Assembly (NCBI GenBank): GCA_964580935.1 | Contig: CAZOLG010000002.1 | Location: forward strand, 259,627-323,626 | DNA from: an uncultured Methanomassiliicoccales archaeon | Lineage (GTDB): Archaea; Thermoplasmatota; Thermoplasmata; Methanomassiliicoccales; CAZOLG01 | Direction: 5' to 3' | Length of the DNA stretch: 64,000 nt | In this document: positions 1-64,000 of the stretch, in pieces | Position numbering within the stretch: the stretch's first letter is position 1 | Layout of the letters: each line of letters opens with the position of its first letter | Made by a program: the position numbers and the translations under genes | The notes under the pieces: generated by a model | Databases searched by the model: none | Told to the model about the DNA's origin: nothing | Seen by the model: the letters and a program-made list of their open reading frames with translations, nothing else

Positions 1-2
1 CG

Positions 3-275
3 GTCAGACTGAATAGGCTATTAGATAGGGTCCCCACCCCACTAGTGGTGATGTCTCCTGAAGGACGTAAGGTTCCCATCGACGAATTCTTCGAACAACT
101 TGGAGAGGATTACTCAGTGGTCATCGGAGGATTCCCGAAAGGGGACTACACCAGCAACATATACGATAGGGCGGACCGAGTGATATCCCTAGGTGAGGAT
201 GAACTAAAGGTATGGACTGTGACCGGTGAGGTATTGTCCGCTATCTCCCAGAGTGATTACCAACCTCTTTCCTGA
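3..275 (+). CDS. nep1: Nep1/Emg1 16S rRNA pseudouridine N1-methyltransferase, C-terminal part (truncated by window edge)
   Basis: Frame is open from position 3. SPOUT C-terminal signature [11 protein letters not shown]...VISLG..L.VWTV. Confidence 0.75.
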
Positions 276-1165
276 AGCCTTTCTTCAGGCCGGATGTCCT
301 CGATATTGATCCCTTTCATAGCCTCTCCGAGGTTCCTAGACACATCAGCCAGTACTTCGGGATCATCGAAATGGGTGACCGCCTCCACGATGGCCCTGCC
401 CCTCTCCACCGGATTCTTTGATTTGAATACTCCAGAGCCTACAAACACTCCGTCGCTACCCAGCTGCATCATCAGTGCCGCATCGGCCGGGGTGGCAATA
501 CCTCCTGCAGCGAAGTTGATCACCGGCAGCCTCTGCATCTCGGCCACTTCCTTGACCAGACTGAACGGGGATTTTATCTCTTGAGCGACGGTCAACAACT
601 CCTCATCATCCTTACCCTTGACTTCCCTGATCTTACCCATGATCTGTCTCTGATGGCGGACTGCTTCTATAATATTGCCTGTTCCTGCTTCCCCCTTGGT
701 GCGTATCATTGCCGCCCCTTCGTCTATCCTCCGCAGGGCTTCGCCTAATTCTCTAGCACCACACACGAAGGGGATGGTAAACCCTTCTTTCACCACATGG
801 TAAAAGGGATCAGCCGGGGTCAGTACCTCGGACTCGTCGATCATATCCACGCCCAAAGTCTCGAGAATCTGAGCCTCTACGAGATGACCAATCCTACACT
901 TGGCCATAACCGGAATTGTGACCACGTCAATTATCTCTTCTATGATCGCGGGGTCGGCCATCCGGGCCACACCTCCATGGGCCCTGATGTCCGCGGGTAC
1001 CCTCTCCAGAGCCATCACCGCAACCGCTCCCGCATCCTCAGCTATACCTGCCTCTTCGGCATTGGTGACATCCATTACCACTCCGCCCTGCTGCATCTTT
1101 GCAAAGCCTCTTTTCACTAGTTCTGTACCGTAGCGGAGTTCAGATATGTCCAGCTCAAATGACAT
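257..1165 (-). CDS. pdxS: Pyridoxal 5'-phosphate synthase lyase subunit PdxS
   Basis: [56 protein letters not shown]-terminal ERGW. Confidence 0.97.
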
Positions 1166-1337
1166 TATTATCGCCATTTTATCCTAGCTCTGGATGGGTA
1201 TTTAGCACTTTCGAATGGCAGGTTCTTATATACGGCCAATTGTACTCAAAGGCGACGCTACTGGTGACACCCCTGCAATAGAAGGCAATCCATGATTGGA
1301 AAAGTAATTTATTGAGAAATCACGTAATAGTAATCTG

Positions 1338-2492
1338 ATGGTTTCGAATCGCATGGGCAATGTGCCCGTTTCAGGTACGGTTAAGATCGGCAATTTAGTG
1401 AGTAAACTCAAAGCACAGGGTGCAGACATCATTTCTCTCTCCATGGGCGAGCCAGATTTTGAGACTCCGGAGAACATCAGAGAGGTGGCCAAGAAGGCCC
1501 TGGACGAGGGTTTCACCCATTACACTTCTTCCAGAGGTATTCCCGAGTTGAGAGAAGCTGTGGCCAAGAAGAGCGTTGAACAGAATGGTATACCGTGCTC
1601 CCCAGATAATGTCCTGATTACCACTACCAAGCATTCCATTTTCATGTCCATACTGGCCATGGTAGACGAGGAGGACGAGGTCATATTCCCCGACCCGGCC
1701 TGGCCAACATACGATGCCTGTGTTAGGCTGGCCGGAGGAAGACCCGTATATCAGGTACTGAAACCGGAGAATGAGTACCGGATGGTCCCGGAAGACATGG
1801 CCGAACTCATCACTCCCGATACTTCGCTGGTAGTCATAAATTCTCCTTCTAACCCGTCTGGTGGGGTGCTTACGGAGGGGGATTTGAAGGGGATCGCGGA
1901 TCTCGCTATCGATCACGATCTCACCATTATGAGCGACGAAGTGTACGAGAAGATCGTCTATGAGGGTGAACATCGATCTATCGCTTCCCTGGACGGTATG
2001 TTCGACAGGACGATTACGGTCAACGGTTTCTCCAAGAGCTACGCCATGACCGGCTGGAGGCTGGGGTGGATGGTGGCGCCTCCTCCCATACTTGACGAGG
2101 TGGCTAAACTGCAGTCTCACTCGATAACCTGCGCGGTATCTTTCGCTCAGAAGGGTGGGGTGGAAGCACTGAATGGTCCTCAGGATTCAGTGAAGGAAAT
2201 GGTGGATGAGTTCAAGGCAAGAAGGGACCTGATCTACGATCTGATAGACGATACCCCCTTCCTTTCGTCCCCCAAACCGAGGGGGGCTTTCTACATATTC
2301 CCCTCGTACGATTTCGAGATGAAATCAGAGGACTTAGTGACTCATATTGTTGAAAAGGCCAATGTGGGAGTCACCCCGGGCACCGCCTTCGGACCCAACA
2401 GCGAGGGGCACTTCAGAATATCATACGCGGCCAGCAGAGAAGATCTGAAGGAGGCTATAGAAAGAATAAGAAATACGCTGTCCAAGCTCTAA
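1338..2492 (+). CDS. PLP-dependent class I/II (aspartate-type) aminotransferase
   Basis: GEPDF, NSPSNPSG, DEVYE, GFSKSYAMTGWRLG (PLP lysine), FRISYA. Confidence 0.93.
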   Translation: MVSNRMGNVPVSGTVKIGNLVSKLKAQGADIISLSMGEPDFETPENIREVAKKALDEGFTHYTSSRGIPELREAVAKKSVEQNGIPCSPDNVLITTTKHSIFMSILAMVDEEDEVIFPDPAWPTYDACVRLAGGRPVYQVLKPENEYRMVPEDMAELITPDTSLVVINSPSNPSGGVLTEGDLKGIADLAIDHDLTIMSDEVYEKIVYEGEHRSIASLDGMFDRTITVNGFSKSYAMTGWRLGWMVAPPPILDEVAKLQSHSITCAVSFAQKGGVEALNGPQDSVKEMVDEFKARRDLIYDLIDDTPFLSSPKPRGAFYIFPSYDFEMKSEDLVTHIVEKANVGVTPGTAFGPNSEGHFRISYAASREDLKEAIERIRNTLSKL

Positions 2493-2680
2493 CACTGCTG
2501 GTCGCTCTCATCAGGAGGCAAGAGGTTGGGTATCGAGTCTTCTATGGAGTAGTCTATGTTGCAGGAGGGGCAACGCAGTGTGCCCTCCATCACTTCTTCC
2601 TCCTCCTGAACTACACTGAGTTCCAGAGGATGGTGTTTGCAGACCGGACAGGCCAGAATATCTAGTAGATCTCTTCTCAT
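2489..2680 (-). CDS. trm112: Trm112-family methyltransferase activator
   Basis: MRRDLLDILACPVCK...LRCPSC...YSIEDSIPNLL with two CxxC motifs. Start moved to ATG 2680. Confidence 0.9.
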   Translation of the reverse strand: MRRDLLDILACPVCKHHPLELSVVQEEEEVMEGTLRCPSCNIDYSIEDSIPNLLPPDESDQQC

Positions 2681-2787
2681 CCTACCAAGCCTATCTATTA
2701 CCGACAAGTGGTATATTGCTCTTGCGTATATGGGGGCATTCGTCCCGCTGGAGAATGTTTATTAGTCACCGATGTGTAATCAACGGC

Positions 2788-3771
2788 GTGCTACGAGTGG
2801 GGGTAATTGGCGTCGGCTCAATGGGGCAGAACCATGCCCGATTGTATTCCGAACTGGCCGATCTGAAAGGGATTTACGATCTAGATGAATCGAAGGCGGG
2901 GGAGATCGCAGACCGGTTCAATACCGAGGTCTATTATGAACTGGATCGTCTCCTGCATGACGTCGATGCGGTGAGCGTCTGCACGCCCACGGCGAAGCAC
3001 TCAGAGGTGGCTTCAGAGGCCATAGATGCTGGGGTTTCAGTCCTTGTGGAGAAGCCATTTACTGGGGATTCTGAGAAGGCCAAAGAACTCTGCCAGAGGG
3101 CTGAAGACCGGGGAGTGACTCTTGCCTCAGGATTTGTGGAGAGATTCAATCCTGTCGTTACGGCGGCCAGAGAATCTGTGAAAAACAACCGGTTCGGCGA
3201 TGTAATATCAATGGCATCCCGGAGGGTCTCTTCATTCCCATCAAGGATCAGAGACGTGGGGGTAATTTCAGATCTGGCCATACACGATATCGATGTCATG
3301 CGTCATATTACCAACTCAGAGGTCGAAGCCGTATATGCGGTGGGGGGAGCCCACTCCCATGATAAGTTCGAAGATTACGTGAATATATTGATGGAGATGA
3401 AGGGGGGTGTGGTGTCTTTTCTCGAGGCGAACTGGTTGACTCCCATGAAGGTCAGAAAGGTGTCCATGACCTGTAATGAAGGTTTTGTACAACTGGATTA
3501 CATCGATCAGGAACTGGAGATCTGTTCCACTGAATTCCGAGAGATCGATTCTGCTGATATGTTCCATCTGCCTCTGGAAGAGGATGTTAGAAAGATCTCA
3601 GTGAGGAAGGAAGAGCCTTTGAAGAGGGAACTAGAAGACTTCTTGCATGCTGTAGAAGAGGGCAGTAGGCCGAGTAGCGACGGTTGGGGAGCAGTCGTCG
3701 ACCTGAGAATCTGCGAGGCGGCAAAGGCTTCAATGAGACAGAAGAAAAGAGTCGAAATAAAGAGGCGCTAG
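2788..3771 (+). CDS. Gfo/Idh/MocA oxidoreductase (WbpB/WlbA-like UDP-sugar 3-dehydrogenase)
   Basis: VGVIGVGSMG Rossmann motif, VLVEKP, ERFNP, DLAIHDID. GTG start at 2788 inferred. Confidence 0.85.
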   Translation: MLRVGVIGVGSMGQNHARLYSELADLKGIYDLDESKAGEIADRFNTEVYYELDRLLHDVDAVSVCTPTAKHSEVASEAIDAGVSVLVEKPFTGDSEKAKELCQRAEDRGVTLASGFVERFNPVVTAARESVKNNRFGDVISMASRRVSSFPSRIRDVGVISDLAIHDIDVMRHITNSEVEAVYAVGGAHSHDKFEDYVNILMEMKGGVVSFLEANWLTPMKVRKVSMTCNEGFVQLDYIDQELEICSTEFREIDSADMFHLPLEEDVRKISVRKEEPLKRELEDFLHAVEEGSRPSSDGWGAVVDLRICEAAKASMRQKKRVEIKRR

Positions 3772-3817
3772 ATTTTTAACGGGTTTCTCTTTACGTTCTT
3801 CTATAGGATTGGTGTGC

Positions 3818-4849
3818 ATGAAATTTATCGACCTCCGGAGCGACACGGTCACTATGCCTACTCAGGAGATGCTGGATAGTATACCCCAGGCGGAACTCGG
3901 GGACGACGTGAACAGAGAGGACCCCACCGTTAACAAGCTGGAAAGATTGGCCGCCGAGAGGTTCGGCAAGGAGGCCGCTCTCCTCCTTCCTAGTGGAACT
4001 CAGTCCAATCTTGTGGCGCTTATAGTAAGCTGTTCCCCAGGAGATGAGATGATTCTGGAGGAGGAGTCCCACATCTATTACTATGAGGTGGGGGGTTTCT
4101 CGGCGGTGAGAGGGATCAGCCCCAGACTGATCAAAGGAGAGAGAGGAATCTTCACACCAGAGCAGGTGGAGGAAGCATACAGGGGAAGAAACCTGCACTT
4201 TCCAGATCCCACCCTCCTGGAGATCGAAAACACCCATAACCGTGCCGGCGGCACGGTCTGGAAAGTGGAAGAGGTAGCAGCAGTATCCAAAGTGGCCCAT
4301 GAACTGGGTATGAATGTCCATATCGACGGTGCCAGGATCTTCAATGCTACAAAAGCCCTCGGGGTGTCCGTCAAGGATTACGCAAAACACGTTGAATCCA
4401 TATCGTTCTGTCTTTCAAAGGGCCTGTCCGCCCCTGTCGGTTCGCTACTGGTGGCAGACGATGAGTTCATAGAGGAGGCCCGGAAGGCCCGGAAGATGCT
4501 GGGCGGGGGTATGCGGCAAGCGGGCATAATCGCTGCTCCCGGACTGATAGCCCTGAATAAGATGGTGGACAGACTGGGAGAAGATCACGACAACGCACAG
4601 AAGTTGGCAAGAGGACTGAGTGCAATGGAGGGTCTGAATATCGATATGGAAGCAGTCCAGACCAACATCGTGGTGGTAGACATATCTCCTCTGGGCATAT
4701 CTGCCGACGAGTTCAAATCCAGAACAAAGGAGGTGGGGGTGCTTGTCTCCAAGTTCGGAAAGAATCTGGTAAGATTTGTCACCCATCGTGGTATCTCCGA
4801 GGAGGACATCGACATCACGCTATCAAGGATGGAATCGATCAGATTCTAG
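3818..4849 (+). CDS. ltaE: Low-specificity L-threonine aldolase
   Basis: IDLRSDTVT, GDDV..EDPTV, SGTQSN, ENTHN, HIDGARIFNA, CLSKGL.AP.GS, GGGMRQAG. Confidence 0.95.
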   Translation: MKFIDLRSDTVTMPTQEMLDSIPQAELGDDVNREDPTVNKLERLAAERFGKEAALLLPSGTQSNLVALIVSCSPGDEMILEEESHIYYYEVGGFSAVRGISPRLIKGERGIFTPEQVEEAYRGRNLHFPDPTLLEIENTHNRAGGTVWKVEEVAAVSKVAHELGMNVHIDGARIFNATKALGVSVKDYAKHVESISFCLSKGLSAPVGSLLVADDEFIEEARKARKMLGGGMRQAGIIAAPGLIALNKMVDRLGEDHDNAQKLARGLSAMEGLNIDMEAVQTNIVVVDISPLGISADEFKSRTKEVGVLVSKFGKNLVRFVTHRGISEEDIDITLSRMESIRF

Positions 4850-6135
4850 CCTTTTCCGATACCTCTGTACACGAATCCCGCCCTTTTGCACTCCTCAGAG
4901 CCAAAGATATTCCTGCCATCGATTATTATCGGAGTATTCATCCTCTGGAACATGTCTTCCAGCGAGATCTCGTGGTAGAGAGAGTGGTCAGTAACAAAAA
5001 CGGCACAGTCTGAGTCCTCCAATGCGACCTCGACATCATCGGTGAGAGGAGCCCGATATGGATCTTCAACATACGGGTCATGCACCACCAACCTGAAATC
5101 GTCGATCAGGGAATCTATCACCACCTTTGCAGGGGAGTTTCTCTTCTCGCCGGAACCTCCTAGGAAACCAAGACCGAGTATGGATATCTTCGGGTTCTCA
5201 GGGACTGTTTCATGATCAACTGCCTCCCTAGTCAGGGCCACAAGATGGAAGGGCATTGAATCATTCACTCTCCTGGCCACAGGCACCAACCTCATCTTCT
5301 CGGGGGCAGCGCTCACCAGGAGCCACGGATCTTTAGGTATGCAATGACCGCCCACCCCGGAACCGGGGACGTGCATATCTCTGAAAGGGGCGGTATTGAC
5401 AAGCTCTCGTATTTCATAGGCATTGGCGCCCGTCTCTTCGCACAGTAAAGCCACCTCGTTAGCGAACGCTATCTGAACGTCCCGATAGGCGTTCTCCGCC
5501 GTCTTGGTTATCTCCGCCGAAGTGAGATCGGTTTCGTAAATCTCAGCTTCCACAATTCTGGAGTAGTATTCCCTACCTCTGGAAAGGGACTTCCTGTCAA
5601 GACCGCCGAGCACCCGGGAATAAGTCCTCATGTTGAGAAGAAGGCGGCCGGGCATTACCCTCTCTGGACAGTGGACCACCGAAAAATCTGTTCCCGCAGT
5701 CAGCCCACTAGCCTCTTCCAGCAAGGGGACTACACTGTTAGTCATAGTCCCCGGCGGGATTGTAGACTCGACGGACACCAGAGAGTCGGGACTGAGATTC
5801 CTTCCGACCTCCGTTGTCGCGCTCTTGAGTGCGCTAAGATCGGGGCTGTTATCTTCCCGGAGCGGCGTGTTCACGCAAATGAAGACAGCATCAGCCTTCT
5901 CGATTAGCGAAGTGTCAGTGGTGGAGACCAGTTTTCCCCCTTCCACCATCCTTGAGATTAGACCTGAAAGGCCGGGTTCCTCCCCCTTTATGGGATTGAT
6001 CTTCTCGTTAATCTGTTCGACTCTTGCGGCGTCCTTATCAATGCCATGAACGGAGAATCCTTTCTCGGCCAATCTACAGGCCAGGGCAAGGCCCACATAA
6101 CCCAGTCCAATGACAGTCACTCTCTTGTCGGGCAT
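4846..6135 (-). CDS. UDP-N-acetyl-hexosamine 6-dehydrogenase (WecC/WbpA family)
   Basis: VIGLGYVG, ICVNTP, VESTIPPG, CPERVMPG, ENAYRDVQIAFANE, GVGGHCIPKDP. Confidence 0.92.
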   Translation of the reverse strand: MPDKRVTVIGLGYVGLALACRLAEKGFSVHGIDKDAARVEQINEKINPIKGEEPGLSGLISRMVEGGKLVSTTDTSLIEKADAVFICVNTPLREDNSPDLSALKSATTEVGRNLSPDSLVSVESTIPPGTMTNSVVPLLEEASGLTAGTDFSVVHCPERVMPGRLLLNMRTYSRVLGGLDRKSLSRGREYYSRIVEAEIYETDLTSAEITKTAENAYRDVQIAFANEVALLCEETGANAYEIRELVNTAPFRDMHVPGSGVGGHCIPKDPWLLVSAAPEKMRLVPVARRVNDSMPFHLVALTREAVDHETVPENPKISILGLGFLGGSGEKRNSPAKVVIDSLIDDFRLVVHDPYVEDPYRAPLTDDVEVALEDSDCAVFVTDHSLYHEISLEDMFQRMNTPIIIDGRNIFGSEECKRAGFVYRGIGKG

Positions 6136-6281
6136 CGATTGAGAATGGAGAGCAAACCATATAATGCTAATCAATCTCGTTCCACCATTTCCTTAGGGGT
6201 TGATGAGTGTCCAATATTCTTCTCACCAACTCCCTCTACGGAAATCGCACTAAGGCCCTATGATAACAAAGAAGAAACAAT

Positions 6282-6296
6282 CGGAAACTTTATATT
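6282..6296 (+). promoter_or_regulatory. BRE/TATA promoter of the serC-like/serA leader
   Basis: CGGAAAC followed by TTTATATT (6289-6296), which predicts a transcription start near 6318-6322. Confidence 0.55.
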
Positions 6297-6322
6297 CAAA
6301 ATGCCAGCTAAAGGTGGCTGGG

Positions 6323-6518
6323 ATGACAACAAGTGACACACCTCCAAGTGAGCTTTGTTCCGTGCTTCAACAGGCCATAGAGTGGGGTGTGCAGGTTTCA
6401 TTTCTTGAACTGTCAGGAGAAGAGTCTTCAGGATGCGGAGGCGGAGGAGGATCCCAGATGACCTCCACAAGCTTCCCCGTCCTGGCCTGATGGTGCGGGA
6501 GGTTTTTTGGAGGTCATC
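6323..6518 (+). promoter_or_regulatory. Candidate translational attenuator: 55-aa leader ORF (6323-6490) plus SD-sequestering hairpin (6457-6518)
   Basis: Leader codons SSGCGGGGGS at 6425-6454. GATGACCTCCA (6457-6467) is the exact reverse complement of TGGAGGTCATC (6508-6518), which contains the SD for ATG 6523. Confidence 0.55.
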
Positions 6519-6522
6519 GATA

Positions 6523-7584
6523 ATGGTTAGATTATTTACTGTAGGTCCTGTAGAGGTTCGGGATGAGGTCATGGAAGCGATGAACAGACCCATGATCGTT
6601 CACCGTTCCCAGGAGTACAAAGAGCTGCACAGGCAGATTGTGGACAAGCTGCATAAGGTGTTGGAGACCGACATGGAGATAATGCTCGCCACCGCCTCAT
6701 CTACTGGGTTCCTAGAGGGCTGTGTGAGGAATGGTGTGGAGAGAAAGGTCCTCGGAATATCCAACGGTTCCTTCGGTGAAAGGTGGCAGTCGATAGCAGC
6801 TGCGAACGGAAAGGATGTTCGCAGACTGAGGGTTCCCTGGGGAGAATCGGTCAAGCCCGAGGTGGTCTCGGCCGAGGTGACCGAAGATACCGAAGCGGTT
6901 ACCCTGGTGACCAATGAGAGTTCCACCGGGGTGTTCAATCCGGTGGAGCGCCTGGTGAAAGAATTGAAGAGGGATCACTCTCCACTCGTATTTCTGGACG
7001 GAGTGACATCGATAGGGGCAATGGACCTAGAACTGGACGAACTAGATGTGGACGCACTCGTATTCGGGACTCAAAAGGCCCTCGCCCTGCCCCCGGGACT
7101 GGCTGTTGTCTGTGTGAGCGACAGGTTGCTCGCCAAGGCTGAACGGGTGACTAACCGGGGCTATTATTTCGATTTTCTGAGGTTGAAAGAATATAATGAC
7201 AGGGATTATGCCATGACTACTCCCCCCATCTCTCTCCTCTACGGACTGAACTTCCAGCTGGACCGGATGTTGGAAGAGGGGATGCAGAACAGATATTCAC
7301 GTCACCAGAAGATAGCCAGCATGGTCAGGGAGTGGGCGGAGGAGTGTTTGGGACTGTTCGCAGAAGAGGGCTACCGATCCAACACTATCACCGTGGTGAA
7401 TAAACCTGATTTCAGTTTTGAGGAGTTGCAGCGCAAGCTCATAAAACGGGGTTATCAGATATCGGCGGGCTACGGTAAGTTGAAAGAGAAAACGTTCAGG
7501 ATAGGACACATGGGAGACCTTACTGTCGAGGATGCAGAAGTGTTCCTTGATGTGCTCGATGAAGTTGTGGAGGAGTTAGAATGA
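6523..7584 (+). CDS. Class V aminotransferase (serine-pyruvate/phosphoserine aminotransferase-like, probable SerC role)
   Basis: LFTVGP, HRS, NGSFGERW, NESSTGV, DGVTS, GTQKALALPPG, FRIGHMG. Overlaps the serA start. SD GGAGGT upstream. Confidence 0.88.
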   Translation: MVRLFTVGPVEVRDEVMEAMNRPMIVHRSQEYKELHRQIVDKLHKVLETDMEIMLATASSTGFLEGCVRNGVERKVLGISNGSFGERWQSIAAANGKDVRRLRVPWGESVKPEVVSAEVTEDTEAVTLVTNESSTGVFNPVERLVKELKRDHSPLVFLDGVTSIGAMDLELDELDVDALVFGTQKALALPPGLAVVCVSDRLLAKAERVTNRGYYFDFLRLKEYNDRDYAMTTPPISLLYGLNFQLDRMLEEGMQNRYSRHQKIASMVREWAEECLGLFAEEGYRSNTITVVNKPDFSFEELQRKLIKRGYQISAGYGKLKEKTFRIGHMGDLTVEDAEVFLDVLDEVVEELE

Positions 7585-9188
7585 AGTTGTTGGTCACGGA
7601 TCCGATCTCGGAAGAAGGTCTGGAGATGTTGAGGAGAGACAGTGAAGTGCAGGTGGACTTTAGAGCCGGTCTGAGCCATGAAGAGCTGGTAAGGACTATA
7701 GGAGATTACGAAGGCGTGATTATCAGAAGCGGGACCGAGGTGAACTCCGAGGTAATCGATGCCGGTAAGAAACTAAAGGTGATCGGGAGAGCGGGAGTGG
7801 GGGTGGACAACGTCGATGTCACCTACGCCACCAGGAGAGGTATCCTGGTGATGAATACTCCTGCAGCTAACATCATTTCGGCCGCTGAACACACAATGGC
7901 CATGATGCTCACCCTGGCCCGAAAGATAGTTTGGGCAGATTCTTCACTAAAGTCCAGGAAGTGGGAGAGGGGTAAGTTCACAGGCATAGAGCTGAGTGGA
8001 AAGACACTGGGCATTGTAGGACTAGGGAGGGTGGGTAGTGAAGTGGCCAAACGGGCCAAATCATTCCAGATGCGTTTGATAGGTTACGATCCATATATAC
8101 CCCCCGAAAAGGCGGTAGAGGCGGGGGTCAGACTGCTGCCCCTGGAGAGAGTGCTGGAAGAATCAGACATAATCACCATTCATTCTCCTCTCACATCCTC
8201 CACACACCATATGATAGGTGAGGAGGAGCTGGCGATGTTGAGAGGGAGCGCCCTGGTGGTTAACTGTGCCCGGGGCGGGATTATCGACGAGAAGGCGCTC
8301 TACGAGAGTCTCAAAGAAGAGAAAATAGCCGGGGCCGCTCTCGATGTTTACGAGGAGGAGCCCCCTCTCGAGTCGGATCTTCTCGGCCTGAATAACATTG
8401 TGACTACGCCTCACCTGGGCGCTTCTACCAAAGAGGCCCAGGAGAAGGTGTCCCTGGAGATGGCCGAGCACGTCAAGCTGTTCCTGAAGGAGAATAAGAT
8501 CACCAACGCAGTGAATGCTCCCAAGGAGCGGGTAGACCCCAAGGTCGCTCCATTCATCCCCATAGCAGAGAAGCTGGGGTCGTTCGCACTCCAGCTGCTT
8601 GACGGGCCTATTAACAGGGTGAAGGTGACCTGCTACGGCGAACTAGCCTCCAAGGAGACCAAGATACTAACCGTGTCCGCCTTGATCGGGGTACTCTCCA
8701 GGGTGACCGGGGAAGAGACCAACATCATCAACGCTGAAGCCATAGCTAAGGAGAAAGACATCAAGGTGGTCGAGTCGAAGGTGGACGAGTCTTCCCATTA
8801 CATCAACATGATCTCGGTTGGCCTCCAGTCGGATGGAGAGCATAGAGAGGTGAGAGGTACCGCGTTCCCCAGTACCGAGCCGAGGATACTGGGAGTGGAC
8901 GAGTTCGATATCGATATGCCCCTGGAAGGAGATTTTATCATGACCATACATGACGACTTGCCCGGAGTGATCGGAAGCATTGGGAGCATCCTGGGCGATA
9001 ATGATATCAACATTGCCCGCATGGGCGTGGGCCGCCAGAAGAAAGGAGAGTCAGCACTCATGCTGGTCAGTGTGGACGATCCCGTTGAAGAACGGATACT
9101 GGAGGCTATCGAAGTGGAGGACAAGATCCGCGAGGCCAGGTATATTCGGCTCAGTGACATTGAATCAAGGGAGTACCTGTTGGAGTGA
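7581..9188 (+). CDS. serA: D-3-phosphoglycerate dehydrogenase (with ASB and ACT domains)
   Basis: GRAGVGVDNVD, GIVGLGRVG, NCARGG, DVYEEEP, TPHLGAST, C-terminal ACT domain (DLPGVIG...NIARM). Confidence 0.96.
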   Translation: MKLLVTDPISEEGLEMLRRDSEVQVDFRAGLSHEELVRTIGDYEGVIIRSGTEVNSEVIDAGKKLKVIGRAGVGVDNVDVTYATRRGILVMNTPAANIISAAEHTMAMMLTLARKIVWADSSLKSRKWERGKFTGIELSGKTLGIVGLGRVGSEVAKRAKSFQMRLIGYDPYIPPEKAVEAGVRLLPLERVLEESDIITIHSPLTSSTHHMIGEEELAMLRGSALVVNCARGGIIDEKALYESLKEEKIAGAALDVYEEEPPLESDLLGLNNIVTTPHLGASTKEAQEKVSLEMAEHVKLFLKENKITNAVNAPKERVDPKVAPFIPIAEKLGSFALQLLDGPINRVKVTCYGELASKETKILTVSALIGVLSRVTGEETNIINAEAIAKEKDIKVVESKVDESSHYINMISVGLQSDGEHREVRGTAFPSTEPRILGVDEFDIDMPLEGDFIMTIHDDLPGVIGSIGSILGDNDINIARMGVGRQKKGESALMLVSVDDPVEERILEAIEVEDKIREARYIRLSDIESREYLLE

Positions 9189-9232
9189 TTGCTGGCAAAA
9201 AGGTAATGTACGGGTCATCGGGTGGTTGACAT

Positions 9233-10306
9233 ATGAAGATCATGTCCGTCGTGGGGGCCAGACCACAATTCGTGAAAGTGGCCCCCTTCCACAGAGAGGT
9301 ATCCAGGGAACATGAACATGTAATCGTTCATACCGGCCAACACTATGATTACGAGATGAGTCAGGCGTTCTTTGATGTTCTCCATATACCGGCCCCCGAT
9401 CATAATCTGGGGATCGGTTCAGGAACACAAAGTGAACAGACGGGCAAGATGCTGATAGCTTGTGAAGATACGATAATTCAGGAGAGTCCAGATATCGTGG
9501 TCGTCTATGGAGATACTAATTCTACACTGGCAGGTGGCCTCGCAGCTGCCAAAGTTAACCTCCCTGTCGCCCATGTAGAGGCGGGACTCCGTTCTTTTAA
9601 CAGGAAGATGCCGGAAGAGATCAACAGGGTGTTGGTCGATCATCTTTCTTCCATACTCCTGTGCCCCAGTGAAACCGCAGTCAGTAATCTAGAAGAGGAG
9701 GGAATAGATAGGGAGGTCTACCGGGTGGGGGACATCATGATCGAATGCTTATTGGACGTCTCCTCTAATGTGACAGAAGAGCCTCTTGATGAGTTCAATT
9801 TGGAGGCGGAGGATTACCTGCTGGCCACCGTTCACCGGCAGGAGAACGCGGACTATCGGGAGAATATGGAGGAAATCATGGGGGCACTGATCGAATGCGG
9901 TCGACAGGTAGTGCTCCCCTTACATCCCCGTACGTCAAACAACTTGAAGTCCTGGGGAATGATGGACAGTATCAACGAGGCTGACAACCTGACCATTCTT
10001 CCTCCACAGAACTTCATGAAATTCGTTTCCCTTGAGAAGTATGCTGACCTAATATTAACAGATTCTGGAGGGGTTCAGAAAGAGGCTTACTTCTTCGGCG
10101 TGCCCTGCATCACAATGAGGGAGGAGACAGAGTGGGTGGAAACGGTTGAACAGGGATGGAATGTGCTGGTGGGTGCAAACAAAGAAAAGATCCTTGCCGC
10201 AATAGGAGAAGCAGAACCTGGACCTGAAAGAAACATAGATTACGGTGACGATGAGGTCTCCAAAAGGATCGTAAGGGGTCTAGAGGAGCACCCACTCAGA
10301 CTATGA
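9233..10306 (+). CDS. wecB: UDP-N-acetylglucosamine 2-epimerase (non-hydrolysing; WecB/WbpI-like)
   Basis: VVGARPQFVK, HTGQHYD, GDTNSTL, HVEAGLRS, PEEINR, TDSGGVQKEA. Confidence 0.94.
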   Translation: MKIMSVVGARPQFVKVAPFHREVSREHEHVIVHTGQHYDYEMSQAFFDVLHIPAPDHNLGIGSGTQSEQTGKMLIACEDTIIQESPDIVVVYGDTNSTLAGGLAAAKVNLPVAHVEAGLRSFNRKMPEEINRVLVDHLSSILLCPSETAVSNLEEEGIDREVYRVGDIMIECLLDVSSNVTEEPLDEFNLEAEDYLLATVHRQENADYRENMEEIMGALIECGRQVVLPLHPRTSNNLKSWGMMDSINEADNLTILPPQNFMKFVSLEKYADLILTDSGGVQKEAYFFGVPCITMREETEWVETVEQGWNVLVGANKEKILAAIGEAEPGPERNIDYGDDEVSKRIVRGLEEHPLRL

Positions 10307-10591
10307 AAGCTTGTTCCTGACACTCTTCACCTTGCTCTTCATTGCCCCTTTCCGGCCCCTCCTGTCGTCGATCTTTACTGAGGTTATGACCCGATTGGAC
10401 ATCTCCATGACCTTCTCATGACATTCCATGATGGTAGGTATGACCTGGTTACCCTCCCCCTCTACTATGGTCCCCATAGGGGTGAGCTCGTATTCCAGTC
10501 CACTGTCTTCAAGAATCTCGATGCACTTGGCCACGTATTCGCTTATACTCTCGCCCACTCCAACCGGTACCACACTGAATTCCACCAACAT
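10301..10591 (-). CDS. MTH1187/YkoF-like thiamine-binding family protein
   Basis: MLVEFSVVPVG..SISEYV...YELTPMGTIVEG...RVITSVKIDDR. Confidence 0.9.
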   Translation of the reverse strand: MLVEFSVVPVGVGESISEYVAKCIEILEDSGLEYELTPMGTIVEGEGNQVIPTIMECHEKVMEMSNRVITSVKIDDRRGRKGAMKSKVKSVRNKLS

Positions 10592-10809
10592 ATCGATCAC
10601 TAATACTAGTAAACAAGCAGCTAATATTGTTATCGGCCGTAGTCTGAAGAGTCTGGAGATGGGCGTGAGAAGGCCGGATCAGAGAGTTTCGTTTTTCGGT
10701 CACCGGTGATAAAAACAGACCGCTATCCCGCAATCTATATATACGCCATTTCTTAATGATTTTAACTTGTTTCGAATCGTCTGTGGAGGGTTTGGGAGGC
10801 TAGAAAGTA

Positions 10810-11214
10810 ATGGGGTCGGATGAGGAAAATGGAGATTTGTCTCCTCTATCTATTGATTATTTGACTGCCGCTATTAAGAACGGTATCGATTTGTACGGGG
10901 GCATGCCTGAGAAGCAGGCACGATCCATGGCCAGGCATATTATTAATTTCTTCGGGTACAGCGAGAGGATAATTGATAATGTTCTGGAGCCCGAGGACAG
11001 GGATGCGTTCTATATGCTGGAGGATACTGGCATCTTGACCACGGAGAGGGAGGAAACCACTCTTTATGACGGTCGAGAATGGAGGATTCACTATTGGCTG
11101 TTCAAAAAGGAGCGGATAGAGAACCTGGCGATAGGGGACGGAAAATCCTACGGGGAGAGCGAGTCCGATTCAGTATATGATGAGGTACCCGAAGAGGTAT
11201 GGCAGAGAGTCTGA
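10810..11214 (+). CDS. Conserved Thermoplasmatota protein (DUF6015-like), probable winged-helix fold
   Basis: FFGYSERIIDNVLEPEDRDAFYMLED.GILTTEREETTLYDGREWRIHYW recognised from memory. SD GGAGG and a TATA-like run near 10736 lie upstream. Confidence 0.7.
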   Translation: MGSDEENGDLSPLSIDYLTAAIKNGIDLYGGMPEKQARSMARHIINFFGYSERIIDNVLEPEDRDAFYMLEDTGILTTEREETTLYDGREWRIHYWLFKKERIENLAIGDGKSYGESESDSVYDEVPEEVWQRV

Positions 11215-11288
11215 CTGTTAATGAATGTTTGACTGAAGCTTCCATTTTCTATTTTCGACCACCCTCCCGAAAGTATTTTTCATGGTTC

Positions 11289-11387
11289 AACGGATGCAGC
11301 AAACGGATCCCTCCGTTTCAAAGCTGGATGGCCCCTTCTCCACAAACGGAAAATGGAGTTCAGAAGGGCAATTATGGAAGAAACGGA
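11289..11387. repeat. Cluster of AAACGGA motifs in the intergenic region upstream of xpd
   Basis: AACGGA at 11289, AAACGGA at 11301, 11344 and 11381, inverted copy TCCGTTT at 11312. Confidence 0.5.
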
Positions 11388-11468
11388 TTGGAGTCAGAGC
11401 GACGATGGTATGGCTTGCTTGCACTGCCACCCTCCTATTGACCCTCGGTACTCAATCCTGAATGAGGA

Positions 11469-13376
11469 ATGATCGTAAAGATGCAGTTATTTCCCTATTC
11501 CCCTAGACCAAATCAAGAGGATTTCATGACGCGGGTGAGTGAAGTAGTCAGCTCCAGAGACCACGCTGTCTTGGAAAGTGGCACGGGCACAGGAAAGACC
11601 GTTTGCGCTTTGGTGGGAGCCTTGAGCTCGTTGGGGGATCAGGGGAAGAGGATCGTGTATCTAACACGAACCAATGCGCAGCAGAGACAGGTGATGCTGG
11701 AACTCAGAGAGATCAATAAGAGGAAGCAGATATTTGGCCTCGGGGTTCAGGGTAGAAGGGGGACATGCCCCCTGCTCAAGGAGAACCCGGATCTCCGAGA
11801 TGGCAACTCTGAAGAATTATCAAAGCTATGCAGAGACAAGAAGGACAGAGTGCTTAGAGAGAAGGAAGGAGGGTGCCCGTTTTATGAGAATACCCTGTCC
11901 ACATCCTTCGATCAGATCAAGTCTTTCTGTATAGAGGTGCTCCCCACGGTAGAGGAGTTCGTCGATTACTGCGGATCAATGAACATCTGTCCCTACGAAT
12001 TGATGAAGGAGATGGTGCCCTCAGCCACTGTAATCACCGCGCCCTACCCTTATTTCTTCAACCCATTCATAAGGAATTCTTTTCTGGAGTGGCTCAATGC
12101 TAGTCTGGAGGGGGTGGTGGCAATAATAGATGAGGCCCACAACCTGCCCGACTATGCCCGGGAAACAAGGTCGTTCACACTCTCGGAAAGGTTACTGGAC
12201 CTGGTGGTGAGCGAGACCAACGAATACGGGGACCCGAAGCTGATCGATGGGGTGAGCATTATCGATGTAGTGAATGTGATGGAAGAGACACTTCAGAAAG
12301 CTCTGGAAGAGTACCTAATCGATGAGGACGGGTTGATACCTCCCTCGTTCCTTCAGGAGGAGCTGATGCACAGCTTCTCAGCTACCTCCCGGTCACTGTC
12401 CGTCATCGCCAAAGGACTGCTGACCCAGGGGGAGATCATAAGGGAGGCAAAGAAGGAGCACGGGATTCTACCTCGATCCTACATCCATTCACTGGGAGGC
12501 TTCCTGGAGTTCTGGATGAATGTGGATGAGGAATGCTTTGTGAAGCTGATCTTGGGAGGGGACAACCCTGGGTTCAAGGGCTATTGCCTCGATCCCTCAC
12601 TGGCCACCTCTTTCCTGCGTAGATGCAGTTCCTCTCTGCACATGTCGGGAACTCTTGCCCCTTTGGACGAGTACAGAGATTCAATCGGGCTTCCTTCATC
12701 CTCCTGGCTAAAGGCCTATCCTTCCCCGTTCCCGGAGGAGAACAGGCAGATCTTCTATGTCGACGATGTCACCACTAAATACGAGGAGCGGGAGAGCGAT
12801 GAAGAGATGGTTCAGAGGCTCCAAAATCATGTAGTCACCCTTTGTAATGTTCTAGACAGAAACACTATTGTCTTCTTCCCTTCGTATTCGTTCATGGATC
12901 GATTTATCTCAGATGGAGTGATCTTGAGGATAAGAAAGAGGGTGTATATGGAGGAAAGGGGGATGTCCCAGAGCCAACTGATGGATATGATCTCGGAGTT
13001 CAAAGATGGTAGGGGAGATGGACAGGTACTGTTCTCGGTGATCGGTGGCAGAGTATCAGAGGGTCTGGACTTCCCTGCTGAGGAACTGGAGGCAGCTCTG
13101 CTGGTCGGAATCCCCTATCCCAAGCCCACTGCTAAGCAGAGGGCCCTGCTACATTACTACGAACTCAAATTTGGCAAGGGGTGGGAGTACACTGTCAAGG
13201 CCCCTACCCAGCGTAAGATGTTGCAGGCCATCGGGAGATTGATACGTACGGAACGGGACGTGGGGGCGGCCTTCATACTGGATCGAAGAGCTCAGCAGTT
13301 CTCCTCCGTGGTCGACATCAAGCTCTCTGAAAATCCGGTCGCCGATGTATGCAATTTCTTTGAGAGTAGAACTTGA
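11469..13376 (+). CDS. xpd: XPD/Rad3-family Fe-S DNA helicase
   Basis: Q motif PRPNQ, SGTGTGKT, four Fe-S cysteines, DEAH, SGTL, SEGLDF, QAIGRLIR. Confidence 0.92.
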   Translation: MIVKMQLFPYSPRPNQEDFMTRVSEVVSSRDHAVLESGTGTGKTVCALVGALSSLGDQGKRIVYLTRTNAQQRQVMLELREINKRKQIFGLGVQGRRGTCPLLKENPDLRDGNSEELSKLCRDKKDRVLREKEGGCPFYENTLSTSFDQIKSFCIEVLPTVEEFVDYCGSMNICPYELMKEMVPSATVITAPYPYFFNPFIRNSFLEWLNASLEGVVAIIDEAHNLPDYARETRSFTLSERLLDLVVSETNEYGDPKLIDGVSIIDVVNVMEETLQKALEEYLIDEDGLIPPSFLQEELMHSFSATSRSLSVIAKGLLTQGEIIREAKKEHGILPRSYIHSLGGFLEFWMNVDEECFVKLILGGDNPGFKGYCLDPSLATSFLRRCSSSLHMSGTLAPLDEYRDSIGLPSSSWLKAYPSPFPEENRQIFYVDDVTTKYEERESDEEMVQRLQNHVVTLCNVLDRNTIVFFPSYSFMDRFISDGVILRIRKRVYMEERGMSQSQLMDMISEFKDGRGDGQVLFSVIGGRVSEGLDFPAEELEAALLVGIPYPKPTAKQRALLHYYELKFGKGWEYTVKAPTQRKMLQAIGRLIRTERDVGAAFILDRRAQQFSSVVDIKLSENPVADVCNFFESRT

Positions 13377-13421
13377 CCTGGAATAGAAAATTACTTAATC
13401 GGACTGTTGAATCAATCGCTG

Positions 13422-13985
13422 ATGAACGAGGTGTTGGTGGCCCTGAGCGGTATATGGTTGATGCTACCAGCCCTGGTTCCAAACTCAACCGCCGTGATAT
13501 TCGGTGGAGGGAGGCCGATCGATCTGGGTAAGAGTTGGAGAGGAAAGAGGATCCTGGGCGACGGTAAGACTTTCAACGGTTTCCTGGGCGGAGTGAGTTC
13601 TGGGATAATTCTAGGTTTGGTACAGCTGCTGATCGCCTACAGCCTAGGCAGCCAGGATTACTGGGGGTTTGGTCCCTTTCCTGAATGTATGGGGGTGATA
13701 TCCATATTAGCTGTCGGCTCTTTACTGGGAGACATGGGCGGCTCCTTCGTAAAACGTAGGTTGGGTATGGAAAGAGGAGAGAAGACGCCGGGTCTGGATC
13801 AGTTCGATTTCCTCCTGGGGGCCATCCTCCTCTCCTTGATATTTTATCCCAATTGGTTTATTGGTTCTTTCATAACCGGAGAGAACATTATAGCCCTGAT
13901 CTCACTCTTAATTGCGGTGCCGTTACTCCACAGGGTGGTGAATATTATCGGGTATAAAATGGGGGAAAAGGATGAACCATGGTAA
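13422..13985 (+). CDS. carS: CDP-2,3-bis-(O-geranylgeranyl)-sn-glycerol (CDP-archaeol) synthase
   Basis: PALVPN, PIDLG, RILGDGKT, GSFVKRR, LDQFDF, C-terminal K.EPW, several TM helices. Confidence 0.93.
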   Translation: MNEVLVALSGIWLMLPALVPNSTAVIFGGGRPIDLGKSWRGKRILGDGKTFNGFLGGVSSGIILGLVQLLIAYSLGSQDYWGFGPFPECMGVISILAVGSLLGDMGGSFVKRRLGMERGEKTPGLDQFDFLLGAILLSLIFYPNWFIGSFITGENIIALISLLIAVPLLHRVVNIIGYKMGEKDEPW

Positions 13986-13989
13986 CAAG

Positions 13990-14514
13990 ATGAAATTGAA
14001 AAGAGCATTGAAGGATTGTGGGGCACTTGTTTTCGGAGAATTTACTCTTTCTTCCGGTAAAAAGAGCTCATACTATGTGGATATAAAAAAGGCGTGCTCC
14101 GTACCCAGCATCCTTCCTCTGATCTGCAACGAGATCGAATCACTCATAGAGAGTGATAAAATAGTATTCAACAGGGTGGCAGGGGTGGTACTGGGAAGCG
14201 TCCCTCTAGTAGTTGCTCTATCGCTGCAGATCGAAGTGCCCTATGTGCTGGTGAGAAAGGGGAAAAAGGGATACGGTACTGGGAAGGAAATCGAGGGTAC
14301 CCTGGCCGAGAATGACAGAGTGCTGGTGATCGAGGATGTGGTCACCACAGCATCATCGGCCGTGGGGGCCATTCAATCCCTGAGAGAGGCGGGGGCTGTT
14401 GTCCAGGATCTTGTTGCTGTGGTGGACCGCCAGGAAGGTGCTGAGGAGCGCTTGAGAGGTATCGATGTCAGGCTGCACTCGGTATTGAAGGCAAAGGACT
14501 TCCGGGAGGATTGA
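13990..14514 (+). CDS. pyrE: Orotate phosphoribosyltransferase
   Basis: FGEFTLSSGKKSSYYVD, VRK..KGYG, PRPP motif VIEDVVTTA, VVDRQEG. Confidence 0.94.
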   Translation: MKLKRALKDCGALVFGEFTLSSGKKSSYYVDIKKACSVPSILPLICNEIESLIESDKIVFNRVAGVVLGSVPLVVALSLQIEVPYVLVRKGKKGYGTGKEIEGTLAENDRVLVIEDVVTTASSAVGAIQSLREAGAVVQDLVAVVDRQEGAEERLRGIDVRLHSVLKAKDFRED

Positions 14515-14515
14515 A

Positions 14516-15046
14516 ATGAGGCTAGACGGGGAGTGTACTCGCTGCCGCTTGAGTCAAGGGAGGAGAAATGTGGTACCTCCCACAGGAGATCTCCAATCAC
14601 CGGTGTGTCTTGTAGGCGAGGCTCCCGGTGAGCAGGAGGATATCGATGCCGTGCCCTTCGTGGGTCGAGCGGGAAGAATGCTCGACCAGATAATGGAGGA
14701 GGGGGGCATCACTAGAGAGCGGGTGATGATTACCAATGCCGTCAAATGCAGACCGCCGGATAACAGGAATCCGCGCAAGGATGAGCTCAAGGCCTGCTTT
14801 CCATACCTGGAACAGGACCTGGAGGGTAAAGAGGTGATTATAGGCATGGGAAGGGTGGCCTGTAAGAGCCTGCTGGGAAGGGACATCAAGCTGAAAGATG
14901 GTGCCAACCGGGTGTTGAAGATCCAGATCGGTGACTCACGGTTGAAGTTCATCCCTACCTACCACCCGGCTGCATGTCTCTTCAACCTCGAAGCAAGAGA
15001 GGGTTTGAAGAAAACGATCCGTACCATCACTCGGGAGTACCTTTGA
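14516..15046 (+). CDS. udg: Family 4 uracil-DNA glycosylase (Fe-S)
   Basis: CTRCRL, VGEAPGEQED, PFVGRAG, NAVKCRPP.NR, TYHPAA. Confidence 0.93.
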   Translation: MRLDGECTRCRLSQGRRNVVPPTGDLQSPVCLVGEAPGEQEDIDAVPFVGRAGRMLDQIMEEGGITRERVMITNAVKCRPPDNRNPRKDELKACFPYLEQDLEGKEVIIGMGRVACKSLLGRDIKLKDGANRVLKIQIGDSRLKFIPTYHPAACLFNLEAREGLKKTIRTITREYL

Positions 15047-15065
15047 GCTTGGAGAGGGCCGTTGC

Positions 15066-15740
15066 TCAGACAAGAAAGCGCTTCTTCCACAGGAACGTAA
15101 AATTCTTCCTACCGTCTTTCCATGAAGAAAGTTTCACTTCACCCACCCTCTTATAGTAGGAGATGGGGACCTCCCTGGCCTTGAGCTTTCTGAAAGCCTC
15201 TATCTTTATCTCCTCCGAGAGGGGCATGCCGTTGCTTATCAGAGTCATATCATTAAGGGCCTCTTTCCTAAACACCCACATACCGCTCTGAGAGTCTTTG
15301 ATGCCTATCCAGAAAAGCATGTTCAAAGTGAATGTGAGTATCCTGTTGCCCAGCCTGTGGGAGGGGGTCATTGCCCCGCTTTCCAGATCGGCAAAACGGT
15401 TGGTGGTAATGAAGTCCAGATTCTCGTCCAGTAACATGTCCACCAGGATGGGTATCTCCTCCGCAGGATAGGTACAATCGGCATCCAGGGTGGCTATGAC
15501 CTCTCCATCAGAATGTTCAAATCCAGTCTTGTATGCCCTGCCGTATCCACGGCGGGGCTCATCTACAACTCTAGCTCCTTTGTAGGCGGCAATCTCCCTT
15601 GTACGGTCCTGAGAGCTTGTGTCCACGATGAGCATCTCGTAATCCCTATGCGCATTCTCCATTGCCCCCTTTACCGCGTCAAGGACTTCTCCTATGGATT
15701 CTTCCTCATTCATGGTCGGGATGATCACCGAGACTTTCAT
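15066..15740 (-). CDS. GT2 glycosyltransferase (DPM1-like)
   Basis: VSVIIPTMNEE, GYGRA, LDAD, DSQSG. Start moved to ATG 15740. Confidence 0.9.
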   Translation of the reverse strand: MKVSVIIPTMNEEESIGEVLDAVKGAMENAHRDYEMLIVDTSSQDRTREIAAYKGARVVDEPRRGYGRAYKTGFEHSDGEVIATLDADCTYPAEEIPILVDMLLDENLDFITTNRFADLESGAMTPSHRLGNRILTFTLNMLFWIGIKDSQSGMWVFRKEALNDMTLISNGMPLSEEIKIEAFRKLKAREVPISYYKRVGEVKLSSWKDGRKNFTFLWKKRFLV

Positions 15741-15876
15741 TGATCGCCTCCCCTCATCGAACAACCAGTACGGCTTATGGCTAATAGAGGTTGTCGGTAG
15801 GTTTTGAGGCAATAGGGAGCTGAACTCTAAAACGATGAGTGATTCAACCAATTCCGGTCATTGTCCAACAGGAGAG

Positions 15877-16665
15877 TCAACCATAGGGTTCCTTGTCCCC
15901 GAACAGCTTGAACCCGAGGTACCCCATCATAGCACAGGTAAGCCTCAACAAGGACCAAGCGTTGACTTTGTGCTGAAACATACTGATGGGGTCGTAGGAA
16001 TCCCAGAGACGGCCGTGTTTCAAAGTAAGCTGCTTCCTCCCCACACCGTTCCAGAAAGCCTGTCTGAAGAAACCGTAGACGGTTCCCCTCTCCCTGTGGT
16101 AGACAATCGCGTCGAGATTGGGAACTAACTCGTAACCATTCTCAACGGCTCTAAAGTTAAGATCGACGTCCTCAGCAGTAATGAACCATGGGTCCAGACC
16201 GCCCACCTCCTCAATCACCTCTCTCCTGAACGCCATATTGCAACTGGGATAGGAAATATCGAAGCCTTTGTGAAAGAGTTCCACTCGACCCAGCTCTTCC
16301 CATGCTCTGAGCCCGATGTTGATTACTCTGCCTGCCACAATGTCTGCCCCTTCCATGATGGTCTTTCTGAGCTCATTGATCCAGAAGGGGTTAGCAATGC
16401 AGTCCCCTCCGATCAGGGCAATGATATCTCCACTGGCTTTCTCAATACCGAAATTCGTACTCTCTCCCCTGGTACCGGACTTGATGTACATTTCCACGAA
16501 AGGATACTTCCCAACGTAATCCTTCACAACCTCCCTAGTGCGGTCCTTGCTCTTAGCATCAACCACCACCACTTCTAAAGGCTGTTCCTGGACCACGAGG
16601 CTGTCCAAGAGATCCGAAATGTTCCTCTCCTCGTTCATTACGTTGAGAACCACGCTGACTTTCAT
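15877..16665 (-). CDS. GT2 glycosyltransferase
   Basis: VSVVLNVMNEE, VVVDAKSKD, CNMAFRR, AEDVDL. Confidence 0.87.
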   Translation of the reverse strand: MKVSVVLNVMNEERNISDLLDSLVVQEQPLEVVVVDAKSKDRTREVVKDYVGKYPFVEMYIKSGTRGESTNFGIEKASGDIIALIGGDCIANPFWINELRKTIMEGADIVAGRVINIGLRAWEELGRVELFHKGFDISYPSCNMAFRREVIEEVGGLDPWFITAEDVDLNFRAVENGYELVPNLDAIVYHRERGTVYGFFRQAFWNGVGRKQLTLKHGRLWDSYDPISMFQHKVNAWSLLRLTCAMMGYLGFKLFGDKEPYG

Positions 16666-16737
16666 GTATCACTGGCTGAATGGCCCGGTTCGTTTATGAG
16701 AGTTTCGGATTCTATCGTATATCCTGGATTCAGGTCA

Positions 16738-17922
16738 CTATCTACCATAACTGGATCTGATCTTGCTGGCCATGGCGTCCAATCCCAAAGGATAACCCTG
16801 CCAACCAGCAATATTGATACACTCCAGACTGTTCTCAGAACCTGTCTCTCTGCAATATTCTCCCGCTGTCGAACTTGAGTGCATGTCTAGGGGTAGGCAC
16901 AGCACACTTGAAACGCCGCTCTCTTCTAACTCACACAGCTTTTCATCTGGCTTTGGATTTCTGAAGTACCTGTAAGCCACATCGATGTTGTCCTTCCCCA
17001 AACTCTCTGAAACAGCTTCGAATCCGTTCAGTGACGGTTCCTCTCCAGAGGGGAGCACCCCCCATCCTGGGGGGCTGCCTCGCCTGATCGCCAGGACATT
17101 CGTCGTCTTTTCTGATGCACTCTCAATTATTCTAAGAATCTCTTCGTCGACTTCCAATCCATACTCAATGAACGAGATACTGACACCTCGTTCTTCCAGA
17201 TTCAGGGTGCCAGTCTTCTCCCTCAGGCCCTCTATTCTGTTCCTTCGGCCCAGGAAAACAGGGCACAGAATTACCTGATCAGAGCCTGCATCGATCTCCT
17301 CAACGATTCTCTGGAGTATGGCCGAATGGTCCTCCAGCGACATTGTTAGAACATTGATGTTCCGTCCCTCGACCAACAATCTATCCTGGAGAGAACCGAG
17401 AATCTGTTCCCTTTCCTGCTGAGCCTTCACCCACTCCTCCTCGTCAGTCATATTCCGAATCTTCCTCAACAGGAAGGGTCTTGACCAGAAGGAAACTGTT
17501 GGTGCTTCTTCATCTCTCAGTGTCTTCATCCTGTTAACCCAGGTAGTCCTCCGGTAATGAAGTGGGGCCCCGTCCTCAACCAGGATAACGCTGATCTGAC
17601 CTGTCTCCTGATGCTCAGATCCCTTGATCTTGGGGACAACTTCTATTTCCTTCGCACAGAGCGAACGTCTGGTCTGAAAACTATATCCGAGTATTGCTGC
17701 CATGGCTGCTAAAGGGATAGAGACTATGAGCTCCGGAGAACTCAAGATGCTCACAAACGCGATTGCAGTAGCCAGTCCGAAGAATATAGAAGACATCAGA
17801 TAATACCTGAGTCTGTCTCTGGGAACAGACAGATACTGCACTATGGAGATTCCCAGGAAGAAGGCGGCCGCCATCGGAAGAACAGGGTCTAGATATCCCA
17901 ATTGATCACCGTTCAATACCAA
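16738..17922 (-). CDS. Membrane-anchored protein with a degenerate ferrochelatase/class II chelatase-like fold
   Basis: Three N-terminal TM segments, then ISVILVEDGAP, VILCPVFL and VAYRYFRNPKPDEKLCELEESGVSSVLCLPL, resembling the two chelatase lobes. Confidence 0.5.
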   Translation of the reverse strand: MVLNGDQLGYLDPVLPMAAAFFLGISIVQYLSVPRDRLRYYLMSSIFFGLATAIAFVSILSSPELIVSIPLAAMAAILGYSFQTRRSLCAKEIEVVPKIKGSEHQETGQISVILVEDGAPLHYRRTTWVNRMKTLRDEEAPTVSFWSRPFLLRKIRNMTDEEEWVKAQQEREQILGSLQDRLLVEGRNINVLTMSLEDHSAILQRIVEEIDAGSDQVILCPVFLGRRNRIEGLREKTGTLNLEERGVSISFIEYGLEVDEEILRIIESASEKTTNVLAIRRGSPPGWGVLPSGEEPSLNGFEAVSESLGKDNIDVAYRYFRNPKPDEKLCELEESGVSSVLCLPLDMHSSSTAGEYCRETGSENSLECINIAGWQGYPLGLDAMASKIRSSYGR

Positions 17923-18043
17923 ACATACTTCGAGGGATAAAAATGCACTCCCAAATATTGAGTAGATACTTAGCCAATCTGGGAGTTAGAAGATACTGGA
18001 ATAACAAATTATTAATCTGCACATACCATTAGAACGACCTGAC

Positions 18044-18499
18044 ATGAAGCTGAAGGGAGATCATTATCGGATTGATGATTCCAGTATTGGAAAAGGTACC
18101 ATAGTATGGGATTTCGTGAATCTTTTTGGGTGTGAGATAGGGGAAGACTGCAAAGTGGGCTCATTTGTGGAGATAGGTAGAGGAGTCACCGTGGGTGATC
18201 GATGCAAGATAGAGCCCTACGCTTTCATCCCCGAAGGTGTGACCATAGGCGATGAGGTATTCGTGGGACCTCATGTTGTATTTACCAATGATATGTACCC
18301 TCGGGCTGTTGGCGATTGGGAGCTGGAAAGGACTGTAGTGAAGAATGGGGCCTCGATAGGAGCGGGCGCAGTGATCATATGTGGAGTTACCATCGGTGAA
18401 GGAGCGATGGTGGGTGCCGGATCGGTGGTGACCTGTGATGTGGCTCCGGGAGAAAGTGTTGTCGGTAATCCGGCTAGGCCCATCAGAAAGGAGGAATGA
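18044..18499 (+). CDS. Hexapeptide-repeat sugar N-acetyltransferase (WbpD-like)
   Basis: Left-handed beta-helix repeats, FVGPHVVFTND.YP, VGAGSVVT.DV, VGNPAR. Confidence 0.92.
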   Translation: MKLKGDHYRIDDSSIGKGTIVWDFVNLFGCEIGEDCKVGSFVEIGRGVTVGDRCKIEPYAFIPEGVTIGDEVFVGPHVVFTNDMYPRAVGDWELERTVVKNGASIGAGAVIICGVTIGEGAMVGAGSVVTCDVAPGESVVGNPARPIRKEE

Positions 18500-19599
18500 T
18501 CTTGAAGATACCGTTGTGCAAACCCGGGGTCAGTGATGAGATGATCAGCGCTGCTTCTGAGGCATTGAGAAATGAAAGGATGGTGCTGGGCGAAAGTGTT
18601 TTCAAATTCGAGGAGGAGTTCGCTGACTATATAGGCACCGATTTTGCCGTCTCTGTTTCTTCAGGGACTGCAGCCCTCACCCTCTCCTTGATCGCGTTGA
18701 GGGCTGCAGGAAAGGAGGTGCTTACCACCCCCTTATCTTTCATCGCCACTGCCAACTCGATTGTCCACGCTGGAGCATCTCCCTCATTTGTGGATGTCAC
18801 TGAGGACGAGAAATTGATAGATCTGTCCCAGGCGAAAGGGTCGGTGAAGAAGGGGCAGTTCATCATGCCCGTGCATCTGTTCGGCCACCCCTGTGACATG
18901 GAGATGCTGATGGACATCGTCTCCTCCCAGGACCTGGCGCTGGTAGAGGACGCGGCTCAGGCCCATGGAGCGGAATTTGATGGGGGAAAAATTGGTTCCT
19001 TCGGAGATGTGGGGTGCTTCTCATTCTACTCCACCAAGAACATGACAGTGGGGGGGGATGGAGGTATGGTGACCACTGACGATGAAAATCTGGCAGATGA
19101 CATAAGAAAGCTTCGGAATTGCGGTAGAGTGTCACATTATGTTCACGATGTTTTCGGTTTCACTGCCAGACTCAATACTGCCAATGCAGCCTTTGGAAGA
19201 GTCCAGCTCAGATATCTGGATGAGTGGAATGAAAGAAGAAGAAAAATCGCTTCGATGTACTCCGAACGTTTGAAACACCTGGAAGAGTTGATTTTGCCCC
19301 CGGTGCCCTCCGGGAAGAAGGTGTCAGTCTTCCACCTCTATGCCATACGGTGTGAGAGGAGAGATGAGTTGTGTGAATACCTGGAGGACAGAGGAGTTGA
19401 ATGTGGTATTCACTACCCAGTACCGATTCACCTTCAACCGATTTACAGAGAAGAATACGGTTATCGTGAAGGAGATTATCCGGTATCGGAGTCGCTCTCC
19501 GATGAGATGCTCTCAATACCCATTTTCCCCTCATTAAAAAACTCGGAGATTAACTACATATGTGAAGCGATTGAAGATTTCTACGGAGGGGAGAGATGA
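18496..19599 (+). CDS. DegT/DnrJ/EryC1/StrS aminotransferase (WbpE-like)
   Basis: SSGTAAL, SFIATAN, PVHLFG, EDAAQAHG, SFYSTKN...GDGG. Confidence 0.93.
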   Translation: MILKIPLCKPGVSDEMISAASEALRNERMVLGESVFKFEEEFADYIGTDFAVSVSSGTAALTLSLIALRAAGKEVLTTPLSFIATANSIVHAGASPSFVDVTEDEKLIDLSQAKGSVKKGQFIMPVHLFGHPCDMEMLMDIVSSQDLALVEDAAQAHGAEFDGGKIGSFGDVGCFSFYSTKNMTVGGDGGMVTTDDENLADDIRKLRNCGRVSHYVHDVFGFTARLNTANAAFGRVQLRYLDEWNERRRKIASMYSERLKHLEELILPPVPSGKKVSVFHLYAIRCERRDELCEYLEDRGVECGIHYPVPIHLQPIYREEYGYREGDYPVSESLSDEMLSIPIFPSLKNSEINYICEAIEDFYGGER

Positions 19600-20546
19600 A
19601 AGGAACTAACGTGGCAGTAATAGGGGTTGGCTACTGGGGGAAGAAAATCGTGGACGAATACTCTCGTCTATCAGAAGTCAATATAGTGGCAGTATCAGAC
19701 ATCTCTGACAAGAATCTAAAGTTCTGCAGAGACCGCTATGGGGTAGAAAGACTAGAGAAAGATTACGAGAACATATTGAACGACGATAGCATATCCGCGG
19801 TCAATGTCTGTCTACCCAACGAGTTGCACTATCCGGTGTGCAAAGCGGCCTTGGAGGGGGGTAAACACGTCCTGGTGGAAAAGCCGATGACCCTGTCCTC
19901 CCAGAAGGGCTGGGAGTTGGTGAGAATGGCTGAAGAGAGGGAATTGACTCTTTCAGTAGGGCACATATACCGATTCAACAACGCTCTTTCAGAGATCAGA
20001 CGGCTCATCTCCCGGGGGTTCTTCGGGAAGATATTCCTGATGAATTTCGCATGGAAGAATCTGGAGCCCATTTACGAAGATAGGGATGTCATTGTTGACC
20101 TCGCCCCCCATTACTTCGACATAATCAACTACCTTCTCAATGACTGGCCCTCCCATATCACCTGCAGGGCTCGGCCTTTCCGCAGAGAAGAGGGAGAGGA
20201 AACAGCATTCATCGTTTCCGATATGAAGAACGGTGTAATGGTTAATGCCGATCTCAGCTGGCTCTCCCCGAATAAGATACGGCAGATAGAGATCAATGGA
20301 GAAAACAGATCTGTGGTAATCGATGCCGTAGGTCAGGAAGTTACCGTGTTCGAGAGTGGTTACACGTATAACCTGGGAGTGAGAAGGAATAACACCATCA
20401 AATCTGAACTGTCCCACTTCTTGAACTCGATCTCCAATCCGGTTCTGGAGACGAAGAACAGCGGTGTTGTCGGAGTGAAAACAGTGGAGATGATTGAGAG
20501 GGCAAAAGAGTCTCTTGAAAGAGAGGCCACGGTAAGCATCGGGTGA
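19596..20546 (+). CDS. Gfo/Idh/MocA oxidoreductase (second WbpB-like copy)
   Basis: VAVIGVGYWG, HVLVEKP, DLAPH. In an operon with the acetyltransferase and aminotransferase. Confidence 0.88.
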   Translation: MKGTNVAVIGVGYWGKKIVDEYSRLSEVNIVAVSDISDKNLKFCRDRYGVERLEKDYENILNDDSISAVNVCLPNELHYPVCKAALEGGKHVLVEKPMTLSSQKGWELVRMAEERELTLSVGHIYRFNNALSEIRRLISRGFFGKIFLMNFAWKNLEPIYEDRDVIVDLAPHYFDIINYLLNDWPSHITCRARPFRREEGEETAFIVSDMKNGVMVNADLSWLSPNKIRQIEINGENRSVVIDAVGQEVTVFESGYTYNLGVRRNNTIKSELSHFLNSISNPVLETKNSGVVGVKTVEMIERAKESLEREATVSIG

Positions 20547-20558
20547 GAAGGTGGTGAC

Positions 20559-21665
20559 TTGAGAAAGAGGGTCCTGATGCTTCTGGCCGACGAGTACCGG
20601 CCAGATCCTAGGGTGATGAAGGAGGCCCGCGCACTTTCTGAAGAGGGCTATAGGGTGACCATCATCTCATGGGACCGGAGCCATTCCCAACGTTCGATTG
20701 TGGACAGAGAAGAGGGCCAAGTTCTCTCTGTCAGAACTGGTGCAGTTAGAGGATTCGTCTCCCTGCTATTGAATCTTCCGTCCTACATCTGGAAATGCAT
20801 TCGAGAGGGACTTAGACAGGAGATGGACGTCGTTCATGCCCATGATTTGGACACCTTATTTGCGGGTGTCATTATTACTGTACTGAGGAGGGTACCGCTG
20901 GTCTATGATGCTCATGAACACTACGCTGCCATGGTGGCACAGCGCGTCCCTCCGTTTGCCACAAGAGTATTGGACTGGATCGAAGAGAGTCTGATGAGCA
21001 AGGTGGATGTGTTGATAGCAGCCAACGAAGAGATACTCAACTACCTACTCCCCAGTACCATAGGTCCCTCGATAGTAGTGATGAACACTATAGATACTCT
21101 GGATTTTGCAGAGAACGAGGATAATGATGAGGGGATTACGCTATTCTATGCGGGATCTCTGGAAGGCAGTCGTTACGTGAAAGAGGTAATCGAGTTCGTA
21201 GAAGAGATGGACAACATATCTTTCTGGGTGGCAGGAGAAGGGCCGTTGGTGCCCTTTGTGAAAAAGAAGTCAGAAAGGATAGAGAAAATTAAGTTCATGG
21301 GATATCTGCCCCATCGAGAAATGTTGAAGAGAATGGCCTCTTCGGATGCCGTGGTGGCTTTGATGAACCCTTCAAATGAGAACAATCGGATCGGAACACC
21401 GAACAAGATGTTCGAGGCGATGGCCCTTGGCGTACTGGTAATGGCATCAAAGGGGACCTTAAGTGGTGAGATCGTGGAGAGAGAAGGATGCGGAATTACC
21501 TTGGAATGGAGTAACGAGAACTTCGAAACTGCGCTGGAGAGTATCAGGGATCCAGATGTTAGAAGAAAGATGGGCGAAAACGGAAGAGTTGCCGTCGAAT
21601 CAGAATACAGCTGGTCAAAAATGAGGGGGAGACTCATAACTGCCTATTCAGAATTGCTCCGCTAA
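20559..21665 (+). CDS. GT4 glycosyltransferase
   Basis: DPRVMKEA, HAHDLD, YDAHEHY, PNKMFEAMA.G. Confidence 0.9.
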   Translation: MRKRVLMLLADEYRPDPRVMKEARALSEEGYRVTIISWDRSHSQRSIVDREEGQVLSVRTGAVRGFVSLLLNLPSYIWKCIREGLRQEMDVVHAHDLDTLFAGVIITVLRRVPLVYDAHEHYAAMVAQRVPPFATRVLDWIEESLMSKVDVLIAANEEILNYLLPSTIGPSIVVMNTIDTLDFAENEDNDEGITLFYAGSLEGSRYVKEVIEFVEEMDNISFWVAGEGPLVPFVKKKSERIEKIKFMGYLPHREMLKRMASSDAVVALMNPSNENNRIGTPNKMFEAMALGVLVMASKGTLSGEIVEREGCGITLEWSNENFETALESIRDPDVRRKMGENGRVAVESEYSWSKMRGRLITAYSELLR

Positions 21666-21801
21666 GTGTCAGCCTTTCTTCTCCTCACCTTGCAACCCGT
21701 TTTCCCAGATCTGGGAATCCCACAAACGAGTATTGCAGTCGGTAATTTAAATAGTGTCGACCCCATATGTCAGTCAGTAGCCTGATATGGATAAGAGAAT
21801 C

Positions 21802-21915
21802 TTTATATATTCAACTTAACATATTAGAAACTGTCCGACAAATGTCGGACTTGGATGGGATGCGAGAGAATGGTCCTTTACGTGGGCCCATTTTTCGCGT
21901 CAATAAGGGAGACGC
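21802..21915 (+). promoter_or_regulatory. smc promoter and structured 5' leader with a perfect inverted repeat
   Basis: TTTATATA at 21802. GTCCGACA-aa-TGTCGGAC at 21833-21850. Further stems at 21862-21898 and 21897-21915. Confidence 0.5.
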
Positions 21916-21918
21916 TAG

Positions 21919-24900
21919 ATGTACCTCAAACAGATTGAACTAGAGAATTTCAAATCCTTTGGCAAGAAACTAAGTATTCCACTTCTCGAAGGGTTCACAG
22001 TTGTCACTGGCCCGAATGGATCAGGGAAATCGAATATTTCAGATGCCATACTCTTCGTACTGGGACCCAGCAGTTCAAGAGCTATTAGAGCTGGAAGACT
22101 GACAGATTTGATATTCAACGGAGGAAAGTCCAAGAGCCCAGCGTCATACACCAAAGTCTCCCTTGTCTTTGATAATGAGGACAGAATGATTCCCCTGGAC
22201 AAGGACACAGTGAAGCTGACAAGGTTGGTCAAGCTTTCAGACAACGAGACAGGGTACAACTCATATTTCTACGTCGACGGAAGGAAGTCCACATTGAGGG
22301 AATTCGATTCTCTCCTGTCCAATTCCAGGATAAGCGCAGATGGTTATAATCTCGTTCAGCAGGGAGACGTAACAAACATCGTCGAAATGACCGACCTAGA
22401 GCGGAGGAAGATACTGGACGATATATCTGGGATATCGAAATTCGATGAGGATATTGAAGATGCAGAAGAAGAGAGGGAGGAGGCAGAAGACAACATTGAG
22501 AGAATTTCGATCATTTTGGATGAGCTAGAAAAGCAGATTGAACAGCTCAAAGAGGAGAAGGAGACCACTTCGAGATACCTCGAATTGAAGGAACAGCTCA
22601 ACGTGTCAAAGGCACAGATGGCTCACAAGAAGAGGGAGAGTATCAAGAGAGAGATTCAGGCCATCAAAGAGCAGATAGAAGACCAGGAAGAAGAGATAAA
22701 CAGACTGAAGGAGAGAAAGAAGGAAATCCTGGTGAAGATAGAAGAGGTCAGAACCAAAATTGAGGAAGCGGAACAGGAGATCGAGGATAAGGGCGGGGAG
22801 GAGTTCAGAGAGCTGAAAGAGAAGATCGATGAAACAAGGATAGAATTGGCAAGGGCACAGGATGCAAGAGAAAGGGCCCTGGACGAGATCGACGAGATAG
22901 AATCTGCCCTGGAGAAGAGGGGCAAAGAGAAAGAGGAACTGAAATCGAAGTTAGAATCACTTACACAGCAGTTAGAGGAGACCAACTCTCTCCACGAGGA
23001 GAAATCGGCCGTATTGCAGGAGAAAAATGAGAGGATAGAGAAGATACAGGAGAAAATGCGGAGTTGCGATGACGAGTTGGAGGAGTTAGAAAAGAAGAAA
23101 TTAGAATTGGATGAGGGATTGGGGAACAAGAAAGAGGAAACTCATGATCTCAAACTCAAGATAGAGAGGCTGGAGGATAAGAAGGAGAGACTGGAGACCA
23201 ACATTGCCTATATCGAAGAAAAGATAAAGAACAATAAATTCGAGATCAACGACCTAGATTGGAATATTAAGGATATTAAGAAGAGGGCCAAAAATTCTTC
23301 ACAGAAAATCAAAGAGGTTCAGGAGGAACTGCACGAGAAGAAGAACTTGGAGGACAAGTTGAGTCGCCAGGCCGAGGAATTAGAACAGGCGGTAAAGCGC
23401 CTGACCAGGAAGTACAACCACCTGAAAGCGGAAAAGGAAGCGGCAGAGAACATCGCCAGAGGATACACTCAATCAGTCCGGGCAGTTTTGGAAGCCAGAG
23501 ATAGAGGCCAGATTAGGGGGATTCATGGTACTATCGCTGAGCTGGCCCAGGTAGAAGAAGAGTACGAAGTGGCACTGAACACAGCAGCAGGAGGCAGAAT
23601 GCAGTCCATCGTGGTGGAAGACGATGAGGTGGCAGCTACCGCGATAAACTTCCTCAAGAAGAACGATCTGGGCAGAGCTACCTTTTTGCCCTTGAACAAG
23701 ATGAAGGCTAGAAGACCGAGGGCCAAAGCCATTAGAGCTGTCAAGAAGACCATTGGCTACGCCATTGACCTCATCCATTTCGACGAGAAATACAAAGGGG
23801 CTTTCTCCTACGTGTTCGGCGATACCATTGTGGTGAAGACACTCAACAAGGCCAGAGAGTTGATGGGAGGAGTACGTTTAGTAACTCTAGATGGTGACCT
23901 CATCGAGGCTTCAGGAGCCATGGTGGGCGGCACTTCTTACACTGGAAACCTGAAGTTTGGCAGCTCCTCTAAAGGGAAACTGGAGGAGGTAGGTAAGGAA
24001 CTTCAGGAGGCGATCGAGCAGTCTGATGTCGTCTCCGAGAAACTAAAGAAGGTCAGAGATGAGATGACCGAACTCGAGAACAAGCTCAGAGAACTCAAAT
24101 CCGTGGGCAGTAACAAGGAAGAGAATCTGGAATCACTGAACTCCAAGAAAGAGGAGCTCAAGAATGAGCTCAATAAACTCAAAGAGGATAAAAAGGAAAA
24201 GGTGTCCGAAGCTCAGCAGATCGATAATACTCTCGAAGGACTCTCCGAAAAATTGTCTCAAACGGATACCGAGATTCAGGAGTTGGAGGAGAAACGAGAG
24301 GACATCAGGGATAGGATCATGGAACTGGCCCCCAAGAACTTATCCAGTGAATTGAAGGATCTGCAACATGAAACACACGAACTCACGAATACAGTTTCTG
24401 AATTGAAGAAGCAGAGAGAGAGCCTTGAAACTCAGATCTCATTGACCAAGGAAAGACTTGAGGAGATGATCTCCCTTGAGAAGGAAGCCGAAAATAAGAC
24501 ACAGGAGCTGGAATCAGAGGCTTCTGACTGTCAACAGAAGGAATCAGAGCTAAGAAAGGAACTGAAAGGTCTTAGGAAGCTGGAGGACTCACTGGGGGAT
24601 GAGATGAAGGCTCTGAGAGAGAAGAGAGATAAACTGTTCAAAGAAGAGACTTCATTGGAAGCAGAGGAGGATAAGGTCGAAGAGAAGATCGAGACTTCTA
24701 AGGACTTCTCAATAGGTCTGGAGACGAAACTATCCACCGCTGAAGATGATTTAGAGGAAATCAACGAAGAGATAGAGTCTTACGAGGTAGAGGTGGAGTA
24801 TCCTCTACCCAAGCTGGAGGAGCTCAAGAAAAGGATTAGAGAACAGGAGGATGCTATTTCCTCCATGGGCGCTGTTAACTTGAGGGCAATTGACGATTAC

Positions 24901-25515
24901 GAGCAGAAGAAGGAGAGGTACACGAATCTTCAGGAAGAGACAGGAAGGCTGGAAGAACAGAAGAAGGAGTTGCTGTCTCTGATGAAAAAGCTCAATGAGA
25001 AGAAGAAGACCGCGTTCTTCGAGGTATTTGAGGCGGTCAATGAAAACTTCGTGAGGATCTACTCCGATCTGTCCGGAGGAGGGGAGGCCAAATTGCAGCT
25101 CGAATATCCTAAGGAACCATTCGATGGGGGGCTGATTATCAAGGCCAAACCGAAGGCGGGGAAGACGCTCCGACTGCAGGCTCTCAGTGGAGGGGAGAAA
25201 AGCCTCACCGCCCTGTCTTTGATATTCGCCATTCAGGAATACCTACCCTCTCCGTTCTACCTACTGGATGAAGTTGACATGTTCCTGGACGCTGTGAATG
25301 CCGATATGGTGGCCAGGAGGATCAAGAAGGCCTCCCAGAGGGCACAATTCGTGTTGATAACCCTGAGGAAGGTCACTATGAACAAGGCCGACCACATGAT
25401 AGGGGTGACCATGAAGGATAACGGGGTGAGCAAGATCGTAATGAAGCCTGATATGTCTGAGGAACTATCAGACATCAACTTGCCGGAAGAGGCGGCCGAG
25501 GAGGGTGCCTCATGA
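21919..25515 (+). CDS. smc: Chromosome segregation protein SMC
   Basis: ENFKSF, Walker A GPNGSGKSN, coiled coils, hinge GRATFLPL, LSGGEKS, LLDEVD. Confidence 0.98.
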   Translation: MYLKQIELENFKSFGKKLSIPLLEGFTVVTGPNGSGKSNISDAILFVLGPSSSRAIRAGRLTDLIFNGGKSKSPASYTKVSLVFDNEDRMIPLDKDTVKLTRLVKLSDNETGYNSYFYVDGRKSTLREFDSLLSNSRISADGYNLVQQGDVTNIVEMTDLERRKILDDISGISKFDEDIEDAEEEREEAEDNIERISIILDELEKQIEQLKEEKETTSRYLELKEQLNVSKAQMAHKKRESIKREIQAIKEQIEDQEEEINRLKERKKEILVKIEEVRTKIEEAEQEIEDKGGEEFRELKEKIDETRIELARAQDARERALDEIDEIESALEKRGKEKEELKSKLESLTQQLEETNSLHEEKSAVLQEKNERIEKIQEKMRSCDDELEELEKKKLELDEGLGNKKEETHDLKLKIERLEDKKERLETNIAYIEEKIKNNKFEINDLDWNIKDIKKRAKNSSQKIKEVQEELHEKKNLEDKLSRQAEELEQAVKRLTRKYNHLKAEKEAAENIARGYTQSVRAVLEARDRGQIRGIHGTIAELAQVEEEYEVALNTAAGGRMQSIVVEDDEVAATAINFLKKNDLGRATFLPLNKMKARRPRAKAIRAVKKTIGYAIDLIHFDEKYKGAFSYVFGDTIVVKTLNKARELMGGVRLVTLDGDLIEASGAMVGGTSYTGNLKFGSSSKGKLEEVGKELQEAIEQSDVVSEKLKKVRDEMTELENKLRELKSVGSNKEENLESLNSKKEELKNELNKLKEDKKEKVSEAQQIDNTLEGLSEKLSQTDTEIQELEEKREDIRDRIMELAPKNLSSELKDLQHETHELTNTVSELKKQRESLETQISLTKERLEEMISLEKEAENKTQELESEASDCQQKESELRKELKGLRKLEDSLGDEMKALREKRDKLFKEETSLEAEEDKVEEKIETSKDFSIGLETKLSTAEDDLEEINEEIESYEVEVEYPLPKLEELKKRIREQEDAISSMGAVNLRAIDDYEQKKERYTNLQEETGRLEEQKKELLSLMKKLNEKKKTAFFEVFEAVNENFVRIYSDLSGGGEAKLQLEYPKEPFDGGLIIKAKPKAGKTLRLQALSGGEKSLTALSLIFAIQEYLPSPFYLLDEVDMFLDAVNADMVARRIKKASQRAQFVLITLRKVTMNKADHMIGVTMKDNGVSKIVMKPDMSEELSDINLPEEAAEEGAS

Positions 25516-26432
25516 TTTCAGACAAGAGCAATCAGGCCGTTCTGGAACACCTGCTGTTCCATAAGGCGATTATCCATGAGGAGGACAGAGCCCAGAAGAT
25601 CGATCAGTACCTCCACATGCTGAGGGAGGCGGATGAAGTAGGAAACTTCTCATCCAGCGAACCCTTGGATAGGTCGATTGAGATCATATTTGAACTGGTA
25701 CTCTCAGAGAGTTTCGACCCCTGGGAGATTGACCTGATGGAGTTCACCAGGTTGTACTATCAGAGGATGAAGAGTGAGGATGTTAATTTCATAGTGGCAG
25801 GGAGGCTTCTTTTCATGGCGTGGAGCATACTCAGGATGCAGAGTGAAGATGTGTTGGAGTCCCAGGAAAGGGAGGAGAGGGGGGAACCGTTCTTCTCCGA
25901 ATGGGACTTCGAGAGTATGGATGAATTCTGGCCAGAAGAGGAGGACCAGGAACTGCCATTTGTAGAGGAGATCGTAGACGAACCTTTGCCCCTGAACGAG
26001 GTGATAAGGAGGAAGAAACCCCGTCCCGTGTCGCTGGTAGAGCTCCTTGATGCCTTTGAAGATGCCAAGGTGGAGGCAGAGAGGAATATACAGAGAAGTG
26101 GGGGAAGGGAACAGGAAGAGGAAGAGGAGGAATTCGACGAGAAGGCCCACGCGGAGGAACTGGAAAAGGACGTGGAGAAGATATGGGAGCGTATCCAGAA
26201 GTGTGGGAGTGGTCCGCTCACCATCACCGACATCCGCAAAGGTGGGAAAGAAGACTTCATCACCATTTTCGTCTCATTACTATTTTTGACCAGAAAGAGC
26301 AAGATATCTATCTGGCAGGACGACCTTCCCTACGGGAAGATCTTCTTCGAGGTGAACCTACCCTGGGATATCGGTACTCTGGAAGATGTGGAGAAGGAGA
26401 AAGTGGAGTCATCGAAGAGGGGGGCGATATGA
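25512..26432 (+). CDS. scpA: Kleisin ScpA
   Basis: DPWEIDL, RPVSLVELL.A, FVSLLFL..I.IWQ...YG.I. Overlaps the smc stop. Confidence 0.88.
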   Translation: MISDKSNQAVLEHLLFHKAIIHEEDRAQKIDQYLHMLREADEVGNFSSSEPLDRSIEIIFELVLSESFDPWEIDLMEFTRLYYQRMKSEDVNFIVAGRLLFMAWSILRMQSEDVLESQEREERGEPFFSEWDFESMDEFWPEEEDQELPFVEEIVDEPLPLNEVIRRKKPRPVSLVELLDAFEDAKVEAERNIQRSGGREQEEEEEEFDEKAHAEELEKDVEKIWERIQKCGSGPLTITDIRKGGKEDFITIFVSLLFLTRKSKISIWQDDLPYGKIFFEVNLPWDIGTLEDVEKEKVESSKRGAI

Positions 26433-26930
26433 TTGGATTCAGTCAGAATCGTGGAAGCGGTACTCTTTTCCTCTCCTCAGCCGCTGAGAGTGGCTGAGAT
26501 TGCAGATGAGGTGGACCTATCCAGAAGCGCGGTCAGGAGAGCCATCAAGAAGTTAAAGGAGGAGCTGGAGGAGAGGGGATCCGCCATTGAAGTGTTCAAA
26601 ACGGGCCCGGCCTATTCTCTTCAGCTCAGGGAAAAGTATACGGACTGCGGTAGACCGTTCGCAGAGAAGGAAGTACCCGAAGACGTACTCAAGACGGCGG
26701 CCATGATCGCCTATCATCAACCCATCTTACAGAGCGACTTGGCAAAGATGCTCGGCAGTAAGGTATACGACCATGTGCGCACCCTGAATTCCATGGGGCT
26801 GATCTACGTGAGGAAGAAGGGTCAGACTCTCAAGCTTGCCACCACCAAGAAGTTCTCAGAGTATTTCGGAATCGAGAGCACAAAGAAGGAAGACATCAAG
26901 AGATGGATGGAGTCCAGAATTAAAGGGTGA
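26433..26930 (+). CDS. scpB: Kite subunit ScpB
   Basis: VEAVLFSS, AMIAYHQPI, YDHVRTL, TTKKFSEYFG. Confidence 0.93.
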   Translation: MDSVRIVEAVLFSSPQPLRVAEIADEVDLSRSAVRRAIKKLKEELEERGSAIEVFKTGPAYSLQLREKYTDCGRPFAEKEVPEDVLKTAAMIAYHQPILQSDLAKMLGSKVYDHVRTLNSMGLIYVRKKGQTLKLATTKKFSEYFGIESTKKEDIKRWMESRIKG

Positions 26931-26935
26931 GGAAA

Positions 26936-27961
26936 TCAGGTCACCTGCGATATGTAGATGGCAATAATCAATATTACTAGGAATATCGACCACAGGATGA
27001 TTGCCAGTCTGGTCGATTTTTTAGCCTTGTCCGCCTCCCACCAGGTACGAGGCCTCACGCCCTGGACCAGGAAGGTGATTACTCCTGAGAGGTTAATACA
27101 TATGAAGTTGACGAAAAAGAGCATGAGGGCCGCTATGCTGGCCTCGGTGGACCCCGATCCGAGTAACAGGCCGAAGCTGACCAGGGGGGGAAGCAGAGCT
27201 ACAGCCACCATTACGCCCACCAGAGCGGTGGCCATTCCCAGCGTTACAGACAGCACTCCAGCACTACCAGATGCCAGAGCCAGTATAACATCACCCATAC
27301 CCACTTGAGTTCTCAGAGAGACTTCATGGACTGCAGGATCCACCTCGACCATAAGACCCATGGCAATGGACAGGACAGCGGTGAGTATCACGCTGACCAG
27401 GATGGCTTTGCTGGCTTTCCTTGCCAGCTTGAAATCGGCCAGAGTGGTGGAGAGGGAAAGAGCAGTATTGGGCCCCAGCAGCGGAGCGATCACCATTGAA
27501 CCGATGATCACCGCCGCATTATTCTGAGAAAGGCCGATGGCAGCTACCACGGAAGAGAGTATGACCAGAAACACGAATGTCCATGAAGAGTCGGCCATCT
27601 CTTTGAGATCCTGTCGCAGTTCCTCCCTGCCGATCTTCAGTTTCCACTCCCCTTTCTTGTCTTCTTTCTCTTCCTCCTCCTCTTCCTCTTTCGGCTCTGC
27701 CTCTTCTTTTTCCTCTATCTGAGGAAGTACTGATTCAACGGGCATTGTAATAATTCTGAATCCCTCTTTCCAGCCCAGAGTGGCCTCCAGGTCGTCAATA
27801 ATCGGTTGCTGATTCTCCGCCCTCACCAATATCTTAATATTTGTCTTCTCATCTGAGACCTCATCTTCCCACATCTCCAGATACTCGTGTTCCTTCACGA
27901 TTTCAGGTATGCGGTGGCTCCTTACGTTGGGCACCACGATTTCAATCAGTCTGAGGGGCAT
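26936..27961 (-). CDS. TIGR00341/DUF389 family membrane protein
   Basis: IIGSMVIAPLLGP, GVMVAVALLPP, NFICINL, multiple TM helices. Confidence 0.88.
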   Translation of the reverse strand: MPLRLIEIVVPNVRSHRIPEIVKEHEYLEMWEDEVSDEKTNIKILVRAENQQPIIDDLEATLGWKEGFRIITMPVESVLPQIEEKEEAEPKEEEEEEEKEDKKGEWKLKIGREELRQDLKEMADSSWTFVFLVILSSVVAAIGLSQNNAAVIIGSMVIAPLLGPNTALSLSTTLADFKLARKASKAILVSVILTAVLSIAMGLMVEVDPAVHEVSLRTQVGMGDVILALASGSAGVLSVTLGMATALVGVMVAVALLPPLVSFGLLLGSGSTEASIAALMLFFVNFICINLSGVITFLVQGVRPRTWWEADKAKKSTRLAIILWSIFLVILIIAIYISQVT

Positions 27962-28233
27962 TTCATTTCACCGCTGGAGGCTGGACCCTGGACAATCCGT
28001 GTCTATCGTTCACAACGTATATGTTCGTTCATGGAGAGACTACGGGCTATGGCCACTGCTTAATAACGTATCTAGAAGTAATATATTTTCTTCAGGATGA
28101 CTCAGAGCCGCGAAGATGAAGGTAGTGTCTGCTTTAGTTCCTTTCTGGGCAGAATGGGAGTATTCCTGCTGATTGGAGGTAATCTTAAGGAAAGGTTTAA
28201 ATTCAGCACCCTTATTCTTTGAAAAGTGATAAC

Positions 28234-28449
28234 ATGGTGATGCCCCTGGCGTTACTCGAAAAATCCGTCAACCAGAAGATCTCCCTCCTACTGAAGGACA
28301 ACAGGATACTAGAAGGGAAGCTGGTTGGATATGACGATTACATGAACATGGTTCTTGAGGATACAGAGGAAAGGACGGCCGAACAAACTCGAAGACTGGG
28401 CAGAGTGGTGCTGAGAGGTAACAACGTAGTTAGCATCTCTCCCCTATGA
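28234..28449 (+). CDS. Sm-like (Lsm/SmAP) RNA-binding protein
   Basis: Sm1 G.L.GYDDYMNMVL and Sm2 VVLRGNNV. Confidence 0.93.
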   Translation: MVMPLALLEKSVNQKISLLLKDNRILEGKLVGYDDYMNMVLEDTEERTAEQTRRLGRVVLRGNNVVSISPL

Positions 28450-28509
28450 GGGTCTATCTGAAACGGGATGCCCTTTTCACCTGGTTCTGAGTAATTAGAG
28501 GTCTGCTGG

Positions 28510-29496
28510 ATGAAGGCTGCAATTCTGGCTGGAGGATTTGGTACAAGATTGAGGCCAGTAACATACTCTGTCCCCAAACCATTGATCCCTCTGTTGGGGA
28601 GGCCACTTATAATTCATATCATCGAGTCCCTACCCCAGAGTGTCGATGAGGTCATACTGGCAGTGAACTATATGAAGGACGAGCTGGAGGGGTATTTCGG
28701 GGGCAGCGACATTGAAAGAGAGGTCATATTGGTCGAAGAGGATGAACCTCTCGGTACCGGCGGAGCTCTAAAGAATCTGCGTGACCATCTCGATGAACGA
28801 TTTTTGGCATTCAATGGAGACATTATTTCCTCACTTGATATCGAATCTTTGGTGAGTTTTCACGACCGTTCTGGAGGGATCGGAACGCTTTCTCTATGGC
28901 AGGTCGAGGATCCCACCTCCTTTGGAGTGGTGGAAACAGATAGCGAGGGAAGGATTCTTAGTTTTCAGGAGAAGCCAGATATAGAGGAGGCAGAATCTGA
29001 CCTGATAAATGCGGGAGTATACGTCTTTGAGCCTGACATCCTGGACCATATAGGTGAGGGTAAGGTTAGCATGGAGAGAGAAGTGTTTCCCGAAGTCCTG
29101 GACAATGGCCTGTTCGGATTCGATTTTGAAGGGTACTGGATTGATTGTGGTACCAGAGAGAACTTTCTTAAAGCTCAGAGAACACTTCTGGGATTCCGTG
29201 CCCCGAACGAGGGAGTGGAAACGGATGGATCAGTGAAATTCAATGCACCAAACTATCTTCGAAACATTCGGGCTACTGATTGTTCTATCGGCCCTCATGT
29301 GGGTGCTGAAGGAACGATATTTAGGAGCGGTTGTACGGTCTCAAACAGCATATTTCTTGAGGGGGCGGAGGTGCAAGAGAATGCCCGAGTCTTTGACTCA
29401 ATAGTGGGGCCCAATACAGCAGTAGAAAGGGGGAGGACCGTCAAAGGAACTATAGTCCAGGGGAATAGAACCCACGACCTGAATGATGATAAATGA
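28510..29496 (+). CDS. NDP-sugar synthase (sugar-1-phosphate nucleotidyltransferase, GMP-like)
   Basis: ILAGGFGTRLRP.T..PKPL, EPLGTGG, NGD, FQEKP, INAGVY, WIDCG. Confidence 0.9.
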   Translation: MKAAILAGGFGTRLRPVTYSVPKPLIPLLGRPLIIHIIESLPQSVDEVILAVNYMKDELEGYFGGSDIEREVILVEEDEPLGTGGALKNLRDHLDERFLAFNGDIISSLDIESLVSFHDRSGGIGTLSLWQVEDPTSFGVVETDSEGRILSFQEKPDIEEAESDLINAGVYVFEPDILDHIGEGKVSMEREVFPEVLDNGLFGFDFEGYWIDCGTRENFLKAQRTLLGFRAPNEGVETDGSVKFNAPNYLRNIRATDCSIGPHVGAEGTIFRSGCTVSNSIFLEGAEVQENARVFDSIVGPNTAVERGRTVKGTIVQGNRTHDLNDDK

Positions 29497-29643
29497 GGGC
29501 AGACGAGGGTCAGAAACACTTGGCTGAACGGGGCACAATTGATTTTGGTTTAGCAGATGATTTATTTGATGAGTTGCATTTAGACTCTACTTGATGAGAT
29601 CTGCTGACCTCAATGTTCCAGAGCTCATAAGGGAGGCCGCTAC

Positions 29644-30336
29644 ATGAATGATGATAAACTGCTGGTCGATTGGTTTGGGAGAAGAAAACAGTCCATTGTG
29701 ATGAAGGGGATAAGAAGCCATGCTTCAAAGGTCCTGGCTACCTTATCCGAATTGGATATCGCCATATCGGCAGCGGGCTCGGGGAACGAGAAGGAGGCTT
29801 CGGCGGCATTGGATCGGCTCCTACTCTCCGAGAGGGAGGCGGATAATCTGGAAAAGATGATTAGTGAGGAACTCAGCAAGGGGGACCTCAACCCCAGGCA
29901 GAGGGAGGACCTGCTCGACCTGATAAGGGAAATGGACAGGGCGGCGGACTGGGCCAAAGAAGCCTGTATGAACCTCAGATTGCTGCTGGAGGCGGGGATC
30001 GAAGTATCGGAGGAGATCTGGGATCAGTTGAAGGAGATGACCAGGATACTGACAGATATTGGCAAGCAGCTGAAGGGGAGTATCGATTCTCTCGGCGGCG
30101 ATCACTCCAAGATCATTTCTTACGGAAAGGAGGTGGGTCGCCTGGAAGAAGTACTGGACGATAAATATTTCCAGGTCAAGAAACACGTCATTGACGGTAA
30201 GCTCGAATCCCGAGGACTCATTCTTGTCAAAGATATCCTGAATTCGATCGAGAATGCAGCAGATAACTGTGAAGATGCGGGAGATATAATCCACATCATC
30301 CATTTTGCCGAACAGCATGAGGAGAGTGAGAGCTAG
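29644..30336 (+). CDS. DUF47/PhoU-like protein
   Basis: Duplicated E..AD and D..AD motifs (EREAD, MDRAAD, IENAADNCED). Confidence 0.85.
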   Translation: MNDDKLLVDWFGRRKQSIVMKGIRSHASKVLATLSELDIAISAAGSGNEKEASAALDRLLLSEREADNLEKMISEELSKGDLNPRQREDLLDLIREMDRAADWAKEACMNLRLLLEAGIEVSEEIWDQLKEMTRILTDIGKQLKGSIDSLGGDHSKIISYGKEVGRLEEVLDDKYFQVKKHVIDGKLESRGLILVKDILNSIENAADNCEDAGDIIHIIHFAEQHEESES

Positions 30337-31686
30337 ATGGGTAGACTGTTCGGTACCAATGGGATAAGGGGGGTGGTCAATCAAGATATGGACACCCGAT
30401 TGGCCCTTGAGATCGGGAAGGCCATTGGTACCTTCGTCGGTGGCAAATTGGCTATTGGCAATGACACCCGGACATCGGCGGACATGATCAAGAATTCGGT
30501 CTCTGCCGGACTGATGTCCAGCGGAGTATCGGTGGTGGACTTGGGGACCCTGCCTACACCCGCTTTACAGTACTACGTGAAGCACCATCCGATAGAAGGA
30601 GGGGTGATGATAACAGCTTCTCACAACCCTCCAGAGTTCAACGGGATCAAGTGTGTCGATTACGATGGTACTGAAATGCCTCCGGAGAAAGAGGGGGGGA
30701 TCGAATCCATCTACTTCAACAAGGAGTTCCGAAATCAGGGTTGGGAGGGTATAGGCGCCATGAATTCCGTGACCAACGCCATAGGAGATCATATCTCAGG
30801 GGTTAAGTCTCAGGTCAACACAGAGGCGATCAAGAAAGCGGGGATCACAGTGGCATTGGATTGTGCCAATGGGGCGGGGGCGCTCTCGACCCCCTACCTC
30901 CTTTCTTCTCTGGGAGTCAGAACACTTTCTCTCAATTGTGATCCCCAGGGCACATTTCCGGGTCATCCTTCAGAACCCACTCCAGAGCATCTTGAAAACC
31001 TGATGTCGTTGGTCAAGGAGACCTCGTCCGACATCGGGATTGCTCAGGACGGGGATGCGGACCGTACAATATTCGTGGATGAGGACGGGAATTACACCCA
31101 CGGAGATAAGAGTCTGGCTCTATTGGCAGGAATAATGGTGAGGGAGGGGGGCGGGCCTGTGGTCACTCCGGTCAGTTCTTCATCCTGCGTGGAGGACGTG
31201 GTCAGTGAAGCAGGAGGAGAGGTGGTGTACACCAAAGTTGGCGCCCCCATCGTGGCCAGGAAGATGATAGAGATCGGGGCTCCCTTCGGTGGAGAGGAAA
31301 ACGGGGGTCTCATTTTCGGGGAGCATCAGTTCTGTAGGGACGGGGCGATGGCCGCGGCCAAGATGCTGGAAGTAATAGCCACCTATGGCCCTCTATCCGA
31401 ACAAATCAAGACAATACCTAGCTACTCCCTGGACAAGAGAAAAATCAAGTGCGAAGAAGAGAGAAAGAGCGAGATACTGGAGAAGGTCTACAGCCATCTC
31501 AAAGGGGCCAAGATAGACATGACCGATGGGCTCAAGATATATTTTGATGACGGCTGGACGTTGATACGGCCTTCGGGCACGGAACCGATTTTCAGAATAT
31601 TCTCAGAAGCTGGGGATAAATCAACAGCGAAGAAGAGGGGGTCAGAATACGAGAAACTGGTCTCGGATCTGATCGAGGGGAGCTAG
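30337..31686 (+). CDS. glmM: Phosphoglucosamine mutase / phosphomannomutase
   Basis: FGTNGIRG, TASHNPPEFNG, DGDADR, GEENGG, RPSGTEP. Confidence 0.9.
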   Translation: MGRLFGTNGIRGVVNQDMDTRLALEIGKAIGTFVGGKLAIGNDTRTSADMIKNSVSAGLMSSGVSVVDLGTLPTPALQYYVKHHPIEGGVMITASHNPPEFNGIKCVDYDGTEMPPEKEGGIESIYFNKEFRNQGWEGIGAMNSVTNAIGDHISGVKSQVNTEAIKKAGITVALDCANGAGALSTPYLLSSLGVRTLSLNCDPQGTFPGHPSEPTPEHLENLMSLVKETSSDIGIAQDGDADRTIFVDEDGNYTHGDKSLALLAGIMVREGGGPVVTPVSSSSCVEDVVSEAGGEVVYTKVGAPIVARKMIEIGAPFGGEENGGLIFGEHQFCRDGAMAAAKMLEVIATYGPLSEQIKTIPSYSLDKRKIKCEEERKSEILEKVYSHLKGAKIDMTDGLKIYFDDGWTLIRPSGTEPIFRIFSEAGDKSTAKKRGSEYEKLVSDLIEGS

Positions 31687-32246
31687 AACAACGCCTGCAG
31701 CACGAAGATTACCCCCAGGACGATGAATATAGCCGCGGAGACCTTTCTAATTATGTTCTCCTCCACCCTCTTGCTGATCTCGTGACCCAGACCCACGCCT
31801 ATCAGTGTTATGACCGCGAAGGCGAGGATTGCTCCCAGGAGGACCAGTATGCCCTCCCCTGATTCAGCCGAGAGGCCGATGATAGCCAGTTGAGACTTGT
31901 CCCCCAGCTCCATCATGGAGATCATAATAAAAGATGTGGTCAATCCCCCGTACTCCAGGGATATGGGGGAGATGGACTCTTCTCTATCGATGAGCTGATA
32001 GACTCCCACGCCGATGAAGATTGCCCCGGCAATCAATTCTGCGATTTCTATTGGAACGTACTGGAATATCAGGGCCCCCAGAATAACACCCAGGATGGAA
32101 AGAACGCTCAGCGCTAGAAGGGTACCAAAGAACACCTCACTTCTCCTATGTTTGGAGGAAAGGACGATGGCGGCGATCATGGTCTTGTCCCCCAGTTCAG
32201 TGATCAGTATCAGGAAGAAGGCGGACAAAAAGGGAGTAAGGTTCAT
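31683..32246 (-). CDS. TMEM165/GDT1 (UPF0016) Ca2+/Mn2+ transporter
   Basis: Two ELGDK(T/S) motifs and six TM helices. Confidence 0.93.
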   Translation of the reverse strand: MNLTPFLSAFFLILITELGDKTMIAAIVLSSKHRRSEVFFGTLLALSVLSILGVILGALIFQYVPIEIAELIAGAIFIGVGVYQLIDREESISPISLEYGGLTTSFIMISMMELGDKSQLAIIGLSAESGEGILVLLGAILAFAVITLIGVGLGHEISKRVEENIIRKVSAAIFIVLGVIFVLQALF

Positions 32247-32250
32247 GTCA

Positions 32251-33093
32251 TTACTTAGAAGCGACGGCGATGATCTCTCTGATTAGTCTCCCTGCCAGGG
32301 CGGCGGTATTGCCATTATCGTAAGGCGGGCAGACCTCCACCAAGTCGAAACCTACCAGCCTCTCACCCACCATATCGATTATCTTCTTGACCTCGTAAGG
32401 AGATAGGCCGAAGGGTTCGGGATTGCCCGTGGCAGGAGCGTATGCGGGGTCTATACCATCCATGTCTAGAGTAAGGTATATTCGTTCGCGGTCGATGGAG
32501 TCCAGGGCCTCCCGACATCCAGATAGTACCCCATGCTCCTTGATGGTGAAGGCGTCCACGTTCCGAACCGGGGAGTCGCGTTCTTCTGCCGATACAGACC
32601 TCACACCCACCACCACGATGTTATTCTCCCCCGTATACTCGGAGATCCTCCTGCTTACACAGGCGTGACTCAGTGGATCTCCTAGGTATTCTTCTCTGCT
32701 ATCGAGATGGGCATCGATGGATACCACAGCGATATCCTTGAATGCCTTGACAGCAGGTACTGTGATGCTGTGCTCACCCCCCATCAGTATGGGAAACTTT
32801 CCATCATTTACAATTCTCTCCATCTCAGGTCGAAGCCCGTCCCCCATGTCCTGAGCAGTGGCAAACTCTCCAAGATTTCCACAATCGTGTATACCCAACT
32901 CACACAGATCAACCCCATGTTCAAAAAGATAGGTCTCAAAATTGTACGAAGCTTCCCTGATTCTGTTGGGCGCGAACCTCGCTCCCGAACGGAAGGACGA
33001 GGTACGGTCGAAAGGGCACCCAATAATCACAAAATCTGCATCATCATATGACGAGTGGGCATCGGCAAAGGCGGCCCCGGAGAGAGACATCAT
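32251..33093 (-). CDS. speB: Agmatinase
   Basis: GGEHS, DAHLD, DMDGIDP, DLVEV.P. Adjacent to aIF5A. Confidence 0.93.
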   Translation of the reverse strand: MMSLSGAAFADAHSSYDDADFVIIGCPFDRTSSFRSGARFAPNRIREASYNFETYLFEHGVDLCELGIHDCGNLGEFATAQDMGDGLRPEMERIVNDGKFPILMGGEHSITVPAVKAFKDIAVVSIDAHLDSREEYLGDPLSHACVSRRISEYTGENNIVVVGVRSVSAEERDSPVRNVDAFTIKEHGVLSGCREALDSIDRERIYLTLDMDGIDPAYAPATGNPEPFGLSPYEVKKIIDMVGERLVGFDLVEVCPPYDNGNTAALAGRLIREIIAVASK

Positions 33094-33480
33094 TCATACC
33101 CGCGTTATTTTCTTCCTGCCCATGGCCACCAGGTACATGATCTCTTCACCCGTTTCGAACTGTCCCTCATACCTCTCTGGTATGGGCAAATTGAAAGTGT
33201 CGTAGTCCTCAAGATCCATCAGCTGCACCTCGTCCCCCATAATTGCAAGAACCTGTGCCTTTCTCTTGTCTATCATGGGCACCTTGATCTTGTGCCTCAC
33301 AGGGTACACAACGCTCCTCTTCTGACCGTCGAAAATACCGGTGGCCTGAATCCTCGCTTTGGCCTCACCGTGCTTGCCCGGCTTGGAAGTTGAAATGGAA
33401 TCGATCTTACACGGTTCGTCATCGATCAGGAGGTACCTGTTCTCTCTGAGTTCCCTAACCTCGGATTGCGTCCATGACAT
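33094..33480 (-). CDS. eif5a: Translation factor aIF5A
   Basis: Hypusine-site motif SKPGKHGEAK. Confidence 0.96.
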   Translation of the reverse strand: MSWTQSEVRELRENRYLLIDDEPCKIDSISTSKPGKHGEAKARIQATGIFDGQKRSVVYPVRHKIKVPMIDKRKAQVLAIMGDEVQLMDLEDYDTFNLPIPERYEGQFETGEEIMYLVAMGRKKITRV

Positions 33481-33537
33481 GGATATCAAATGATGGAAAT
33501 AGCCTACTAGTTAAATAAATTGCTTACATCAAGCCCT

Positions 33538-34551
33538 CTAGGAGGGGCGGGGATACTTCTTCTTGATCTCCTGAACCCTCTGTTCAAACTCCTCTTTCAA
33601 TTCTCTGCCCACGAAGTCGCCGTCCCAGTAATCCACCCTGGCTGCTATTGAGGCCTTATTGGCCAGCGTCCTTGCTATCTTACCCCTCTGCCAGGGAGGG
33701 GCCCTATGTACTGATGGGTGCTGGAAGATGATCCCGTGCTTGGGGGGTTTCTTGTTCTTCTTGAGATGCAGGAATAGCGCCTTCTCCGCTCCCAGCAGCT
33801 GCACCGTGCTGGATGGTAGTCTAGCCATCCTCTCCAGACTTCCCGAAAGGGCGATCAATCTGGCTCCGAGGTGGGGGCCCAGCAGAGTGTTCAGGTTAGG
33901 TGCCACTTCTTTCATCCTCCTAGACACATAATCCTCCAGCTCTTCCTTCCTCCCGTACATGTCCAGAACCTGGGAGGCCTGATCCTGTATCAGAGCGATG
34001 TCTTCATCGCTCAGCTCAGAGCCAATGGAGACTGTATCCAGATCCAGTTCACTAGTAATCTTCTCCCTTTCTCCCAGTTCGGCGATGAGGGAGGCGTATC
34101 TCTCATCGTTCACGTGCTCTAACAGCTCAGGGAAATACAGACCATACCACTCCTTCAACCGTTCGTTCATGGTATTGATCATCTCATTGACATCATCCAG
34201 TGCCCTGATTACCTGCACAATGCATTGGTCCGGGCGAATAGACTCCCGGGTCCTGATCTTGCCCAGCTCTACCATTACCTGGTGCATCAACTCCGATGAA
34301 TAGGAAAAATTCTCTCCCTTTATGAACGAGGAATCGAATACCACCGGCTTGCCCAGTTTTGACAGGCGTGAATCGGCAACCTTCATTCCTTTCTCTGCCA
34401 GTTCTTCCTCCTCGGGCAGGACTTCCCCCCTCTGTACCCGCGATAGTTTCTCCGCCATCTTCTGGGGATCCTTCTCAAACAGTGCCTGATCCACTATACG
34501 GTGATCATCACAGACGAAGACGCCAAACCATTTGGTGACCAGTATCATCAT
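33538..34551 (-). CDS. nop5: Box C/D RNP protein Nop5 (NOP56/58)
   Basis: RLKEWYG..FPEL, APNL..L.G..LGARL, STVQLLGAEKALF, PKHGIIF, RGKIAR. Confidence 0.93.
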   Translation of the reverse strand: MMILVTKWFGVFVCDDHRIVDQALFEKDPQKMAEKLSRVQRGEVLPEEEELAEKGMKVADSRLSKLGKPVVFDSSFIKGENFSYSSELMHQVMVELGKIRTRESIRPDQCIVQVIRALDDVNEMINTMNERLKEWYGLYFPELLEHVNDERYASLIAELGEREKITSELDLDTVSIGSELSDEDIALIQDQASQVLDMYGRKEELEDYVSRRMKEVAPNLNTLLGPHLGARLIALSGSLERMARLPSSTVQLLGAEKALFLHLKKNKKPPKHGIIFQHPSVHRAPPWQRGKIARTLANKASIAARVDYWDGDFVGRELKEEFEQRVQEIKKKYPRPS

Positions 34552-34600
34552 ATCCCCATCAAGTTACTGACTATTGCATTTTCCTTTGATTTTTTCGTTT

Positions 34601-35224
34601 TCATTCCAGTTGTCTCAGTGCCTCTATATCGGGATCGGAGAGCTCATTGGGTGTCCCAATGGCCTCTGCTCTAACCTGAACCATGGCCAGGAACTCCATC
34701 TCCTCCAGCCGGTTGTAGGCCTCTTCCAGATCTCTCCCCCAGGCAAAAGCACCGTGATTCTGCAGCAGGCACCCAAATCCCTTGTCACTGGCCCCAGCCA
34801 CAGCGCTTGCCAATTCCTCTGTCCCCGGGGTCTCGTAGGGTAGTAAGGGCACTTCCTTGAGAACCAGCACCCCTTCCGGGATCATGCTGATGCGCAGCTC
34901 CCTGCTCAGTACAGCCAGCGTGGTGCAGAACGGTGGATGCCCGTGAACCACAGCTCCGACTTCCGGCCTGCGTCTGTAAAGTAAGAGATGTAAAGGGGTT
35001 TCTATCGAGGGGCGTCCTCCTCCCCGGACCTCACCTTCCAGAGAGAGCTTGATCAAATCGGGGGGTCCAAGGTCTCCCTTTCTCACACCAGAAGGAGTGA
35101 TCAGCACTGTGCTGTCGCCAACCCTCGCACTGATGTTCCCTCCAGTGGCATAAGTGAGTTGCCGTTCGTACATCAACCTACCGTATCGGACAATCTCGTC
35201 CCTTAGCCTGCTCTCAGAACTCAT
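34601..35224 (-). CDS. Class II aldolase/adducin family (FucA/MtnB-like)
   Basis: GGNISAR, ITPSG, PSIETPLH, VVHGHP, LLQNHG. Start ATG 35224 overlaps the mtnA stop. Confidence 0.88.
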   Translation of the reverse strand: MSSESRLRDEIVRYGRLMYERQLTYATGGNISARVGDSTVLITPSGVRKGDLGPPDLIKLSLEGEVRGGGRPSIETPLHLLLYRRRPEVGAVVHGHPPFCTTLAVLSRELRISMIPEGVLVLKEVPLLPYETPGTEELASAVAGASDKGFGCLLQNHGAFAWGRDLEEAYNRLEEMEFLAMVQVRAEAIGTPNELSDPDIEALRQLE

Positions 35225-36245
35225 CCTTTTCCTCCCTGATGTGATGGATCTTATCCGGGGAAAACAGTCCCTTCTCGGTGATAAACTTAGTGACCAGGTG
35301 ATGAGGGGTGACATCAAAGGCGGGGTTGAAGGCAGAAGAGCCGCCCGGGGCTACTCTCTGGCCTTCTATGCTTGTAACTTCTTCCTCCGCCCTGCCTTCG
35401 ATCGGGATATCATCTCCTGACGATGTGGAGAAGTCAAAGGTGGAGAGGGGCGCGGCCACGTAGAAAGGGATTCTCAGTTCTCTGGCAATGACCGCCTTCT
35501 CGAAGGTGCCGATCTTATTGGCGAAATCTCCATTGGCCACCACCCTATCCGCGCCGGTGATTACCAGGTCCACTTCCCGTTTCATGAAGTGTCCAGAAGC
35601 ACCGTCCACGATGATCGAGTGGGGGATCCCTTCATTGAGCAGTTCCCAGGCGGTCAGTTTCATCCCCTGCATTCTGGGGCGAGTTTCTGAGACGTAAACG
35701 AAGAAATCGGTACCTCGCTCCCAGGCCACCCTCATGGGGGCCAGTGCAGTTCCGAAGTCGACGGCGGCAAGGGCGCCCGCGTTGCAATGGGTCATCACTT
35801 TTGATCCTTCAGGTATAAGCGGCGCTCCATTCTCTCCTATGGCGATGCATCGGGCCACTATCGAATCGGCGTACACACCGGCTACCGCCACAGGGTCCTC
35901 TCCAGAGGAGATGGCAGACATCATATGGTCGACGGCATAGAACAGGTCGTTGGCCGTCGGCCTGGCCGATTTGAGCTCCGAAGCAGCTGCCTCGAGATCT
36001 TCCCCGTTCAGGGCCGCCAGCATCATCCCGTATGCAGCGGCGGCCCCTATAGAGGGGGCGCCCCTGATCGTCATGTCGGTTATGCAGGAGGCCATGGTCC
36101 TGTGGTCTCTGATATCAATAATCTCAAATTCCCCTGGAAGAATCTTCTGATCGATCATCAGGACTTTGTCACCGTCATACCACACCGCCCTCAGATCCTC
36201 TTCTCCCTCGTCGGTCTTGACTCGCAAACTGTCACCATTACTCAA
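35214..36245 (-). CDS. mtnA: S-methyl-5-thioribose-1-phosphate isomerase
   Basis: IRGAPSIG, RPTA, THCNAGALA, ETRP..QG..LTAWEL, GADR, NKIGT, NPAFDVTP. Confidence 0.94.
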   Translation of the reverse strand: MSNGDSLRVKTDEGEEDLRAVWYDGDKVLMIDQKILPGEFEIIDIRDHRTMASCITDMTIRGAPSIGAAAAYGMMLAALNGEDLEAAASELKSARPTANDLFYAVDHMMSAISSGEDPVAVAGVYADSIVARCIAIGENGAPLIPEGSKVMTHCNAGALAAVDFGTALAPMRVAWERGTDFFVYVSETRPRMQGMKLTAWELLNEGIPHSIIVDGASGHFMKREVDLVITGADRVVANGDFANKIGTFEKAVIARELRIPFYVAAPLSTFDFSTSSGDDIPIEGRAEEEVTSIEGQRVAPGGSSAFNPAFDVTPHHLVTKFITEKGLFSPDKIHHIREEKDEF

Positions 36246-36393
36246 TCATTGGGTAAGTAGAAAAGCATTGCTGCACTTGAGAACTCTGGAACTTCCCATT
36301 TATTAATTTGAGACCAGAGCTGATTACTATCGGCAGGTACCATCTTCTGCAGGCATCATAATGTTCTTCAGACGCGCTGCAGATTGTGGGGCT

Positions 36394-37320
36394 ATGGAAG
36401 AACTAGACAGACAGAGTTTTCAAAGGGCGATAGATAGCATCTACGAGCACGGGAGAACTCTCGAGGAAGCAAGTGTGCAGCACCTGTTCCGTGAGACTGA
36501 TCCGGAGATTGTGATTGGGGAATTGAAGTCGTACCAGAACGAGGACGGTGGATTCGGAAATGCCCTGGAACCCGATTTCCGTCTCCCTTCTTCATCTCCT
36601 CTGGCAACCAGCATTGCCTTTCAAATACTTGAGGAATTAGAGATGAACAGTAGCTGGAGCGAGATGATAGAACCGGCAGTACAGTACCTCGAGGATTCAT
36701 ACGATGAACAAAGAGGAGGTTGGCTCACCGTTCCGGAGAGTGTTAATGATTTTCCCCATGCACCATGGTGGCACTTCGATGATGAAAAGGGAGGAACCAT
36801 CATTGACAATCACTGGGGAAACCCCACAGCGGAACTGACGGGGTATCTCTACAGACATCAAAATATGGTGTCAGAGATAGACGTTGAAGCTCTGATAGAT
36901 CGAGCGGTGGATCACATCAATTCTCTCCTTGAGTTCGAGTCTCCGGCCGAAGTTTACTGCTATGTACGACTCTACCATTTGCTTCCCTCAGAGAAATCCG
37001 GGGAGATGGAAGACCAGATTACGAAGGGGGTCCAGGGGCTGGTCGAGGAGGATCCTGATGAGTGGAGCAAATATGTGCCCCAACCTCTGCATTTCATCAA
37101 AAACCGGGATTCACCACGATTCGGCATACCTGAAGAGTCCATTGAGAGGAATCTAGATTATATGGCGAGCAGACTTAACAGCAGCGGGATGCTCAAGCCT
37201 AACTGGGAGTGGGGTCGCTACCAAGATACCTGGGAAATAGCACGTGAAGAGTGGATAGGTATATTGACTCTGCGGGCCCTGGTCACGCTTAAGGACTTCA
37301 ATAGAATTAAGGATTTATAA
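36394..37320 (+). CDS. Hypothetical protein with a prenyltransferase/squalene-cyclase-like repeat
   Basis: QW-like motif YQNEDGGFGNALEPDFR, PHAPWW, NPTAE. Confidence 0.65.
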   Translation: MEELDRQSFQRAIDSIYEHGRTLEEASVQHLFRETDPEIVIGELKSYQNEDGGFGNALEPDFRLPSSSPLATSIAFQILEELEMNSSWSEMIEPAVQYLEDSYDEQRGGWLTVPESVNDFPHAPWWHFDDEKGGTIIDNHWGNPTAELTGYLYRHQNMVSEIDVEALIDRAVDHINSLLEFESPAEVYCYVRLYHLLPSEKSGEMEDQITKGVQGLVEEDPDEWSKYVPQPLHFIKNRDSPRFGIPEESIERNLDYMASRLNSSGMLKPNWEWGRYQDTWEIAREEWIGILTLRALVTLKDFNRIKDL

Positions 37321-37363
37321 GCGTGGGCAAGTCATTTCTTCCCTGCTGCCCCCTTCAGGACAA

Positions 37364-38209
37364 TCAGGCCTCGATCCGGGATGAGATTTCCATACCGGCT
37401 GCTATGCCCATGCCCCAAGATAGTGCGGTCTGTCGGTATATCCCCAAGGTTAGCGAGCCCACTGCATAAAGGTTTTCTATATCAGTTCTACCGGTAGGAA
37501 ACTCGACTGTTGAATATGGGGGCGAAACTACAGGAGATGAGGGTTTTCTGCCTATGGCCACGACCACCAGGTCAGATTCAATGTCCTCAGTTCCACAAGA
37601 TAGCAGATAACAATCCCTGTCTTCCTCGCATCTTTTGACTTCTCCCCTTATCTCCCTTATGCCCCTTACCCTGACCTCTCTGACTAGAGATTCGAGAGCC
37701 TTTGGTTCACTCCTTCTGATGATAACGACCTCCGCTCCACTACGATCGAGTCGGAGGGCGTAATCGTAGGCGACATCCCCTCCACCAATAATTGCTATCC
37801 GTTCAGCGGCGTAGTCTCTCCAAGGCGGTTCATATATCTCACCTGGAAAACCCAGTGAGAGAGGTGCGGTACCAGTGGCCAACACGACGTATTGAGATGT
37901 CAATTCTCCTCCGCCGTAACCCATCTGAAATCCTCCTGAATCTTTCCTCACCTTATCAACATCTCCATATATGATATCGATATCGTAGAGTTCGACTATG
38001 TCTTCCAGCTCTCCCACCAGTTTTCTGCCCTCCGACCCAACAAACCCTGGAAGGTTCTCTATCCTGTTAGCATAGGCTATTAATCCTCCAATTTTGCCCT
38101 TCTCAATGACCGACACCTCTTCGATCCCTTCCCTGATACACTGCTGAGCGGTGGCTATCCCCGCCGGTCCAGCGCCGATTACACAAACCTTTCTTCCACG
38201 TCTTTGCAT
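37364..38209 (-). CDS. FAD/NAD(P)-dependent oxidoreductase, thioredoxin-reductase-like but without CxxC
   Basis: VIGAGPAG, IENLPG, VLATG, IIGGGDVAYD, AIGR. Confidence 0.85.
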   Translation of the reverse strand: MQRRGRKVCVIGAGPAGIATAQQCIREGIEEVSVIEKGKIGGLIAYANRIENLPGFVGSEGRKLVGELEDIVELYDIDIIYGDVDKVRKDSGGFQMGYGGGELTSQYVVLATGTAPLSLGFPGEIYEPPWRDYAAERIAIIGGGDVAYDYALRLDRSGAEVVIIRRSEPKALESLVREVRVRGIREIRGEVKRCEEDRDCYLLSCGTEDIESDLVVVAIGRKPSSPVVSPPYSTVEFPTGRTDIENLYAVGSLTLGIYRQTALSWGMGIAAGMEISSRIEA

Positions 38210-38814
38210 AGCAATATCTCCGCTATCCCGTGAGAAAGTGATCTGAGCGTAGATGTGTGAATATCCTCACAGGAAGTGGCCGTGCCATCTGCCAAAAAGA
38301 AGACTCTGTAACCTCTCACGAAGCCGTCCCTGGCCGTTGTTTCACAGCAGATATCACTCATCACCCCCATGATGAAAATATTCTTAACGCCGGCAAGACT
38401 GTCCTCGATGTTCGTCTCATAGAATGATGAATAGGTCTGCTTGACCACTATATCCCCGTTGACAACGATGCGCCTGTCCAGGCGGGCCATGTCTCCTTCT
38501 TCTATTCTGTTTCCCCACCATTCGATCATCAAACCCTCCGGCCCATCCTGGACTGTTCGCGTATACACCACCTTTGCCCAGTTTTCTGAGAATAGCCTGA
38601 CCATCTGGTTTACGTTATCGATTATGGCGTCGGCGGCAGGGAGATAGGCATGGCTCTCCGGTGAAAGGAAGTGGTTCTGCATATCTATCACCAAGAGGGC
38701 GCTCTCCTCCCACTTGATCTCGCTCTTCCATCTCCTGGTGTAAGGCAATTCAGAAAGCCATTGTACAGCCTTCTCCTCTATATTATCGGGTGAGAGGTAG
38801 TTTTCTCCAGACAT
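38179..38814 (-). CDS. Isochorismatase/nicotinamidase-family cysteine hydrolase
   Basis: ALLVIDMQNHF, K..YSSF, GVMSDICCETTARD (Asp-Lys-Cys triad). Confidence 0.9.
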   Translation of the reverse strand: MSGENYLSPDNIEEKAVQWLSELPYTRRWKSEIKWEESALLVIDMQNHFLSPESHAYLPAADAIIDNVNQMVRLFSENWAKVVYTRTVQDGPEGLMIEWWGNRIEEGDMARLDRRIVVNGDIVVKQTYSSFYETNIEDSLAGVKNIFIMGVMSDICCETTARDGFVRGYRVFFLADGTATSCEDIHTSTLRSLSHGIAEILLCKDVEERFV

Positions 38815-38833
38815 ATCGACATCATCCGTGTTC

Positions 38834-39748
38834 TCACACCATCTGTTCCAATTCCTTAGGATCCAGATAAGATAAGAGGACCTGTCCGCAGTTGCTCTTT
38901 ATCTGATTCTCCCTCAGATCGCCTATGCTGAGATAAACATCGAATCCCTCAGATTTCATCTCTTCAACGACCGGGTATTCGGTCCATCCCTCCTCCGAGA
39001 ATACATTCACCAGGTCGTTCTTCTCGGCCTGCAGAGTGGGGTTGAGGGGGGTCATCTTGATCGCAAAGCAGTCCTTGTCGAACATCGTCGATAGCTTCTG
39101 AACATCTATAGGGTTCCTCCCATTCAGGGCGAAATTGAGTGCCACTTTCCTACCTCCGCAGAAGAAATTCTCTCCGTACTCTGAGATCTGCTCAAGGGGC
39201 ATCTTGTTCACTGGGATCAGGTAATCTCTGTAGTCCTCATCTGTGGAATGTATGGAAAACTGCAGCTGAAAGTTTCCCTTGAATACCTGCCTGTTCAACT
39301 CTGCCAGTCTGTCAAACCACTTCTCCCTCCCGGCGGGGGCCACTGTGGATATACAGGGCATATACGTCTTGGGCTCATAGGTCTCCCTGATCTTCATTAT
39401 GGTCTCCAGTACATCGTCGTTGAAGGAGGGCTCGCCTATACGGGCAAACTGGACCTTGAACTTGTCAGAGGTAATTCTTCGGTCGGGGGAATGCTCCCGC
39501 ACGACATGATTCACCTGCTGCATCATCTGGTCGGTGCTGAGGGGTCCTCCATAGAATTGACCGGCATCACAGAACTTACAATCAACAGGGCAGCCGAACA
39601 TACTAGAGATGATTATTACCCACTTCTCCTGTATAGAGGTTGCACCTCCCAGTGAGTCTACAAATTCCACATACTTGTTTTCACCACCGAACCTTGCAAG
39701 GTATGCTGTAGCCACGTCGTCTTCGCCCTGTTTATGCAGAACTCTCAT
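38834..39748 (-). CDS. Radical SAM protein, RlmN/Cfr-like fold
   Basis: SSMFGCPVDCKFC, FARIGEP, QFSIHS, PLNP, C-terminal NCGQ. Confidence 0.85.
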   Translation of the reverse strand: MRVLHKQGEDDVATAYLARFGGENKYVEFVDSLGGATSIQEKWVIIISSMFGCPVDCKFCDAGQFYGGPLSTDQMMQQVNHVVREHSPDRRITSDKFKVQFARIGEPSFNDDVLETIMKIRETYEPKTYMPCISTVAPAGREKWFDRLAELNRQVFKGNFQLQFSIHSTDEDYRDYLIPVNKMPLEQISEYGENFFCGGRKVALNFALNGRNPIDVQKLSTMFDKDCFAIKMTPLNPTLQAEKNDLVNVFSEEGWTEYPVVEEMKSEGFDVYLSIGDLRENQIKSNCGQVLLSYLDPKELEQMV

Positions 39749-40173
39749 GGAGATGCCTGCTCCAACTCAAGATTTATTGCAATATAATTTTTTGCTTTCA
39801 GATGTTATTATATTAATATAATTATGTATTATTCTTAATCAATATGTCGTCCTGATCATGGGCCGGACGGTCTCCTTGGCCCTATTGCAGCCATGGCAAG
39901 AAGCCTGAATTCCATCAGAGTGTCGTTGATACCCAATAATTCTCTTGAATACACATTGTTCCCCACTTAAATGGGGGGCTTCAATATAGTGCATCGGTCC
40001 TCAAATCTCTATCAGGTGTAGAGCCTCTGAAACAGTAACCGTGCAGAATGAACTACAGTGTACAGATATCATCTGACTATTCAGGCCTGGAGGAAAGATC
40101 GGTTATTCAAAAAATGGAATAAATAGAGGATGTAGTTTGAAGAAGTTTCACCGATGTTAATGATGAAGGGGGA

Positions 40174-40362
40174 CTATTCTTGCAGAGCTACCTGGAACGC
40201 TGCTCCCATGTTCTCTACTATTGGACAATCTTCATTACAGTTCACGCTACAGGTACAGTATTGTGGGCTCATTTCATTCAGCCACCTGGCCACATATCCA
40301 ATGGCTTCACGCTGATCTGCATTCGCATTCTCCACGAACTCTTTCAGGTCTCCTAGTTCCAT
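40174..40362 (-). CDS. Small Cys-cluster protein (62 aa)
   Basis: SD GAGGTGA before ATG 40362. Motif CTCSVNCNEDC. Confidence 0.6.
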   Translation of the reverse strand: MELGDLKEFVENANADQREAIGYVARWLNEMSPQYCTCSVNCNEDCPIVENMGAAFQVALQE

Positions 40363-40384
40363 ATTAGTCACCTCGTGCATCTAT

Positions 40385-40430
40385 CGATATTATAATATAT
40401 GAATATTACATTTTAATATTATACTATTAA
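40385..40430. promoter_or_regulatory. AT-rich divergent promoter with inverted TATAATAT/ATATTATA elements
   Basis: Nearly all A/T, lying between the divergent small Cys protein and the wHTH regulator. Confidence 0.45.
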
Positions 40431-40439
40431 GGTCGTTGT

Positions 40440-41162
40440 ATGGACGGGAACGAGATTGAAATGAATGGCAAAGTGGGCACGATAGGCGATAACCCGCTCC
40501 TCATGCACGATCGGCAACTCAGGAGAGAATTGCTCAAAGAGATCAAATGCGTGTTCGAGGGGTACTCCCGGAATGAATTCCCAGATAGATTGGAGTGCAT
40601 GGAGGATGAATTGTACTGTTCACAGCGTAACTTCTGTAAGAGCGCTCTGATCAGAGGGGTAGAGACTGCCAGCATGGCCTTCCTCAACGGCGATGCGCAG
40701 AGAACCATGGAGATCTTGAGCGAGATGGAGGAGGAGATGAAGAAGGCGGAAGCGGAGTGCGGAGTAAAAGACTGCAGAGATTATGCCCTCTCCATGCTCT
40801 CCGAAGTCAGAACCGTCTTCTCGCTGGCAATGAGGATTACCGACCGATTGGAAACGGGCGGGGAGACAGAGGAGATTCCTCAACTCGATTGGGAGGAGGT
40901 GGCGGAAAGGCTCAAGCCGCTCTCTCACCCCAACAGGCTGTCTATTCTCAACCTACTGAAGGAGGGGCCCGCCTCTTTCTCTACCATCAGCAGCGAACTC
41001 GGCCTCAGGACCGGTCATCTACAATTCCACCTGGGTACTCTGGAAGAGGTGGGCCACATTCGGAAAGGAGATCAAAGGGGGATTTATGAAATCACACTTA
41101 GGGGGATGACCGCTCTGGAGGGGGTCCAGACCTTTGCAGCCAGTAGAGTGAGCTTGGACTAA
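40440..41162 (+). CDS. ArsR-type winged-helix regulator with a Cys-containing N-terminal domain
   Basis: C-terminal LSHPNRLSIL..L...SFSTIS..LGL..GHLQFHL..L. N-terminal C..C..C and CGVKDC. Confidence 0.8.
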   Translation: MDGNEIEMNGKVGTIGDNPLLMHDRQLRRELLKEIKCVFEGYSRNEFPDRLECMEDELYCSQRNFCKSALIRGVETASMAFLNGDAQRTMEILSEMEEEMKKAEAECGVKDCRDYALSMLSEVRTVFSLAMRITDRLETGGETEEIPQLDWEEVAERLKPLSHPNRLSILNLLKEGPASFSTISSELGLRTGHLQFHLGTLEEVGHIRKGDQRGIYEITLRGMTALEGVQTFAASRVSLD

Positions 41163-41271
41163 TTCCGACAATAATTCAGAAGTAATTCTTTCTCCTGGGC
41201 AGGGCATTTCGGAGCCTCGACCGACGTCTTAGAGCAATCTATATAGGGTATCTGATAGCCTGTGTAGTACC

Positions 41272-41964
41272 ATGGACCTTGAGAAAGAACATCAAAGACA
41301 CAGAGACTTTTGGAATAGAAGAATGTCTAGAAGATCAAGATGTCAATCTCAATTCAGATATCAGACTGATTTCTACGGGAGATACAAGGAGAAGATCAAG
41401 GAACCAATACTCGATGTGGGCTGTGGAGACGGGGGCTTTCTGAAACTGCTATGCGAGAGGGGATGGAGAGACCTTCACGGAATAGACATTTCTGATGTTG
41501 GAGTGGATATGGCCAGAGAGAGTCTACGGCCATGCCTTGGAGAAGAGGTGGACAGTCGAATAAAGAGAGGAAACATGATCTCTCTTACTGATTATTATCC
41601 CCGGGAGTATTTCAACACGGTGATTTGCGAAGGTACACTACATCAGTCCCTGTACACTGGAGCGGAGATGACCCTGAGGAAGATACATGAAGTTACCTCG
41701 GGAGAAGGTCTAATTTACCTCTCCGTAAGATCAGATGCTACCGTCCCCGACAATGCCCTTCCCCTGGAGGAGAGTGAAACCTACAGACTCCCTCAGGAAG
41801 ACGGCGTGGTACGATGTTACTTCTCCAGACGGGGTATAACCTCCTTACTCGACGATGTCTTTCATATATTAGAGCTGGAGGAGAGAGAGCTTCTCACCAT
41901 AATTGAAGAGAGACCCTACAAGATGTGGATACTAGTCCTTAGGAATACCTCACCCTCCAGCTAG
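41272..41964 (+). CDS. Class I SAM-dependent methyltransferase
   Basis: ILDVGCGDG, HGIDIS, FNTVIC..TLH. Confidence 0.88.
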   Translation: MDLEKEHQRHRDFWNRRMSRRSRCQSQFRYQTDFYGRYKEKIKEPILDVGCGDGGFLKLLCERGWRDLHGIDISDVGVDMARESLRPCLGEEVDSRIKRGNMISLTDYYPREYFNTVICEGTLHQSLYTGAEMTLRKIHEVTSGEGLIYLSVRSDATVPDNALPLEESETYRLPQEDGVVRCYFSRRGITSLLDDVFHILELEERELLTIIEERPYKMWILVLRNTSPSS

Positions 41965-42196
41965 TGCACAACCACTGATTAGCTCTTGAACGGTTTCATC
42001 CCCAGAAGTAATATGAGAGTACAACTCTACACCGGGGAGGTATTTCAGACGGTTCATCAATCTGGAATTAGTGTCAGGTTCAGCATCACCAGAAGATTAT
42101 CTTGTGGCCCCAAGAAAGCATTCCTGAAGCCCTGGCCAGAGTTCTTGTCAGGCAACAGATATATATTCATGATAACTCTTCACAACGGGGACCTAA

Positions 42197-42940
42197 ATGA
42201 GGGGATCAGCCTTCGATGTCTATTCTACCAGCTCCGGGCTGAAGCAGATCTCGAATTCAGTGAGACAGAAGATTTTAAATGAACTGCAAGAACAGGATCT
42301 CAGTTTGAGTGAGATAGCTGATTTGACCAATAAGGCCCAGTCGACCCTCTCTGTACACCTGGACAAGATGGTAAAGATGGGGCTGGTGTCTTCCAGAGAT
42401 GACCCTTCCGACAATAGAAGGAAGATATTCTACCTGATCTCTGATCCAGTAGGCAGCTCAGTGGTCCCCAGAGATGATTTGAAGGAAGCTATCGGCAATA
42501 CCATCAATGATTCCATTGGAGACTCGTGCACATTCATGAAGGGGATCCTGAGGTCGGTCATACTGGGCATTGAGGCCATCGGGTTCAACATGGATCCTGT
42601 ACTGAAAGATATAGGGAAGCAAATCGGGAAGGAGCTTTCCAAACATATGGAGTCCGATTCCTTAGAGGGGGTGATCGAGAACATACAAGAGTTCTACGAT
42701 AAACACGGACTGGGGGAAGTATGCGTATACTCTTTCCTGCCCCTTACCTTAATCATCAGGGACAACGGCAACTGCTCCGATATCCCTGAGGCGACTAAGA
42801 CCCTATACCTGATTAATGAAGGGGTGCTGGAAACAATTCTGGAGAACAATTCTGAGATGTCTCTCAAGGTCACAGACAGCGAATGTTTTGGCACCGAACT
42901 CAACTGCTGTAAATATATCATAGAACCTGCGGCTCAATAA
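42197..42940 (+). CDS. ArsR-HTH plus V4R-domain transcriptional regulator
   Basis: VRQKIL..L...LSLSEI...KAQSTLSVHL. C-terminal V4R motif EG.L...EC.G....CC.Y.I. Confidence 0.85.
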   Translation: MRGSAFDVYSTSSGLKQISNSVRQKILNELQEQDLSLSEIADLTNKAQSTLSVHLDKMVKMGLVSSRDDPSDNRRKIFYLISDPVGSSVVPRDDLKEAIGNTINDSIGDSCTFMKGILRSVILGIEAIGFNMDPVLKDIGKQIGKELSKHMESDSLEGVIENIQEFYDKHGLGEVCVYSFLPLTLIIRDNGNCSDIPEATKTLYLINEGVLETILENNSEMSLKVTDSECFGTELNCCKYIIEPAAQ

Positions 42941-42984
42941 TTAAAGAAATAGAAAGTGGTTTGTTTAGGGTTCCCGCCCTCCGA

Positions 42985-44451
42985 TTATGGCGTGTACTTG
43001 AACGGATGGCGCACAGACTGTTTCTGATACTGGATCTCTTCTTCAGTGGGTCTGTTCTCCAGGGCCTTTCTGATCGCGTATCTGGCCCCCTTGTAGTTGT
43101 TGACCATCACTCTGCGCTTGTTCGCCGCCGCTGGGTGAACGAATACGTTGGCGATGATCACGATATCGTCCAGTATGGCATCGGGCAAGAACCCGTCCTC
43201 AATACTGGCGTCTACCGCCCACTTCAGTCCCTCCACAGCATGGTTGTAGATCAGGTCCTTCTGATTGCTGGTGCGGGGTGTGATGGTAGGCACTAGAAGC
43301 GTCCGTGGCCTGTCGATCACGATACGCATCTTACCGCCATCATCCACCTCGAGAGCGTTTTCTATGGCCTTTTCGACCGGGCCGTCCTTGAGCCCTATTA
43401 GAAGATCGGTGTGTGCCACTTCGTGATGGGGGGGTCCAGCGTATCCCTCACCCACCCTCAGGGAGAAGTTATCGATAACCTCCGGAGTCTGTGGTGTCGC
43501 GGGTACGCTCGTCTCTATCACACGATCAGGGCCCAGAATGTACTTGGTCTTCCGGCTCTCGATCTTTCCCAGGTTCTCCAGCTCAATTCTCAGCTCTTCT
43601 CTGTCCTCGTGCTGGAATGAGTCCCCGGGCATGGTTGGCCTCCTTGCCTTTCCCACGTCCACACCCATCATCCACAGGCCATCCTTGACCGCCTGAACTC
43701 CACCGGTGCGAACCACTATCCTGACCAGCTTTTGCATCTTCTGCTGGAGTTGGCGCGCCTTCTCCAGCTCTCCCTCCTGGACATACCTGTAGACATCCTG
43801 CCAGTAGTCAGGGATCAGGTTGGCGCTGGCCAGTATGGCTCCATCGGCCCCTTCACCAATGGCCGCCATACCCACTTCGTCGTTGCCCACCAGGATGTTC
43901 ACTTTCTCCCTCACCTTCTCGAACAGAGCTGCAGTATAGGGAATATCCCCGCTGGAGTCTTTGACTCCTATCACGTTGTCCAGGTAGGAAAGACCCTCGG
44001 TAGTCCACCATTTCTGATGGACACCAGCGCACTGAGGGATGTTGTAGAGGATCAGAGGGTAACCTAGCTGGTCCAACTTCTCATAATGCTTGTAGATCTC
44101 GTTCCATGATGGCTTGAAATAATACGGGGTGACCACCAGTGCAGCGTCCGCCCCCACGTCCATTGCCTTCTGTGTGAGACTTATGGTGTTCTTGGTGCTG
44201 CTGGCACCGGTCCCAGCAATCACTGGTTTCGTGCCGTCCACGTGATCGACGACCACTTCGATGGCTCTGGTCCTCTCGTCATCATTCATGTACACAAATT
44301 CGCCTGTGGTGCCCGCCACCACAAAACCGTCCACGTCATCCATCAGATGATCGACTAGCGCCCTCAACCTCTCTTCGTCCAGCTTCTCCTCCTTGTCGAA
44401 GGGTGTCACTATGGCCGGAAATATGCCCTTTAACCAGTCTACTCTCGGCAT
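42985..44451 (-). CDS. DapA/NanA-family class I aldolase fused to a formaldehyde-activating enzyme (Fae) domain, copy A
   Basis: GIFPAIVTPF, GTTGE, PYY, YNIP, Schiff-base GVKDS. C-terminal VGEG..G...EVAHTDLLIG, VFVHP.A, NY, RHPF. Confidence 0.88.
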   Translation of the reverse strand: MPRVDWLKGIFPAIVTPFDKEEKLDEERLRALVDHLMDDVDGFVVAGTTGEFVYMNDDERTRAIEVVVDHVDGTKPVIAGTGASSTKNTISLTQKAMDVGADAALVVTPYYFKPSWNEIYKHYEKLDQLGYPLILYNIPQCAGVHQKWWTTEGLSYLDNVIGVKDSSGDIPYTAALFEKVREKVNILVGNDEVGMAAIGEGADGAILASANLIPDYWQDVYRYVQEGELEKARQLQQKMQKLVRIVVRTGGVQAVKDGLWMMGVDVGKARRPTMPGDSFQHEDREELRIELENLGKIESRKTKYILGPDRVIETSVPATPQTPEVIDNFSLRVGEGYAGPPHHEVAHTDLLIGLKDGPVEKAIENALEVDDGGKMRIVIDRPRTLLVPTITPRTSNQKDLIYNHAVEGLKWAVDASIEDGFLPDAILDDIVIIANVFVHPAAANKRRVMVNNYKGARYAIRKALENRPTEEEIQYQKQSVRHPFKYTP

Positions 44452-44452
44452 T

Positions 44453-45880
44453 TCAGTTCACCTCCTTTGAGAAAGCCATGTCTATCGCCTCGGTGGTCGC
44501 TTCGTAGAAGTTATGATAAAGTATAGTTCTATCCAGTGCATCGGGATGAACGAATGCCTTTGTCAACATCACGTGAGTGCTCCTGAGATCGCTCGGTATG
44601 ATTCCCTGTTCCACCTTATCACTGATCGCCTTGGCTATCCCCGCCTGGGCCGGTCCGTACATGATGTTTGCCTGCCTCAAGCTCTTCAGCTGTACGGTAG
44701 GTACGATCAACGTTGATGGTTTGGCTGACAGGTTCGGTTCGAGAACACTGGGAAGGGCTTCATACCCTCTTCTCAGGTAAGTGATCTGACATGCGAATGC
44801 TTCTCCCACCGGGCTATCGTTAGGCCCGGCTACCAGGTCCACGGTGACCCTGTTCAGGTCAGTACCTGCGGAAGAACTCCCGGCCATCACCTCGTTAGAA
44901 TTCACATGCTGTGGGGAGATGCCGACGTCTTCGAATTTTTCCTCCAGAGGAACTTCCGGTAACGCGGCGGTGGGTTCTGAAGGCGGCCTCTTACCGATCT
45001 TTTCCAGCTCCAGTCTGATCTCTTCCCTGTCCTCATGAAGTATCACTCCGCCTTCCCTCATGGGGCTGCGAGTCCTGCCCATGCTCATACCCATGTACCT
45101 GAGGGCGGCTTTGACGGGGACCATCCCCCCATACCTGGTGAATATCCTGGACAGCTTCTGTACCTTCCTCTGTTCTTCTCTTGCCTCCTCGAGGTCGCCC
45201 GACATGACAGCCTGGAAGACTTTCTGCCAGATATCGGGATAAACCTGCCCGCTGGCCAGGATCATGCCGCTGCATCCTCCGGCCAGAGCGGGGAGGACCA
45301 CCTCGTCGTGACCCACCAAGACGTCAATCCTTCCTTCTACCTTTTCCAAGATCTCCATGGTGTAGGTCAGATCTCCAGAAGAGTCCTTCAGACCGATAAC
45401 GTTGTCCAATTCAGACAGATCCTCAACCACCCTCCTGGGGAGATAGTCTCCCACCGTCTGAGGTATGTTGTAGAGAATAATGGGAAGATCTGTTGACTGG
45501 GAAAGTTGCCAGAAGTGTTCATAAATCCCTTTATCAGAAGGGTGGAGGAAGTACGGGGTGACCACTAGACAGGCATCTGCACCCGCGTCCTCGGCGTACT
45601 GTGTCAGTTCGATCACCTGCTGCGTGCCCGGTGCCCCAGTACCGGCAATCACCGGCTTCTCTCCATTCACTTCATCTATGCAAACATCGAAGAGACTTTT
45701 CCTCTCATCCACGGTCAGATAGTCAAACTCCCCCGTTGTTCCACAGGGGACAAATCCGTCTACATGATCGAAAATATGCTGGATGAGGCTTCGGAATGCC
45801 TCTTCATCCAACTCCTTTTCCTTGTCAAATGGAGTCACTAAAGCGGGGAATACCCCTTCTAATTTGAGTTCTCTGGTCAT
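44453..45880 (-). CDS. DapA/NanA-family class I aldolase fused to a Fae domain, copy B
   Basis: GVFPALVTPF, GTTGE, YNIP, GLKDS. C-terminal DLVAGP..SPVGEAF, PNL..KP.TL, YGPAQAG, GIIP, FVHP.A, YEAT. Confidence 0.88.
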   Translation of the reverse strand: MTRELKLEGVFPALVTPFDKEKELDEEAFRSLIQHIFDHVDGFVPCGTTGEFDYLTVDERKSLFDVCIDEVNGEKPVIAGTGAPGTQQVIELTQYAEDAGADACLVVTPYFLHPSDKGIYEHFWQLSQSTDLPIILYNIPQTVGDYLPRRVVEDLSELDNVIGLKDSSGDLTYTMEILEKVEGRIDVLVGHDEVVLPALAGGCSGMILASGQVYPDIWQKVFQAVMSGDLEEAREEQRKVQKLSRIFTRYGGMVPVKAALRYMGMSMGRTRSPMREGGVILHEDREEIRLELEKIGKRPPSEPTAALPEVPLEEKFEDVGISPQHVNSNEVMAGSSSAGTDLNRVTVDLVAGPNDSPVGEAFACQITYLRRGYEALPSVLEPNLSAKPSTLIVPTVQLKSLRQANIMYGPAQAGIAKAISDKVEQGIIPSDLRSTHVMLTKAFVHPDALDRTILYHNFYEATTEAIDMAFSKEVN

Positions 45881-46082
45881 TGACCTCCTCTCAGAAGCTC
45901 AATATGATAGCCCCTATATTAATTTCCCCGCACCACCTTTCGTCTGTCCGGGAAAATATTGTGATAGTACCTTGGGGGTCCGGATGGCCTTTCCAATGCC
46001 GCTGCTTGTTCACAACCTGAAGAATTATGGCACCACGCCTACGAGAACGATTGAGAGATAATAATGATTTCTAAAATCTGAG

Positions 46083-46180
46083 TGGGCTCACCCGGATTTG
46101 AACCGGGGACCTCCGCCACTTCGACCCTCCCGGAATGGAGAGATGTCAAGGCGACGTCATAACCACTAGACTATGAGCCC
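46083..46180 (-). tRNA. tRNA-Val(GAC) with a 25-nt intron at 37/38 (46119-46143)
   Basis: Acceptor GGGCTCA/TGAGCCC, anticodon arm TCGCC-TTGACA^T-GGCGG, T-loop TTCAAAT. The intron forms a bulge-helix-bulge. Confidence 0.95.
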
Positions 46181-46353
46181 TTGCGGAGGCAGAATAAGGC
46201 TTTCCCCTCTAAATCTTTTTCGATGTCCTACTTTCTGGCCTGCTTTAAGAAACGGTGTTCGCACGCCCTCAGAAATGATAGGGGTGGATCAACATATTCT
46301 ATGGACCCACAAGGTATTAATTGGCAGTATATTATCAGTACATAGGGATTTGA

Positions 46354-46593
46354 ATGCAGGATATTCTATTGTTCACCAAACCTGATTGCCAGAAATGTGA
46401 TTATGTTAAGGAGAGGTTACCAGAGGGGGTGGATATAGAATTGATTGACGCCACCACCGTTGACGGGATGGCAGAGGCCGCTTTTTACGAGGTGCTGGAG
46501 GAACCCACTCCTATACTAGTGTATAATGGAGACGTAGTAACCGGCGCATTGAAGATCATCAACAGACTGGAGTCTCTGAACGAAGAACAGTAA
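46354..46593 (+). CDS. Glutaredoxin/thioredoxin-like small protein
   Basis: LFTKPDCQKCD, cis-Pro region PTPIL. Confidence 0.8.
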   Translation: MQDILLFTKPDCQKCDYVKERLPEGVDIELIDATTVDGMAEAAFYEVLEEPTPILVYNGDVVTGALKIINRLESLNEEQ

Positions 46594-46616
46594 CCACCGG
46601 TGACAGGCCTGTAAAC

Positions 46617-47600
46617 ATGATATCTCTGGGGATTGAAGGGACCGCCCACACGGTCGGCGTGGGTCTCATGGATGGAAAAGGAAGGGTTCTATCCAATAGT
46701 ATGAAGATGTACAGAGCGGAAGGAGGGGGTATACACCCCAGAGAGGCGGCCAATCATCACGCCGAAGAGATCGTCCCTCTGATCAGAGATTCAGTCCTAG
46801 AGGCGGGCGTTAAACTGAGCGATATAGACCTGGTAGCCTTTTCTCAGGGCCCGGGTCTGGGACCCTGCCTGAGGACTGTGGCAACAGCGGCCAGAGCACT
46901 GGCCCTTTCCCTCGATGTGCCTATAATGGGGGTCAATCACTGCATAGCCCATCTGGAGATAGGGGTGGCCACCACCGGTGCTACCGATGCCGTCCTGCTC
47001 TACGCTTCCGGGGGCAATACTCAAGTAATAGCTTTCGCCAACGGCCGATACCGTATCTTCGGAGAGACGCTGGACATAGGAATTGGCAACATGCTGGATA
47101 AACTGGGTAGAGAGCTAGGTCTGGACTACTACGCAGGGCCCAAGATAGAGAAGCTGGCACTGGAGGGTGAGAAGCTGCTTGATCTCCCCTACTCAGTCAA
47201 AGGGATGGACATGGCATTTTCTGGGATATTGACTGCGGCTCTGCAGCACTACCACAACGGCGAGAGCGTGGAGGACATATGCTTTTCCGTCCAGGAGACA
47301 TGCTATTCTATGCTCACCGAGGTCACTGAGAGGGCTATGGCCCATACGGAGAAGGAGGAGGTTCTTCTAGGGGGTGGAGTGGTGCAGAACCGACGGCTGA
47401 GAGGGATGGTGTCCAAGATGTCCGGAGAGAGGGGGGCCGAGATGTTCGTACCTGAGCCCGAATTCTGTGTGGACAACGGAGCGATGATCGCCTGGACTGG
47501 TCTCCTGATGCACCGGGCAGGCATTACAATGGATATTATGGACACGAGAATTGACCAGAGGTTCAGAACCGATCAGGTTGAAGTCATCTGGCGTTCTTAG
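46617..47600 (+). CDS. kae1: tRNA N6-adenosine threonylcarbamoyltransferase Kae1 (standalone)
   Basis: LGIEGTAHT, GIHPREAA.HH, QGPGLGPCL, NHCIAH, SGGNTQ, GETLD, DNGAMIA. Confidence 0.96.
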   Translation: MISLGIEGTAHTVGVGLMDGKGRVLSNSMKMYRAEGGGIHPREAANHHAEEIVPLIRDSVLEAGVKLSDIDLVAFSQGPGLGPCLRTVATAARALALSLDVPIMGVNHCIAHLEIGVATTGATDAVLLYASGGNTQVIAFANGRYRIFGETLDIGIGNMLDKLGRELGLDYYAGPKIEKLALEGEKLLDLPYSVKGMDMAFSGILTAALQHYHNGESVEDICFSVQETCYSMLTEVTERAMAHTEKEEVLLGGGVVQNRRLRGMVSKMSGERGAEMFVPEPEFCVDNGAMIAWTGLLMHRAGITMDIMDTRIDQRFRTDQVEVIWRS

Positions 47601-48948
47601 TCTCTTTCTGCCTTCCTACTATCCTGTTCACTGACTGCAGGAATTCTTCCTCCTTGTCCTCGGGGATAGTAGCCCCACTGGCTATTGAGTGTCCTCCCCC
47701 AGAACCGCCCACCGCATCGGCCCCATCCCGCATGGCCTCCGTAAGGTCGATACCCATATCCAACAGTTCGAAGGTGGCTCTGGAGGACACTTTGATATTG
47801 GGAGGTCTCTCGGACAGTGCGAGTGTCGGTTTGCTCTGATCGGCCATATATTGCATAGATATGCCACACACCACACCTGCCAGTCCCGGCTCCTCGTTGT
47901 GGAAGTACTGGATGTGCTCCATGGAGTCCAGCTCCCCTTCCACATTTCCCAATGCCTGAAGCACACTGCCTATGTACTGCTCTCTCAGGCTTTCGGCCCT
48001 CTTCTCTGCCTCCCTATCTCCCATAGCCAGGGCCACTCCCAACCCCTCCTGGTCCAGCCTACCACAGGCGTTCATCAACGATGCCATATCGGAAGCCGAC
48101 CTGCCCAATGAGGGAAAGTAATAGTGATCCCGGGTGATTTCCTCGAACGTGCGTGCAGTGCAACCCTGTTTGAGTAATTCCAGAGCAATTAGAGAGGAGA
48201 GCTTGCGGCGCTTCTCCTCATTCAGTTCATCCACGGTCCTGTCGGGAGGGACCCCTGCCTTCTCCAGCAGCTCCTCCGCTCCCCCCTTGTCTCCGTTGAC
48301 CCCCACGATGTATGGCTCTATGCGACTGATCAACCCTTGACCCAGTTTCCCATCTGGCAGCAGACTCCCCTTTCTCAAGGATACCAGCCCCTTCTGCTTC
48401 CCATTCTGGAACAAGTAGTCGTTGATACCCTCGAGCTCCCTGATATGCTGTCTGTCCCCGGCTATGCCCGCGAAGGCGATGGGTAACAGAGGCCAGTTGT
48501 CTTCGCTCATCTCCAAAGCGAACAACATGCATAGTGAGCTCGCGGAAGCGGCAGTCATGCCATCGATGCCCCAGAGATGGGGATTAATATGAACCAGTTC
48601 TTCAGAGTCACCGGGAGGCTTGTGATGGTCCAGAATGATGGTCTGCTCTGCTATGTTCTCCAGGGCGGTCAAATGGGCGCTGCCCATATCCGAGAAAATA
48701 ACGCACTGGTGGCTGCTATTGGCCACCCTGTCTATCATCTTGTCATCCAGGCTCTTGGTCAATGTGGCCTGGAACTGGATGTTCTCTCGCAACAGCGCAC
48801 TGCACAGTACTCCAGCAGACGAAATGCCGTCTGCGTCGTAGTGGGATATTATATTAACCTGAGAACACTCCCTAACCTTCCCCGCGGCTGTCCGGAGTCT
48901 GGACAGAAGTTCCGACGGAAGCTGTGCGGTATTCTCCATCCACCTCAC
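47584..48948 (-). CDS. DHH-family phosphoesterase (RecJ-like) with DHHA1 domain
   Basis: SHYDADG, SDMG, LDHH, NACGR, GGGH..ASG. Directly downstream of rps15. Confidence 0.9.
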   Translation of the reverse strand: MRWMENTAQLPSELLSRLRTAAGKVRECSQVNIISHYDADGISSAGVLCSALLRENIQFQATLTKSLDDKMIDRVANSSHQCVIFSDMGSAHLTALENIAEQTIILDHHKPPGDSEELVHINPHLWGIDGMTAASASSLCMLFALEMSEDNWPLLPIAFAGIAGDRQHIRELEGINDYLFQNGKQKGLVSLRKGSLLPDGKLGQGLISRIEPYIVGVNGDKGGAEELLEKAGVPPDRTVDELNEEKRRKLSSLIALELLKQGCTARTFEEITRDHYYFPSLGRSASDMASLMNACGRLDQEGLGVALAMGDREAEKRAESLREQYIGSVLQALGNVEGELDSMEHIQYFHNEEPGLAGVVCGISMQYMADQSKPTLALSERPPNIKVSSRATFELLDMGIDLTEAMRDGADAVGGSGGGHSIASGATIPEDKEEEFLQSVNRIVGRQKETKNAR

Positions 48949-49400
48949 TCAATTTGCAGTTCTGCCGTCTTCAGTGAATATTTCCAATCCTGAGGCAGGA
49001 CTTCTTCCTCTTTGTAATAATCCACCAGCCTTCGAATCTTCGACTCCACCAGCTGAAGGCCTCTCCTGTTGCTGTTATCTTTTGGATTCTCTTTGAGGTG
49101 CTCATTGAGATTGATAGCCTTCTTCATCAGATTGGCTAGATCCTCCGGTATCTTGGGTTCAAACCCGTTCTCCTCCATCACTTCAGTGATCTTCTTACCC
49201 AGGGCCAGCTTGACCGAAGGTACGGCGTACTGATCTCTGAGGATCACCCCAATCTTCGCTGAATTCAGACCTTCATTAGCGAGTTTGACAATCAATTCCT
49301 CTATCTCTTCCTCTTCCACAGGCACCCAATCAGGGTTCTCTGTGACTAGGGGTCGGCGTGATCCTGAGCTGCCTCTTTTCCTGGCGTGCATACGAGCCAT
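48945..49400 (-). CDS. rps15: 30S ribosomal protein uS15 (S15/S13e)
   Basis: MARMHARKRGSSGS, IG.ILRDQY, PEDL, ESKIRRL..YYK. Confidence 0.97.
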   Translation of the reverse strand: MARMHARKRGSSGSRRPLVTENPDWVPVEEEEIEELIVKLANEGLNSAKIGVILRDQYAVPSVKLALGKKITEVMEENGFEPKIPEDLANLMKKAINLNEHLKENPKDNSNRRGLQLVESKIRRLVDYYKEEEVLPQDWKYSLKTAELQIE

Positions 49401-49472
49401 ATTTATCCTCCATTTAAGAAATGTGAACCGAATAAGCACCAGCCAATTAGACTACTAGTATATAAGTCTTAG

Positions 49473-49838
49473 TTACTGCTCCAATCCCTCATTTCCACCC
49501 CTTAAGGCCTTCCTGGCCCAATCCAGAGAGCCCTCGTACTCCTCCCTTGAAAAGGCCAAGTGATCCGGCAGCGAAATGAACAGTCCCCATCTCATCTCCC
49601 CCTGCATGGACAGGTCTTTAGGGAGTCGACCCACGAAAACCGATCCTTCCCCTAACTCCCTGCTATCCACGGGGGAAAAACTGAGTCCCGTCTCCTCCTT
49701 CACCTCCCTTTTCACCGCCTCCAGTGGAGTCTCTCCTCTTCTGACGCTCCCTCCAGGCATCTCCCACCCACCTCTTCTTGTGTTATACACCATCAAGAAT
49801 TTCCTGTTCCTCAGAAGAACGGCATACACAAACCTCAT
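49473..49838 (-). CDS. NUDIX hydrolase
   Basis: Nudix box GGSVRRGETPLEAVKREVKEETG. Confidence 0.9.
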   Translation of the reverse strand: MRFVYAVLLRNRKFLMVYNTRRGGWEMPGGSVRRGETPLEAVKREVKEETGLSFSPVDSRELGEGSVFVGRLPKDLSMQGEMRWGLFISLPDHLAFSREEYEGSLDWARKALRGGNEGLEQ

Positions 49839-50506
49839 TCATGCCCCACCACGAACATCGCATGATCCTTGGTGTACGGATCCAGTTCCAGCATTTCTTG
49901 GATCATAAAACCCCGTTCCACCAGCTCTCGTTTCTTCTCTCTATACATCTCTCTAGGGTCTCTAGACACATCCTCCGACCTCGACTTAAGGCATAAGAAG
50001 CCCCAGGAGGCGGAGAACTTCTTCATATTCTTGGAGAAGATGGCCACCTGGTCTCTCTGGGCAATGTCCTGATATACGGTGTCCACTTCCTCCACACCGA
50101 ACCCATAGGAAGAAGGTTGCAGGGCATTGGCCAGGAGAGGAAACATATTGCGACGAGCTTCACAGACCTGTACCAGATCTCTGAATGTTCTTGGGGAGAA
50201 TTCTACACAGTAGACGGCCCCCCCGGTGACGATATCAGATATATGACTGGAGGTGGTACCACTGGCCGCGCCGAGGTATAGCACGTTGGTGTCAGTTTCA
50301 ATGGGGAAGACGCGGCCTCCCAGTTTTAGATAGGCCGCAAGTTTCGACCTCTGGGGGCGCCACTCCCTAAACTCTGTGCCTTCCTCGTGAACCAGTCTCT
50401 CTCCGTAGACCCTGCTACCAGGAACAAGATTGATGGTGAACAGGCGGTCACCATCGGTAAACACCCCTTCTCTAATCTCTGATATGTCATCGGAGCGTTT
50501 TGACAT
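49835..50506 (-). CDS. flpA: Fibrillarin-like rRNA/tRNA 2'-O-methyltransferase
   Basis: VYGE, REW.P.RSKL, LYLGAASGTT.SH, YQDIAQ.DQ, KSRS.D, L.PY.KDH. Confidence 0.96.
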   Translation of the reverse strand: MSKRSDDISEIREGVFTDGDRLFTINLVPGSRVYGERLVHEEGTEFREWRPQRSKLAAYLKLGGRVFPIETDTNVLYLGAASGTTSSHISDIVTGGAVYCVEFSPRTFRDLVQVCEARRNMFPLLANALQPSSYGFGVEEVDTVYQDIAQRDQVAIFSKNMKKFSASWGFLCLKSRSEDVSRDPREMYREKKRELVERGFMIQEMLELDPYTKDHAMFVVGHE

Positions 50507-50561
50507 AGTTACAAGAAGGACATGAATAACTTATTAATGATGGTGGCCCAATTCAGGCGCA

Positions 50562-51023
50562 GTGACCAATACTGATTCCGGAGAAGGGGAGAAGATCGAA
50601 GAACTCTCCCACAGGATCGAGCAGCTGGAGGAGGCGCTGAGGGATGTGGCCAGACCTTACTCCGAACTCACTGATCAGATAGTGAGGTTTCAGGAGATTG
50701 TAGAGAAGTACTTCAAGCTGATGGACCTCTATCAAAAGCACGGCTCGATCTCCGTGGATACAGTGCTTCCTCAGGTCAAAGATAGGATCTCCAAGGAGAT
50801 CATGAAGATCCTATTGGACAAATCAAAACTGAACATTTCCGAAGTGACCCGGGAGTTGAGGGCCAGGACGGGAAGTGCTTCCCGGAGGATAGTCAGGGAC
50901 CGATTATCCGATCTGGTGGATAAGGGACTCCTGGTAGAGAACGTTGGAAATAGGTCCAAGACCTATGAGATCTCGGAGTCAGTGATCAAGAAGTGGTCAC
51001 AAGTGCTCGGTTTATCCAAGTAG
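50562..51023 (+). CDS. Coiled-coil plus winged-helix protein (putative regulator)
   Basis: N-terminal heptads (IEELSHRIEQLEEAL). C-terminal LNISEVTREL...ASRRIVRDRL..L.DKG wHTH. Confidence 0.7.
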   Translation: MTNTDSGEGEKIEELSHRIEQLEEALRDVARPYSELTDQIVRFQEIVEKYFKLMDLYQKHGSISVDTVLPQVKDRISKEIMKILLDKSKLNISEVTRELRARTGSASRRIVRDRLSDLVDKGLLVENVGNRSKTYEISESVIKKWSQVLGLSK

Positions 51024-51148
51024 AGTGATCAAACAATGCTCTATACATGATACTGAGGAAGAGGTCAGAGGAAAAGGAAGAGAGGAAGACAAACCAGATG
51101 AAAGCGCAGATATACACGGGCACAATGATAAGGTAAGGAGGTATCGAA

Positions 51149-51496
51149 ATGGCAGAAGACAAGAAAGATGTGAAAGAACTGAAAGAGGTCATGAGTGTGC
51201 TCTCCGAGACTGTTCCAGGGCTCCTGGAGAGTATAACAAACGTGATGTACAAATCACAGGAAGGGGAGAAGATGGGGGAAGCTGTGGGTTCATTCTATTC
51301 TGCTCTGGTCAAGAGCGGCATGGACAGCGATCAGGCTTTCCAGCTCACCAAGGAGTATATGTCCTCCATGAGCCTCGGCGGACTGATCAAAGGGATCACT
51401 GGTCAGAAGGGGGGGCAGGATGACATTGGGAACGCGATAAAGGATAAGATCAAGAGAGAGATGGAGAAAGAGTTCGAAGAAGAGTTCGACGACTAG
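51149..51496 (+). CDS. Hypothetical acidic helical protein (paralogue of 51501..51755)
   Basis: Strong SD AAGGAGGT before the ATG. Core motif FY..L..SG....QA..LT.EY.S. Confidence 0.75.
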   Translation: MAEDKKDVKELKEVMSVLSETVPGLLESITNVMYKSQEGEKMGEAVGSFYSALVKSGMDSDQAFQLTKEYMSSMSLGGLIKGITGQKGGQDDIGNAIKDKIKREMEKEFEEEFDD

Positions 51497-51500
51497 AGAT

Positions 51501-51755
51501 ATGACTGAAGAATCGGACAGAGAGTACTTGATCTACATCGCAGCCCAGATGCCGTTACTTATCATCAAGTTATCTCTGACTTACCTGCGTATGAAAAGAC
51601 GGGGCAAGAAGGCGGGAAAGGAATTCCAGGCCTCTCTGTTAAGACAGGGGGTACCATCCGCTCAGGCCAGGGCACTGACCGATGAGTACACTTCGATGGT
51701 CAGTGTGAGCAAGTTGGTCAAAGAGACGACCGACATGGACCTGCCCTTCCTTTGA
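51501..51755 (+). CDS. Hypothetical protein with a basic patch (paralogue of 51149..51496)
   Basis: Starts 4 nt after the previous stop. Core motif F...L..QG....QA..LT.EY.S. Confidence 0.7.
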   Translation: MTEESDREYLIYIAAQMPLLIIKLSLTYLRMKRRGKKAGKEFQASLLRQGVPSAQARALTDEYTSMVSVSKLVKETTDMDLPFL

Positions 51756-52025
51756 GTCCACCTCATATTTTCTATCCACTTTTCCCATTACTTAATGATA
51801 ATCCGATTAGCTGTTTTCGGGGCCTACTATTCCCTCACCTTCCCTAAGATCGAGAAGACAGTCGGCTTTTTCAGCTTCGGGGCTAGGGCCAGAGCCGACG
51901 ACCACGTCTACGAATCGTGTGCCTCTTTGGCAGAGCTCAATACCCATCGGTGTGGACCATCATGGAGTAATAATCGGCCAATGATGCAGAAAATAATTAA
52001 TCCACTCTCTCTCATATGAGCGACG

Positions 52026-52799
52026 ATGAAGAAGGAACTCGAGCACATAGCCTCTGAGGTCAGCCGAGCTGTCTCTGAACTCCCGATTGGGTTCGAGAGG
52101 GGTCTGGAGCTGACAGAGGGGGCCGACGGCACGCCCACCACCAACATCGATAAGCTGGCAGAGGACATGATCCTGGAGCATGTGGAGAACGCGAACCTCA
52201 AACTGAATGTCCTGAGCGAAGAGGCGGGGTATGTGGACAGGGGCTTTGAGAGGACTCTGGTCATCGATCCGATTGACGGAACCAACAACGCCATCCTTGG
52301 TATTCCGTTCTTCTCCGTCTCCCTGGCCATTGGCAGAGACTCTCTGAGAACTGTGGAAATGGGCCTGGTGAGAAACCTGGTCAGTGGTGATACCTATTAC
52401 GCAAGAAGAGGGGAAGGAGCTTCTGTAAATGGTAATCCCATACATACGAAGCCCTACCGTCCGGAGAGTTCTGTTTTCCTGGTCTATATGGGCAAGTATG
52501 CGCATGAGGACACCTTCCAGGTCGCTCTGAAAGCGGAGAGGACCAGGTCTATCGGTTGTGCCTCCCTGGAGATGTCCATGGTGGCCGAAGGGATAGCAGA
52601 TATTTACTATATGAACTGCGCTGAGTTCGAGAAATCGATCCGGGTGGTTGATATCGCGGCCAGCTCGCTCATACTGAGAGAGGCTGGTGGTGAACTCCTG
52701 GCGCTCAATGGAGAGAGCCTAGACATGCCATTCAATCTCAATATTAGGAGGAACTTCGTGGCTGTGGGAGACCCCGAAGTATGTGAGGAGATCTTATGA
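52026..52799 (+). CDS. Inositol monophosphatase/FBPase-family phosphatase (possible NADP(H) phosphatase)
   Basis: GADGTPT..ID, SEE, IDPIDGT.N, DIAA...I.REAGG. Confidence 0.9.
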   Translation: MKKELEHIASEVSRAVSELPIGFERGLELTEGADGTPTTNIDKLAEDMILEHVENANLKLNVLSEEAGYVDRGFERTLVIDPIDGTNNAILGIPFFSVSLAIGRDSLRTVEMGLVRNLVSGDTYYARRGEGASVNGNPIHTKPYRPESSVFLVYMGKYAHEDTFQVALKAERTRSIGCASLEMSMVAEGIADIYYMNCAEFEKSIRVVDIAASSLILREAGGELLALNGESLDMPFNLNIRRNFVAVGDPEVCEEIL

Positions 52800-53602
52800 A
52801 ATTCGGAATTACGGCTAACGTCGACGTTCCTGATGCTGTGGAGATAAGCGAAGAAGTCATGGAATACCTTGAAGGAGAAGAGGTGGTAATGGAAGACATG
52901 GTAGCCCCTTCTTTCGGTCACGAAGGTGTCAACATCGAAGAGATGGAGGTGGACGTGCTGATCACGGTGGGTGGCGACGGTACAATCCTCCGGGCCCTGC
53001 AGAAGAACGAGGCTCCGGTCCTGGGCATCAACGCTGGCGTTTTGGGCTTCCTAACCGAGATACCGAAGGACGGGATAGAAGAGGGCATCGATAGAGTGTT
53101 GGGGGGCGACTATCGGATACTGGAACGCCTTCGCCTGAAGACCACCCTGGAAGGGAAGCGGTACCCAGATGCCCTGAATGAGGCGGTGGTGCACACTGCT
53201 CATGTGGCCAAGATCAGGCACTTCAGAGTGTACGTGGACGACGAACTGGCTTTTGACGTGAGGGCCGACGGGGTGATCGTGGCCACACCCACCGGCTCCA
53301 CCTGCTACGCAATGAGCGTGGGGGCCCCGATCGTAGACCCCAGAGTGAAAGGGCTAGTCATTGCCCCCATGGCCCCCTTCAAATTCGCTGCCCGACCGTT
53401 CGTGGTACCCTCGACCAGTCACATACGCCTCGAACTGCTCAGAAGTCGACCTTGCGTGCTGGTAACTGACGGTCAGGACGAGTACCCTGTGGAGGGTAAT
53501 CAGACCATCGAATTTACCAAGTCGAACAACCCGGCTAAATTCGTGATGCTGAACGGGAGTTTCTATTCCAAGATGAGAAAGAAGTTGATGGGGTCTGAAT
53601 GA
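52796..53602 (+). CDS. nadK: NAD(+) kinase
   Basis: GGDGT, GIN.G.LGFL, LNE, DGVIVATPTGSTCY. Confidence 0.95.
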   Translation: MKFGITANVDVPDAVEISEEVMEYLEGEEVVMEDMVAPSFGHEGVNIEEMEVDVLITVGGDGTILRALQKNEAPVLGINAGVLGFLTEIPKDGIEEGIDRVLGGDYRILERLRLKTTLEGKRYPDALNEAVVHTAHVAKIRHFRVYVDDELAFDVRADGVIVATPTGSTCYAMSVGAPIVDPRVKGLVIAPMAPFKFAARPFVVPSTSHIRLELLRSRPCVLVTDGQDEYPVEGNQTIEFTKSNNPAKFVMLNGSFYSKMRKKLMGSE

Positions 53603-53982
53603 CCGCCAAAAAGAGGAAAATCTGGGGGATTGACAGAGACATCATCACCATGGCCAATGAGTCGGCTAGGGATACTTTTCCAAGGGAGTTCGTGGCGGCA
53701 CTCAGAGCGGAGAAGGGGGTCATAACCGAGGTGCTCCTGCTGCCGGGCACACTGCAGGGCGAACGATTTGGATCACTGAGACTCAATATGTTACCCATCG
53801 ATCTCAGCGTGGTGGGTACCATACATTCTCACCCCTCTCACTCCAACAGACCTTCCAAGGCGGACATCTCCCTATTTGGAAGGTTTGGAAACACTCACAT
53901 CATCACCTGTCTCCCCTTCGACATGAATTCATGGCGGGCCTATGATTACTACGGGAGAGAGGTAGATCTCGAAATTATCTAG
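53599..53982 (+). CDS. JAMM/MPN+ (Mov34) metalloprotease
   Basis: P.EF...L and HSHPS...PS.AD. Confidence 0.9.
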   Translation: MTAKKRKIWGIDRDIITMANESARDTFPREFVAALRAEKGVITEVLLLPGTLQGERFGSLRLNMLPIDLSVVGTIHSHPSHSNRPSKADISLFGRFGNTHIITCLPFDMNSWRAYDYYGREVDLEII

Positions 53983-55208
53983 AACAACCAGCTGTTGGGA
54001 CCGATGGTGCCCCTCACCACCGCCCCTGGACCTATCCTAGCACCTCCACCGATGATTGTACCCACATCGATGGTGGCGTTGATGCCGGTCTTGACTCCAT
54101 CCCCCATAATCACCCCCAGCTTCCTGCGACCGGTGTCCACCGCGGCTCCCTGGTGAGTGACCCTGACCGGATTGTCATCGAACCTCAGGTTGGCGATCTT
54201 GGTGCCGCTGCCCAGATTGCATCTTTCCCCGATCACGCTATCGCCCAAGTATGTATGGTGAGGTATTTTCGTATCTGACATGACCAACGAGTTCTTGATT
54301 TCTACCGCGTTGCCCACCCTGCAACCAGGGCCCAGGGTGGTCGAGGGGCGAATGTAGCAGTTGGGGCCGATGTCACAACCCTTTGAAATATGTACTGGTC
54401 CCTCTAGGTAACTCCCGCTTCTTATCCTGGCCCCTTTCTCCACCACGATGTTACCATGGATGACCGCGCCCCCTTCAACCTCACCCTCTCTTGAATCTTC
54501 GATGTTGGATAACAGGAGCCTGTTTGCCTCCAGCAAGTCCCAGGGCATTGCCACATCCATCCACTCATCCTTCAACCTGTAGACGGCAATCCTGTTCTCT
54601 TGTGCCACCATGTTCAGTGTATCCGTTATCTCGTACTCTCCCCGTGCGGAAACTTTTGTATCATCTATAGCGTCAAATATTCCAGGAGTCAGCACCATGA
54701 TCCCAGCATTGATCAGGTTGCCGGAAGCCACCCCTGGCTTTTCAACGATCCTCTCCATTGCGCCGTTTTCGGTCTCGATGACCCCAAATCTTCGAGGGTC
54801 GTCGACTTCCACACCGCCTATGGCCGTCCCGTCCTGCTCCCTGGATAGCTCTATGATTTTCTCAATATCTCTGGAGGAGAGTACGACGTCCCCATTAAGA
54901 CAGACGAATTGATCGTCGAAATAGTCTCTAGAGAGGCCTATGGCGTGAGCCGTGCCCAGCCTCTCCTTCTGTTCAAAGAAGGTGACCTCCAGTCCCTCCG
55001 CCCTCTCTTTGTCCGAGAAGTATTCCTTGATGCGTGTGCTCTTCCAGCCCACCACCAGTGCCACCTCCTCTATCCCCAGTCCAGAAAGGTTGGCGAAGAG
55101 GTGGGCGATCAGGGGTTTACCGGCCACGTACAGCATGGGCTTTGGAACGTTGGCGGTCAGCGGTCTTAATCTGGTCCCTTCTCCTGCAGCCAGGATTAAT
55201 GCTTTCAT
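53979..55208 (-). CDS. glmU: Bifunctional sugar-1-phosphate nucleotidyltransferase/acetyltransferase (archaeal GlmU)
   Basis: ILAAGEGTRLRPLT..PKPM, SARGEYEITD, C-terminal hexapeptide repeats, IANLRFD. Confidence 0.9.
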   Translation of the reverse strand: MKALILAAGEGTRLRPLTANVPKPMLYVAGKPLIAHLFANLSGLGIEEVALVVGWKSTRIKEYFSDKERAEGLEVTFFEQKERLGTAHAIGLSRDYFDDQFVCLNGDVVLSSRDIEKIIELSREQDGTAIGGVEVDDPRRFGVIETENGAMERIVEKPGVASGNLINAGIMVLTPGIFDAIDDTKVSARGEYEITDTLNMVAQENRIAVYRLKDEWMDVAMPWDLLEANRLLLSNIEDSREGEVEGGAVIHGNIVVEKGARIRSGSYLEGPVHISKGCDIGPNCYIRPSTTLGPGCRVGNAVEIKNSLVMSDTKIPHHTYLGDSVIGERCNLGSGTKIANLRFDDNPVRVTHQGAAVDTGRRKLGVIMGDGVKTGINATIDVGTIIGGGARIGPGAVVRGTIGPNSWLF

Positions 55209-56506
55209 TTCAAACAGCCCTTCACTATTGACTCTGATATACTATGTAACCTTCTGAGTTCGTCCTCGGACCTAGCTTCCGCCGTGAGCCTCACCTTGGG
55301 CTCTGTGCCAGAGAGCCTTATCAGAAACCATCCCTCTTCGAATTCCGCCCGGTACCCGTCCAGTGTGAGCATCTCATCACACTCCAACCCCTCCATATCT
55401 TCCTTCAGCCTTCTTTCCACATCTGCCCGGCTACCTCTCTCAAACGGATACGATTCCCTGATGACAGGGTACGAGGGGATGGTATCGATCATCTCAGATA
55501 GTGGCTCCCCCTCTGCCATCATAGCCAAGTAGGCTGCCGCATACACGCCATCGGGGCAAAGCGTCTGATGGGGGAATATGTAGGTACCTGAGGGTTCACC
55601 TCCGAATGCGAGGGATTTTTCCTTCACACACTGGGACACGTAGACATCGCCCACTCTGGTGCGTACCACCTCTCCTGCTGTAATCTCATCTAGTATCATC
55701 GATGAGTTGATGGGTGTTGCAATGCCCCCTTCTGCCCTGGAAGCGAAGAGGGCAAGGAGCCTGTCCCCCCCGACGAACCTGCCCCTATCGTCCACGGCCA
55801 CCATCCTGTCCCCGTCTCCATCATGAGCAATGCCCAGATCGGCTCCTCTGCTCACCACCAGCTCTTTGAGGTCCAAGAGGTTGCCTTCCGCCGGCTCAGA
55901 AGGGCGGGCGGGGAAGTGACCATCGGGATGAGCGTTCAAAGAGGACACACCCATCCCCATCCTCCTGAGCAACAGGGGTGTGATGTTGGAGGTCGCTCCG
56001 CAACCGCAATCCACGACCACTTCCAATTCAACCTGGCCCAGGTCCTCCATTATGGCCTCCATATGAGACTCTACGGCCCCACGATGCCTGGAGACCTCTC
56101 CCAGCCCCCTCCATTCCCTTCGGACGAATCTCTTTTCATCCAGGGCTCTCTCAATCCCGTTCATCTGACTGGGGCCGAAGGACGAGCCATCTGAGTTCCA
56201 CATCTTGAGACCATTGTATTCTGGAGGATTATGAGAAGCGGTGATCATCAATCCGCAATCGAAGTCTTCAGCCGCCCTGGCCAATGTGGGCGTGGAAACC
56301 ATTCCAGCGGTGCTGACATCGCCGCCGGATGAAACGAATCCCGATGCCAGAGCCAACATCAGCATATCGCCGCTCATCCTGGGGTCTCTGGCCATAATGG
56401 CGCGCCCGTAAGAAGAACCCAGCACCTGGCCGACTTCAGTGAACAGATCAGTGGTAATTTCCTCCCCCACCAGACCTCGAATCCCAGAGGAACCAAATAA
56501 GGACAT
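55205..56506 (-). CDS. glmM: Second phosphohexomutase (phosphoglucosamine mutase-like)
   Basis: FGSSGIRG, TASHNPPEYNG, DGDGDR, GEPSG, R.SGTEP. Overlaps glmU. Confidence 0.85.
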   Translation of the reverse strand: MSLFGSSGIRGLVGEEITTDLFTEVGQVLGSSYGRAIMARDPRMSGDMLMLALASGFVSSGGDVSTAGMVSTPTLARAAEDFDCGLMITASHNPPEYNGLKMWNSDGSSFGPSQMNGIERALDEKRFVRREWRGLGEVSRHRGAVESHMEAIMEDLGQVELEVVVDCGCGATSNITPLLLRRMGMGVSSLNAHPDGHFPARPSEPAEGNLLDLKELVVSRGADLGIAHDGDGDRMVAVDDRGRFVGGDRLLALFASRAEGGIATPINSSMILDEITAGEVVRTRVGDVYVSQCVKEKSLAFGGEPSGTYIFPHQTLCPDGVYAAAYLAMMAEGEPLSEMIDTIPSYPVIRESYPFERGSRADVERRLKEDMEGLECDEMLTLDGYRAEFEEGWFLIRLSGTEPKVRLTAEARSEDELRRLHSISESIVKGCLK

Positions 56507-56553
56507 ATTATTCAAGCCGAGCAGTAACTTGATTGAACACAAATAAAGCTTTT

Positions 56554-56604
56554 TCTAGAATTATTCTAGAGTGCTCTTTCGCCGTTCTTGAGGGCAGAAC
56601 GGCG
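56554..56604. promoter_or_regulatory. Two perfect inverted repeats in a divergent intergenic region
   Basis: TCTAGAAT-t-ATTCTAGA (56554-56570) and CGCCGTTCT-N7-AGAACGGCG (56580-56604). Confidence 0.5.
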
Positions 56605-56779
56605 TAATTGTCTGGCTATATCTCAAAAAAATTTGAAATGCTTTTAAAGGTTTAGGATACTGGATAGCTGTCATTATTGGAAAAATTTTATATATGAGTC
56701 ATATCAATTACTAACTGGGTCATCTGGCCAGTGTCTGGCTAGAAGGTCTAATAACTTGCAGGAGGGAATATTGTTGGTG

Positions 56780-56992
56780 ATGGAGCAGATTAGCCTGTCA
56801 AAGGCAAAAGAGATCGCTAAGAAAAAAGGCCTCAAACCAGGTCGAGTCAAAGGAACCGAGGGAGTCCAATTTACCAAGGGGAATAACGACCGCCTGGAGA
56901 TTATCTCCTGGGACATGTTCGAAAATTCTCTTAAAGAGCGTGGCCTAGCCGTCTATGAGAGTGGGGGCTGGATGAAGATAATGAAGAAGTGA
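56780..56992 (+). CDS. Small basic hypothetical protein (70 aa)
   Basis: Protein-like sequence KPGRVKGT...LEIISWDMFE...LAVY with its own TATA-like element (about 56686) and a downstream terminator. Confidence 0.75.
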   Translation: MEQISLSKAKEIAKKKGLKPGRVKGTEGVQFTKGNNDRLEIISWDMFENSLKERGLAVYESGGWMKIMKK

Positions 56993-57037
56993 GATTGAAA
57001 TCCTTCTTCTCCAGATCTTCTAATAAGAGTTTTTTAC

Positions 57038-57068
57038 GCCCGATCAAACTCGGGCCCTTTGTTTTTTG
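57038..57068 (+). terminator. Hairpin plus U-tract terminator
   Basis: GCCCGA-tcaaac-TCGGGC followed by CCTTTGTTTTTTG. Confidence 0.6.
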
Positions 57069-57138
57069 TCTTGCTGAGTTGATGGTCTGCTAGTTGCAGA
57101 AGAGCAGTCCATGCACCCGGTTCATTGGTGAAAATTCT

Positions 57139-57534
57139 CTAGAGGATATCTGATATCTTTCTCTCACCTTCCAGATTCATTATCTCCTCTACCGCCTGAT
57201 CGATTTCGATACATCCTAGATACTCCCCGTTCTCGTCTCTGAGAGCCCTATAGGTTATCAGTACCTTCCCGATTCCCTGATGCTTCACATCAACCCACAT
57301 CTTGAACTCATCTCCCTCACCTCTTTTCATCAGGTCCAACATCTTGTCTACGGTGTCAATGCTCTTCCCGGGATGGCAGTCTCTGACATCCTCTCCCAGC
57401 TTGTCAGGAGGGATTCTGAACATCCTGGTCTCTGATTTACTCCACCAGACGATCCGGTCCTCTCGGTCTATGAGACACAGATCCAGAGGTAACGCTTCCA
57501 CGATGATTTCCAGAGTGTCATGATCGATTTGCAC
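57139..57534 (-). CDS. Standalone PAS-domain protein (PAS_10-like)
   Basis: ALPLDLCLID.ED.I, G.DV.DCHP.KS, YRALRDENGEYLGCIE. Confidence 0.82.
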   Translation of the reverse strand: MQIDHDTLEIIVEALPLDLCLIDREDRIVWWSKSETRMFRIPPDKLGEDVRDCHPGKSIDTVDKMLDLMKRGEGDEFKMWVDVKHQGIGKVLITYRALRDENGEYLGCIEIDQAVEEIMNLEGERKISDIL

Positions 57535-57700
57535 ACTTCAATATCACCTTCAAGACAATAATATTTATCTAAAATAATTATCAGAAGCGTGGAGTTACAA
57601 AGCAACTATCGCCTGGTAAGAATGATCTACCGGGCTCTCGGGGCCCCTTTGTTGATAATATTTTTGTACCTTAAGGCCATTGGAGTTTATCCATATTAGA

Positions 57701-57785
57701 GCAGGGATAACCAAGCATGGCCAACGGTGCGAGATTCAGGGTCTCGTCGCGAAGGCGTTCGGGGGTTCGAATCCTCCTCCCTGCA
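57701..57785 (+). tRNA. tRNA-Leu(CAG)
   Basis: Acceptor GCAGGGA/TCCCTGC-A, anticodon arm CGAGA-TTCAGGG-TCTCG, long variable arm, TTCGAAT T-loop. Confidence 0.95.
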
Positions 57786-57926
57786 CTTTTTGAAAATGGT
57801 AGATGCCCACGCATCTCTGTCTGCAGCCGGTGCAAACATCAGGTTTATAGGTCTCTCCCCCGATATTCTTGAGGCAACATAGGTAGACCAACACCCACAA
57901 CTGAAGATAATAGGAGAGAGAATCTG

Positions 57927-58379
57927 ATGAAAGTACTGACTGTTTACGATTCGAAGTTTGGAAATACCGAGATCATTGCTAAAGCGATATCTGAAGGTAT
58001 GAAAGAGGTCGGCAAGTCCGATGTGGAGTGCAAGAATGGAGCCGCCGTCCTCCCTGAAGAGATGCTGGAGGCCGATGTATGGGTATTGGGAAGCCCCACC
58101 CACATGTGGAGCGCTTCCAGGAACTTCAAGAAACTATTGAAGTGGGTCAAGAAGGAGGCGCCCGCGGATAAAAGGGGGGTTGCCTTCGAAACTAGGCTGG
58201 ATAGTGCCAAGGGAGGAGCGGCCAAGAAGATAGCTAAGACGCTGGACAAGGTGGGGATCGAGATGATTGTCGAACCCGCCTCCTTCGCCGTTACTGGCAA
58301 CGAGGGGCCGCTGGCCGATGGTGAAGAAGAGAGGGCAGTTACCCTGGGCCGCAGGATCGCCGGAGAGTTGAGAGGATAA
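57927..58379 (+). CDS. Flavodoxin family protein
   Basis: YDSKFGNTE.IA, LGSPTH, AFET. Confidence 0.9.
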   Translation: MKVLTVYDSKFGNTEIIAKAISEGMKEVGKSDVECKNGAAVLPEEMLEADVWVLGSPTHMWSASRNFKKLLKWVKKEAPADKRGVAFETRLDSAKGGAAKKIAKTLDKVGIEMIVEPASFAVTGNEGPLADGEEERAVTLGRRIAGELRG

Positions 58380-58504
58380 TAAGCTGTTCATTCTCCCGCT
58401 AGATGTCCAGCATTAAACCCTCTAAACAGGTGAACGGTATTCCTCCTTGAGCATCAATTCCAGACTGAGTAAGAGTTATAAGAGTACTCCTCACTTTCAT
58501 CACA

Positions 58505-59356
58505 GTGGACCTGATTCTTGTAAGATATGCCGAGCTCGGTTTGAAGGGGAGGCCAGTGAGGAGAAGATTCAAGGGCCGGCTGCTGGACAACATGATGTCC
58601 ATGTTGGCCTTGGAGGGTATAGAGACTCTGATCTCCACCGAGCGGGGCAGGATTTACGTTGAGACCGATAGTATTGATGGAGCGATCGAAGTCCTAACAA
58701 GAGTATTCGGAATCGCCTCTGTGAGTCCCGTTATCCAATGTGGTGCCAGCATTGAAGAGATCAACGCCGTTTCTGCAGAGTACTCCACGCGGGTCCTGGC
58801 CCCTGGAGACGCCTTCGCCATCAGATCCCGCAGGGAGGGGACACATAACTTCAGCAGCATGGACGTTGCCAGAGAGGCGGGGGCGGCCGTATTGGGTGCC
58901 AATGAAGGCCGAGAAATCAGCGTTGAATTGAACGATCCAGACAAGGAGATATTCATCGAGGTGAGAGGGGGGCGGGCCTACATATTCAGTGAGTATATTC
59001 CGGGCCCGGGAGGATTGCCGCTGGGAACACAGGGCAAGCTGGTAGCATTGATTGAGAAGAAAGAGGACCTGCTGGCGGCCTGGATGATGATGAAGAGGGG
59101 GGGTCAGACTTTGCTAGTGGTTGAAGAACGGGTGAAGGAAATAGATCAGATATCGGCCTGGAACCCAGATCTAGAGGTCACTTCCTCCTCCGTTGAGGAA
59201 GCGATCGAAGAAACAGATGCCGGAGGGGCTGTTTTCGGTTACCAGATTTGTGATATGGAGAGGATAAGGGGGACACAGCTTGACGTCCCATCGTTCTTCC
59301 CACTGGTGGGTATGAAACAGAAAGAAATTAAAGAGGGATTGGAAAAAATCCTGTGA
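58505..59356 (+). CDS. THUMP-domain ThiI-like protein with a degenerate PP-loop domain
   Basis: VRYAELGLKG, THUMP domain, GPGGLPLGTQG, AAWMMMKRG. The SGGxDS motif is replaced by EKKED. Confidence 0.85.
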   Translation: MDLILVRYAELGLKGRPVRRRFKGRLLDNMMSMLALEGIETLISTERGRIYVETDSIDGAIEVLTRVFGIASVSPVIQCGASIEEINAVSAEYSTRVLAPGDAFAIRSRREGTHNFSSMDVAREAGAAVLGANEGREISVELNDPDKEIFIEVRGGRAYIFSEYIPGPGGLPLGTQGKLVALIEKKEDLLAAWMMMKRGGQTLLVVEERVKEIDQISAWNPDLEVTSSSVEEAIEETDAGGAVFGYQICDMERIRGTQLDVPSFFPLVGMKQKEIKEGLEKIL

Positions 59357-59363
59357 GAGTCGA

Positions 59364-60005
59364 TCAGGACTTTTTCTTGTTCTTGTATTTCGAAGAGCGG
59401 ACCTTCTCTGCGCCCTTGCCCTTCTTTCTCAACCCTCTTGCCTTCTTGCCTGAAGAGGTGAGCCCTCTGTGGACTCTCCCCTTGTGATGACTATCACATA
59501 TCCAGTTGATCTTGGGGTCGCTCTTTATCACCGGATGGTGGGGGTCCACCATAATGATCTCATACCATTTGCGCTTCCCATCTTCTCCCACCCAGTAAGA
59601 GTTCAACACCTCCAGGTTGGGATAGCGCTTGGCGGCCCTTCCCTCAACAATGGTCTGTGAGTTCTTAGCGGTGGTGATCTTGTTGATACCTTTCCTCTTC
59701 GGTCTGCGACCGCCCTTGATCTGCCTCTTCCTGAACGAGCCTTTCCTGACATAACCCCGGACCATGATATAACCCTGCTTGGCCTTGTAGCCCAGCTTGC
59801 GGGCCCGATCCAACCTGGTGGGGTGTTCGAGTTTCTTGAAGTTCTCTTCCTTCCTCCACTTCATCAACCTTTCCCACTGGAGCTGCTTCACATAAGATTC
59901 GTCCAGATTGGTCCATGCTTTGCTAATGTAGCTGTAAAAGTCTTTACCCGGCAGTTCTGCCAGTTCTTCCTCTTTCTCTTCTTCTACCTCGATTTCTTCT
60001 TCCAT
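59364..60005 (-). CDS. rpl15e: 50S ribosomal protein eL15 (L15e)
   Basis: [51 protein letters not shown] before ATG 60005. Confidence 0.97.
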
Positions 60006-60087
60006 AGTATCACCTGCCGTCTCCGGCGTTTGTGGATTCACCCCCGATGGGCACATCTCCGGCGAGATACTCTCTCGCTACTTAGCC
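60006..60087 (-). ncRNA. Structured 5' leader of rpl15e (eL15 ribosomal-protein leader-like)
   Basis: Hairpin GCGAGA-gagta-TCTCGC, then GGA-GATGTG-CCC-atcg-GGG-GTGAA-TCC. Resembles the euryarchaeal eL15 leader as recalled. Confidence 0.55.
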
Positions 60088-60107
60088 CACCCAATGAATT
60101 ACCATAT

Positions 60108-60797
60108 TTAAAACTTCTTCGTCTCAGTGGCCTGCCGAACGACCTCGTACCTCAGATGGACGTTCTCTTCATCCACCTCTTCACATCCCATCAGCTTCAG
60201 GTCGATCGGTTCCTCGGTCATCAAACTCCTGCTGAAATTCACCCCTCTGGCCCCCACTATCCTGGGAGATACGATCAGGCTTATCTCATCCACCAGTTCC
60301 TGGGTGAGGAGGGCGCTGTTCATTTTCTCTCCACCGTCGGTGAGCACGGTGCAGATATCGTACTCCTCTCCCAGCGCAGCCAGGGCCTCCTTCAGATTTA
60401 CCCTCTGCTCCCCGGCGCGGATATAGTCATAGTTCCTCTCGTCCAGGTAGGAAAGGTACTGATCTGGAGTCTGGCTCGAGACCAGTATGATCACGTCCCT
60501 GCAGTATTCGAAACCGCGGAATAGGTGGAGAGCATCCTTCAGTATGCCTCTTGAATCAGGTATCACCCAATAAGGGAGTGATTCCTCCTTGTCCGGCTTC
60601 GCGAAATCGGACTCCACCTCCTCGGGGATATCTCCCAGATACATCTGTACGCCTTTCCGGGCGGTGGTGGAACCGATCAGGTGTACATCGGCGTTGAATC
60701 TCTCGGCTATTCGATAGAACATACGGGGATCGGCGTCGAAAGAATCCACCGACCCGTCCAGACTGATCAGGTTGTGCATAATGACCTTTGGAATCAT
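60108..60797 (-). CDS. RibD C-terminal/DHFR-fold reductase
   Basis: PKVIMH...SLDG, IPDSRG, VLTDGG..N..L...LVDEI.LIVSP.I.G. Confidence 0.87.
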   Translation of the reverse strand: MIPKVIMHNLISLDGSVDSFDADPRMFYRIAERFNADVHLIGSTTARKGVQMYLGDIPEEVESDFAKPDKEESLPYWVIPDSRGILKDALHLFRGFEYCRDVIILVSSQTPDQYLSYLDERNYDYIRAGEQRVNLKEALAALGEEYDICTVLTDGGEKMNSALLTQELVDEISLIVSPRIVGARGVNFSRSLMTEEPIDLKLMGCEEVDEENVHLRYEVVRQATETKKF

Positions 60798-60806
60798 GGC
60801 ATCACA

Positions 60807-63191
60807 TCACATGAAATCTTCAAGGGTAAGTGTTTCCTCCGTCTTCTTCACACCTTTCTTCTCTCTTTTCTCTTCGGCCTCTTCGTTAAATGTATCATCG
60901 AATAGGGTGAACTGCTGTGAGCCCATCATCAGACTTTTCTCATCCCAGCCGAATACTTCTGTGACCCTGGCCACCGTCTGAGCCAGCCTTTGAGCATAGT
61001 ATTTATAGTCAGGTTCAGAATCGAATTCTCTGCCGGAGATGTATGGTTCGACCTCCTGCGGCGTCTTCTTATTGTTGGTCACAATCCAAGAGACCTTCAT
61101 ACCGGGTATGAACTCATACCCCAGATCCATCATCTTTCTCGCCGCCTGGACGTTGGACTGGGCGTCTGGGTTCTGGTAATAGGAAAAGTTCTTGCACGTC
61201 CTGGAAATCACCAGCCTTTCTGGTGGAACCTCGCCTTCCAACGTCTCTCTCACCTTTTCTCTTGCCAGCTCCACCGCGCCCTCCGTATCATCGGAAAGAA
61301 TCCTCTCGAAGACGGTGGTCAGTACCTCGCTCTGAAGATCGAAAGAATCGGTCCTCCTCACCTCATACCCCCGGATCAGGAAATCCTCTTCCGGCCAGAC
61401 TGCCTTCCCCACGTACCTCTTCTTCTTCCCGTGGGAGAACAGAGACTTGAACACCTTCTCAAACTCGAGCAGCGCGCCCTCTTCGGAGAATCTATCTGCT
61501 ATCTCCTGTCCAAACTCGATAGTCTTTTCGATCTCATCATAGGGGGACTGAACGAAAAGAGAATCAGTGTCTGAGTAGATCACGGTGATATCTTCTTTCT
61601 CCAGTTTCTCAATGATATCTTTCACGGTCTCCCTGGCGAAGGCGGTGATGGAACTGCCGATGCTCTTATCTGTGAATCGATAGAAGGAGGAGGCGAACAC
61701 ACCGTAGAAGGAGTTCATCAGTATCTTCAGGGCGTTCTGCAGACCGTCGTAGTACCGGTATTCTTCTTCATCATCCGCCCTATCCCGTTCCTTCTTGACC
61801 CTGTCCCTCTCCTCCATCAGGTTCTCGAGGATTGTGGGGAGTAGTCCCTCTTTCTCCCCCCTGCCCAAGAACCTCGCTCCCACCGGGCTCTCAATTTCCC
61901 CATCATCGTCCAGAGTGGTGAAACATATGTTCTTGGATATGATGAGCGAGGGGTACATGGACTTGAAATCAAGTACGCACACCCAGTGATAGAGACCTGG
62001 TTCTATGGTATGGACGTACCCTCCTTCGATCGGTTTTCCCCTAGAGTACCCGGAGGTCAGGGGAACCCCCACACGCTTCCTGTCAGCCTCCCTGATAAGG
62101 ATTGAATCGATCAGCTGAGAACTCCCGCTGGTGTGTACATCATCAACCGGTAGTTTGGAGACAGTCGCCAGATCCATATCCTTTCTGAGGGTGCCCACCT
62201 CCTCCAGGATCCTCAACGAGAGCTCCGCGTCCTTCGAGCAGTATTCCATCACCTTGTCCTTGTTCTCCTTCCACTCCTGATCGATCCTCTTGGGATCGAC
62301 GTCCATCTTCTCTTCGTCCAGGACGAGCTTGGCCACATGATTAAGTGTTTCCTGTTTGGGCCTCAACTCCATCTTGGCCGCCCACCAAGCATCGGCCACC
62401 ACCCTGCCGTTGAGTCTCCAGAATCGGCCCATGACATGCTTGGGCTCGCTCAGGTCTCTGCCCCACCTGAGGGCGTTCGCTCCCACTGCCTCCGCCCTCT
62501 CCCTGAGAGTGGGGATGTCGTAATTGTCGATGTTATATCCAGTGATCACATCGGGGTCCTCTTCCCGGATTACATCATTGAACTGCTCTATCAGCTCTTG
62601 TTCCTCACCAAAGAGAGGTTTACCCTCTCTCAACTCATCCCCCTCTCGGACCACATAGCAGATGGTCAGTACCCGATCTTCCTTGATGCTGGCCTCGATA
62701 TCGAAGGCCAGAATCTTGAGGTCCGGGATGAAGGGAGTGATGTCTTCAAAACTGTCCATATTTACCGAAATATCGGTGGTGTACTCACCCTCGATTTCCT
62801 CTCCGAACACCCTTATGCAGCTCTTGATGTCTTTATCATAGATGAAGCGGTGGTGAAAGGGGATGTCCGCAGCCAGAACCTCAAAATCCTTCTTCAATCG
62901 GTCACGGAGATCGGGCACAAGCCAGGGGAACTGCACTACCACCTCAATGCAATCATGCTCCTTTCCATGATGGAATAGTCGAACAGGTTCGACCCTCTTG
63001 ACCCTTGAATCCTCCTTCAGGGTTTTTATCGCCTTCTCTGTGGGCTCCACCACGTGAAAATAGGGTTCGAACCCGGCATACCTGACGGTGATCGATCGAC
63101 CGTCAGGCGTCTTTCCAAACATCTCAATGACTAGATGGTCATCTTCCCTCCGGTATGAGGCGCTTATTAAACGGACGTCCCATTGGCCCAC
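60807..63191 (-). CDS. polB: Family B DNA polymerase
   Basis: Exo I DIE, Exo II YNIDNYD, Exo III YCSKD. DFKSMYPS, KILMNSFYG, YSDTDS, KKRY. PIP-like QFTLF near the C-terminus. Confidence 0.96.
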   Translation of the reverse strand: MGQWDVRLISASYRREDDHLVIEMFGKTPDGRSITVRYAGFEPYFHVVEPTEKAIKTLKEDSRVKRVEPVRLFHHGKEHDCIEVVVQFPWLVPDLRDRLKKDFEVLAADIPFHHRFIYDKDIKSCIRVFGEEIEGEYTTDISVNMDSFEDITPFIPDLKILAFDIEASIKEDRVLTICYVVREGDELREGKPLFGEEQELIEQFNDVIREEDPDVITGYNIDNYDIPTLRERAEAVGANALRWGRDLSEPKHVMGRFWRLNGRVVADAWWAAKMELRPKQETLNHVAKLVLDEEKMDVDPKRIDQEWKENKDKVMEYCSKDAELSLRILEEVGTLRKDMDLATVSKLPVDDVHTSGSSQLIDSILIREADRKRVGVPLTSGYSRGKPIEGGYVHTIEPGLYHWVCVLDFKSMYPSLIISKNICFTTLDDDGEIESPVGARFLGRGEKEGLLPTILENLMEERDRVKKERDRADDEEEYRYYDGLQNALKILMNSFYGVFASSFYRFTDKSIGSSITAFARETVKDIIEKLEKEDITVIYSDTDSLFVQSPYDEIEKTIEFGQEIADRFSEEGALLEFEKVFKSLFSHGKKKRYVGKAVWPEEDFLIRGYEVRRTDSFDLQSEVLTTVFERILSDDTEGAVELAREKVRETLEGEVPPERLVISRTCKNFSYYQNPDAQSNVQAARKMMDLGYEFIPGMKVSWIVTNNKKTPQEVEPYISGREFDSEPDYKYYAQRLAQTVARVTEVFGWDEKSLMMGSQQFTLFDDTFNEEAEEKREKKGVKKTEETLTLEDFM

Positions 63192-63195
63192 TTGA

Positions 63196-64000
63196 TCACT
63201 TCCTGGACACGATCTTGATTATATCACCGTCTTCAAGTTTATAATCCTGTCCAATTGTCCTCTGGGTCCTCACATTGACTGCCCGGATGAAGTTATTCCC
63301 CAGATCGGTGTGGACCTTGTATGCCAGATCTCTGGCCGTTCTGCCCCTCTTAATCAGGTAAGCATCGGGGAGTACGTTACCGTCGTGGTCGGTCAGATTG
63401 GTCTCATCCTCCACCGGATAGACGACAATAAGATCCAAGAGATCAAATGCCGCCCTCTCTAGGCAGGTCTGAACCCCAGTACCTCCGAATCGTTCCATGA
63501 CCCTTTTTATATAATCCAACCCGCCTTTTTGATCTTCGGAAAGCTTCTCTGGACTTCTTACAGAGAAAGTTTCACTCCCCGGAATGTAATCCACAAAACT
63601 GGCCTTAGATGCACGCTTCAAAGCTAATTCAGACTCAGAACAGGTGACCAGGGTGATGTAATCATCCAGATTCCGCAACCTCTCGATTTCTTCATCCTCG
63701 GCTATATCCCCCTTATTCAAAGCGATCATCATGGGCTTGCTTCGCTTCTGAATGGCCTCGGCCAACCTGAGGGTGTGTTCATCCTCCCAGATCATAGGGT
63801 TTTCGGGGAGGTCGCTCTCTCTCAGAGCCACTATCACCTCCGCCTCGCTCACTCCTAGGCCGGTCAGCCTCTCCTGAAGACTCTTCTCTATACTACCGCC
63901 TTCAAGATGAGCCTGCCTTGCGATCTTTCTGAAGCCTTTTTCTATGATACCTTTCACCCAGTGATTGATTTCCCTCTCCAGAAACTGGATGTCGGTCATT
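63196..64000 (-). CDS. ychF: YchF/Obg-family GTPase with TGS domain, C-terminal part (truncated by window edge)
   Basis: KPM.IALNK.D, SELAL, GTGVQ, VYPVED, LPDA, AYKVHTDL..FI.A, L.DGDII.I. Confidence 0.9.
   Translation of the reverse strand, partial: MTDIQFLEREINHWVKGIIEKGFRKIARQAHLEGGSIEKSLQERLTGLGVSEAEVIVALRESDLPENPMIWEDEHTLRLAEAIQKRSKPMMIALNKGDIAEDEEIERLRNLDDYITLVTCSESELALKRASKASFVDYIPGSETFSVRSPEKLSEDQKGGLDYIKRVMERFGGTGVQTCLERAAFDLLDLIVVYPVEDETNLTDHDGNVLPDAYLIKRGRTARDLAYKVHTDLGNNFIRAVNVRTQRTIGQDYKLEDGDIIKIVSRK

Follow-up and report, generated by a model that had tools for sequence, protein, structure and literature searches.

A putatively translated leader and a Shine-Dalgarno-sequestering hairpin form a candidate translational switch upstream of a serine-biosynthesis operon in Methanomassiliicoccales

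Ribosome-mediated leader-peptide attenuation is a textbook bacterial mechanism. The region upstream of an aminotransferase-serA operon in an uncultured Methanomassiliicoccales archaeon raises the question of whether an archaeon may control serine biosynthesis through a translated leader. The window analyzed here is a 64,000-nt stretch of contig CAZOLG010000002.1, and an earlier note made from its sequence had proposed that ribosomes stalling on a short ORF under Ser/Gly limitation expose the Shine-Dalgarno sequence (SD) of the operon. The source genome contains mcrA (211.5 bits), which indicates that the host is a methanogen. The features of the locus, with the basis of each assignment, are listed below.

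6282..6296, + strand: BRE-like CGGAAAC and TATA box TTTATATT (box at 6289-6296) of the leader-operon transcript; sequence
6323..6490, + strand: putatively leaderless leader ORF (uORF) MTTSDTPPSELCSVLQQAIEWGVQVSFLELSGEESSGCGGGGGSQMTSTSFPVLA, 55 codons plus TGA (6488-6490); sequence and ORF list
6340..6347, + strand: second anti-SD-like copy ACCTCCAA, uORF codons 6-9, complementary to TTGGAGGT at 6507-6514; sequence
6425..6454, + strand: ten Ser/Gly/Cys codons (SSGCGGGGGS), the 5' arm of a predicted competing hairpin A; sequence and codon counts
6457..6467, + strand: anti-SD GATGACCTCCA (uORF codons Q-M-T-S-T), predicted to pair with the run in hairpin A or with the SD in hairpin B; folding and sequence
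6470..6504, + strand: inner stem AGCTTCCCCG (6470-6479) / CGGGAGGTT (6496-6504), with the uORF TGA (6488-6490) in the apical region; folding
6508..6518, + strand: SD arm TGGAGGTCATC, with the SD core GGAGGT at 6509-6514 and a preceding T6 (6503-6508); sequence and folding
6523..7584, + strand: class-V aminotransferase (putative phosphoserine aminotransferase), the first gene of the putatively regulated operon; Pfam PF00266, 93.7 bits
7581..9188, + strand: serA, D-3-phosphoglycerate dehydrogenase with an ACT domain; TIGR01327, 664.8 bits (cut-off 454)

The serA product contains the Pfam domains 2-Hacid_dh, PGDH_inter, and ACT, and its start codon overlaps the stop codon of the aminotransferase gene (ATGA). 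The aminotransferase matched no NCBIfam equivalog above the cut-off. Its ortholog was present in 41 of 41 genomes (the source genome and 40 relatives), and most of these orthologs start with GTG or TTG, which are weak start codons. The ATG of the source gene occupies 6523-6525, which corrects the position of 6524 given earlier; an upstream extension of the gene from an ATG at 6433 was rejected, as it is not conserved. The BRE/TATA element at 6282-6296, the ATG at 6323, and the 55-aa ORF were all found in the sequence as described in the earlier note, and the alignment of the relatives revealed the same RGAAAG/GTAAG element followed by a TTTATAT(T/A) box. A scan of the locus for sigma-70-type promoters and terminators is uninformative for an archaeon.

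A covariance model of the element was searched against 151 genomes of the order and gave a single strong match (40-125 bits) in each of 45; these 45 are kin that amount effectively to about six families, so that the counts overstate their independence. The next best match in the 151 genomes scored 24 bits, and all 45 strong copies lie directly upstream of the aminotransferase ortholog. The 133 genomes examined from elsewhere in the class, all belonging to other orders, gave no strong match. The source genome carries no second credible copy (84.8 bits at the locus versus 21 bits for the next match), and its weak matches (21.1 and 19.3 bits) are located inside ORFs of 360 and 222-245 codons, respectively. 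The earlier note had proposed aligning the regions upstream of orthologous operons; in the alignment of the 45 genomes, both the codon run and the SD-sequestering stem are conserved, and the stem covaries.

The leader ORF itself shows several signs of being translated. In 45 of 45 element-bearing genomes, its ATG is located 33-35 nt downstream of the start of the TATA box, a spacing that implies a leaderless mRNA; at the source locus, transcription would start approximately 3 nt before the ATG at 6323. The orthologous leader ORFs, of 47-64 codons, are intact in all 45 genomes and end in TGA (41), TAG (3), or TAA (1). The distance from the ATG to the GGAGGA anchor takes 12 distinct values between 105 and 147 nt and is a multiple of 3 in 44 of 45 genomes, the single out-of-frame case being due to a misplaced anchor. 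In 44 leaders, the stop codon lies 27-37 nt from the aminotransferase start. The TATA-spaced ATG and the frame kept over 12 lengths support the proposal that this promoter-proximal ORF is translated, and we infer that it is translated from the same transcript as the gene that follows. A leader-aminotransferase fusion produced by frameshifting or readthrough was rejected, since the relative frame of the two ORFs is 0, 1, or 2 depending on the lineage.

Substitution patterns distinguish the codon run from the rest of the leader. Among 47 within-genus pairs, substitutions at the first, second, and third codon positions numbered 330/332/345 in the head, 33/51/101 in the run, and 123/117/118 in the tail; with one pair per genus (7 pairs), the corresponding counts were 67/69/75, 4/3/17, and 21/21/20 (Fisher p = 0.0015). 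Third-position-biased substitution is thus restricted to the Gly/Ser/Cys run, bearing out the codon-periodic constraint expected of it, and the remainder of the leader ORF drifts, with N-termini that are unalignable between families. Because the head lacks codon periodicity and its codon differences comprise 158 synonymous and 566 non-synonymous changes, we conclude that it is not under selection at the protein level.

As the earlier note had counted, 20 of the 55 leader codons encode Ser, Gly, or Cys, including SSGCGGGGGS at 6425-6454. Across 44 leaders, Gly, Ser, Cys, and Trp account for 383 of 440 run codons (87%) versus 17.2% in long ORFs genome-wide; the run codons outside this set include 15 for Ala, 12 for Arg, and 8 for Tyr. 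Gly, Cys, and Trp are amino acids made from serine. Glycine in the run is encoded by GGA in 212 of 244 codons, whereas genome-wide GGA makes up only 25% of Gly codons, and serine in the run is drawn from all six of its codons, that is, from both codon boxes. Four to six nearly invariant GGA triplets recur with an exact 6-nt period, and the nascent peptide carries the conserved motif G-S-G-[S/C]-G-[C/W]-G-G, in which the -5 and -3 positions vary (S, C, W, R, G, Y, H). Three GGAGG SD mimics occur within the source run, at 6437-6441, 6443-6447, and 6446-6450. The fixation of GGA suggests that selection acts on its role as an SD mimic, on its pairing, or on the use of a single tRNA, with glycine itself not being the target. 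GGA has UCC as its reverse complement, so codons for Gly and Ser also arise from RNA pairing between G-rich and C/U-rich arms; this complementarity and the fixation of GGA explain part of the enrichment in candidate sensed codons. A link between the Cys codons and O-phosphoserine via SepRS was rejected (best TIGR00470 match, 57.8 bits; cut-off, 380.65).

Immediately 3' of the run, GATGACCTCCA (6457-6467) can form Watson-Crick pairs with TGGAGGTCATC (6508-6518) over its full length, which confirms the main hairpin described earlier (hairpin B), a duplex predicted to sequester the SD of the aminotransferase gene. The inner stem AGCTTCCC/GGGAGGTT extends this hairpin as reported, pairing with two G-U pairs, and all 12 representatives were predicted to form an inner stem whose sequence varies and whose arms flank the stop codon. 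The 81-nt segment at 6450-6530 folds at -36.1 kcal/mol compared with -22.8 +/- 3.5 for shuffled sequences (z = -3.84; 1 of 200 shuffles as good); the fold of the whole 226-nt leader is unexceptional (z = -1.65; 13 of 200 shuffles as good). Hairpin B was paired in 95.5% of cells among 20 sequences and in 96.3% among 45 (an 11-12-bp helix), and 0 of 500 shuffles reached either score; slid registers were paired in 37-65%. Five pairs and 39 cells changed on both sides in the 45 sequences, so that the proposed SD-hiding hairpin proved to be both conserved and supported by compensatory changes. That this region exceeds chance is argued most strongly by its conservation and covariation in the 45 genomes.

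The two further stems proposed for the leader (6318-6324/6451-6457 and 6337-6344/6384-6391) are also present, the second with one G-U pair. The ACCTCCAA copy near the leader start pairs with the SD region in the minimum-free-energy structure of the full leader and, as far as we have looked, is specific to the source genome. An oligo-T terminator, or an attenuator of the trp/his type, was rejected as the T6 of the source leader is replaced by TTCT, TCTCT, TTGTG, TTGG, or ATTCC in relatives and oligo-T is not conserved.

A ligand-binding riboswitch with the same expression platform had been offered as an alternative, together with an Infernal search of Rfam. Our cmscan of positions 5900-6900 (E <= 10) against 4227 Rfam families, including the glycine riboswitch and serC-type leaders, returned only chance-level matches. 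The best of these on the hairpin was mir-3150 (21.7 bits; gathering score, 100), and a flavi_FSE match at 6174-6233 on the - strand (23 bits; gathering score, 43) was taken as chance. The would-be aptamer portion is unconstrained but in frame, and a riboswitch with a structured 5' ligand domain was rejected since the 5' two-thirds of the leader vary freely within and between genera. Comparative sequence evidence, namely the conserved TATA-spaced ATG and frame, the covarying hairpin, and the codon constraint confined to the run, therefore argues that the element is a translated-leader, SD-sequestering switch and not a riboswitch.

The earlier note had further suggested that the GGAGG copies within the Gly codons compete for the anti-SD, and these copies do form the predicted hairpin A. 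Hairpins A and B were both predicted in 12 of 12 representatives, with median energies of -31.2 and -35.4 kcal/mol, respectively, and B was the more stable in 37 of 44 leaders. The median z of hairpin A was -1.76 relative to runs with shuffled nucleotides and -1.07 relative to runs with shuffled codon order; hairpin A clearly outperformed the shuffled run in family f5 only, and z was near 0 in much of f6. To place a ribosome on the leader, we masked nucleotides A-15 to A+11 as an assumed footprint and applied equilibrium thermodynamics in a no-spanning model to 44 leaders; a partition-function version was run on 14 leaders. In both sets, the predicted accessibility of the SD varied with ribosome position. 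The median unpaired probability of the SD was 0.00 with the A-site at run positions -12 to -1, and opening rose from run codon 0/+1 to the stop, with medians of 0.14-0.32 from +1; six model rows near 0.20 arose from a 5-nt SD window that was one base off, and the medians are the safer figures. In the source leader, only the last Ser codon of the ten-codon run (6452-6454) gave opening (0.33).

These models agree only in part with the proposal that stalling in the run masks the anti-SD and switches translation on: the effect is predicted for the last run codon and the Ser codons of the tail, whereas the SD stays closed for the rest of the run. A run-bound ribosome takes away the structure that competes with hairpin B, so that in the simple model translation is predicted to be off and not on. 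A starved ribosome within the run would then close the SD, the opposite of what a biosynthetic operon needs, unless the Ser codons of the tail have the dominant effect.

With moderate confidence, we interpret the locus as a cis-acting translational control element of the aminotransferase-serA operon, in which translation is coupled to the decoding of Gly, Ser, and Cys (or Trp) codons. Ribosomes would translate the 55-codon leader from an effectively leaderless mRNA and, near its end, would pass in order the Gly(GGA)/Ser/Cys run, the anti-SD (Q-M-T-S), a C/U-rich tail, and a stop codon in the hairpin loop. In the presumed ground state, hairpin B, the anti-SD would pair with the aminotransferase SD and hide it; in hairpin A, it would pair with the G-rich, SD-mimicking run and leave the SD free. 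Which of the two hairpins exists would depend on where the leader ribosome sits and for how long, and this would couple translation of the operon to the decoding of these codons. The SD would be exposed while a ribosome sits on the last ~12 codons or terminates, slow decoding of the Ser codons at 6452, 6464, and 6470 would prolong the exposure, and a ribosome held farther upstream in the run would favor the closed form. Charged-tRNA supply would probably be the signal.

An inverse logic, in which the run motif or the GGA-hexamer RNA senses serine, glycine, or a pathway product and keeps a ribosome or a factor on the run, which withdraws the SD mimic and lets hairpin B shut the operon, seems unlikely to us. 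It fits the predicted effect of run occupancy, which is a closed SD. If it were true, the element would be an archaeal end-product-sensing ribosome-arrest or occupancy device and not a starvation sensor.

A rival explanation is constitutive translational coupling by RNA unfolding, in which amino acids are not sensed, the SD opens only on translation through the anti-SD, the G-rich run pairs again with the anti-SD once the ribosome has passed and so extends the open state, and the Gly/Ser/Cys coding is a by-product of complementary arms. The anti-SD and the inner 5' arm do consist of uORF codons, and the stop lies in the hairpin apex at the conserved distance from the mostly weak GTG/TTG starts. 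In the folding models, hairpin B is the ground state in most leaders and the SD opens only with a ribosome on the last ~12 codons, and GGA is fixed in most Gly codons of the run, all as such coupling would have it; an RNA-unfolding model with comparable spacings is described in PMC12548453. We nevertheless consider this explanation rather unlikely. It gives no reason for the restriction of the element to the serine operon, once per genome, nor for spacer codons of the run that keep Ser, Cys, or Trp while their third bases vary (4/3/17, against 67/69/75 in the head), with Ser encoded from both codon boxes. Moreover, in much of f6 shuffling the run does not weaken its pairing with the anti-SD region, yet the run is conserved there. 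Recognition of the period-6 GGA-NNN-GGA-NNN-GGA-GGA by a trans-acting factor (more likely a protein than a small RNA or ligand) that takes the competitor away from hairpin B and turns the operon off when serine is plentiful would account for the exact spacing of the nearly invariant GGA triplets. The model for such a factor is TRAP, which acts at the SD-sequestering hairpin of B. subtilis trpE, and in our folding models occupancy of the run favors the closed form, the correct sign for end-product repression. However, five of the six bases of each hexamer are constrained, unlike protein sites composed of a triplet and a free spacer, the preserved frame and leaderless ATG are left unexplained, and neither an Rfam family nor a conserved aptamer-like part was found; we regard such a factor as quite improbable.

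The two explanations that place the function in the peptide fare less well. A metabolite-sensing arrest peptide, in which the nascent motif together with serine, glycine, or a pathway product stalls the ribosome on the tail or stop and thereby sets SD access or occludes the nearby ribosome-binding site, is in our judgment very improbable, even though the codon-type constraint on the peptide is confined to the run and a ribosome held at the stop codon, 27-37 nt from the aminotransferase start, could collide with an initiating subunit. Fungal arginine attenuator peptides offer an analogue of metabolite-dependent stalling; to our knowledge, however, the Gly/Ser-rich motif is unlike known arrest peptides. 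Its variation at -5 and -3 also speaks against this reading, and a role at the peptide level leaves the fixation of GGA unexplained. That the leader ORF encodes a functional small protein, with the hairpin as an ordinary structured intergenic region, would agree with an ORF that is open in 45 of 45 genomes. It is extremely improbable given the absence of codon periodicity outside the run and the unalignable N-termini, and the leader product matched no Pfam family.

The proposed coupling of the serine operon to leader decoding can be compared with several known systems. The bacterial trp, his, leu, and thr attenuators combine a leader peptide bearing a run of cognate codons with mutually exclusive hairpins and an intrinsic terminator as the output. 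The serine leader shares the leader peptide, the run of codons for an amino-acid family, and the mutually exclusive hairpins, but its conserved target is the SD, and the T-run before the SD is not conserved. It also shares with Rfam cis-regulatory families a position before an amino-acid biosynthesis operon, although no Rfam model matches it. Parallels are also found in mycobacteria, where ribosomes that stall on leaderless short ORFs with poly-Cys runs govern access to the SD in cysteine operons (Canestrari et al., bioRxiv 10.1101/834739). The shared features are a leaderless short ORF as the first cistron, clustered codons for an amino acid that the pathway makes, and a duplex that hides the SD of a biosynthetic gene, such that control is exerted on translation and not on termination. 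In the mycobacterial case, it is the Cys codons that pair with the SD region, so that a stalled ribosome directly blocks the duplex (10.1101/834739), whereas the archaeal run is SD-like and pairs with an anti-SD just 3' of it, producing a three-part switch. This arrangement leads to a predicted effect of stalling in the run that is opposite to the mycobacterial one. The system also differs from the mycobacterial regulon, as described in 10.1101/834739, in its archaeal host, its Gly/Ser/Cys codons, and its single locus. In the ermC and cat leaders, as outlined in 10.1101/834739, ribosome position likewise remodels alternative hairpins and thereby hides or exposes the SD and start of the following gene, with four pairing segments and a drug-bound ribosome as the trigger; the serine leader has three segments (run, anti-SD, and SD) plus an inner stem, and no drug. 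Coupling by RNA unfolding, as in rpmI-rplT and MS2 coat-lysis (PMC12548453), likewise involves an ORF that crosses the 5' arm of a hairpin hiding the ribosome-binding site and ends a few tens of nucleotides before that site. The serine leader differs in its non-conserved peptide, specific codon run, SD-mimicking competitor, and restriction to one operon.

A full-text literature search, of incomplete coverage and without supplements, found no archaeal case of such control and no serine-biosynthesis leader of this kind. On the sequence evidence, the element appears to be the first instance seen in archaea of translational control by a leader peptide linked to amino acids. What is new is a set of 45 sequence-related examples that combine a covarying helix over the SD with a conserved leaderless frame and a run of codons for serine-derived amino acids. 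In their design, the regulatory codons would also serve as an SD mimic, and the sign of the resulting three-part switch is not obvious. The family, as a collection of natural variants, makes it testable whether archaeal ribosomes sense amino acids on their own mRNAs.

The start of serA overlaps the stop codon of a class-V aminotransferase gene, and the whole element lies in the 350 nt that separate this gene from a divergent gene for a nucleotide-sugar dehydrogenase:

4846-6138, minus strand, nucleotide-sugar dehydrogenase gene
6289-6296, TATA box TTTATATT, with CGGAAAC just before it
6323 (ATG) to 6488-6490 (TGA), leader ORF of 55 codons, its ATG 34 nt past the start of the box
6457-6467, anti-SD GATGACCTCCA, the exact complement of TGGAGGTCATC
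6508-6518, SD arm TGGAGGTCATC, which includes the SD GGAGGT
6523 (ATG), start of the class-V aminotransferase gene

An earlier note had described the TATA box, the leader ATG at 6323, a leader in which Ser, Gly and Cys make up 20 of 55 codons, ten of them consecutive (the run, 6425-6454), and the exact pairing of 6457-6467 with 6508-6518, lengthened by an inner stem. All of these were confirmed in the sequence, and the position of the aminotransferase ATG was corrected from 6524 to 6523. The hairpin at 6450-6530 (-36.1 kcal/mol, z = -3.84) was equalled by 1 of 200 shuffles. The serA product, which has an ACT domain and scores 664.8 bits with TIGR01327 (cut-off, 454), is a genuine phosphoglycerate dehydrogenase. 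The window's genome (G000; 1.87 Mb, 11 contigs) encodes McrA, indicating that the host is a methanogen.

Opposite the leader and hairpin, the minus strand carries a 111-codon ORF (6258-6593) that matches no Pfam family and is most probably spurious. Upstream of its own ATG, the aminotransferase frame continues without a stop as far as an ATG at 6433 within the Gly run, so that an ORF of 383 codons results (6433-7584, plus strand). Relatives do not keep this extension and mostly have stops in its place, and a gene caller could mis-place the start at 6433, concealing the leader. A glycine-forming enzyme, a PLP-dependent aldolase of the GntG/low-specificity threonine aldolase family (3809-4849, plus strand; 417.7 bits), is encoded two genes ahead of the serine operon.

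Aminotransferase orthologs were present in all 40 relatives first searched, which belong to the same order and to six other families, the window's genome being the sole member of its own. Of 30 loci retrieved, 20 had an upstream region encoding a small ORF with a common terminal motif resembling GSGSGCG.GG(A)S(Q/R)MPS..FP..S*; the frame of this ORF relative to the aminotransferase varied among these 20, and a leader-aminotransferase frameshift fusion was dropped for that reason. A covariance model made from the 20 sequences was searched in 151 genomes sampled from the order, and 45 of them had exactly one strong match (40-125 bits; next best, 24 bits), always directly upstream of the aminotransferase ortholog. 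By family of the order (f1-f7), strong matches numbered 1/1 in f1, 10/47 in f2, 4/4 in f3, 1/1 in f4, 10/10 in f5, 19/24 in f6 and 0/64 in f7. The model found nothing above 26.5 bits in 133 genomes from other orders of the class and no second copy in the window's own genome, where the runners-up (21 and 19 bits) fall within long ORFs. Hence the element has one copy per bearing genome, is tied to this operon and, in the genomes searched, does not occur outside this order.

The anti-SD segment and the C/U-rich stretch that follows it pair with the SD arm (hairpin B); alternatively, the segment is predicted to pair with the G-rich run (hairpin A). At its end the run carries an SD mimic, which is GGAGGAGCAUC in many relatives and is represented in the window by three GGAGG copies. 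Conservation of the run and stem, on which the earlier proposal depended, was found in 45 of the 151 genomes. Across these 45 sequences, 96.3% of hairpin B cells were paired, with compensatory both-side changes at 5 pairs in 39 cells; the covariation score was reached by none of 500 shuffles, and slid registers gave 37-65%. As a structure predicted from comparison, hairpin B is well supported. Hairpin A was predicted in 12 of 12 representatives. The median energy of hairpin A was -31.2 kcal/mol and that of hairpin B -35.4 kcal/mol; in 37 of 44 leaders, B was the stabler. Compared with shuffled runs, hairpin A gave a median z of -1.76 (nucleotide shuffles) or -1.07 (codon-order shuffles), an advantage that was strong in f5, near zero in much of f6 and clear only in part of the tree.

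The leader ATG lies 33-35 nt past the start of the conserved TTTATAT box in 45 of 45 genomes, which places the transcription start within a few nucleotides of the ATG; judging from archaeal promoter geometry, the mRNA is probably leaderless. Leader ORFs were open over 47-64 codons in all 45 (stops: TGA, 41; TAG, 3; TAA, 1). The distance from the ATG to GGAGGA at the run end took 12 values (105-147 nt) and was divisible by three in 44 of the 45 genomes, the remaining one having a misplaced anchor and an intact ORF. Among close relatives (47 pairs), substitutions at the three codon positions numbered 330/332/345 in the head (before the run), 123/117/118 in the tail (after it) and 33/51/101 in the run; when each genus was represented by a single pair (7 pairs), the counts were 67/69/75, 21/21/20 and 4/3/17, respectively (Fisher p = 0.0015). 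The even distribution in head and tail, the concentration at third positions in the run and the kept frame indicate that the frame is selected throughout and codon identity only in the run. These patterns suggest that the leader is translated and that its peptide is mostly irrelevant, evolving without selection outside the run. In the 44 leaders measured, the stop precedes the aminotransferase start by 27-37 nt; in element-bearing genomes that start is mostly GTG or TTG after a strong SD.

Such a start stands behind a G5-6 SD in 40 of 44 element-bearing relatives, and the window's gene has ATG; weak start codons would tie expression more strongly to SD exposure. The 5' end of the leader (codons 1-8) is kept at the nucleotide level in relatives as ATGC(T/C)A and then (G/T)(A/T)CATGCC at about +13 to +20, reading M-(L/P)-...-(V/D)-M-P, and the remaining head drifts; this end may serve leaderless initiation or pairing. 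The window has ACACCTCCAAG at the corresponding place, an additional anti-SD copy. A TGATAC(C/A)GG-like motif 10-19 nt upstream of the leader ATG, between it and the TATA box, occurs in most relatives (e.g., loci L009, L010, L012 and L015) and could be a transcription-factor operator, that is, a second, transcriptional control layer; it is absent from the window, where 6297-6322 reads CAAAATGCCAGCTAAAGGTGGCTGGG.

Gly, Ser, Cys and Trp are all made from serine. Together they account for 383 of 440 run codons in 44 leaders (244, 80, 47 and 12, respectively), compared with 17.2% of codons in the genome's long ORFs. Run Ser is written with all six codons, whereas run Gly is GGA in 212 of 244 cases in a genome that uses its four Gly codons evenly (GGA, 25%). 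This fixation, the period-6 GGA-NNN pattern and the reverse complementarity of GGA and UCC indicate that the same bases are also under constraint at the RNA level. Ser accounts for 23% of the tail (116/512) versus 6.9% in the genome. One tRNA-Gly each with anticodon UCC, GCC and CCC was detected by aragorn in G000, among only 30 tRNAs in a probably incomplete set, so that the run GGA codons would be read by a single tRNA species.

The ribosome footprint (A-site -15 to +11 nt) was masked at each codon and the SD unpaired probability was computed in two folding models, one of 14 leaders with the whole mRNA and one of 44 leaders with cross-ribosome pairing forbidden, which agreed. The modelled SD was closed at baseline in most leaders, closed with the A-site anywhere in the run (median, 0.00) and partly open from codon +1 through the stop (median, 0.14-0.32); in the window, it opened (0.33) only with the ribosome at the last Ser of the run. 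The earlier note had proposed that a stall in the run under Ser/Gly limitation masks the anti-SD and switches translation on. Its observation stood and its interpretation did so in part, since the SD stayed closed with the A-site in the run and masking held only at the very end. According to the models, a ribosome further upstream would remove the SD mimic and favour the closed form. Sensing may reside in the Ser codons from the run end onward; alternatively, occupancy of the run may signal shut-off. Hairpin A might also re-form behind the terminating ribosome as a kinetic trap, a third possibility that lies outside the scope of these equilibrium folding models.

Pure translational coupling, without sensing, accounts for the geometry; however, it leaves the operon specificity and the codon-type constraint unexplained, and we consider it unlikely. 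Binding of a factor to the GGA repeats would yield the right sign but not explain why the reading frame is kept, which makes it improbable. Still less credence goes to an arrest peptide, and a functional small protein is very improbable; both are poorer fits. The peptide outside the run shows no selection. The riboswitch that the earlier note offered as an alternative was dropped because no Rfam family matched, a transcription terminator was tested and dropped, and so was a link to SepRS, for which G000 had nothing above the cut-off.

The nearest described system is that of the polycysteine leaderless short ORFs of mycobacteria, in which the SD of cysteine genes is unmasked by ribosomes that stall on Cys codons (10.1101/834739). 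Common to both are a leaderless uORF (predicted here), a run of end-product codons and SD sequestration; the present element, unlike the mycobacterial system, is a single locus in a different domain of life, and its design has three parts, the run imitating the SD instead of pairing with it. No archaeal leader-peptide attenuator, nor anything on this operon's leader, was found in the part of the full-text literature that the searches covered. The comparative evidence for the element, drawn from sequence, is strong, and the reading that we favour, at somewhat better than even odds, is an SD switch that the ribosome operates and that is coupled to decoding of codons for the serine family.

Follow-up and report, generated by a model that had tools for sequence, protein, structure and literature searches.

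A 64,000-nt stretch of DNA from an uncultured Methanomassiliicoccales archaeon (hereafter the window) carries two adjacent genes, A and B, each joining a DHDPS-family aldolase domain to a C-terminal Fae domain, and the question is which reaction such a pair of fusion proteins would catalyze. A preliminary description of the sequence had proposed that neither protein is a DapA enzyme of the lysine pathway and that both are pyruvate-type aldolases whose aldehyde partner is formaldehyde, coupled to a pterin C1 carrier.

The gene pair and its aldolase domains

The arrangement first described, two genes 1 nt apart with a Shine-Dalgarno-like element inside the end of the upstream gene, is confirmed by the open reading frames and the sequence (Table 1). 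Reading along the minus strand, the stop codon of A (TGA, 44455-44453) is followed by a single spacer base (44452) and the ATG of B (44451-44449), and the succession of AAGGAGGTGA, A stop, 1 nt and B ATG has, as read from the letters, the geometry of translational coupling. Upstream of A are an archaeal TATA-like TTAATATA (45915-45922, minus strand) and, just 5′ of its ATG, GAGGAGGT (45883-45890, minus strand).

Table 1. Features of the A/B gene pair, in window coordinates.
Feature	Position	Strand	Description	Basis
Gene A	44453..45880	-	475 aa; DHDPS-family aldolase and truncated Fae domain; upstream subunit	ORF, Pfam, NCBIfam
Gene B	42985..44451	-	488 aa; DHDPS-family aldolase and full-length Fae domain; downstream subunit	ORF, Pfam, NCBIfam
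A aldolase domain	45053..45862	-	Residues 7-276; GTTGEF, Tyr137 (YNIP), Schiff-base Lys165 (KDSS), no Arg at Tyr+5	
A Fae domain	44465..44866	-	Residues 339-472; central LEPNL loop and GPxQ helix kept; lacks GE/AH motif and C-terminal ~20 residues	
B aldolase domain	43618..44433	-	Residues 7-278; GTTGEF, Tyr136, Lys164, invariant Trp148-Trp149 after YNIPQ, no Arg at Tyr+5	
B Fae domain	43000..43455	-	Residues 333-484; Glu335, His347, Asp349 and C-terminal RHPF kept; 5-residue deletion of EPNL loop; GPxQ lost	
Shine-Dalgarno-like AAGGAGGTGA for B	44458..44467	-	Within 3′ end of A	Read from sequence
Likely expression signals of the pair	45883..45922	-	TTAATATA and GAGGAGGT	Sequence reading; putative function

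Profile searches yielded four Pfam domain matches whose scores indicate strong homology rather than chance: DHDPS (PF00701, curated cut-off 22.1) in A (E = 4.7e-72, 242.6 bits) and B (4.3e-73, 246.0 bits), and Fae (PF08714, cut-off 27) in A (1.8e-37, 129.2 bits, profile positions 7-140 of 159) and B (8.2e-29, 101.1 bits, positions 1-158 of 159). Both proteins carry the GTTGEF, YNIP and KDSS motifs, and T44/T45, Y133 and K161 of E. coli DapA are kept in both when aligned; the DHDPS matches and this alignment bear out the initial reading of intact class I aldolase barrels.

Residues were counted across 88 family members (51 A, 34 B and 3 of a single-gene form, C). The Schiff-base lysine is present throughout (51/51 A, 34/34 B and 3/3 C), as is the Tyr133 equivalent (88/88), and the Thr44 equivalent is kept in 51/51 A and 32/34 B, with Ser in the other two B and in one C. 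Tyr107 of DapA is contributed across the tight dimer and belongs to a proton relay. Its equivalent is Phe in the window's A and Tyr in its B; family-wide, the position holds Tyr in 15/51 A, 22/34 B and 3/3 C, and Phe in 36/51 A and 12/34 B. The classical DapA proton relay may therefore not be fully kept. After YNIPQ (YNIPQTV in A and YNIPQCA in B) the pockets differ, with Arg149 in 46/51 A and Trp-Trp in B (34 and 32 of 34), and a NanA-like GxDE motif occurs in both proteins, in place of DapA's GDD.

Could A and B nevertheless be genuine 4-hydroxy-tetrahydrodipicolinate synthases, as DapA isozymes with an extra C-terminal domain? They share with DapA the fold, the Schiff-base lysine, Tyr133 and Thr44/45, and their nearest solved relatives are DapA (every one of the top PDB sequence matches is a DapA; E-values start at 2.7e-50). 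A exceeds the cut-off of the NCBIfam dapA equivalog (TIGR00674; 223.9 versus 206.15 bits), and among the best 120 homologues in each of two lists the source names are all 4-hydroxy-tetrahydrodipicolinate synthase, except for two called 'hypothetical protein' (P0051 and P0341). Arg138 of DapA, however, binds aspartate semialdehyde, and this arginine, reported at the outset to be missing after YNxP, is replaced by Thr in A and by Cys in B and occurs at Tyr+5 in 0/88 family members (0/51 A-type). B falls just below the equivalog cut-off (204.5 bits), both proteins differ from DapA by an additional ~190-residue linker plus Fae domain, and an isozyme role would leave a conserved, Fae-bearing two-gene module without a reason. 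The genome also holds a far better, separate dapA (361.7 bits, with the SRTG motif), after which come dapB and aspartate kinase in a cluster ~50 kb from the pair on the same contig; no dap genes were found beside the pair in the window or in the neighborhoods of related loci. Because Arg138 is present in 0/88 sequences and the canonical dapA, dapB and aspartate kinase are clustered at another place in the genome, the sequences indicate that A and B are not lysine-pathway DapA, in agreement with the original proposal, and we regard the isozyme explanation as highly improbable. It is almost certain that the DapA names carried by A, B and C homologues are incorrect, and they would inflate the lysine-pathway calls of metabolic reconstructions.

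Complementary decay of the Fae domains and the modelled A:B interface

Both C-terminal domains score as Fae, as had been claimed. In addition to the Pfam matches, they align with the stand-alone Fae of Methylobacterium extorquens (PDB 1Y5Y/1Y60; E = 7.6e-23 for A and 1.5e-17 for B, over 141-161 residues), and TIGR03126 (cut-off 118.05) matches A at 132.8 bits and B, below the cut-off, at 113.6 bits. Known stand-alone Fae is a homopentamer using H4MPT. Unlike stand-alone Fae, neither domain of the pair alone holds the full conserved set: of 78 columns with a conservation of 97% or more among 117 canonical Fae sequences, 24 survive in A and 29 in B, 43 in at least one of the two and only 10 in both, and the single-gene C form retains 38, including both halves.

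The A domain is truncated at its C-terminus and lacks the conserved His, and the B domain lacks the EPNL loop. Retained only in B are the Glu, the Ala-His, Phe132, Asn147 and the C-terminal His-Pro-Phe; retained only in A are Leu-Glu-Pro-Asn, Gly98, Gln101 and Asp110. As motifs, GE..AH.DL and C-terminal RHPF belong to B, EPNL and GPxQ to A, and all of these to C, and the complete set (GE..AH.DL, LEPNL, GPAQ and C-terminal HPF) is found in one chain in neither A nor B. Every B sequence (34/34) has the Fae Glu, His, Asp and C-terminal His; every A sequence (51/51) has the Glu and Pro of EPN together with the Gly and the Gln, and 0.88 of A sequences have the Asn. The Fae domains of A and B have decayed in complementary ways.

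A complex model of the two Fae domains gave an ipSAE of 0.80, versus 0.01 for the best control; 58 of 80 solved complexes attain this ipSAE mark, as do 2 of 110 mismatched pairs. At least 80% of contacts agreed between model runs, and partner pLDDT was at least 83. The predicted interface comprises residues 379-387, 409 and 412-413 of A and residues 333-337, 347, 349, 357-359 and 468-482 of B. Because the motifs retained in A and in B are those that meet at one modelled A:B interface, the model suggests one composite Fae site per A:B heterodimer. The domains are predicted to pair head-to-tail, the B face giving Glu335, His347, Asp349 and the C-terminal RHPF and the A face giving the LEPNL loop and GPxQ, so that each A:B pair would hold one complete Fae-type site and the opposite faces would have decayed. 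A and B are probably two subunits of one heteromer, not redundant paralogues. The Fae homopentamer has been solved (1Y5Y) and the A:B score may reflect likeness to it; consequently, the complex score alone is no demonstration that A binds B. Fae residues conserved at the interface could also serve assembly only, rather than catalysis.

Distribution of the pair and C1 metabolism of its hosts

In a survey across genomes the architecture proved widespread, and automatic annotation routinely names it DapA. The single-gene form C is matched with E <= 1e-100 by at least 2134 clusters at 90% identity, and the source labels of homologues are Methanomassiliicoccales, other Thermoplasmata, Chloroflexi and Asgard archaea; the A-B pair is placed in Chloroflexi, and form C in Asgard archaea, by source labels only. 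A literature search directed at the DHDPS-Fae architecture and at Fae in these lineages found no description of the architecture, in line with the earlier remark that no characterized enzyme of this kind is known.

Within a Thermoplasmatota sample, 10 of 401 genomes are Fae-positive, and 9 of the 10 have two matches ~1.4-1.6 kb apart on one strand. Both matches lie in frames of 476-562 aa in eight of these nine; in the ninth (G010), the second frame is only 215 aa long, where the locus reads X. In a sample of the order, 15/71 genomes are positive, namely all members of families f5 (10/10) and f6 (4/4) and the window's own genome. A related-locus search of genome contigs with a single-protein query returned 1 locus. 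Wherever both genes are present, A precedes B on the same strand (31/31 loci), with a gap within ±20 nt in 19/31. The pairing is broken at three loci, with A but no B in 3.9 kb downstream at L047, and B but no A upstream at L066 and L067. The A and B subtrees have identical locus groupings, and B forms a clade (support 98). As judged from these sequences, the A-then-B arrangement is of ancient origin and has been conserved as a module within part of Thermoplasmatota. DHDPS-only outgroup branches are long and attach inside the ingroup, so we claim no root and no order among A, B and C. A passage from a single gene such as C to the tandem A/B, with complementary loss across an active site at the subunit interface, would be a clean natural case in which a homomer has turned into an obligate heteromer.

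The host's C1 metabolism constrains what the Fae module could use. Neither Mch nor beta-RFAP synthase was found in the window's own genome (99.86% complete), with control genomes matching as expected, and beta-RFAP synthase scores above its cut-off in 0/5 other pair-bearing genomes. The window's own genome has FolD and SHMT, and SHMT occurs in 5/5 pair-bearing genomes. Passages of two papers on Methanomassiliicoccales likewise give no known role for H4MPT and describe a C1-THF pathway (PMC6147122, PMC10804542). With H4MPT markers missing and folate C1 enzymes present, H4MPT cannot be the Fae partner in this host, and the carrier envisaged at first is not supported here. Conservation of a Fae domain in H4MPT-free organisms would imply that either the cofactor specificity or the use of the fold is new.

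The window's own genome encodes Hps (220.5 bits) and Phi (165.5 bits), which by their sequences provide an internal source of formaldehyde; Hps has a gene of its own, in which it is joined to an RraA-like domain. We considered the pair as a general sink for Hps-derived (RuMP) formaldehyde and rejected this role. Hps occurs in 66/71 genomes of the order, including the pair-free families f2 (18/18), f3 (17/19) and f4 (18/18), and the pair is thus not tied to RuMP-derived formaldehyde.

Candidate reactions and genomic surroundings

We tentatively favor a reading that we consider quite possible: A and B may form a heteromeric aldolase that acts on a 2-oxoacid and is coupled to either formaldehyde or methylene-tetrahydrofolate. 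The two proteins would assemble as subunits of one hetero-oligomeric enzyme, each contributing a 2-oxoacid aldolase barrel of class I (Schiff-base lysine) that is intact and presumably descended from DapA. Loss of the aspartate-semialdehyde-binding arginine would mean a different aldehyde partner. By analogy to Fae-Hps, the Fae module would most likely deal with formaldehyde released or taken up by the neighboring aldolase, and, because the host lacks H4MPT markers and has folate C1 enzymes, either tetrahydrofolate (methylene-THF <-> THF + HCHO) or formaldehyde in free form would probably serve as C1 partner. For the carbon-carbon step we would expect 2-oxoacid + HCHO <-> 4-hydroxy-2-oxoacid, in the simplest case pyruvate <-> 4-hydroxy-2-oxobutanoate. 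We infer formaldehyde as aldehyde partner and pyruvate as donor from the logic of the fusion; the identities of the 2-oxoacid and pterin and the direction of the reaction are also inferred. To our knowledge, characterized Fae is an H4MPT enzyme that does not act with tetrahydrofolate; a folate-based or cofactor-free role would be a departure from it.

The closest precedent, the bifunctional Fae-Hps of methanogenic archaea (H4MPT hydro-lyase and 3-hexulose-6-phosphate synthase), also holds Fae and an aldolase in one polypeptide, placing a formaldehyde handler beside a carbon-carbon lyase, and the NCBIfam model NF009833 matches over the Fae regions of A (7e-32) and B (2e-23). The differences are that the partner in A/B is a class I DHDPS-type barrel rather than Hps, that Fae is C-terminal rather than N-terminal (profile positions 2-161 in NF009833), that A and B are two diverged subunits with a predicted composite Fae site, and that their host is without H4MPT markers. 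PanB and aldolases that act promiscuously on pyruvate and formaldehyde, among them RhmA, catalyze the chemistry proposed for A/B, 2-oxoacid + C1 unit -> 4-hydroxy-2-oxoacid, but these class II enzymes depend on a metal, belong to unrelated families and lack a Fae module, and no homology to A/B was found. In part of one paper, 4-hydroxy-2-oxobutanoate formation by RhmA is presented as a promiscuous activity and its product as non-native in E. coli (PMC8879981). If the formaldehyde link is true, the pair would natively perform a reaction for which metabolic engineers now rely on promiscuous aldolases.

A more specific version, which we consider rather unlikely, would make the module a C1-pterin:2-oxoacid hydroxymethyltransferase that converts methylene-THF (H4MPT in the Asgard C form) and pyruvate to 4-hydroxy-2-oxobutanoate, or yields ketopantoate with 3-methyl-2-oxobutanoate; that a natural, dedicated hydroxymethyltransferase combines a class I aldolase with a split Fae-type site is, to us, doubtful to the same degree. 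If true, it would supply a homoserine-type C1 assimilation route, so far only a synthetic design, and the first Fae-family site working without H4MPT.

Formaldehyde may not be the aldehyde partner. The aldolase sites could use another aldehyde, with the Fae-derived module serving as a ligand-binding, regulatory or assembly domain, a rather unlikely explanation for which a pterin or small-aldehyde sensor, or merely a heterodimerization handle, would be examples that we hold to be no more probable. The clearly different pockets after YNIPQ point this way, the NanA-like GxDE of both subunits hints at larger hydroxylated or acidic aldehydes, the host is without H4MPT markers, and pure interface conservation would also yield complementary decay. 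Against this, the retained residues are the most conserved polar ones of the Fae family, beyond the usual needs of assembly, and the sole other known fusion partner of Fae, Hps, is a formaldehyde aldolase (cf. NF009833).

Another alternative keeps the C1 chemistry and changes the acceptor: the pair could be a non-orthologous ketopantoate hydroxymethyltransferase, analogous to PanB, for coenzyme A synthesis. We judge this improbable, and equally so its mechanism, in which the Fae site would open a methylene-pterin and the aldolase would join the C1 unit to 3-methyl-2-oxobutanoate, giving ketopantoate. This chemistry is the dimethyl analogue of pyruvate + HCHO. PanB occurs in 0/5 pair-bearing genomes and in none of the 9 genomes in the phylum sample that carry the pair (108/401 genomes have it), and archaeal phosphopantothenate synthetase (PPS), which requires pantoate, occurs in 5/5 pair-bearing genomes. 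However, PPS is present in 71/71 genomes of the order and the pair in only 15/71, and PanB is found in 0/62 genomes of the order's five families tallied by name, f2-f6, in the phylum sample. Most relatives therefore have neither PanB nor the pair, and the co-occurrence does not discriminate. DHDPS-family enzymes are, moreover, typically pyruvate-specific, and no pantothenate or CoA genes recur among the 89 neighbor proteins of the pair.

Nor did these 89 neighbors show a recurrent known-pathway theme, their 112 Pfam families each occurring in at most 3. Upstream protein clusters 1, 2 and 8 matched no Pfam or NCBIfam family, and no homologues of them were found in the window's own genome. A tRNA has an Rfam match, with none by ARAGORN at the same place. 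The atlas comparison for cluster 2 gave nothing usable, and its structure model reached a pLDDT of only 45.7. For cluster 1, the atlas lead is to U32-peptidase-like clusters, where the assignment is carried by only 17-23% of their members, and its model (pLDDT 80) has a TIM-barrel likeness that is only generic (TM 0.38-0.51).

Conservation and naming of the tandem genes

The two DHDPS-Fae fusion genes A and B (see table) are separated by a single base. The A stop codon (TGA, 44455-44453) is followed by one spacer base and then by the ATG of B at 44451, with AAGGAGGTGA at 44458-44467 ahead of that ATG. Pfam assigns to each protein a DHDPS domain (4.7e-72 for A and 4.3e-73 for B) and a Fae domain (1.8e-37 and 8.2e-29, respectively). 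The preliminary description of adjacent aldolase-Fae genes, spaced by 1 nt and with this SD-like element, is thus borne out in every detail by the reading frames, the sequence and Pfam. The top NCBIfam family for both proteins is dapA; A narrowly clears the equivalog cut-off of 206.15 (223.9) and B narrowly misses it (204.5). Because of this ranking, wherever a source names one of the homologues listed, the name is DapA, except for two called 'hypothetical protein'. As a whole, the feature is genuine and conserved, and its annotation is wrong.

In a sample of 401 genomes from Thermoplasmatota, Fae is matched in 10. One of these encodes a canonical 181-aa Fae adjoining an Mtd-like gene, and the other nine, including the window's, have two matches on the same strand, 1.4-1.6 kb apart. 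Both matches lie in frames of 476-562 aa in eight of the nine; in the remaining genome (G010) the second frame has only 215 aa and is cut where the locus reads X. Within the order Methanomassiliicoccales, the pair occurs in 15 of 71 sampled genomes, comprising all sampled members of two families (f5, 10/10; f6, 4/4) and the window's own genome, and was not found in the sampled genomes of three further families (f2, 0/18; f3, 0/19; f4, 0/18).

A metagenome scan added 36 loci with full-length matches. Across the 45 metagenome and genome loci, some of which come from the same or near-identical genomes, both gene types are present in 31, always as A then B on one strand. The A-B gap is within ±20 nt in 19 of these 31 loci and 21-350 nt in 7, while three loci carry unrelated inserted genes (TruD, an M23 peptidase and a transposase) and start calls are uncertain in two. 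One locus has A with no B within 3.9 kb downstream (L047), and two have B with no A upstream (L066 and L067). In a tree without a reliable root, B forms one clade (support 98), and the same locus groupings recur in the A and B subtrees.

Coordinates of the fusion genes and of other features (C1 to C4, contigs of the window's genome; L, loci; unprefixed positions lie in the window)
Feature	Location	Strand	Description
Gene A	44453-45880	minus	ORF, 475 aa
Gene B	42985-44451	minus	ORF, 488 aa
dapA	C2:355159-356010		stand-alone, with SRTG
DHDPS-family paralogue	C3:158024-158890		stand-alone
DHDPS-family paralogue	C1:566495-567349		stand-alone
DHDPS-family paralogue	C4:271061-271951		stand-alone
Hps-RraA fusion	C3:93395-94012 region (L121, 835-2130)	minus	431 aa; OMPdecase 5-204, PF03737 ('Aldolase/RraA', RraA-like) 238-385; outside the window
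Convergent gene	42197-42940	plus	247 aa; converges on the 3' end of B
tRNA	46083-46180	minus	98 nt
Glutaredoxin-like ORF	~46350-46590	minus	short; identity by eye only
IF-2B/class II aldolase block	32251-36245	minus	IF-2B-family (MtnA-like) and class II aldolase genes, with Nop56, aIF5A and an arginase-family gene
Cluster 1 upstream proteins	L029, L036, L038, L042, L043, L049, L051, L060	co-directional	313-340 aa
Cluster 2 upstream proteins	L045, L046, L055, L059, L061	co-directional	422-484 aa
Cluster 8 upstream proteins	L037, L039, L041	co-directional	415 aa

Aldolase domains and the lysine pathway

We aligned A and B with E. coli DapA, E. coli NanA and the four stand-alone DHDPS paralogues of the window's genome. 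Thr44/Thr45, Tyr133 and the Schiff-base Lys161 of E. coli DapA are kept in both proteins. At the Arg138 position, A has Thr and B has Cys, and both share with NanA a GxDE motif in place of GDD. The Lys and Tyr are invariant in the 51 A, 34 B and 3 single-gene sequences, and none of these 88 has Arg at Tyr+5. The segment after YNIPQ carries Arg149 in A (46/51) and Trp-Trp in B (34/34 and 32/34). Both aldolase sites look competent, yet differ after YNIPQ.

The window's genome has a separate canonical dapA (361.7 bits), and downstream of it lie dapB (253.9 bits) and an aspartate kinase gene; therefore, lysine synthesis is already covered. Together with the missing arginine, this cluster upholds the earlier proposal that A and B are not lysine-pathway DapA enzymes. 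In the same alignment, the three other stand-alone paralogues all lack the arginine-containing SRTG motif.

Complementary Fae domains and a predicted heteromer

The motifs of the Fae domain are divided between the two proteins. By group consensus, the N-terminal GE..G..E.AH.DL.G..GP and the C-terminal NVFVHP...RHPF.Y.P are kept in B and in the single-gene form, and the central EAL..LEPNL..P.TL...LRQA..YGP.Q.A.AKA in A and in the single-gene form. Missing from the A domain are the Glu, the His and the final ~20 residues; the B domain has a 5-residue deletion in the EPNL loop and no longer contains GPxQ. Of 78 columns at least 97% conserved in 117 canonical stand-alone Fae sequences, a narrow set in which each shares 73% identity or more with a single archaeal Fae, A keeps 24, B 29, either one 43, both only 10 and the single-gene form 38. 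The His aligned to that of 'EVAHIDL' in M. extorquens Fae is present in 34/34 B and 3/3 single-gene sequences and in a fraction of only 0.12 of A.

The Fae active site lies between adjacent subunits of a pentamer. We predicted the complex of A 325-475 with B 320-488, using a 20-row alignment for each, and obtained an ipSAE of 0.80 (runs of 0.79, 0.82 and 0.80) compared to 0.01 for the best control; 58 of 80 solved complexes attain this ipSAE mark, as do 2 of 110 mismatched pairs. At least 80% of contacts agree between runs, with partner pLDDT of at least 83. The confident interface comprises A residues 379-387 (LEPNL loop), 409 and 412-413 (GPxQ), and B residues 333-337 (GE), 347 (His), 349 (Asp), 357-359 and 468-482 (the C-terminal segment with RHP); the predicted interface is exactly the motifs that each chain retains. 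Because a Fae pentamer has been solved (1Y5Y), the prediction may reproduce that known interface, and the model supports likeness to the Fae interface without proving that A binds B. Taken together, the modelled interface, the tandem order and the translational-coupling geometry are most economically read as A and B forming an obligate heteromer that has a single composite Fae site.

The single-gene form, found at four loci (L059, L060, L061 and L069), is about equidistant from A and B and keeps all Fae motifs. Among the 120 database relatives listed, which are 84-98% identical to one another, the organisms named in source labels are mostly Asgard archaea (Promethearchaeota (Lokiarchaeota), Hodarchaeota and Thorarchaeota). 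This form would represent the undivided state relative to the A:B heteromer.

Candidate reaction, C1 carrier and genomic surroundings

The window's genome (1.87 Mb, 99.86% complete) encodes McrA, and its only Fae domains are those of A and B. Among named organisms, Methanomassiliicoccales are its nearest relatives. Mch and beta-RFAP synthase were not found in it, while FolD and SHMT are both encoded. Beta-RFAP synthase was above cut-off in none of five other pair-bearing genomes, with one sub-threshold match (21 bits). The Fae domains cannot work with H4MPT in this host, and the earlier suggestion of a pterin carrier fails as far as it meant H4MPT.

In Fae-Hps, the only other known Fae fusion, the partner is an aldolase that makes or uses formaldehyde; here, the partner is a DHDPS-type aldolase. 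The architecture is a variant on the theme of Fae joined to an aldolase; its split active site is unusual, and its host lacks the canonical cofactor. A full-text literature search returned no paper describing a DHDPS-Fae protein. By analogy with Fae-Hps, the module would couple a 2-oxoacid aldol step to formaldehyde, which would be handled free or as methylene-THF. We hold this reading, a heteromeric formaldehyde- or C1-folate-coupled 2-oxoacid aldolase, tentatively and at somewhat short of an even chance; within it, pyruvate and 4-hydroxy-2-oxobutanoate as the specific reactants are less probable still. Formation of 4-hydroxy-2-oxobutanoate from pyruvate and formaldehyde is described in a review as a promiscuous RhmA activity used in a synthetic cycle (PMC8879981).

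An internal formaldehyde source is indicated by two genes of the window's genome, encoding Hps (220.5 bits), which carries a fused RraA-like domain, and Phi (165.5 bits). Almost every genome of the order has Hps, also in families that lack the pair, and therefore the link of Hps to the pair is not specific. A similar comparison bears on the idea that the pair replaces PanB, the ketopantoate hydroxymethyltransferase: all pair-bearing genomes examined are missing PanB and pantoate-consuming PPS is present in them, but relatives without the pair likewise have PPS and no PanB, so the idea gains nothing. The Pfam families of genes adjoining the fusion loci offered no known-pathway theme.

Hps was found in 66 of the 71 genomes of the order, mostly in frames of about 432-461 aa. 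Full-length homologues of the Hps-RraA fusion occur in G314 (72% identity) and G010 (56%), and a literature search on the fusion found no relevant paper. In this fusion, an enzyme that releases formaldehyde is for a second time paired with a domain of the pyruvate-aldolase type.

The only recurrent neighbour of the fusion genes is an uncharacterised protein superfamily encoded directly upstream in the same direction, in 13 of 33 loci having at least 1 kb of upstream sequence. Its clusters 1, 2 and 8 match no Pfam or NCBIfam family, and the window's genome has no member of them. By hhalign, cluster 8 is a relative of cluster 2 (90.9%) and cluster 1 a possible one (27%). Cluster 1 is modelled as a TIM barrel, whose matches are only generic. 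In some lineages, these proteins may form a third component.

The convergent gene adjoins the pair in four Methanomassiliicoccales loci (the window, L030, L031 and L032; L031 and L011 are the same stretch of genome G389). In its L030 homologue, an ArsR-type HTH is accompanied by a weak, sub-threshold match to the V4R domain (22.3 bits; cut-off, 31); on synteny among close relatives only, the gene is a possible regulator. A tRNA (Rfam 57.9 bits, E 5e-11), not called by ARAGORN, sits between gene A and the glutaredoxin-like ORF, and its span, compared to the 71-position model, would fit an intron. The IF-2B/class II aldolase block, whose family names rest on L030 homologues, directly adjoins the pair in relatives L030 and L032. 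In the window, the two are separated by ~6 kb containing thioredoxin-reductase-like, isochorismatase-like, radical-SAM-like, HTH and methyltransferase genes, named from reading their translations.

Follow-up and report, generated by a model that had tools for sequence, protein, structure and literature searches.

A tandem pair of aldolase–Fae fusion proteins with reciprocally retained Fae motifs in a Methanomassiliicoccales archaeon

Two adjacent genes of an uncultured Methanomassiliicoccales archaeon each encode a DHDPS-family aldolase with a Fae domain at its C terminus, and the two Fae domains have kept different parts of the motifs that intact relatives conserve. We were interested in whether these proteins are separate enzymes, duplicates on their way to being lost, or halves of a single enzyme. 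A sequence-only reading of the locus had proposed that the two copies are degenerate in complementary ways, so that only a contact between them would rebuild an active site. Our own assessment, drawn from sequence comparison, is that the two proteins, here called copy A and copy B, may depend on each other as subunits of a single uncharacterised enzyme, to which we assign a probability of about 0.5.

Two fused genes and their Fae motifs

All coordinates refer to the window, a stretch of 64,000 nt (GCA_964580935.1 CAZOLG010000002.1:259627-323626), and are collected in Table 1. A Pfam profile search identified PF00701 (DHDPS) and PF08714 (Fae) in both copies. Copy B is the upstream gene, with GAGGAGGT preceding its ATG, and the layout of its junction with copy A appears typical of translational coupling. 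An intron-bearing tRNA lies upstream of copy B; it was found by Rfam and missed by ARAGORN. The flanks of the pair in the host's order consist of housekeeping genes and an HTH regulator, and these conserved neighbours give no clue to a pathway. Two genes of unknown function accompany relatives elsewhere, and neither was found in the host genome with the queries used.

Fae is reportedly a stand-alone homopentamer that binds its cofactor between subunits. Its catalytic His is His22 (numbering of the M. extorquens enzyme), and Gln88 of the GPAQ motif contacts the cofactor. Every motif difference that the sequence-only reading had named between A and B was recovered, in its place, by re-translation and by alignment to Fae 1Y5Y. 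Both domains match that sequence well (E 1.4e-17 for A and 1.7e-22 for B). Copy A retains the His equivalent and the C-terminal arm, and has lost GPAQ and the PNL loop. Two details of the earlier description needed correction: the loss of an LLAV..PNL segment holds for the EPNL-type loop, which is deleted, but the LLAV-equivalent strand remains (as RIVI), and the arm does contain RHPF but does not end there, since four further residues follow (RHPFKYTP). The description of copy B stands as given, with GPAQ and PNL kept, RVTVDL in place of VAHxDL, and an end before the arm. Its last residues, AFSKEVN, align to residue 146 of the 169-residue 1Y5Y chain, so that it is about 20 residues shorter and lacks the arm.

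In AlphaFold2 models of the two Fae domains, strands and helices follow one another in the same order, and overall confidence is similar (mean pLDDT 86.4 and pTM 0.83 for A; 84.7 and 0.84 for B). Within these monomers confidence is low in the arm of A, whose last nine residues have pLDDT below 50, and in the PNL loop of B, which lies in a 10-residue block averaging pLDDT 50; we count this in favour of co-dependent subunits.

Table 1. Features of the aldolase–Fae gene pair (window positions)
Feature	Position	Strand	Basis
Copy B, upstream gene, 475 aa, aldolase and B-type Fae domain	44453..45880	-	ORF; Pfam DHDPS 242.6 bits, Fae 129.2 bits
Copy B aldolase (DHDPS-family) domain, residues 7-276	45053..45862	-	Pfam; best solved relative 2yxg DHDPS, E 9e-51
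Copy B Schiff-base Lys	45386..45388	-	alignment to 2yxg
Copy B Fae domain, residues 339-472	44465..44866	-	Pfam profile positions 7-140 of 159, 129.2 bits; PDB 1Y5Y alignment
Copy B RVTVDL	44834..44851	-	re-translated sequence
Copy B Thr codon at the Fae catalytic His position (RVTVDL)	44843..44845	-	1Y5Y alignment
Copy B PNL loop, kept	44729..44737	-	Pro 29/29, Leu 29/29 in B-type copies
Copy B GPAQ motif, kept	44645..44656	-	Gly, Pro and Gln each 29/29 in B-type copies
B/A junction: AAGGAGGTGA within the end of B, TGA stop, one base, ATG of A	44449..44470	-	sequence read
Copy A, downstream gene, 488 aa, aldolase and A-type Fae domain	42985..44451	-	ORF; Pfam DHDPS 246 bits, Fae 101.1 bits
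Copy A aldolase (DHDPS-family) domain, residues 7-278	43618..44433	-	Pfam; best solved relative 2yxg, E 1.5e-46
Copy A Schiff-base Lys	43960..43962	-	alignment to 2yxg
Copy A Fae domain, residues 333-484	43000..43455	-	Pfam profile positions 1-158 of 159, 101.1 bits; PDB 1Y5Y alignment
Copy A His codon of EVAH (Fae His22 equivalent), kept	43411..43413	-	1Y5Y alignment; His in 33/33 A-type copies
Copy A 5-residue deletion removing the PNL loop (between GKMRIVID and RP)	43306..43335	-	alignment; gap in 33/33 A-type copies
Copy A NHAV replacing GPAQ	43234..43245	-	re-translated sequence
Copy A RHPF of the C-terminal arm, kept	43000..43011	-	re-translated sequence

Reciprocal losses among relatives

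The split was followed through 33 A-type and 29 B-type Fae domains and 39 single-copy relatives from Bathyarchaeia and Asgard archaea; the corresponding aldolase set holds 32, 25 and 39 sequences. All four Fae motifs are intact in 39/39 single-copy relatives. The catalytic His, present throughout the A-type copies, occurs in only 2 of the 29 B-type copies, where the position is otherwise occupied by Gln (22), Thr (2), Gly (2) or Arg (1). Conversely, the Gly, Pro and Gln of GPxQ that every B-type copy keeps are found in 0/33 A-type copies: the Gly position holds Glu (23), Asp (5), Thr (3), Asn (1) or Val (1), the Pro position nine different residues, and the Gln position Ala (22), Val (5), Thr (4), Gly (1) or Leu (1). 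The PNL loop is likewise confined to the B-type, and the arm to the A-type; its His and Pro are present in 32/33 A-type copies, the single miss being a sequence cut by a contig end, and the arm is absent from all 29 B-type copies. Residues invariant among A-type copies include G13, E14, G15, P19, P20, H26, D28, R160, H161 and P162, and those invariant among B-type copies include E57, P58, L60, G85, P86 and Q88; such constancy, in hosts that lack H4MPT, points to selection on the half that each type retains. Every orthologous pair examined thus shows the same reciprocal losses, and both states are fixed across four phyla (Thermoplasmatota, Chloroflexota, Myxococcota and Thorarchaeota), over which the pair is conserved at 40–79% identity.

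A pattern of this kind might be produced by two decaying duplicates whose independent losses happen to complement each other. At the level of single columns the numbers are what this account predicts: of the 78 Fae columns that single-copy relatives conserve, both copies have lost 6, and independent losses would be expected to give about 7. If each copy loses two of four motifs at random, moreover, the two sets are exactly complementary about once in six by simple arithmetic. The complementarity is therefore segmental, at the level of motifs, and not a statistical excess; in this respect the sequence-only reading is partly supported, its reciprocal pattern holding for the motifs and segments of the 33 A-type and 29 B-type copies but not for columns. 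Decay itself is contradicted by the intact reading frames of both genes, by their conservation over four phyla, by the many invariant residues and by the confident AlphaFold2 models. Since one state is fixed among the 33 A-type copies and the other among the 29 B-type copies, the pattern is not one of chance, and we regard decay as close to refuted and extremely improbable.

The two types also travel together. The host genome contains exactly these two Fae domains. Among same-order genomes with Fae, 13 of 14 carry the tandem pair, and the exception is a genome of 81% completeness in which one copy was found; in a sample of 301 genomes of the phylum, all seven with the fused type carry the pair. 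B is followed by A at 31 of 80 loci, and the single-copy form accounts for 39. At A loci without an adjoining B, a B-type gene is present on another contig in 5/5 genomes. The sequence-only reading had held that orthologues commonly occurring singly would speak against it; in the same-order genomes and the phylum sample, no genome at least 90% complete has a degenerate copy alone, and the forms that do occur singly are the intact ones.

In the tree, the branching of the A clade mirrors that of the B clade, and the A and B Fae-domain distance matrices are correlated (r = 0.74, with 0/2000 permutations as high). Shared inheritance alone is sufficient to explain this congruence. All pairs may stem from one duplication, in which case the reciprocal pattern represents a single event preserved over time and should not be counted as a set of replicates; a separate duplication in Thorarchaeota finds no support in the best tree, yet is not rejected (p-AU 0.106).

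Aldolase domains, host metabolism and competing readings

Judged by their sequences, both aldolases are class I (Schiff-base lysine) enzymes of the pyruvate type, belonging to the DHDPS/NAL family, with core catalytic residues that look intact. Each keeps the Tyr of YNIP and GTTGE in addition to the Lys, residues with catalytic roles in DHDPS/NAL aldolases. Equivalents of Lys and Tyr133 are kept in 32/32 A-type, 25/25 B-type and 39/39 single-copy sequences, and the Thr44/45 pair of GTTGE in all of them save one B-type sequence.

The position of DapA Arg138 is another matter. In the E. coli enzyme this residue binds the carboxylate of aspartate semialdehyde. On alignment to 2yxg, the DHDPS of M. 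jannaschii, the Arg of its NVPSRT is matched by Cys in copy A and by Thr in copy B, and we do not regard either copy as a true DapA. A-type copies have Cys (30) or Thr (2) at this position, B-type copies Val (17), Thr (5), Cys (1), Met (1) or Leu (1), and single-copy forms Cys (35), Ala (3) or Val (1). The Tyr107 position is Phe in copy B, as in 23/25 B-type copies. Against the DapA equivalog model TIGR00674 (cut-off 206.15), copy A falls below at 204.5 and copy B above at 223.9; the host genome has a separate gene for a 290-aa DHDPS (313 bits) at another place.

These pocket differences would fit an account in which the duplicates have become separate enzymes that share a pathway but form no complex. 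Copy A would be a self-sufficient Fae-like catalyst that uses another carrier and has shed its H4MPT contacts, and copy B a homomeric aldolase with a non-catalytic pterin-binding domain. Copy A does keep the His, the Asp and the arm, and its type has gained an invariant Pro-Pro beside the His loop; the B-type pocket has departed from the Cys shared by A-type and single-copy forms, and one subgroup of Anaerolineae has its A and B genes unlinked. Against this, co-occurrence is strict even where the genes are unlinked (5/5), the gene layout in the host is apparently coupled, and the Fae domain of either copy is missing motifs that none of the 39 intact relatives has lost. We hold separate functions to be unlikely.

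The host's one-carbon metabolism bears on what a shared site could bind. Mch, Ftr, Mer and RFAP synthase have no detectable match in the host genome, which is 99.86% complete and in which FolD is present; for RFAP synthase the model is a weak marker, having also missed 8/8 Bathyarchaeia that possess Mch. Among same-order genomes Mch was found in 0/41, and Mer above cut-off in 0/41. An earlier study reports ftr and mch as missing from 243 Methanomassiliicoccales genomes (PMC10804542). A new observation of this work is that H4MPT enzymes are missing from most genomes with the pair: outside Thorarchaeota, Mch is present in 1 of 19 pair genomes. It follows that the canonical Fae reaction cannot be assumed for the pair, and that any site rebuilt by this host's two proteins is very unlikely to be an H4MPT Fae site. 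With FolD present and the other enzymes undetected, the carrier is likelier to be tetrahydrofolate or another pterin than H4MPT, and the putative rebuilt site probably serves such a pterin, perhaps tetrahydrofolate. The pair genomes of Thorarchaeota differ in that Mch is present and no other Fae is (3/3), which makes the pair the sole candidate Fae there. We also considered, and rejected, the idea that the pair replaces a missing source of homoserine or one-carbon units: homoserine dehydrogenase is present, and SHMT is found in 40/41 relatives with or without the pair, so no pathway gap points to the chemistry proposed below.

The absence of H4MPT enzymes from hosts could also mean that A and B associate through their aldolase domains alone, as dimers or tetramers of the DHDPS family do, while the Fae domains share no site and serve a non-catalytic purpose such as ligand sensor or structural lid. 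Conservation is in keeping with this, the aldolase domains being far better preserved: of the columns conserved in single-copy relatives, both copies keep 75/120 in the aldolase and 18/78 in Fae. The Fae scores of 101 and 129 bits are also well under the 187–213 bits of single-copy forms. Mere structural modules, however, would not be expected to hold a catalytic His and Asp (A) or the Gly, Pro and Gln of the cofactor motif (B) invariant across phyla, and the Thorarchaeota genomes that have Mch yet no other Fae also tell against it. We consider association through the aldolases alone unlikely.

Proposed mechanism and known systems

If A and B are co-dependent subunits, their two Fae domains would pack like neighbouring Fae subunits, and one A:B interface would hold a complete formaldehyde/pterin site while the reverse interface would be dead. 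With a different partition of His22, Gln88, the PNL loop and the arm among the subunits of the pentamer, no site would be complete. As in Fae-Hps, by analogy, a one-carbon unit, in the form of formaldehyde that is free or bound to a pterin, might pass between the site and the aldolase in either direction. We infer, indirectly, that the likely reaction would be the reversible joining of pyruvate and C1 to give 4-hydroxy-2-oxobutanoate, a step that one review describes only for engineered bacteria.

A fuller scenario is distinctly unlikely when taken as a whole. The pair would be a natural split-site Fae, in which one duplication left one interface face to each paralog, a homopentamer gave way to an A:B heterodimeric module suited to an aldolase that is itself a dimer or tetramer, and the site was adapted to a non-H4MPT pterin such as tetrahydrofolate, to interconvert, with the two aldolases, pyruvate plus C1-pterin and 4-hydroxy-2-oxobutanoate. 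Were it true, it would add an undescribed one-carbon entry or exit for methyl-reducing methanogens, Anaerolineae and Myxococcota. If the two proteins do rebuild one site, whatever its chemistry, they would be an unusually clear natural example of paralogs sharing out an interfacial active site, and the intact, ancestor-like single-copy form persists in other phyla for comparison; the fusion of a five-fold ring enzyme to a two-fold aldolase would also be accounted for. Thousands of database entries mislabel these proteins as the lysine enzyme DapA. As an enzyme of methanogens without the H4MPT pathway, the pair may reveal how they handle formaldehyde or one-carbon units, and may show whether a natural pyruvate–formaldehyde aldolase route exists.

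A literature search on Fae–DHDPS/DapA fusions found no paper about this protein family, and among the matches listed for 4-hydroxy-2-oxobutanoate, Fae and H4MPT none concerns the fusion. The main text of a survey of archaeal fusions (PMC11237513) does not mention an aldolase–Fae fusion, although its supplements may list it.

Set beside known systems, the pair resembles several without coinciding with any of those compared here. Both C-terminal domains match Fae of Methylobacterium/Methylorubrum extorquens (1Y5Y/1Y60; PF08714, TIGR03126) and exceed the Pfam cut-off of 27; on the TIGR03126 equivalog-domain model (cut-off 118.05) copy B lies above at 132.8 and copy A below at 113.6. Unlike that enzyme, each domain here lacks half of the conserved motifs and is fused to an aldolase, in a host without Mch, Ftr and Mer. 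The N-terminal domains align end to end with DapA/DHDPS and N-acetylneuraminate lyase (PF00701; 2yxg, 1dhp, 1nal).

Fae-Hps (NF009833), of methanogens and other archaea, is likewise a Fae domain fused to a formaldehyde-handling aldolase, and serves as our model for the hand-over of a C1 unit. The partner here is a DHDPS-family class I aldolase and not hexulose-6-phosphate synthase, the order is reversed with Fae at the C terminus, and the Fae motifs are divided over two paralogs. Only the Fae part matches NF009833, with scores of 82.9 (A) and 110.8 (B) against a cut-off of 274, and Pfam identifies no Hps domain.

Another is the uncharacterised single-copy aldolase–Fae fusion of Bathyarchaeia and Asgard archaea, annotated as 4-hydroxy-tetrahydrodipicolinate synthase, which has the same architecture, 43–49% identity to A and B, and the same aldolase signature, with Cys at the Arg138 position of DapA. 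It differs in being one gene with its Fae motifs complete in 39/39 cases. Its hosts differ as well, with Mch in 18/20 genomes and a second, stronger Fae match in 5/5, and it usually adjoins an unknown gene of about 430 aa for which no counterpart was found in the present host genome.

For the arrangement itself a likeness is offered by the deoxyhypusine synthase of trypanosomatids, which, according to PMC3663545, is active only as a heteromer with a catalytically dead paralog, the prozyme. An enzyme that works only as a heteromer of two impaired paralogs is what we propose for A and B, the complex being demonstrated there and inferred here. In that system one partner is simply dead, whereas in the present pair the losses are reciprocal, and neither copy can be called the enzyme or the helper.

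Reciprocal Fae motifs in a tandem gene pair

Copies A and B are tandem genes separated by one base, and each encodes a DHDPS-family domain followed by a C-terminal Fae domain (Pfam scores of 246 and 101.1 bits for A, and 242.6 and 129.2 bits for B, respectively). The sequence GAGGAGGT stands ahead of gene B, and the Shine-Dalgarno-like AAGGAGGTGA lies within the 3′ end of B, nine bases ahead of the ATG of A. The two Fae domains are homologous, with a profile-profile probability of 99.7% and 26% identity over 144 columns.

Features of the pair and its surroundings (window positions unless a locus or genome is named; L060 and L004, related loci from the genome scan; G000, the window's own genome)
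Feature	Position	Strand	Description
Copy B	44453-45880	-	ORF, upstream gene, 475 aa
Copy A	42985-44451	-	ORF, downstream gene, 488 aa
HTH protein	42197-42940	+	ArsR/MarR-type, 247 aa, convergent with gene A
tRNA gene	46083-46180	-	directly upstream of B; Rfam RF00005, 57.9 bits
~430-aa neighbour gene	L060:4663-5949	+	
~325-aa gene	L004:3141-4115	+	
MtrH-like gene	G000:C1:23467-24348	-	pterin methyltransferase-like; outside the window, ~8 kb from mcrA

The sequence-only reading had described the two Fae domains as degenerate in complementary ways and proposed that they share a split active site in an obligate heteromer. Alignment to PDB 1Y5Y and re-translation of the coordinates bore out the motif states of both copies. 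Copy A keeps EVAH (His codon 43411-43413) and ends in RHPFKYTP, has NHAV in place of GPAQ and lacks five residues at the site of the Fae PNL loop. Copy B keeps PNL and GPAQ, reads RVTVDL with Thr at the His position, and stops about twenty residues short. Fae is reportedly a homopentamer with the cofactor held between subunits, and His22 is said to be the acid catalyst, Gln88 to flip and the C-terminal arm to become ordered. Confident monomer models of the Fae domains (mean pLDDT 86.4 and pTM 0.83 for A; 84.7 and 0.84 for B) each contain a low-confidence segment, namely the last nine residues (the arm) in A and a ten-residue block with the PNL loop in B. These are the elements that a heteromer would join, a coincidence in the models that is suggestive only.

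A survey of 104 Fae domains aligned with a canonical stand-alone Fae (locus L083) shows how general these states are. All four motifs occur in 39/39 single-copy proteins. A-type domains keep the catalytic-loop His and Asp (33/33) and the HP of the arm (32/33, the remaining one being cut by a contig end), lack the PNL loop (33/33) and vary at the three defined positions of GPxQ (Gly, Pro, Gln). In every B-type domain, PNL has its Pro and Leu, GPxQ has its Gly, Pro and Gln, and the arm is missing (29/29); their residue at the His position is Q in 22, T, H and G in two each, and R in one. The reciprocal losses are thus the same throughout 33 A-type and 29 B-type copies, and the three pairs from Thorarchaeota are no exception. 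In 18 pairs, whose hosts mostly lack H4MPT enzymes, the retained motif halves are invariant and the lost positions drift; at the level of sequence, this bears the mark of a constrained face and a relaxed one in each copy.

Of the 78 columns conserved at 90% or more in single-copy Fae domains, both copies keep 18, A alone keeps 16, B alone 10 and neither copy 6; the other 28 are mixed. Among the 50 clear-cut columns, 16 are lost in A and 22 in B, so that chance predicts about 7 joint losses, against 6 observed; the complementarity is therefore segmental rather than a statistical excess. Copy A keeps canonical Fae positions 10-21 and 116-166, and copy B keeps positions 38-58 and 84-87.

Distribution and history of the pair

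Protein searches returned thousands of DHDPS+Fae proteins, mostly labelled 4-hydroxy-tetrahydrodipicolinate synthase, from Methanomassiliicoccales, other Thermoplasmatota and Chloroflexota. Scanning species genomes with an alignment identified 583 relatives among 598 candidates, and the best 80 of these 583 loci were kept and classed by their resemblance to A and B. In 31 of the best 80 loci, a B-type gene precedes an A-type one (Thermoplasmata, Anaerolineae/Chloroflexota, Myxococcales and Thorarchaeota), and 10 show an A-type gene alone, seven of them with <600 bases upstream. The other 39 carry a single gene that resembles A and B to about the same degree (43-49% identity), and belong to 17 Bathyarchaeia, 15 Promethearchaeota, one Hod, one Odin, one Thor and four unclassified archaea. 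A whole-genome search for five of the A-only loci located a B-type gene on another contig in every case.

The only two Fae domains in the window's genome (1.87 Mb, 99.86% complete) are those of A and B. Within the same order, Fae occurs in 14/41 genomes and the tandem pair in 13 of these 14, the exception being 81% complete; in a phylum sample of 301 genomes, Fae occurs in eight, as the pair in seven and stand-alone in one. Co-occurrence of A and B is strict. Commonly single orthologues would have counted against the split site, and the result was the opposite, as only intact forms occur singly. The split-site heteromer is thus partly supported: the reciprocal motifs and strict co-occurrence speak for it, and the column losses, whose complementarity does not exceed chance, speak against it.

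In the order, the pair is set among housekeeping genes and a convergent, adjoining ArsR/MarR-type regulator. Homologues of this HTH protein, whose C-terminal ~150 aa have no Pfam match, stand beside the pair in 9/15 regions compared (the window and 8/9 same-order regions) and in 0/5 regions from other orders. The upstream tRNA, missed by ARAGORN, has anticodon GAC (Val) as read from the alignment, and its anticodon region carries 27 inserted bases, probably an archaeal intron.

Two further genes recur as neighbours. The ~430-aa gene adjoins the single-copy gene in 36 of the best 80 loci; in Asgard archaea the two abut and run in the same direction, and in Bathyarchaeia they are divergent. It is also present in two Chloroflexota pair loci; it has no Pfam, NCBIfam or PDB match, and one query found none in the window's genome. 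The ~325-aa gene, also not found in that genome, adjoins the pair or single copy in eight loci (Chloroflexota, Myxococcales, Thermoplasmata and one Bathyarchaeon) and lacks Pfam and NCBIfam matches; its ESM Atlas look-alike clusters are partly Peptidase_U32 (score 0.98, 17-23% of members), no more than a lead. In one genus (g5; genomes G004, G031 and G039), the Fae match of the B-type genes extends to profile position 146, with a single TAG in the open frame, which could be read through, a pyrrolysine codon or simply the stop before gene A.

In a tree of 63 rows, the B clade (SH-aLRT 98) takes in the upstream copies of Thorarchaeota, the A clade has support of 100 with the Thorarchaeota downstream copies joining at 87, and the single-copy clade stands at 82. 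A tree of Fae domains only agrees, but with a warning of long branches meeting. The same sub-clades appear in both halves (the window with L003; L006 with L027; L078 with L032; L009 with two Myxococcales; and L005, L013, L017 and L018), and the A and B Fae-domain distance matrices correlate at r = 0.74, a value reached in 0/2000 permutations. These results fit a single duplication, after which the two genes were inherited and transferred together. A separate Thorarchaeota clade would mean an independent duplication; forcing it, with a constraint group chosen after the tree was seen, cost 20.2 log-likelihood units and was not rejected (p-AU 0.106). The reciprocal pattern may therefore represent a single event long kept rather than many replicates.

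One-carbon enzymes of the host genomes

McrA is encoded in the window's genome and in 38/41 genomes of the order. Mch and Ftr are absent from the window's genome, and RFAP synthase was not detected there; across the order, Mch was found in 0/41 genomes and Mer over cut-off in 0/41. FolD and SHMT are present. A published survey of 243 Methanomassiliicoccales genomes likewise describes ftr and mch as absent, and a tetrahydrofolate branch (PMC10804542). The MtrH-like gene occurs in 25/41 genomes of the order, which lack Mch and Mer, including 13/14 with the aldolase-Fae pair, and in many relatives lies at a similar distance from mcrA.

Among the genomes behind the loci, Mch was detected in 1/19 pair-bearing genomes outside Thorarchaeota, in 3/3 pair-bearing Thorarchaeota and in 18/20 single-copy genomes, where the two misses are 1.2-1.4 Mb in size. 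In the one exception, labelled an Anaerolineales MAG (G334, behind locus L005), the match of 433.8 bits may stem from genuine H4MPT metabolism or from contamination in binning. RFAP synthase exceeded its cut-off in 0/22 pair genomes and 12/12 Asgard or unclassified single-copy genomes, and in 0/8 Bathyarchaeia that do have Mch, so this marker is insensitive. A second, stronger Fae match lies elsewhere in 5/5 single-copy genomes; the Thorarchaeota pair genomes have no other Fae (3/3). The Mch distribution indicates that, outside Thorarchaeota, the degenerate pair occurs where H4MPT enzymes are missing. The site rebuilt by the pair, if any, probably serves a carrier other than H4MPT.

Aldolase domains and a candidate reaction

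The best solved relative of both aldolase domains is M. jannaschii DHDPS (2yxg). All 32 A-type, 25 B-type and 39 single-copy sequences compared retain the Schiff-base Lys and the Tyr of YNIP, and all but one B-type copy also retain the GTTGE threonines. The Arg with which DapA binds aspartate semialdehyde is replaced by Cys in A-type (30/32) and single-copy (35/39) proteins and by Val or Thr in B-type copies; the position of the cross-subunit Tyr107 holds Phe in 23/25 B-type copies. Copy A falls just below the dapA equivalog cut-off (204.5 versus 206.15). The window's genome encodes a separate 290-aa DHDPS (313 bits), the canonical member of six DHDPS-family genes that also comprise the two fusions and three at 187-253 bits. 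Of the aldolase columns conserved in single-copy forms, 75/120 are kept in both copies, a proportion far above that of the Fae domains (18/78). Given the retained core residues and columns, both barrels look like working pyruvate-type aldolases.

The pair is a real, conserved and unstudied putative two-gene enzyme; a literature search, with supplementary files outside its reach, found no paper on a DHDPS-Fae fusion. A and B would form one enzyme through their paired Fae domains, with the PNL loop and GPxQ supplied by B and the arm and His loop by A. If Fae-Hps is a guide, this site would hand formaldehyde to the aldolase or accept it from there, either as the free compound or bound to a pterin, and the most economical chemistry would be pyruvate + C1 <-> 4-hydroxy-2-oxobutanoate. 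A published review describes this reaction as a promiscuous activity put to use in engineered E. coli, and calls its product non-native (PMC8879981). No genomic gap points to a specific physiological role, as homoserine dehydrogenase and SHMT are present. What is new here is the host biochemistry, with H4MPT enzymes missing from most pair-bearing genomes; in kind, the pair is akin to three known systems: Fae, DHDPS-family aldolases and paralog-dependent enzymes.
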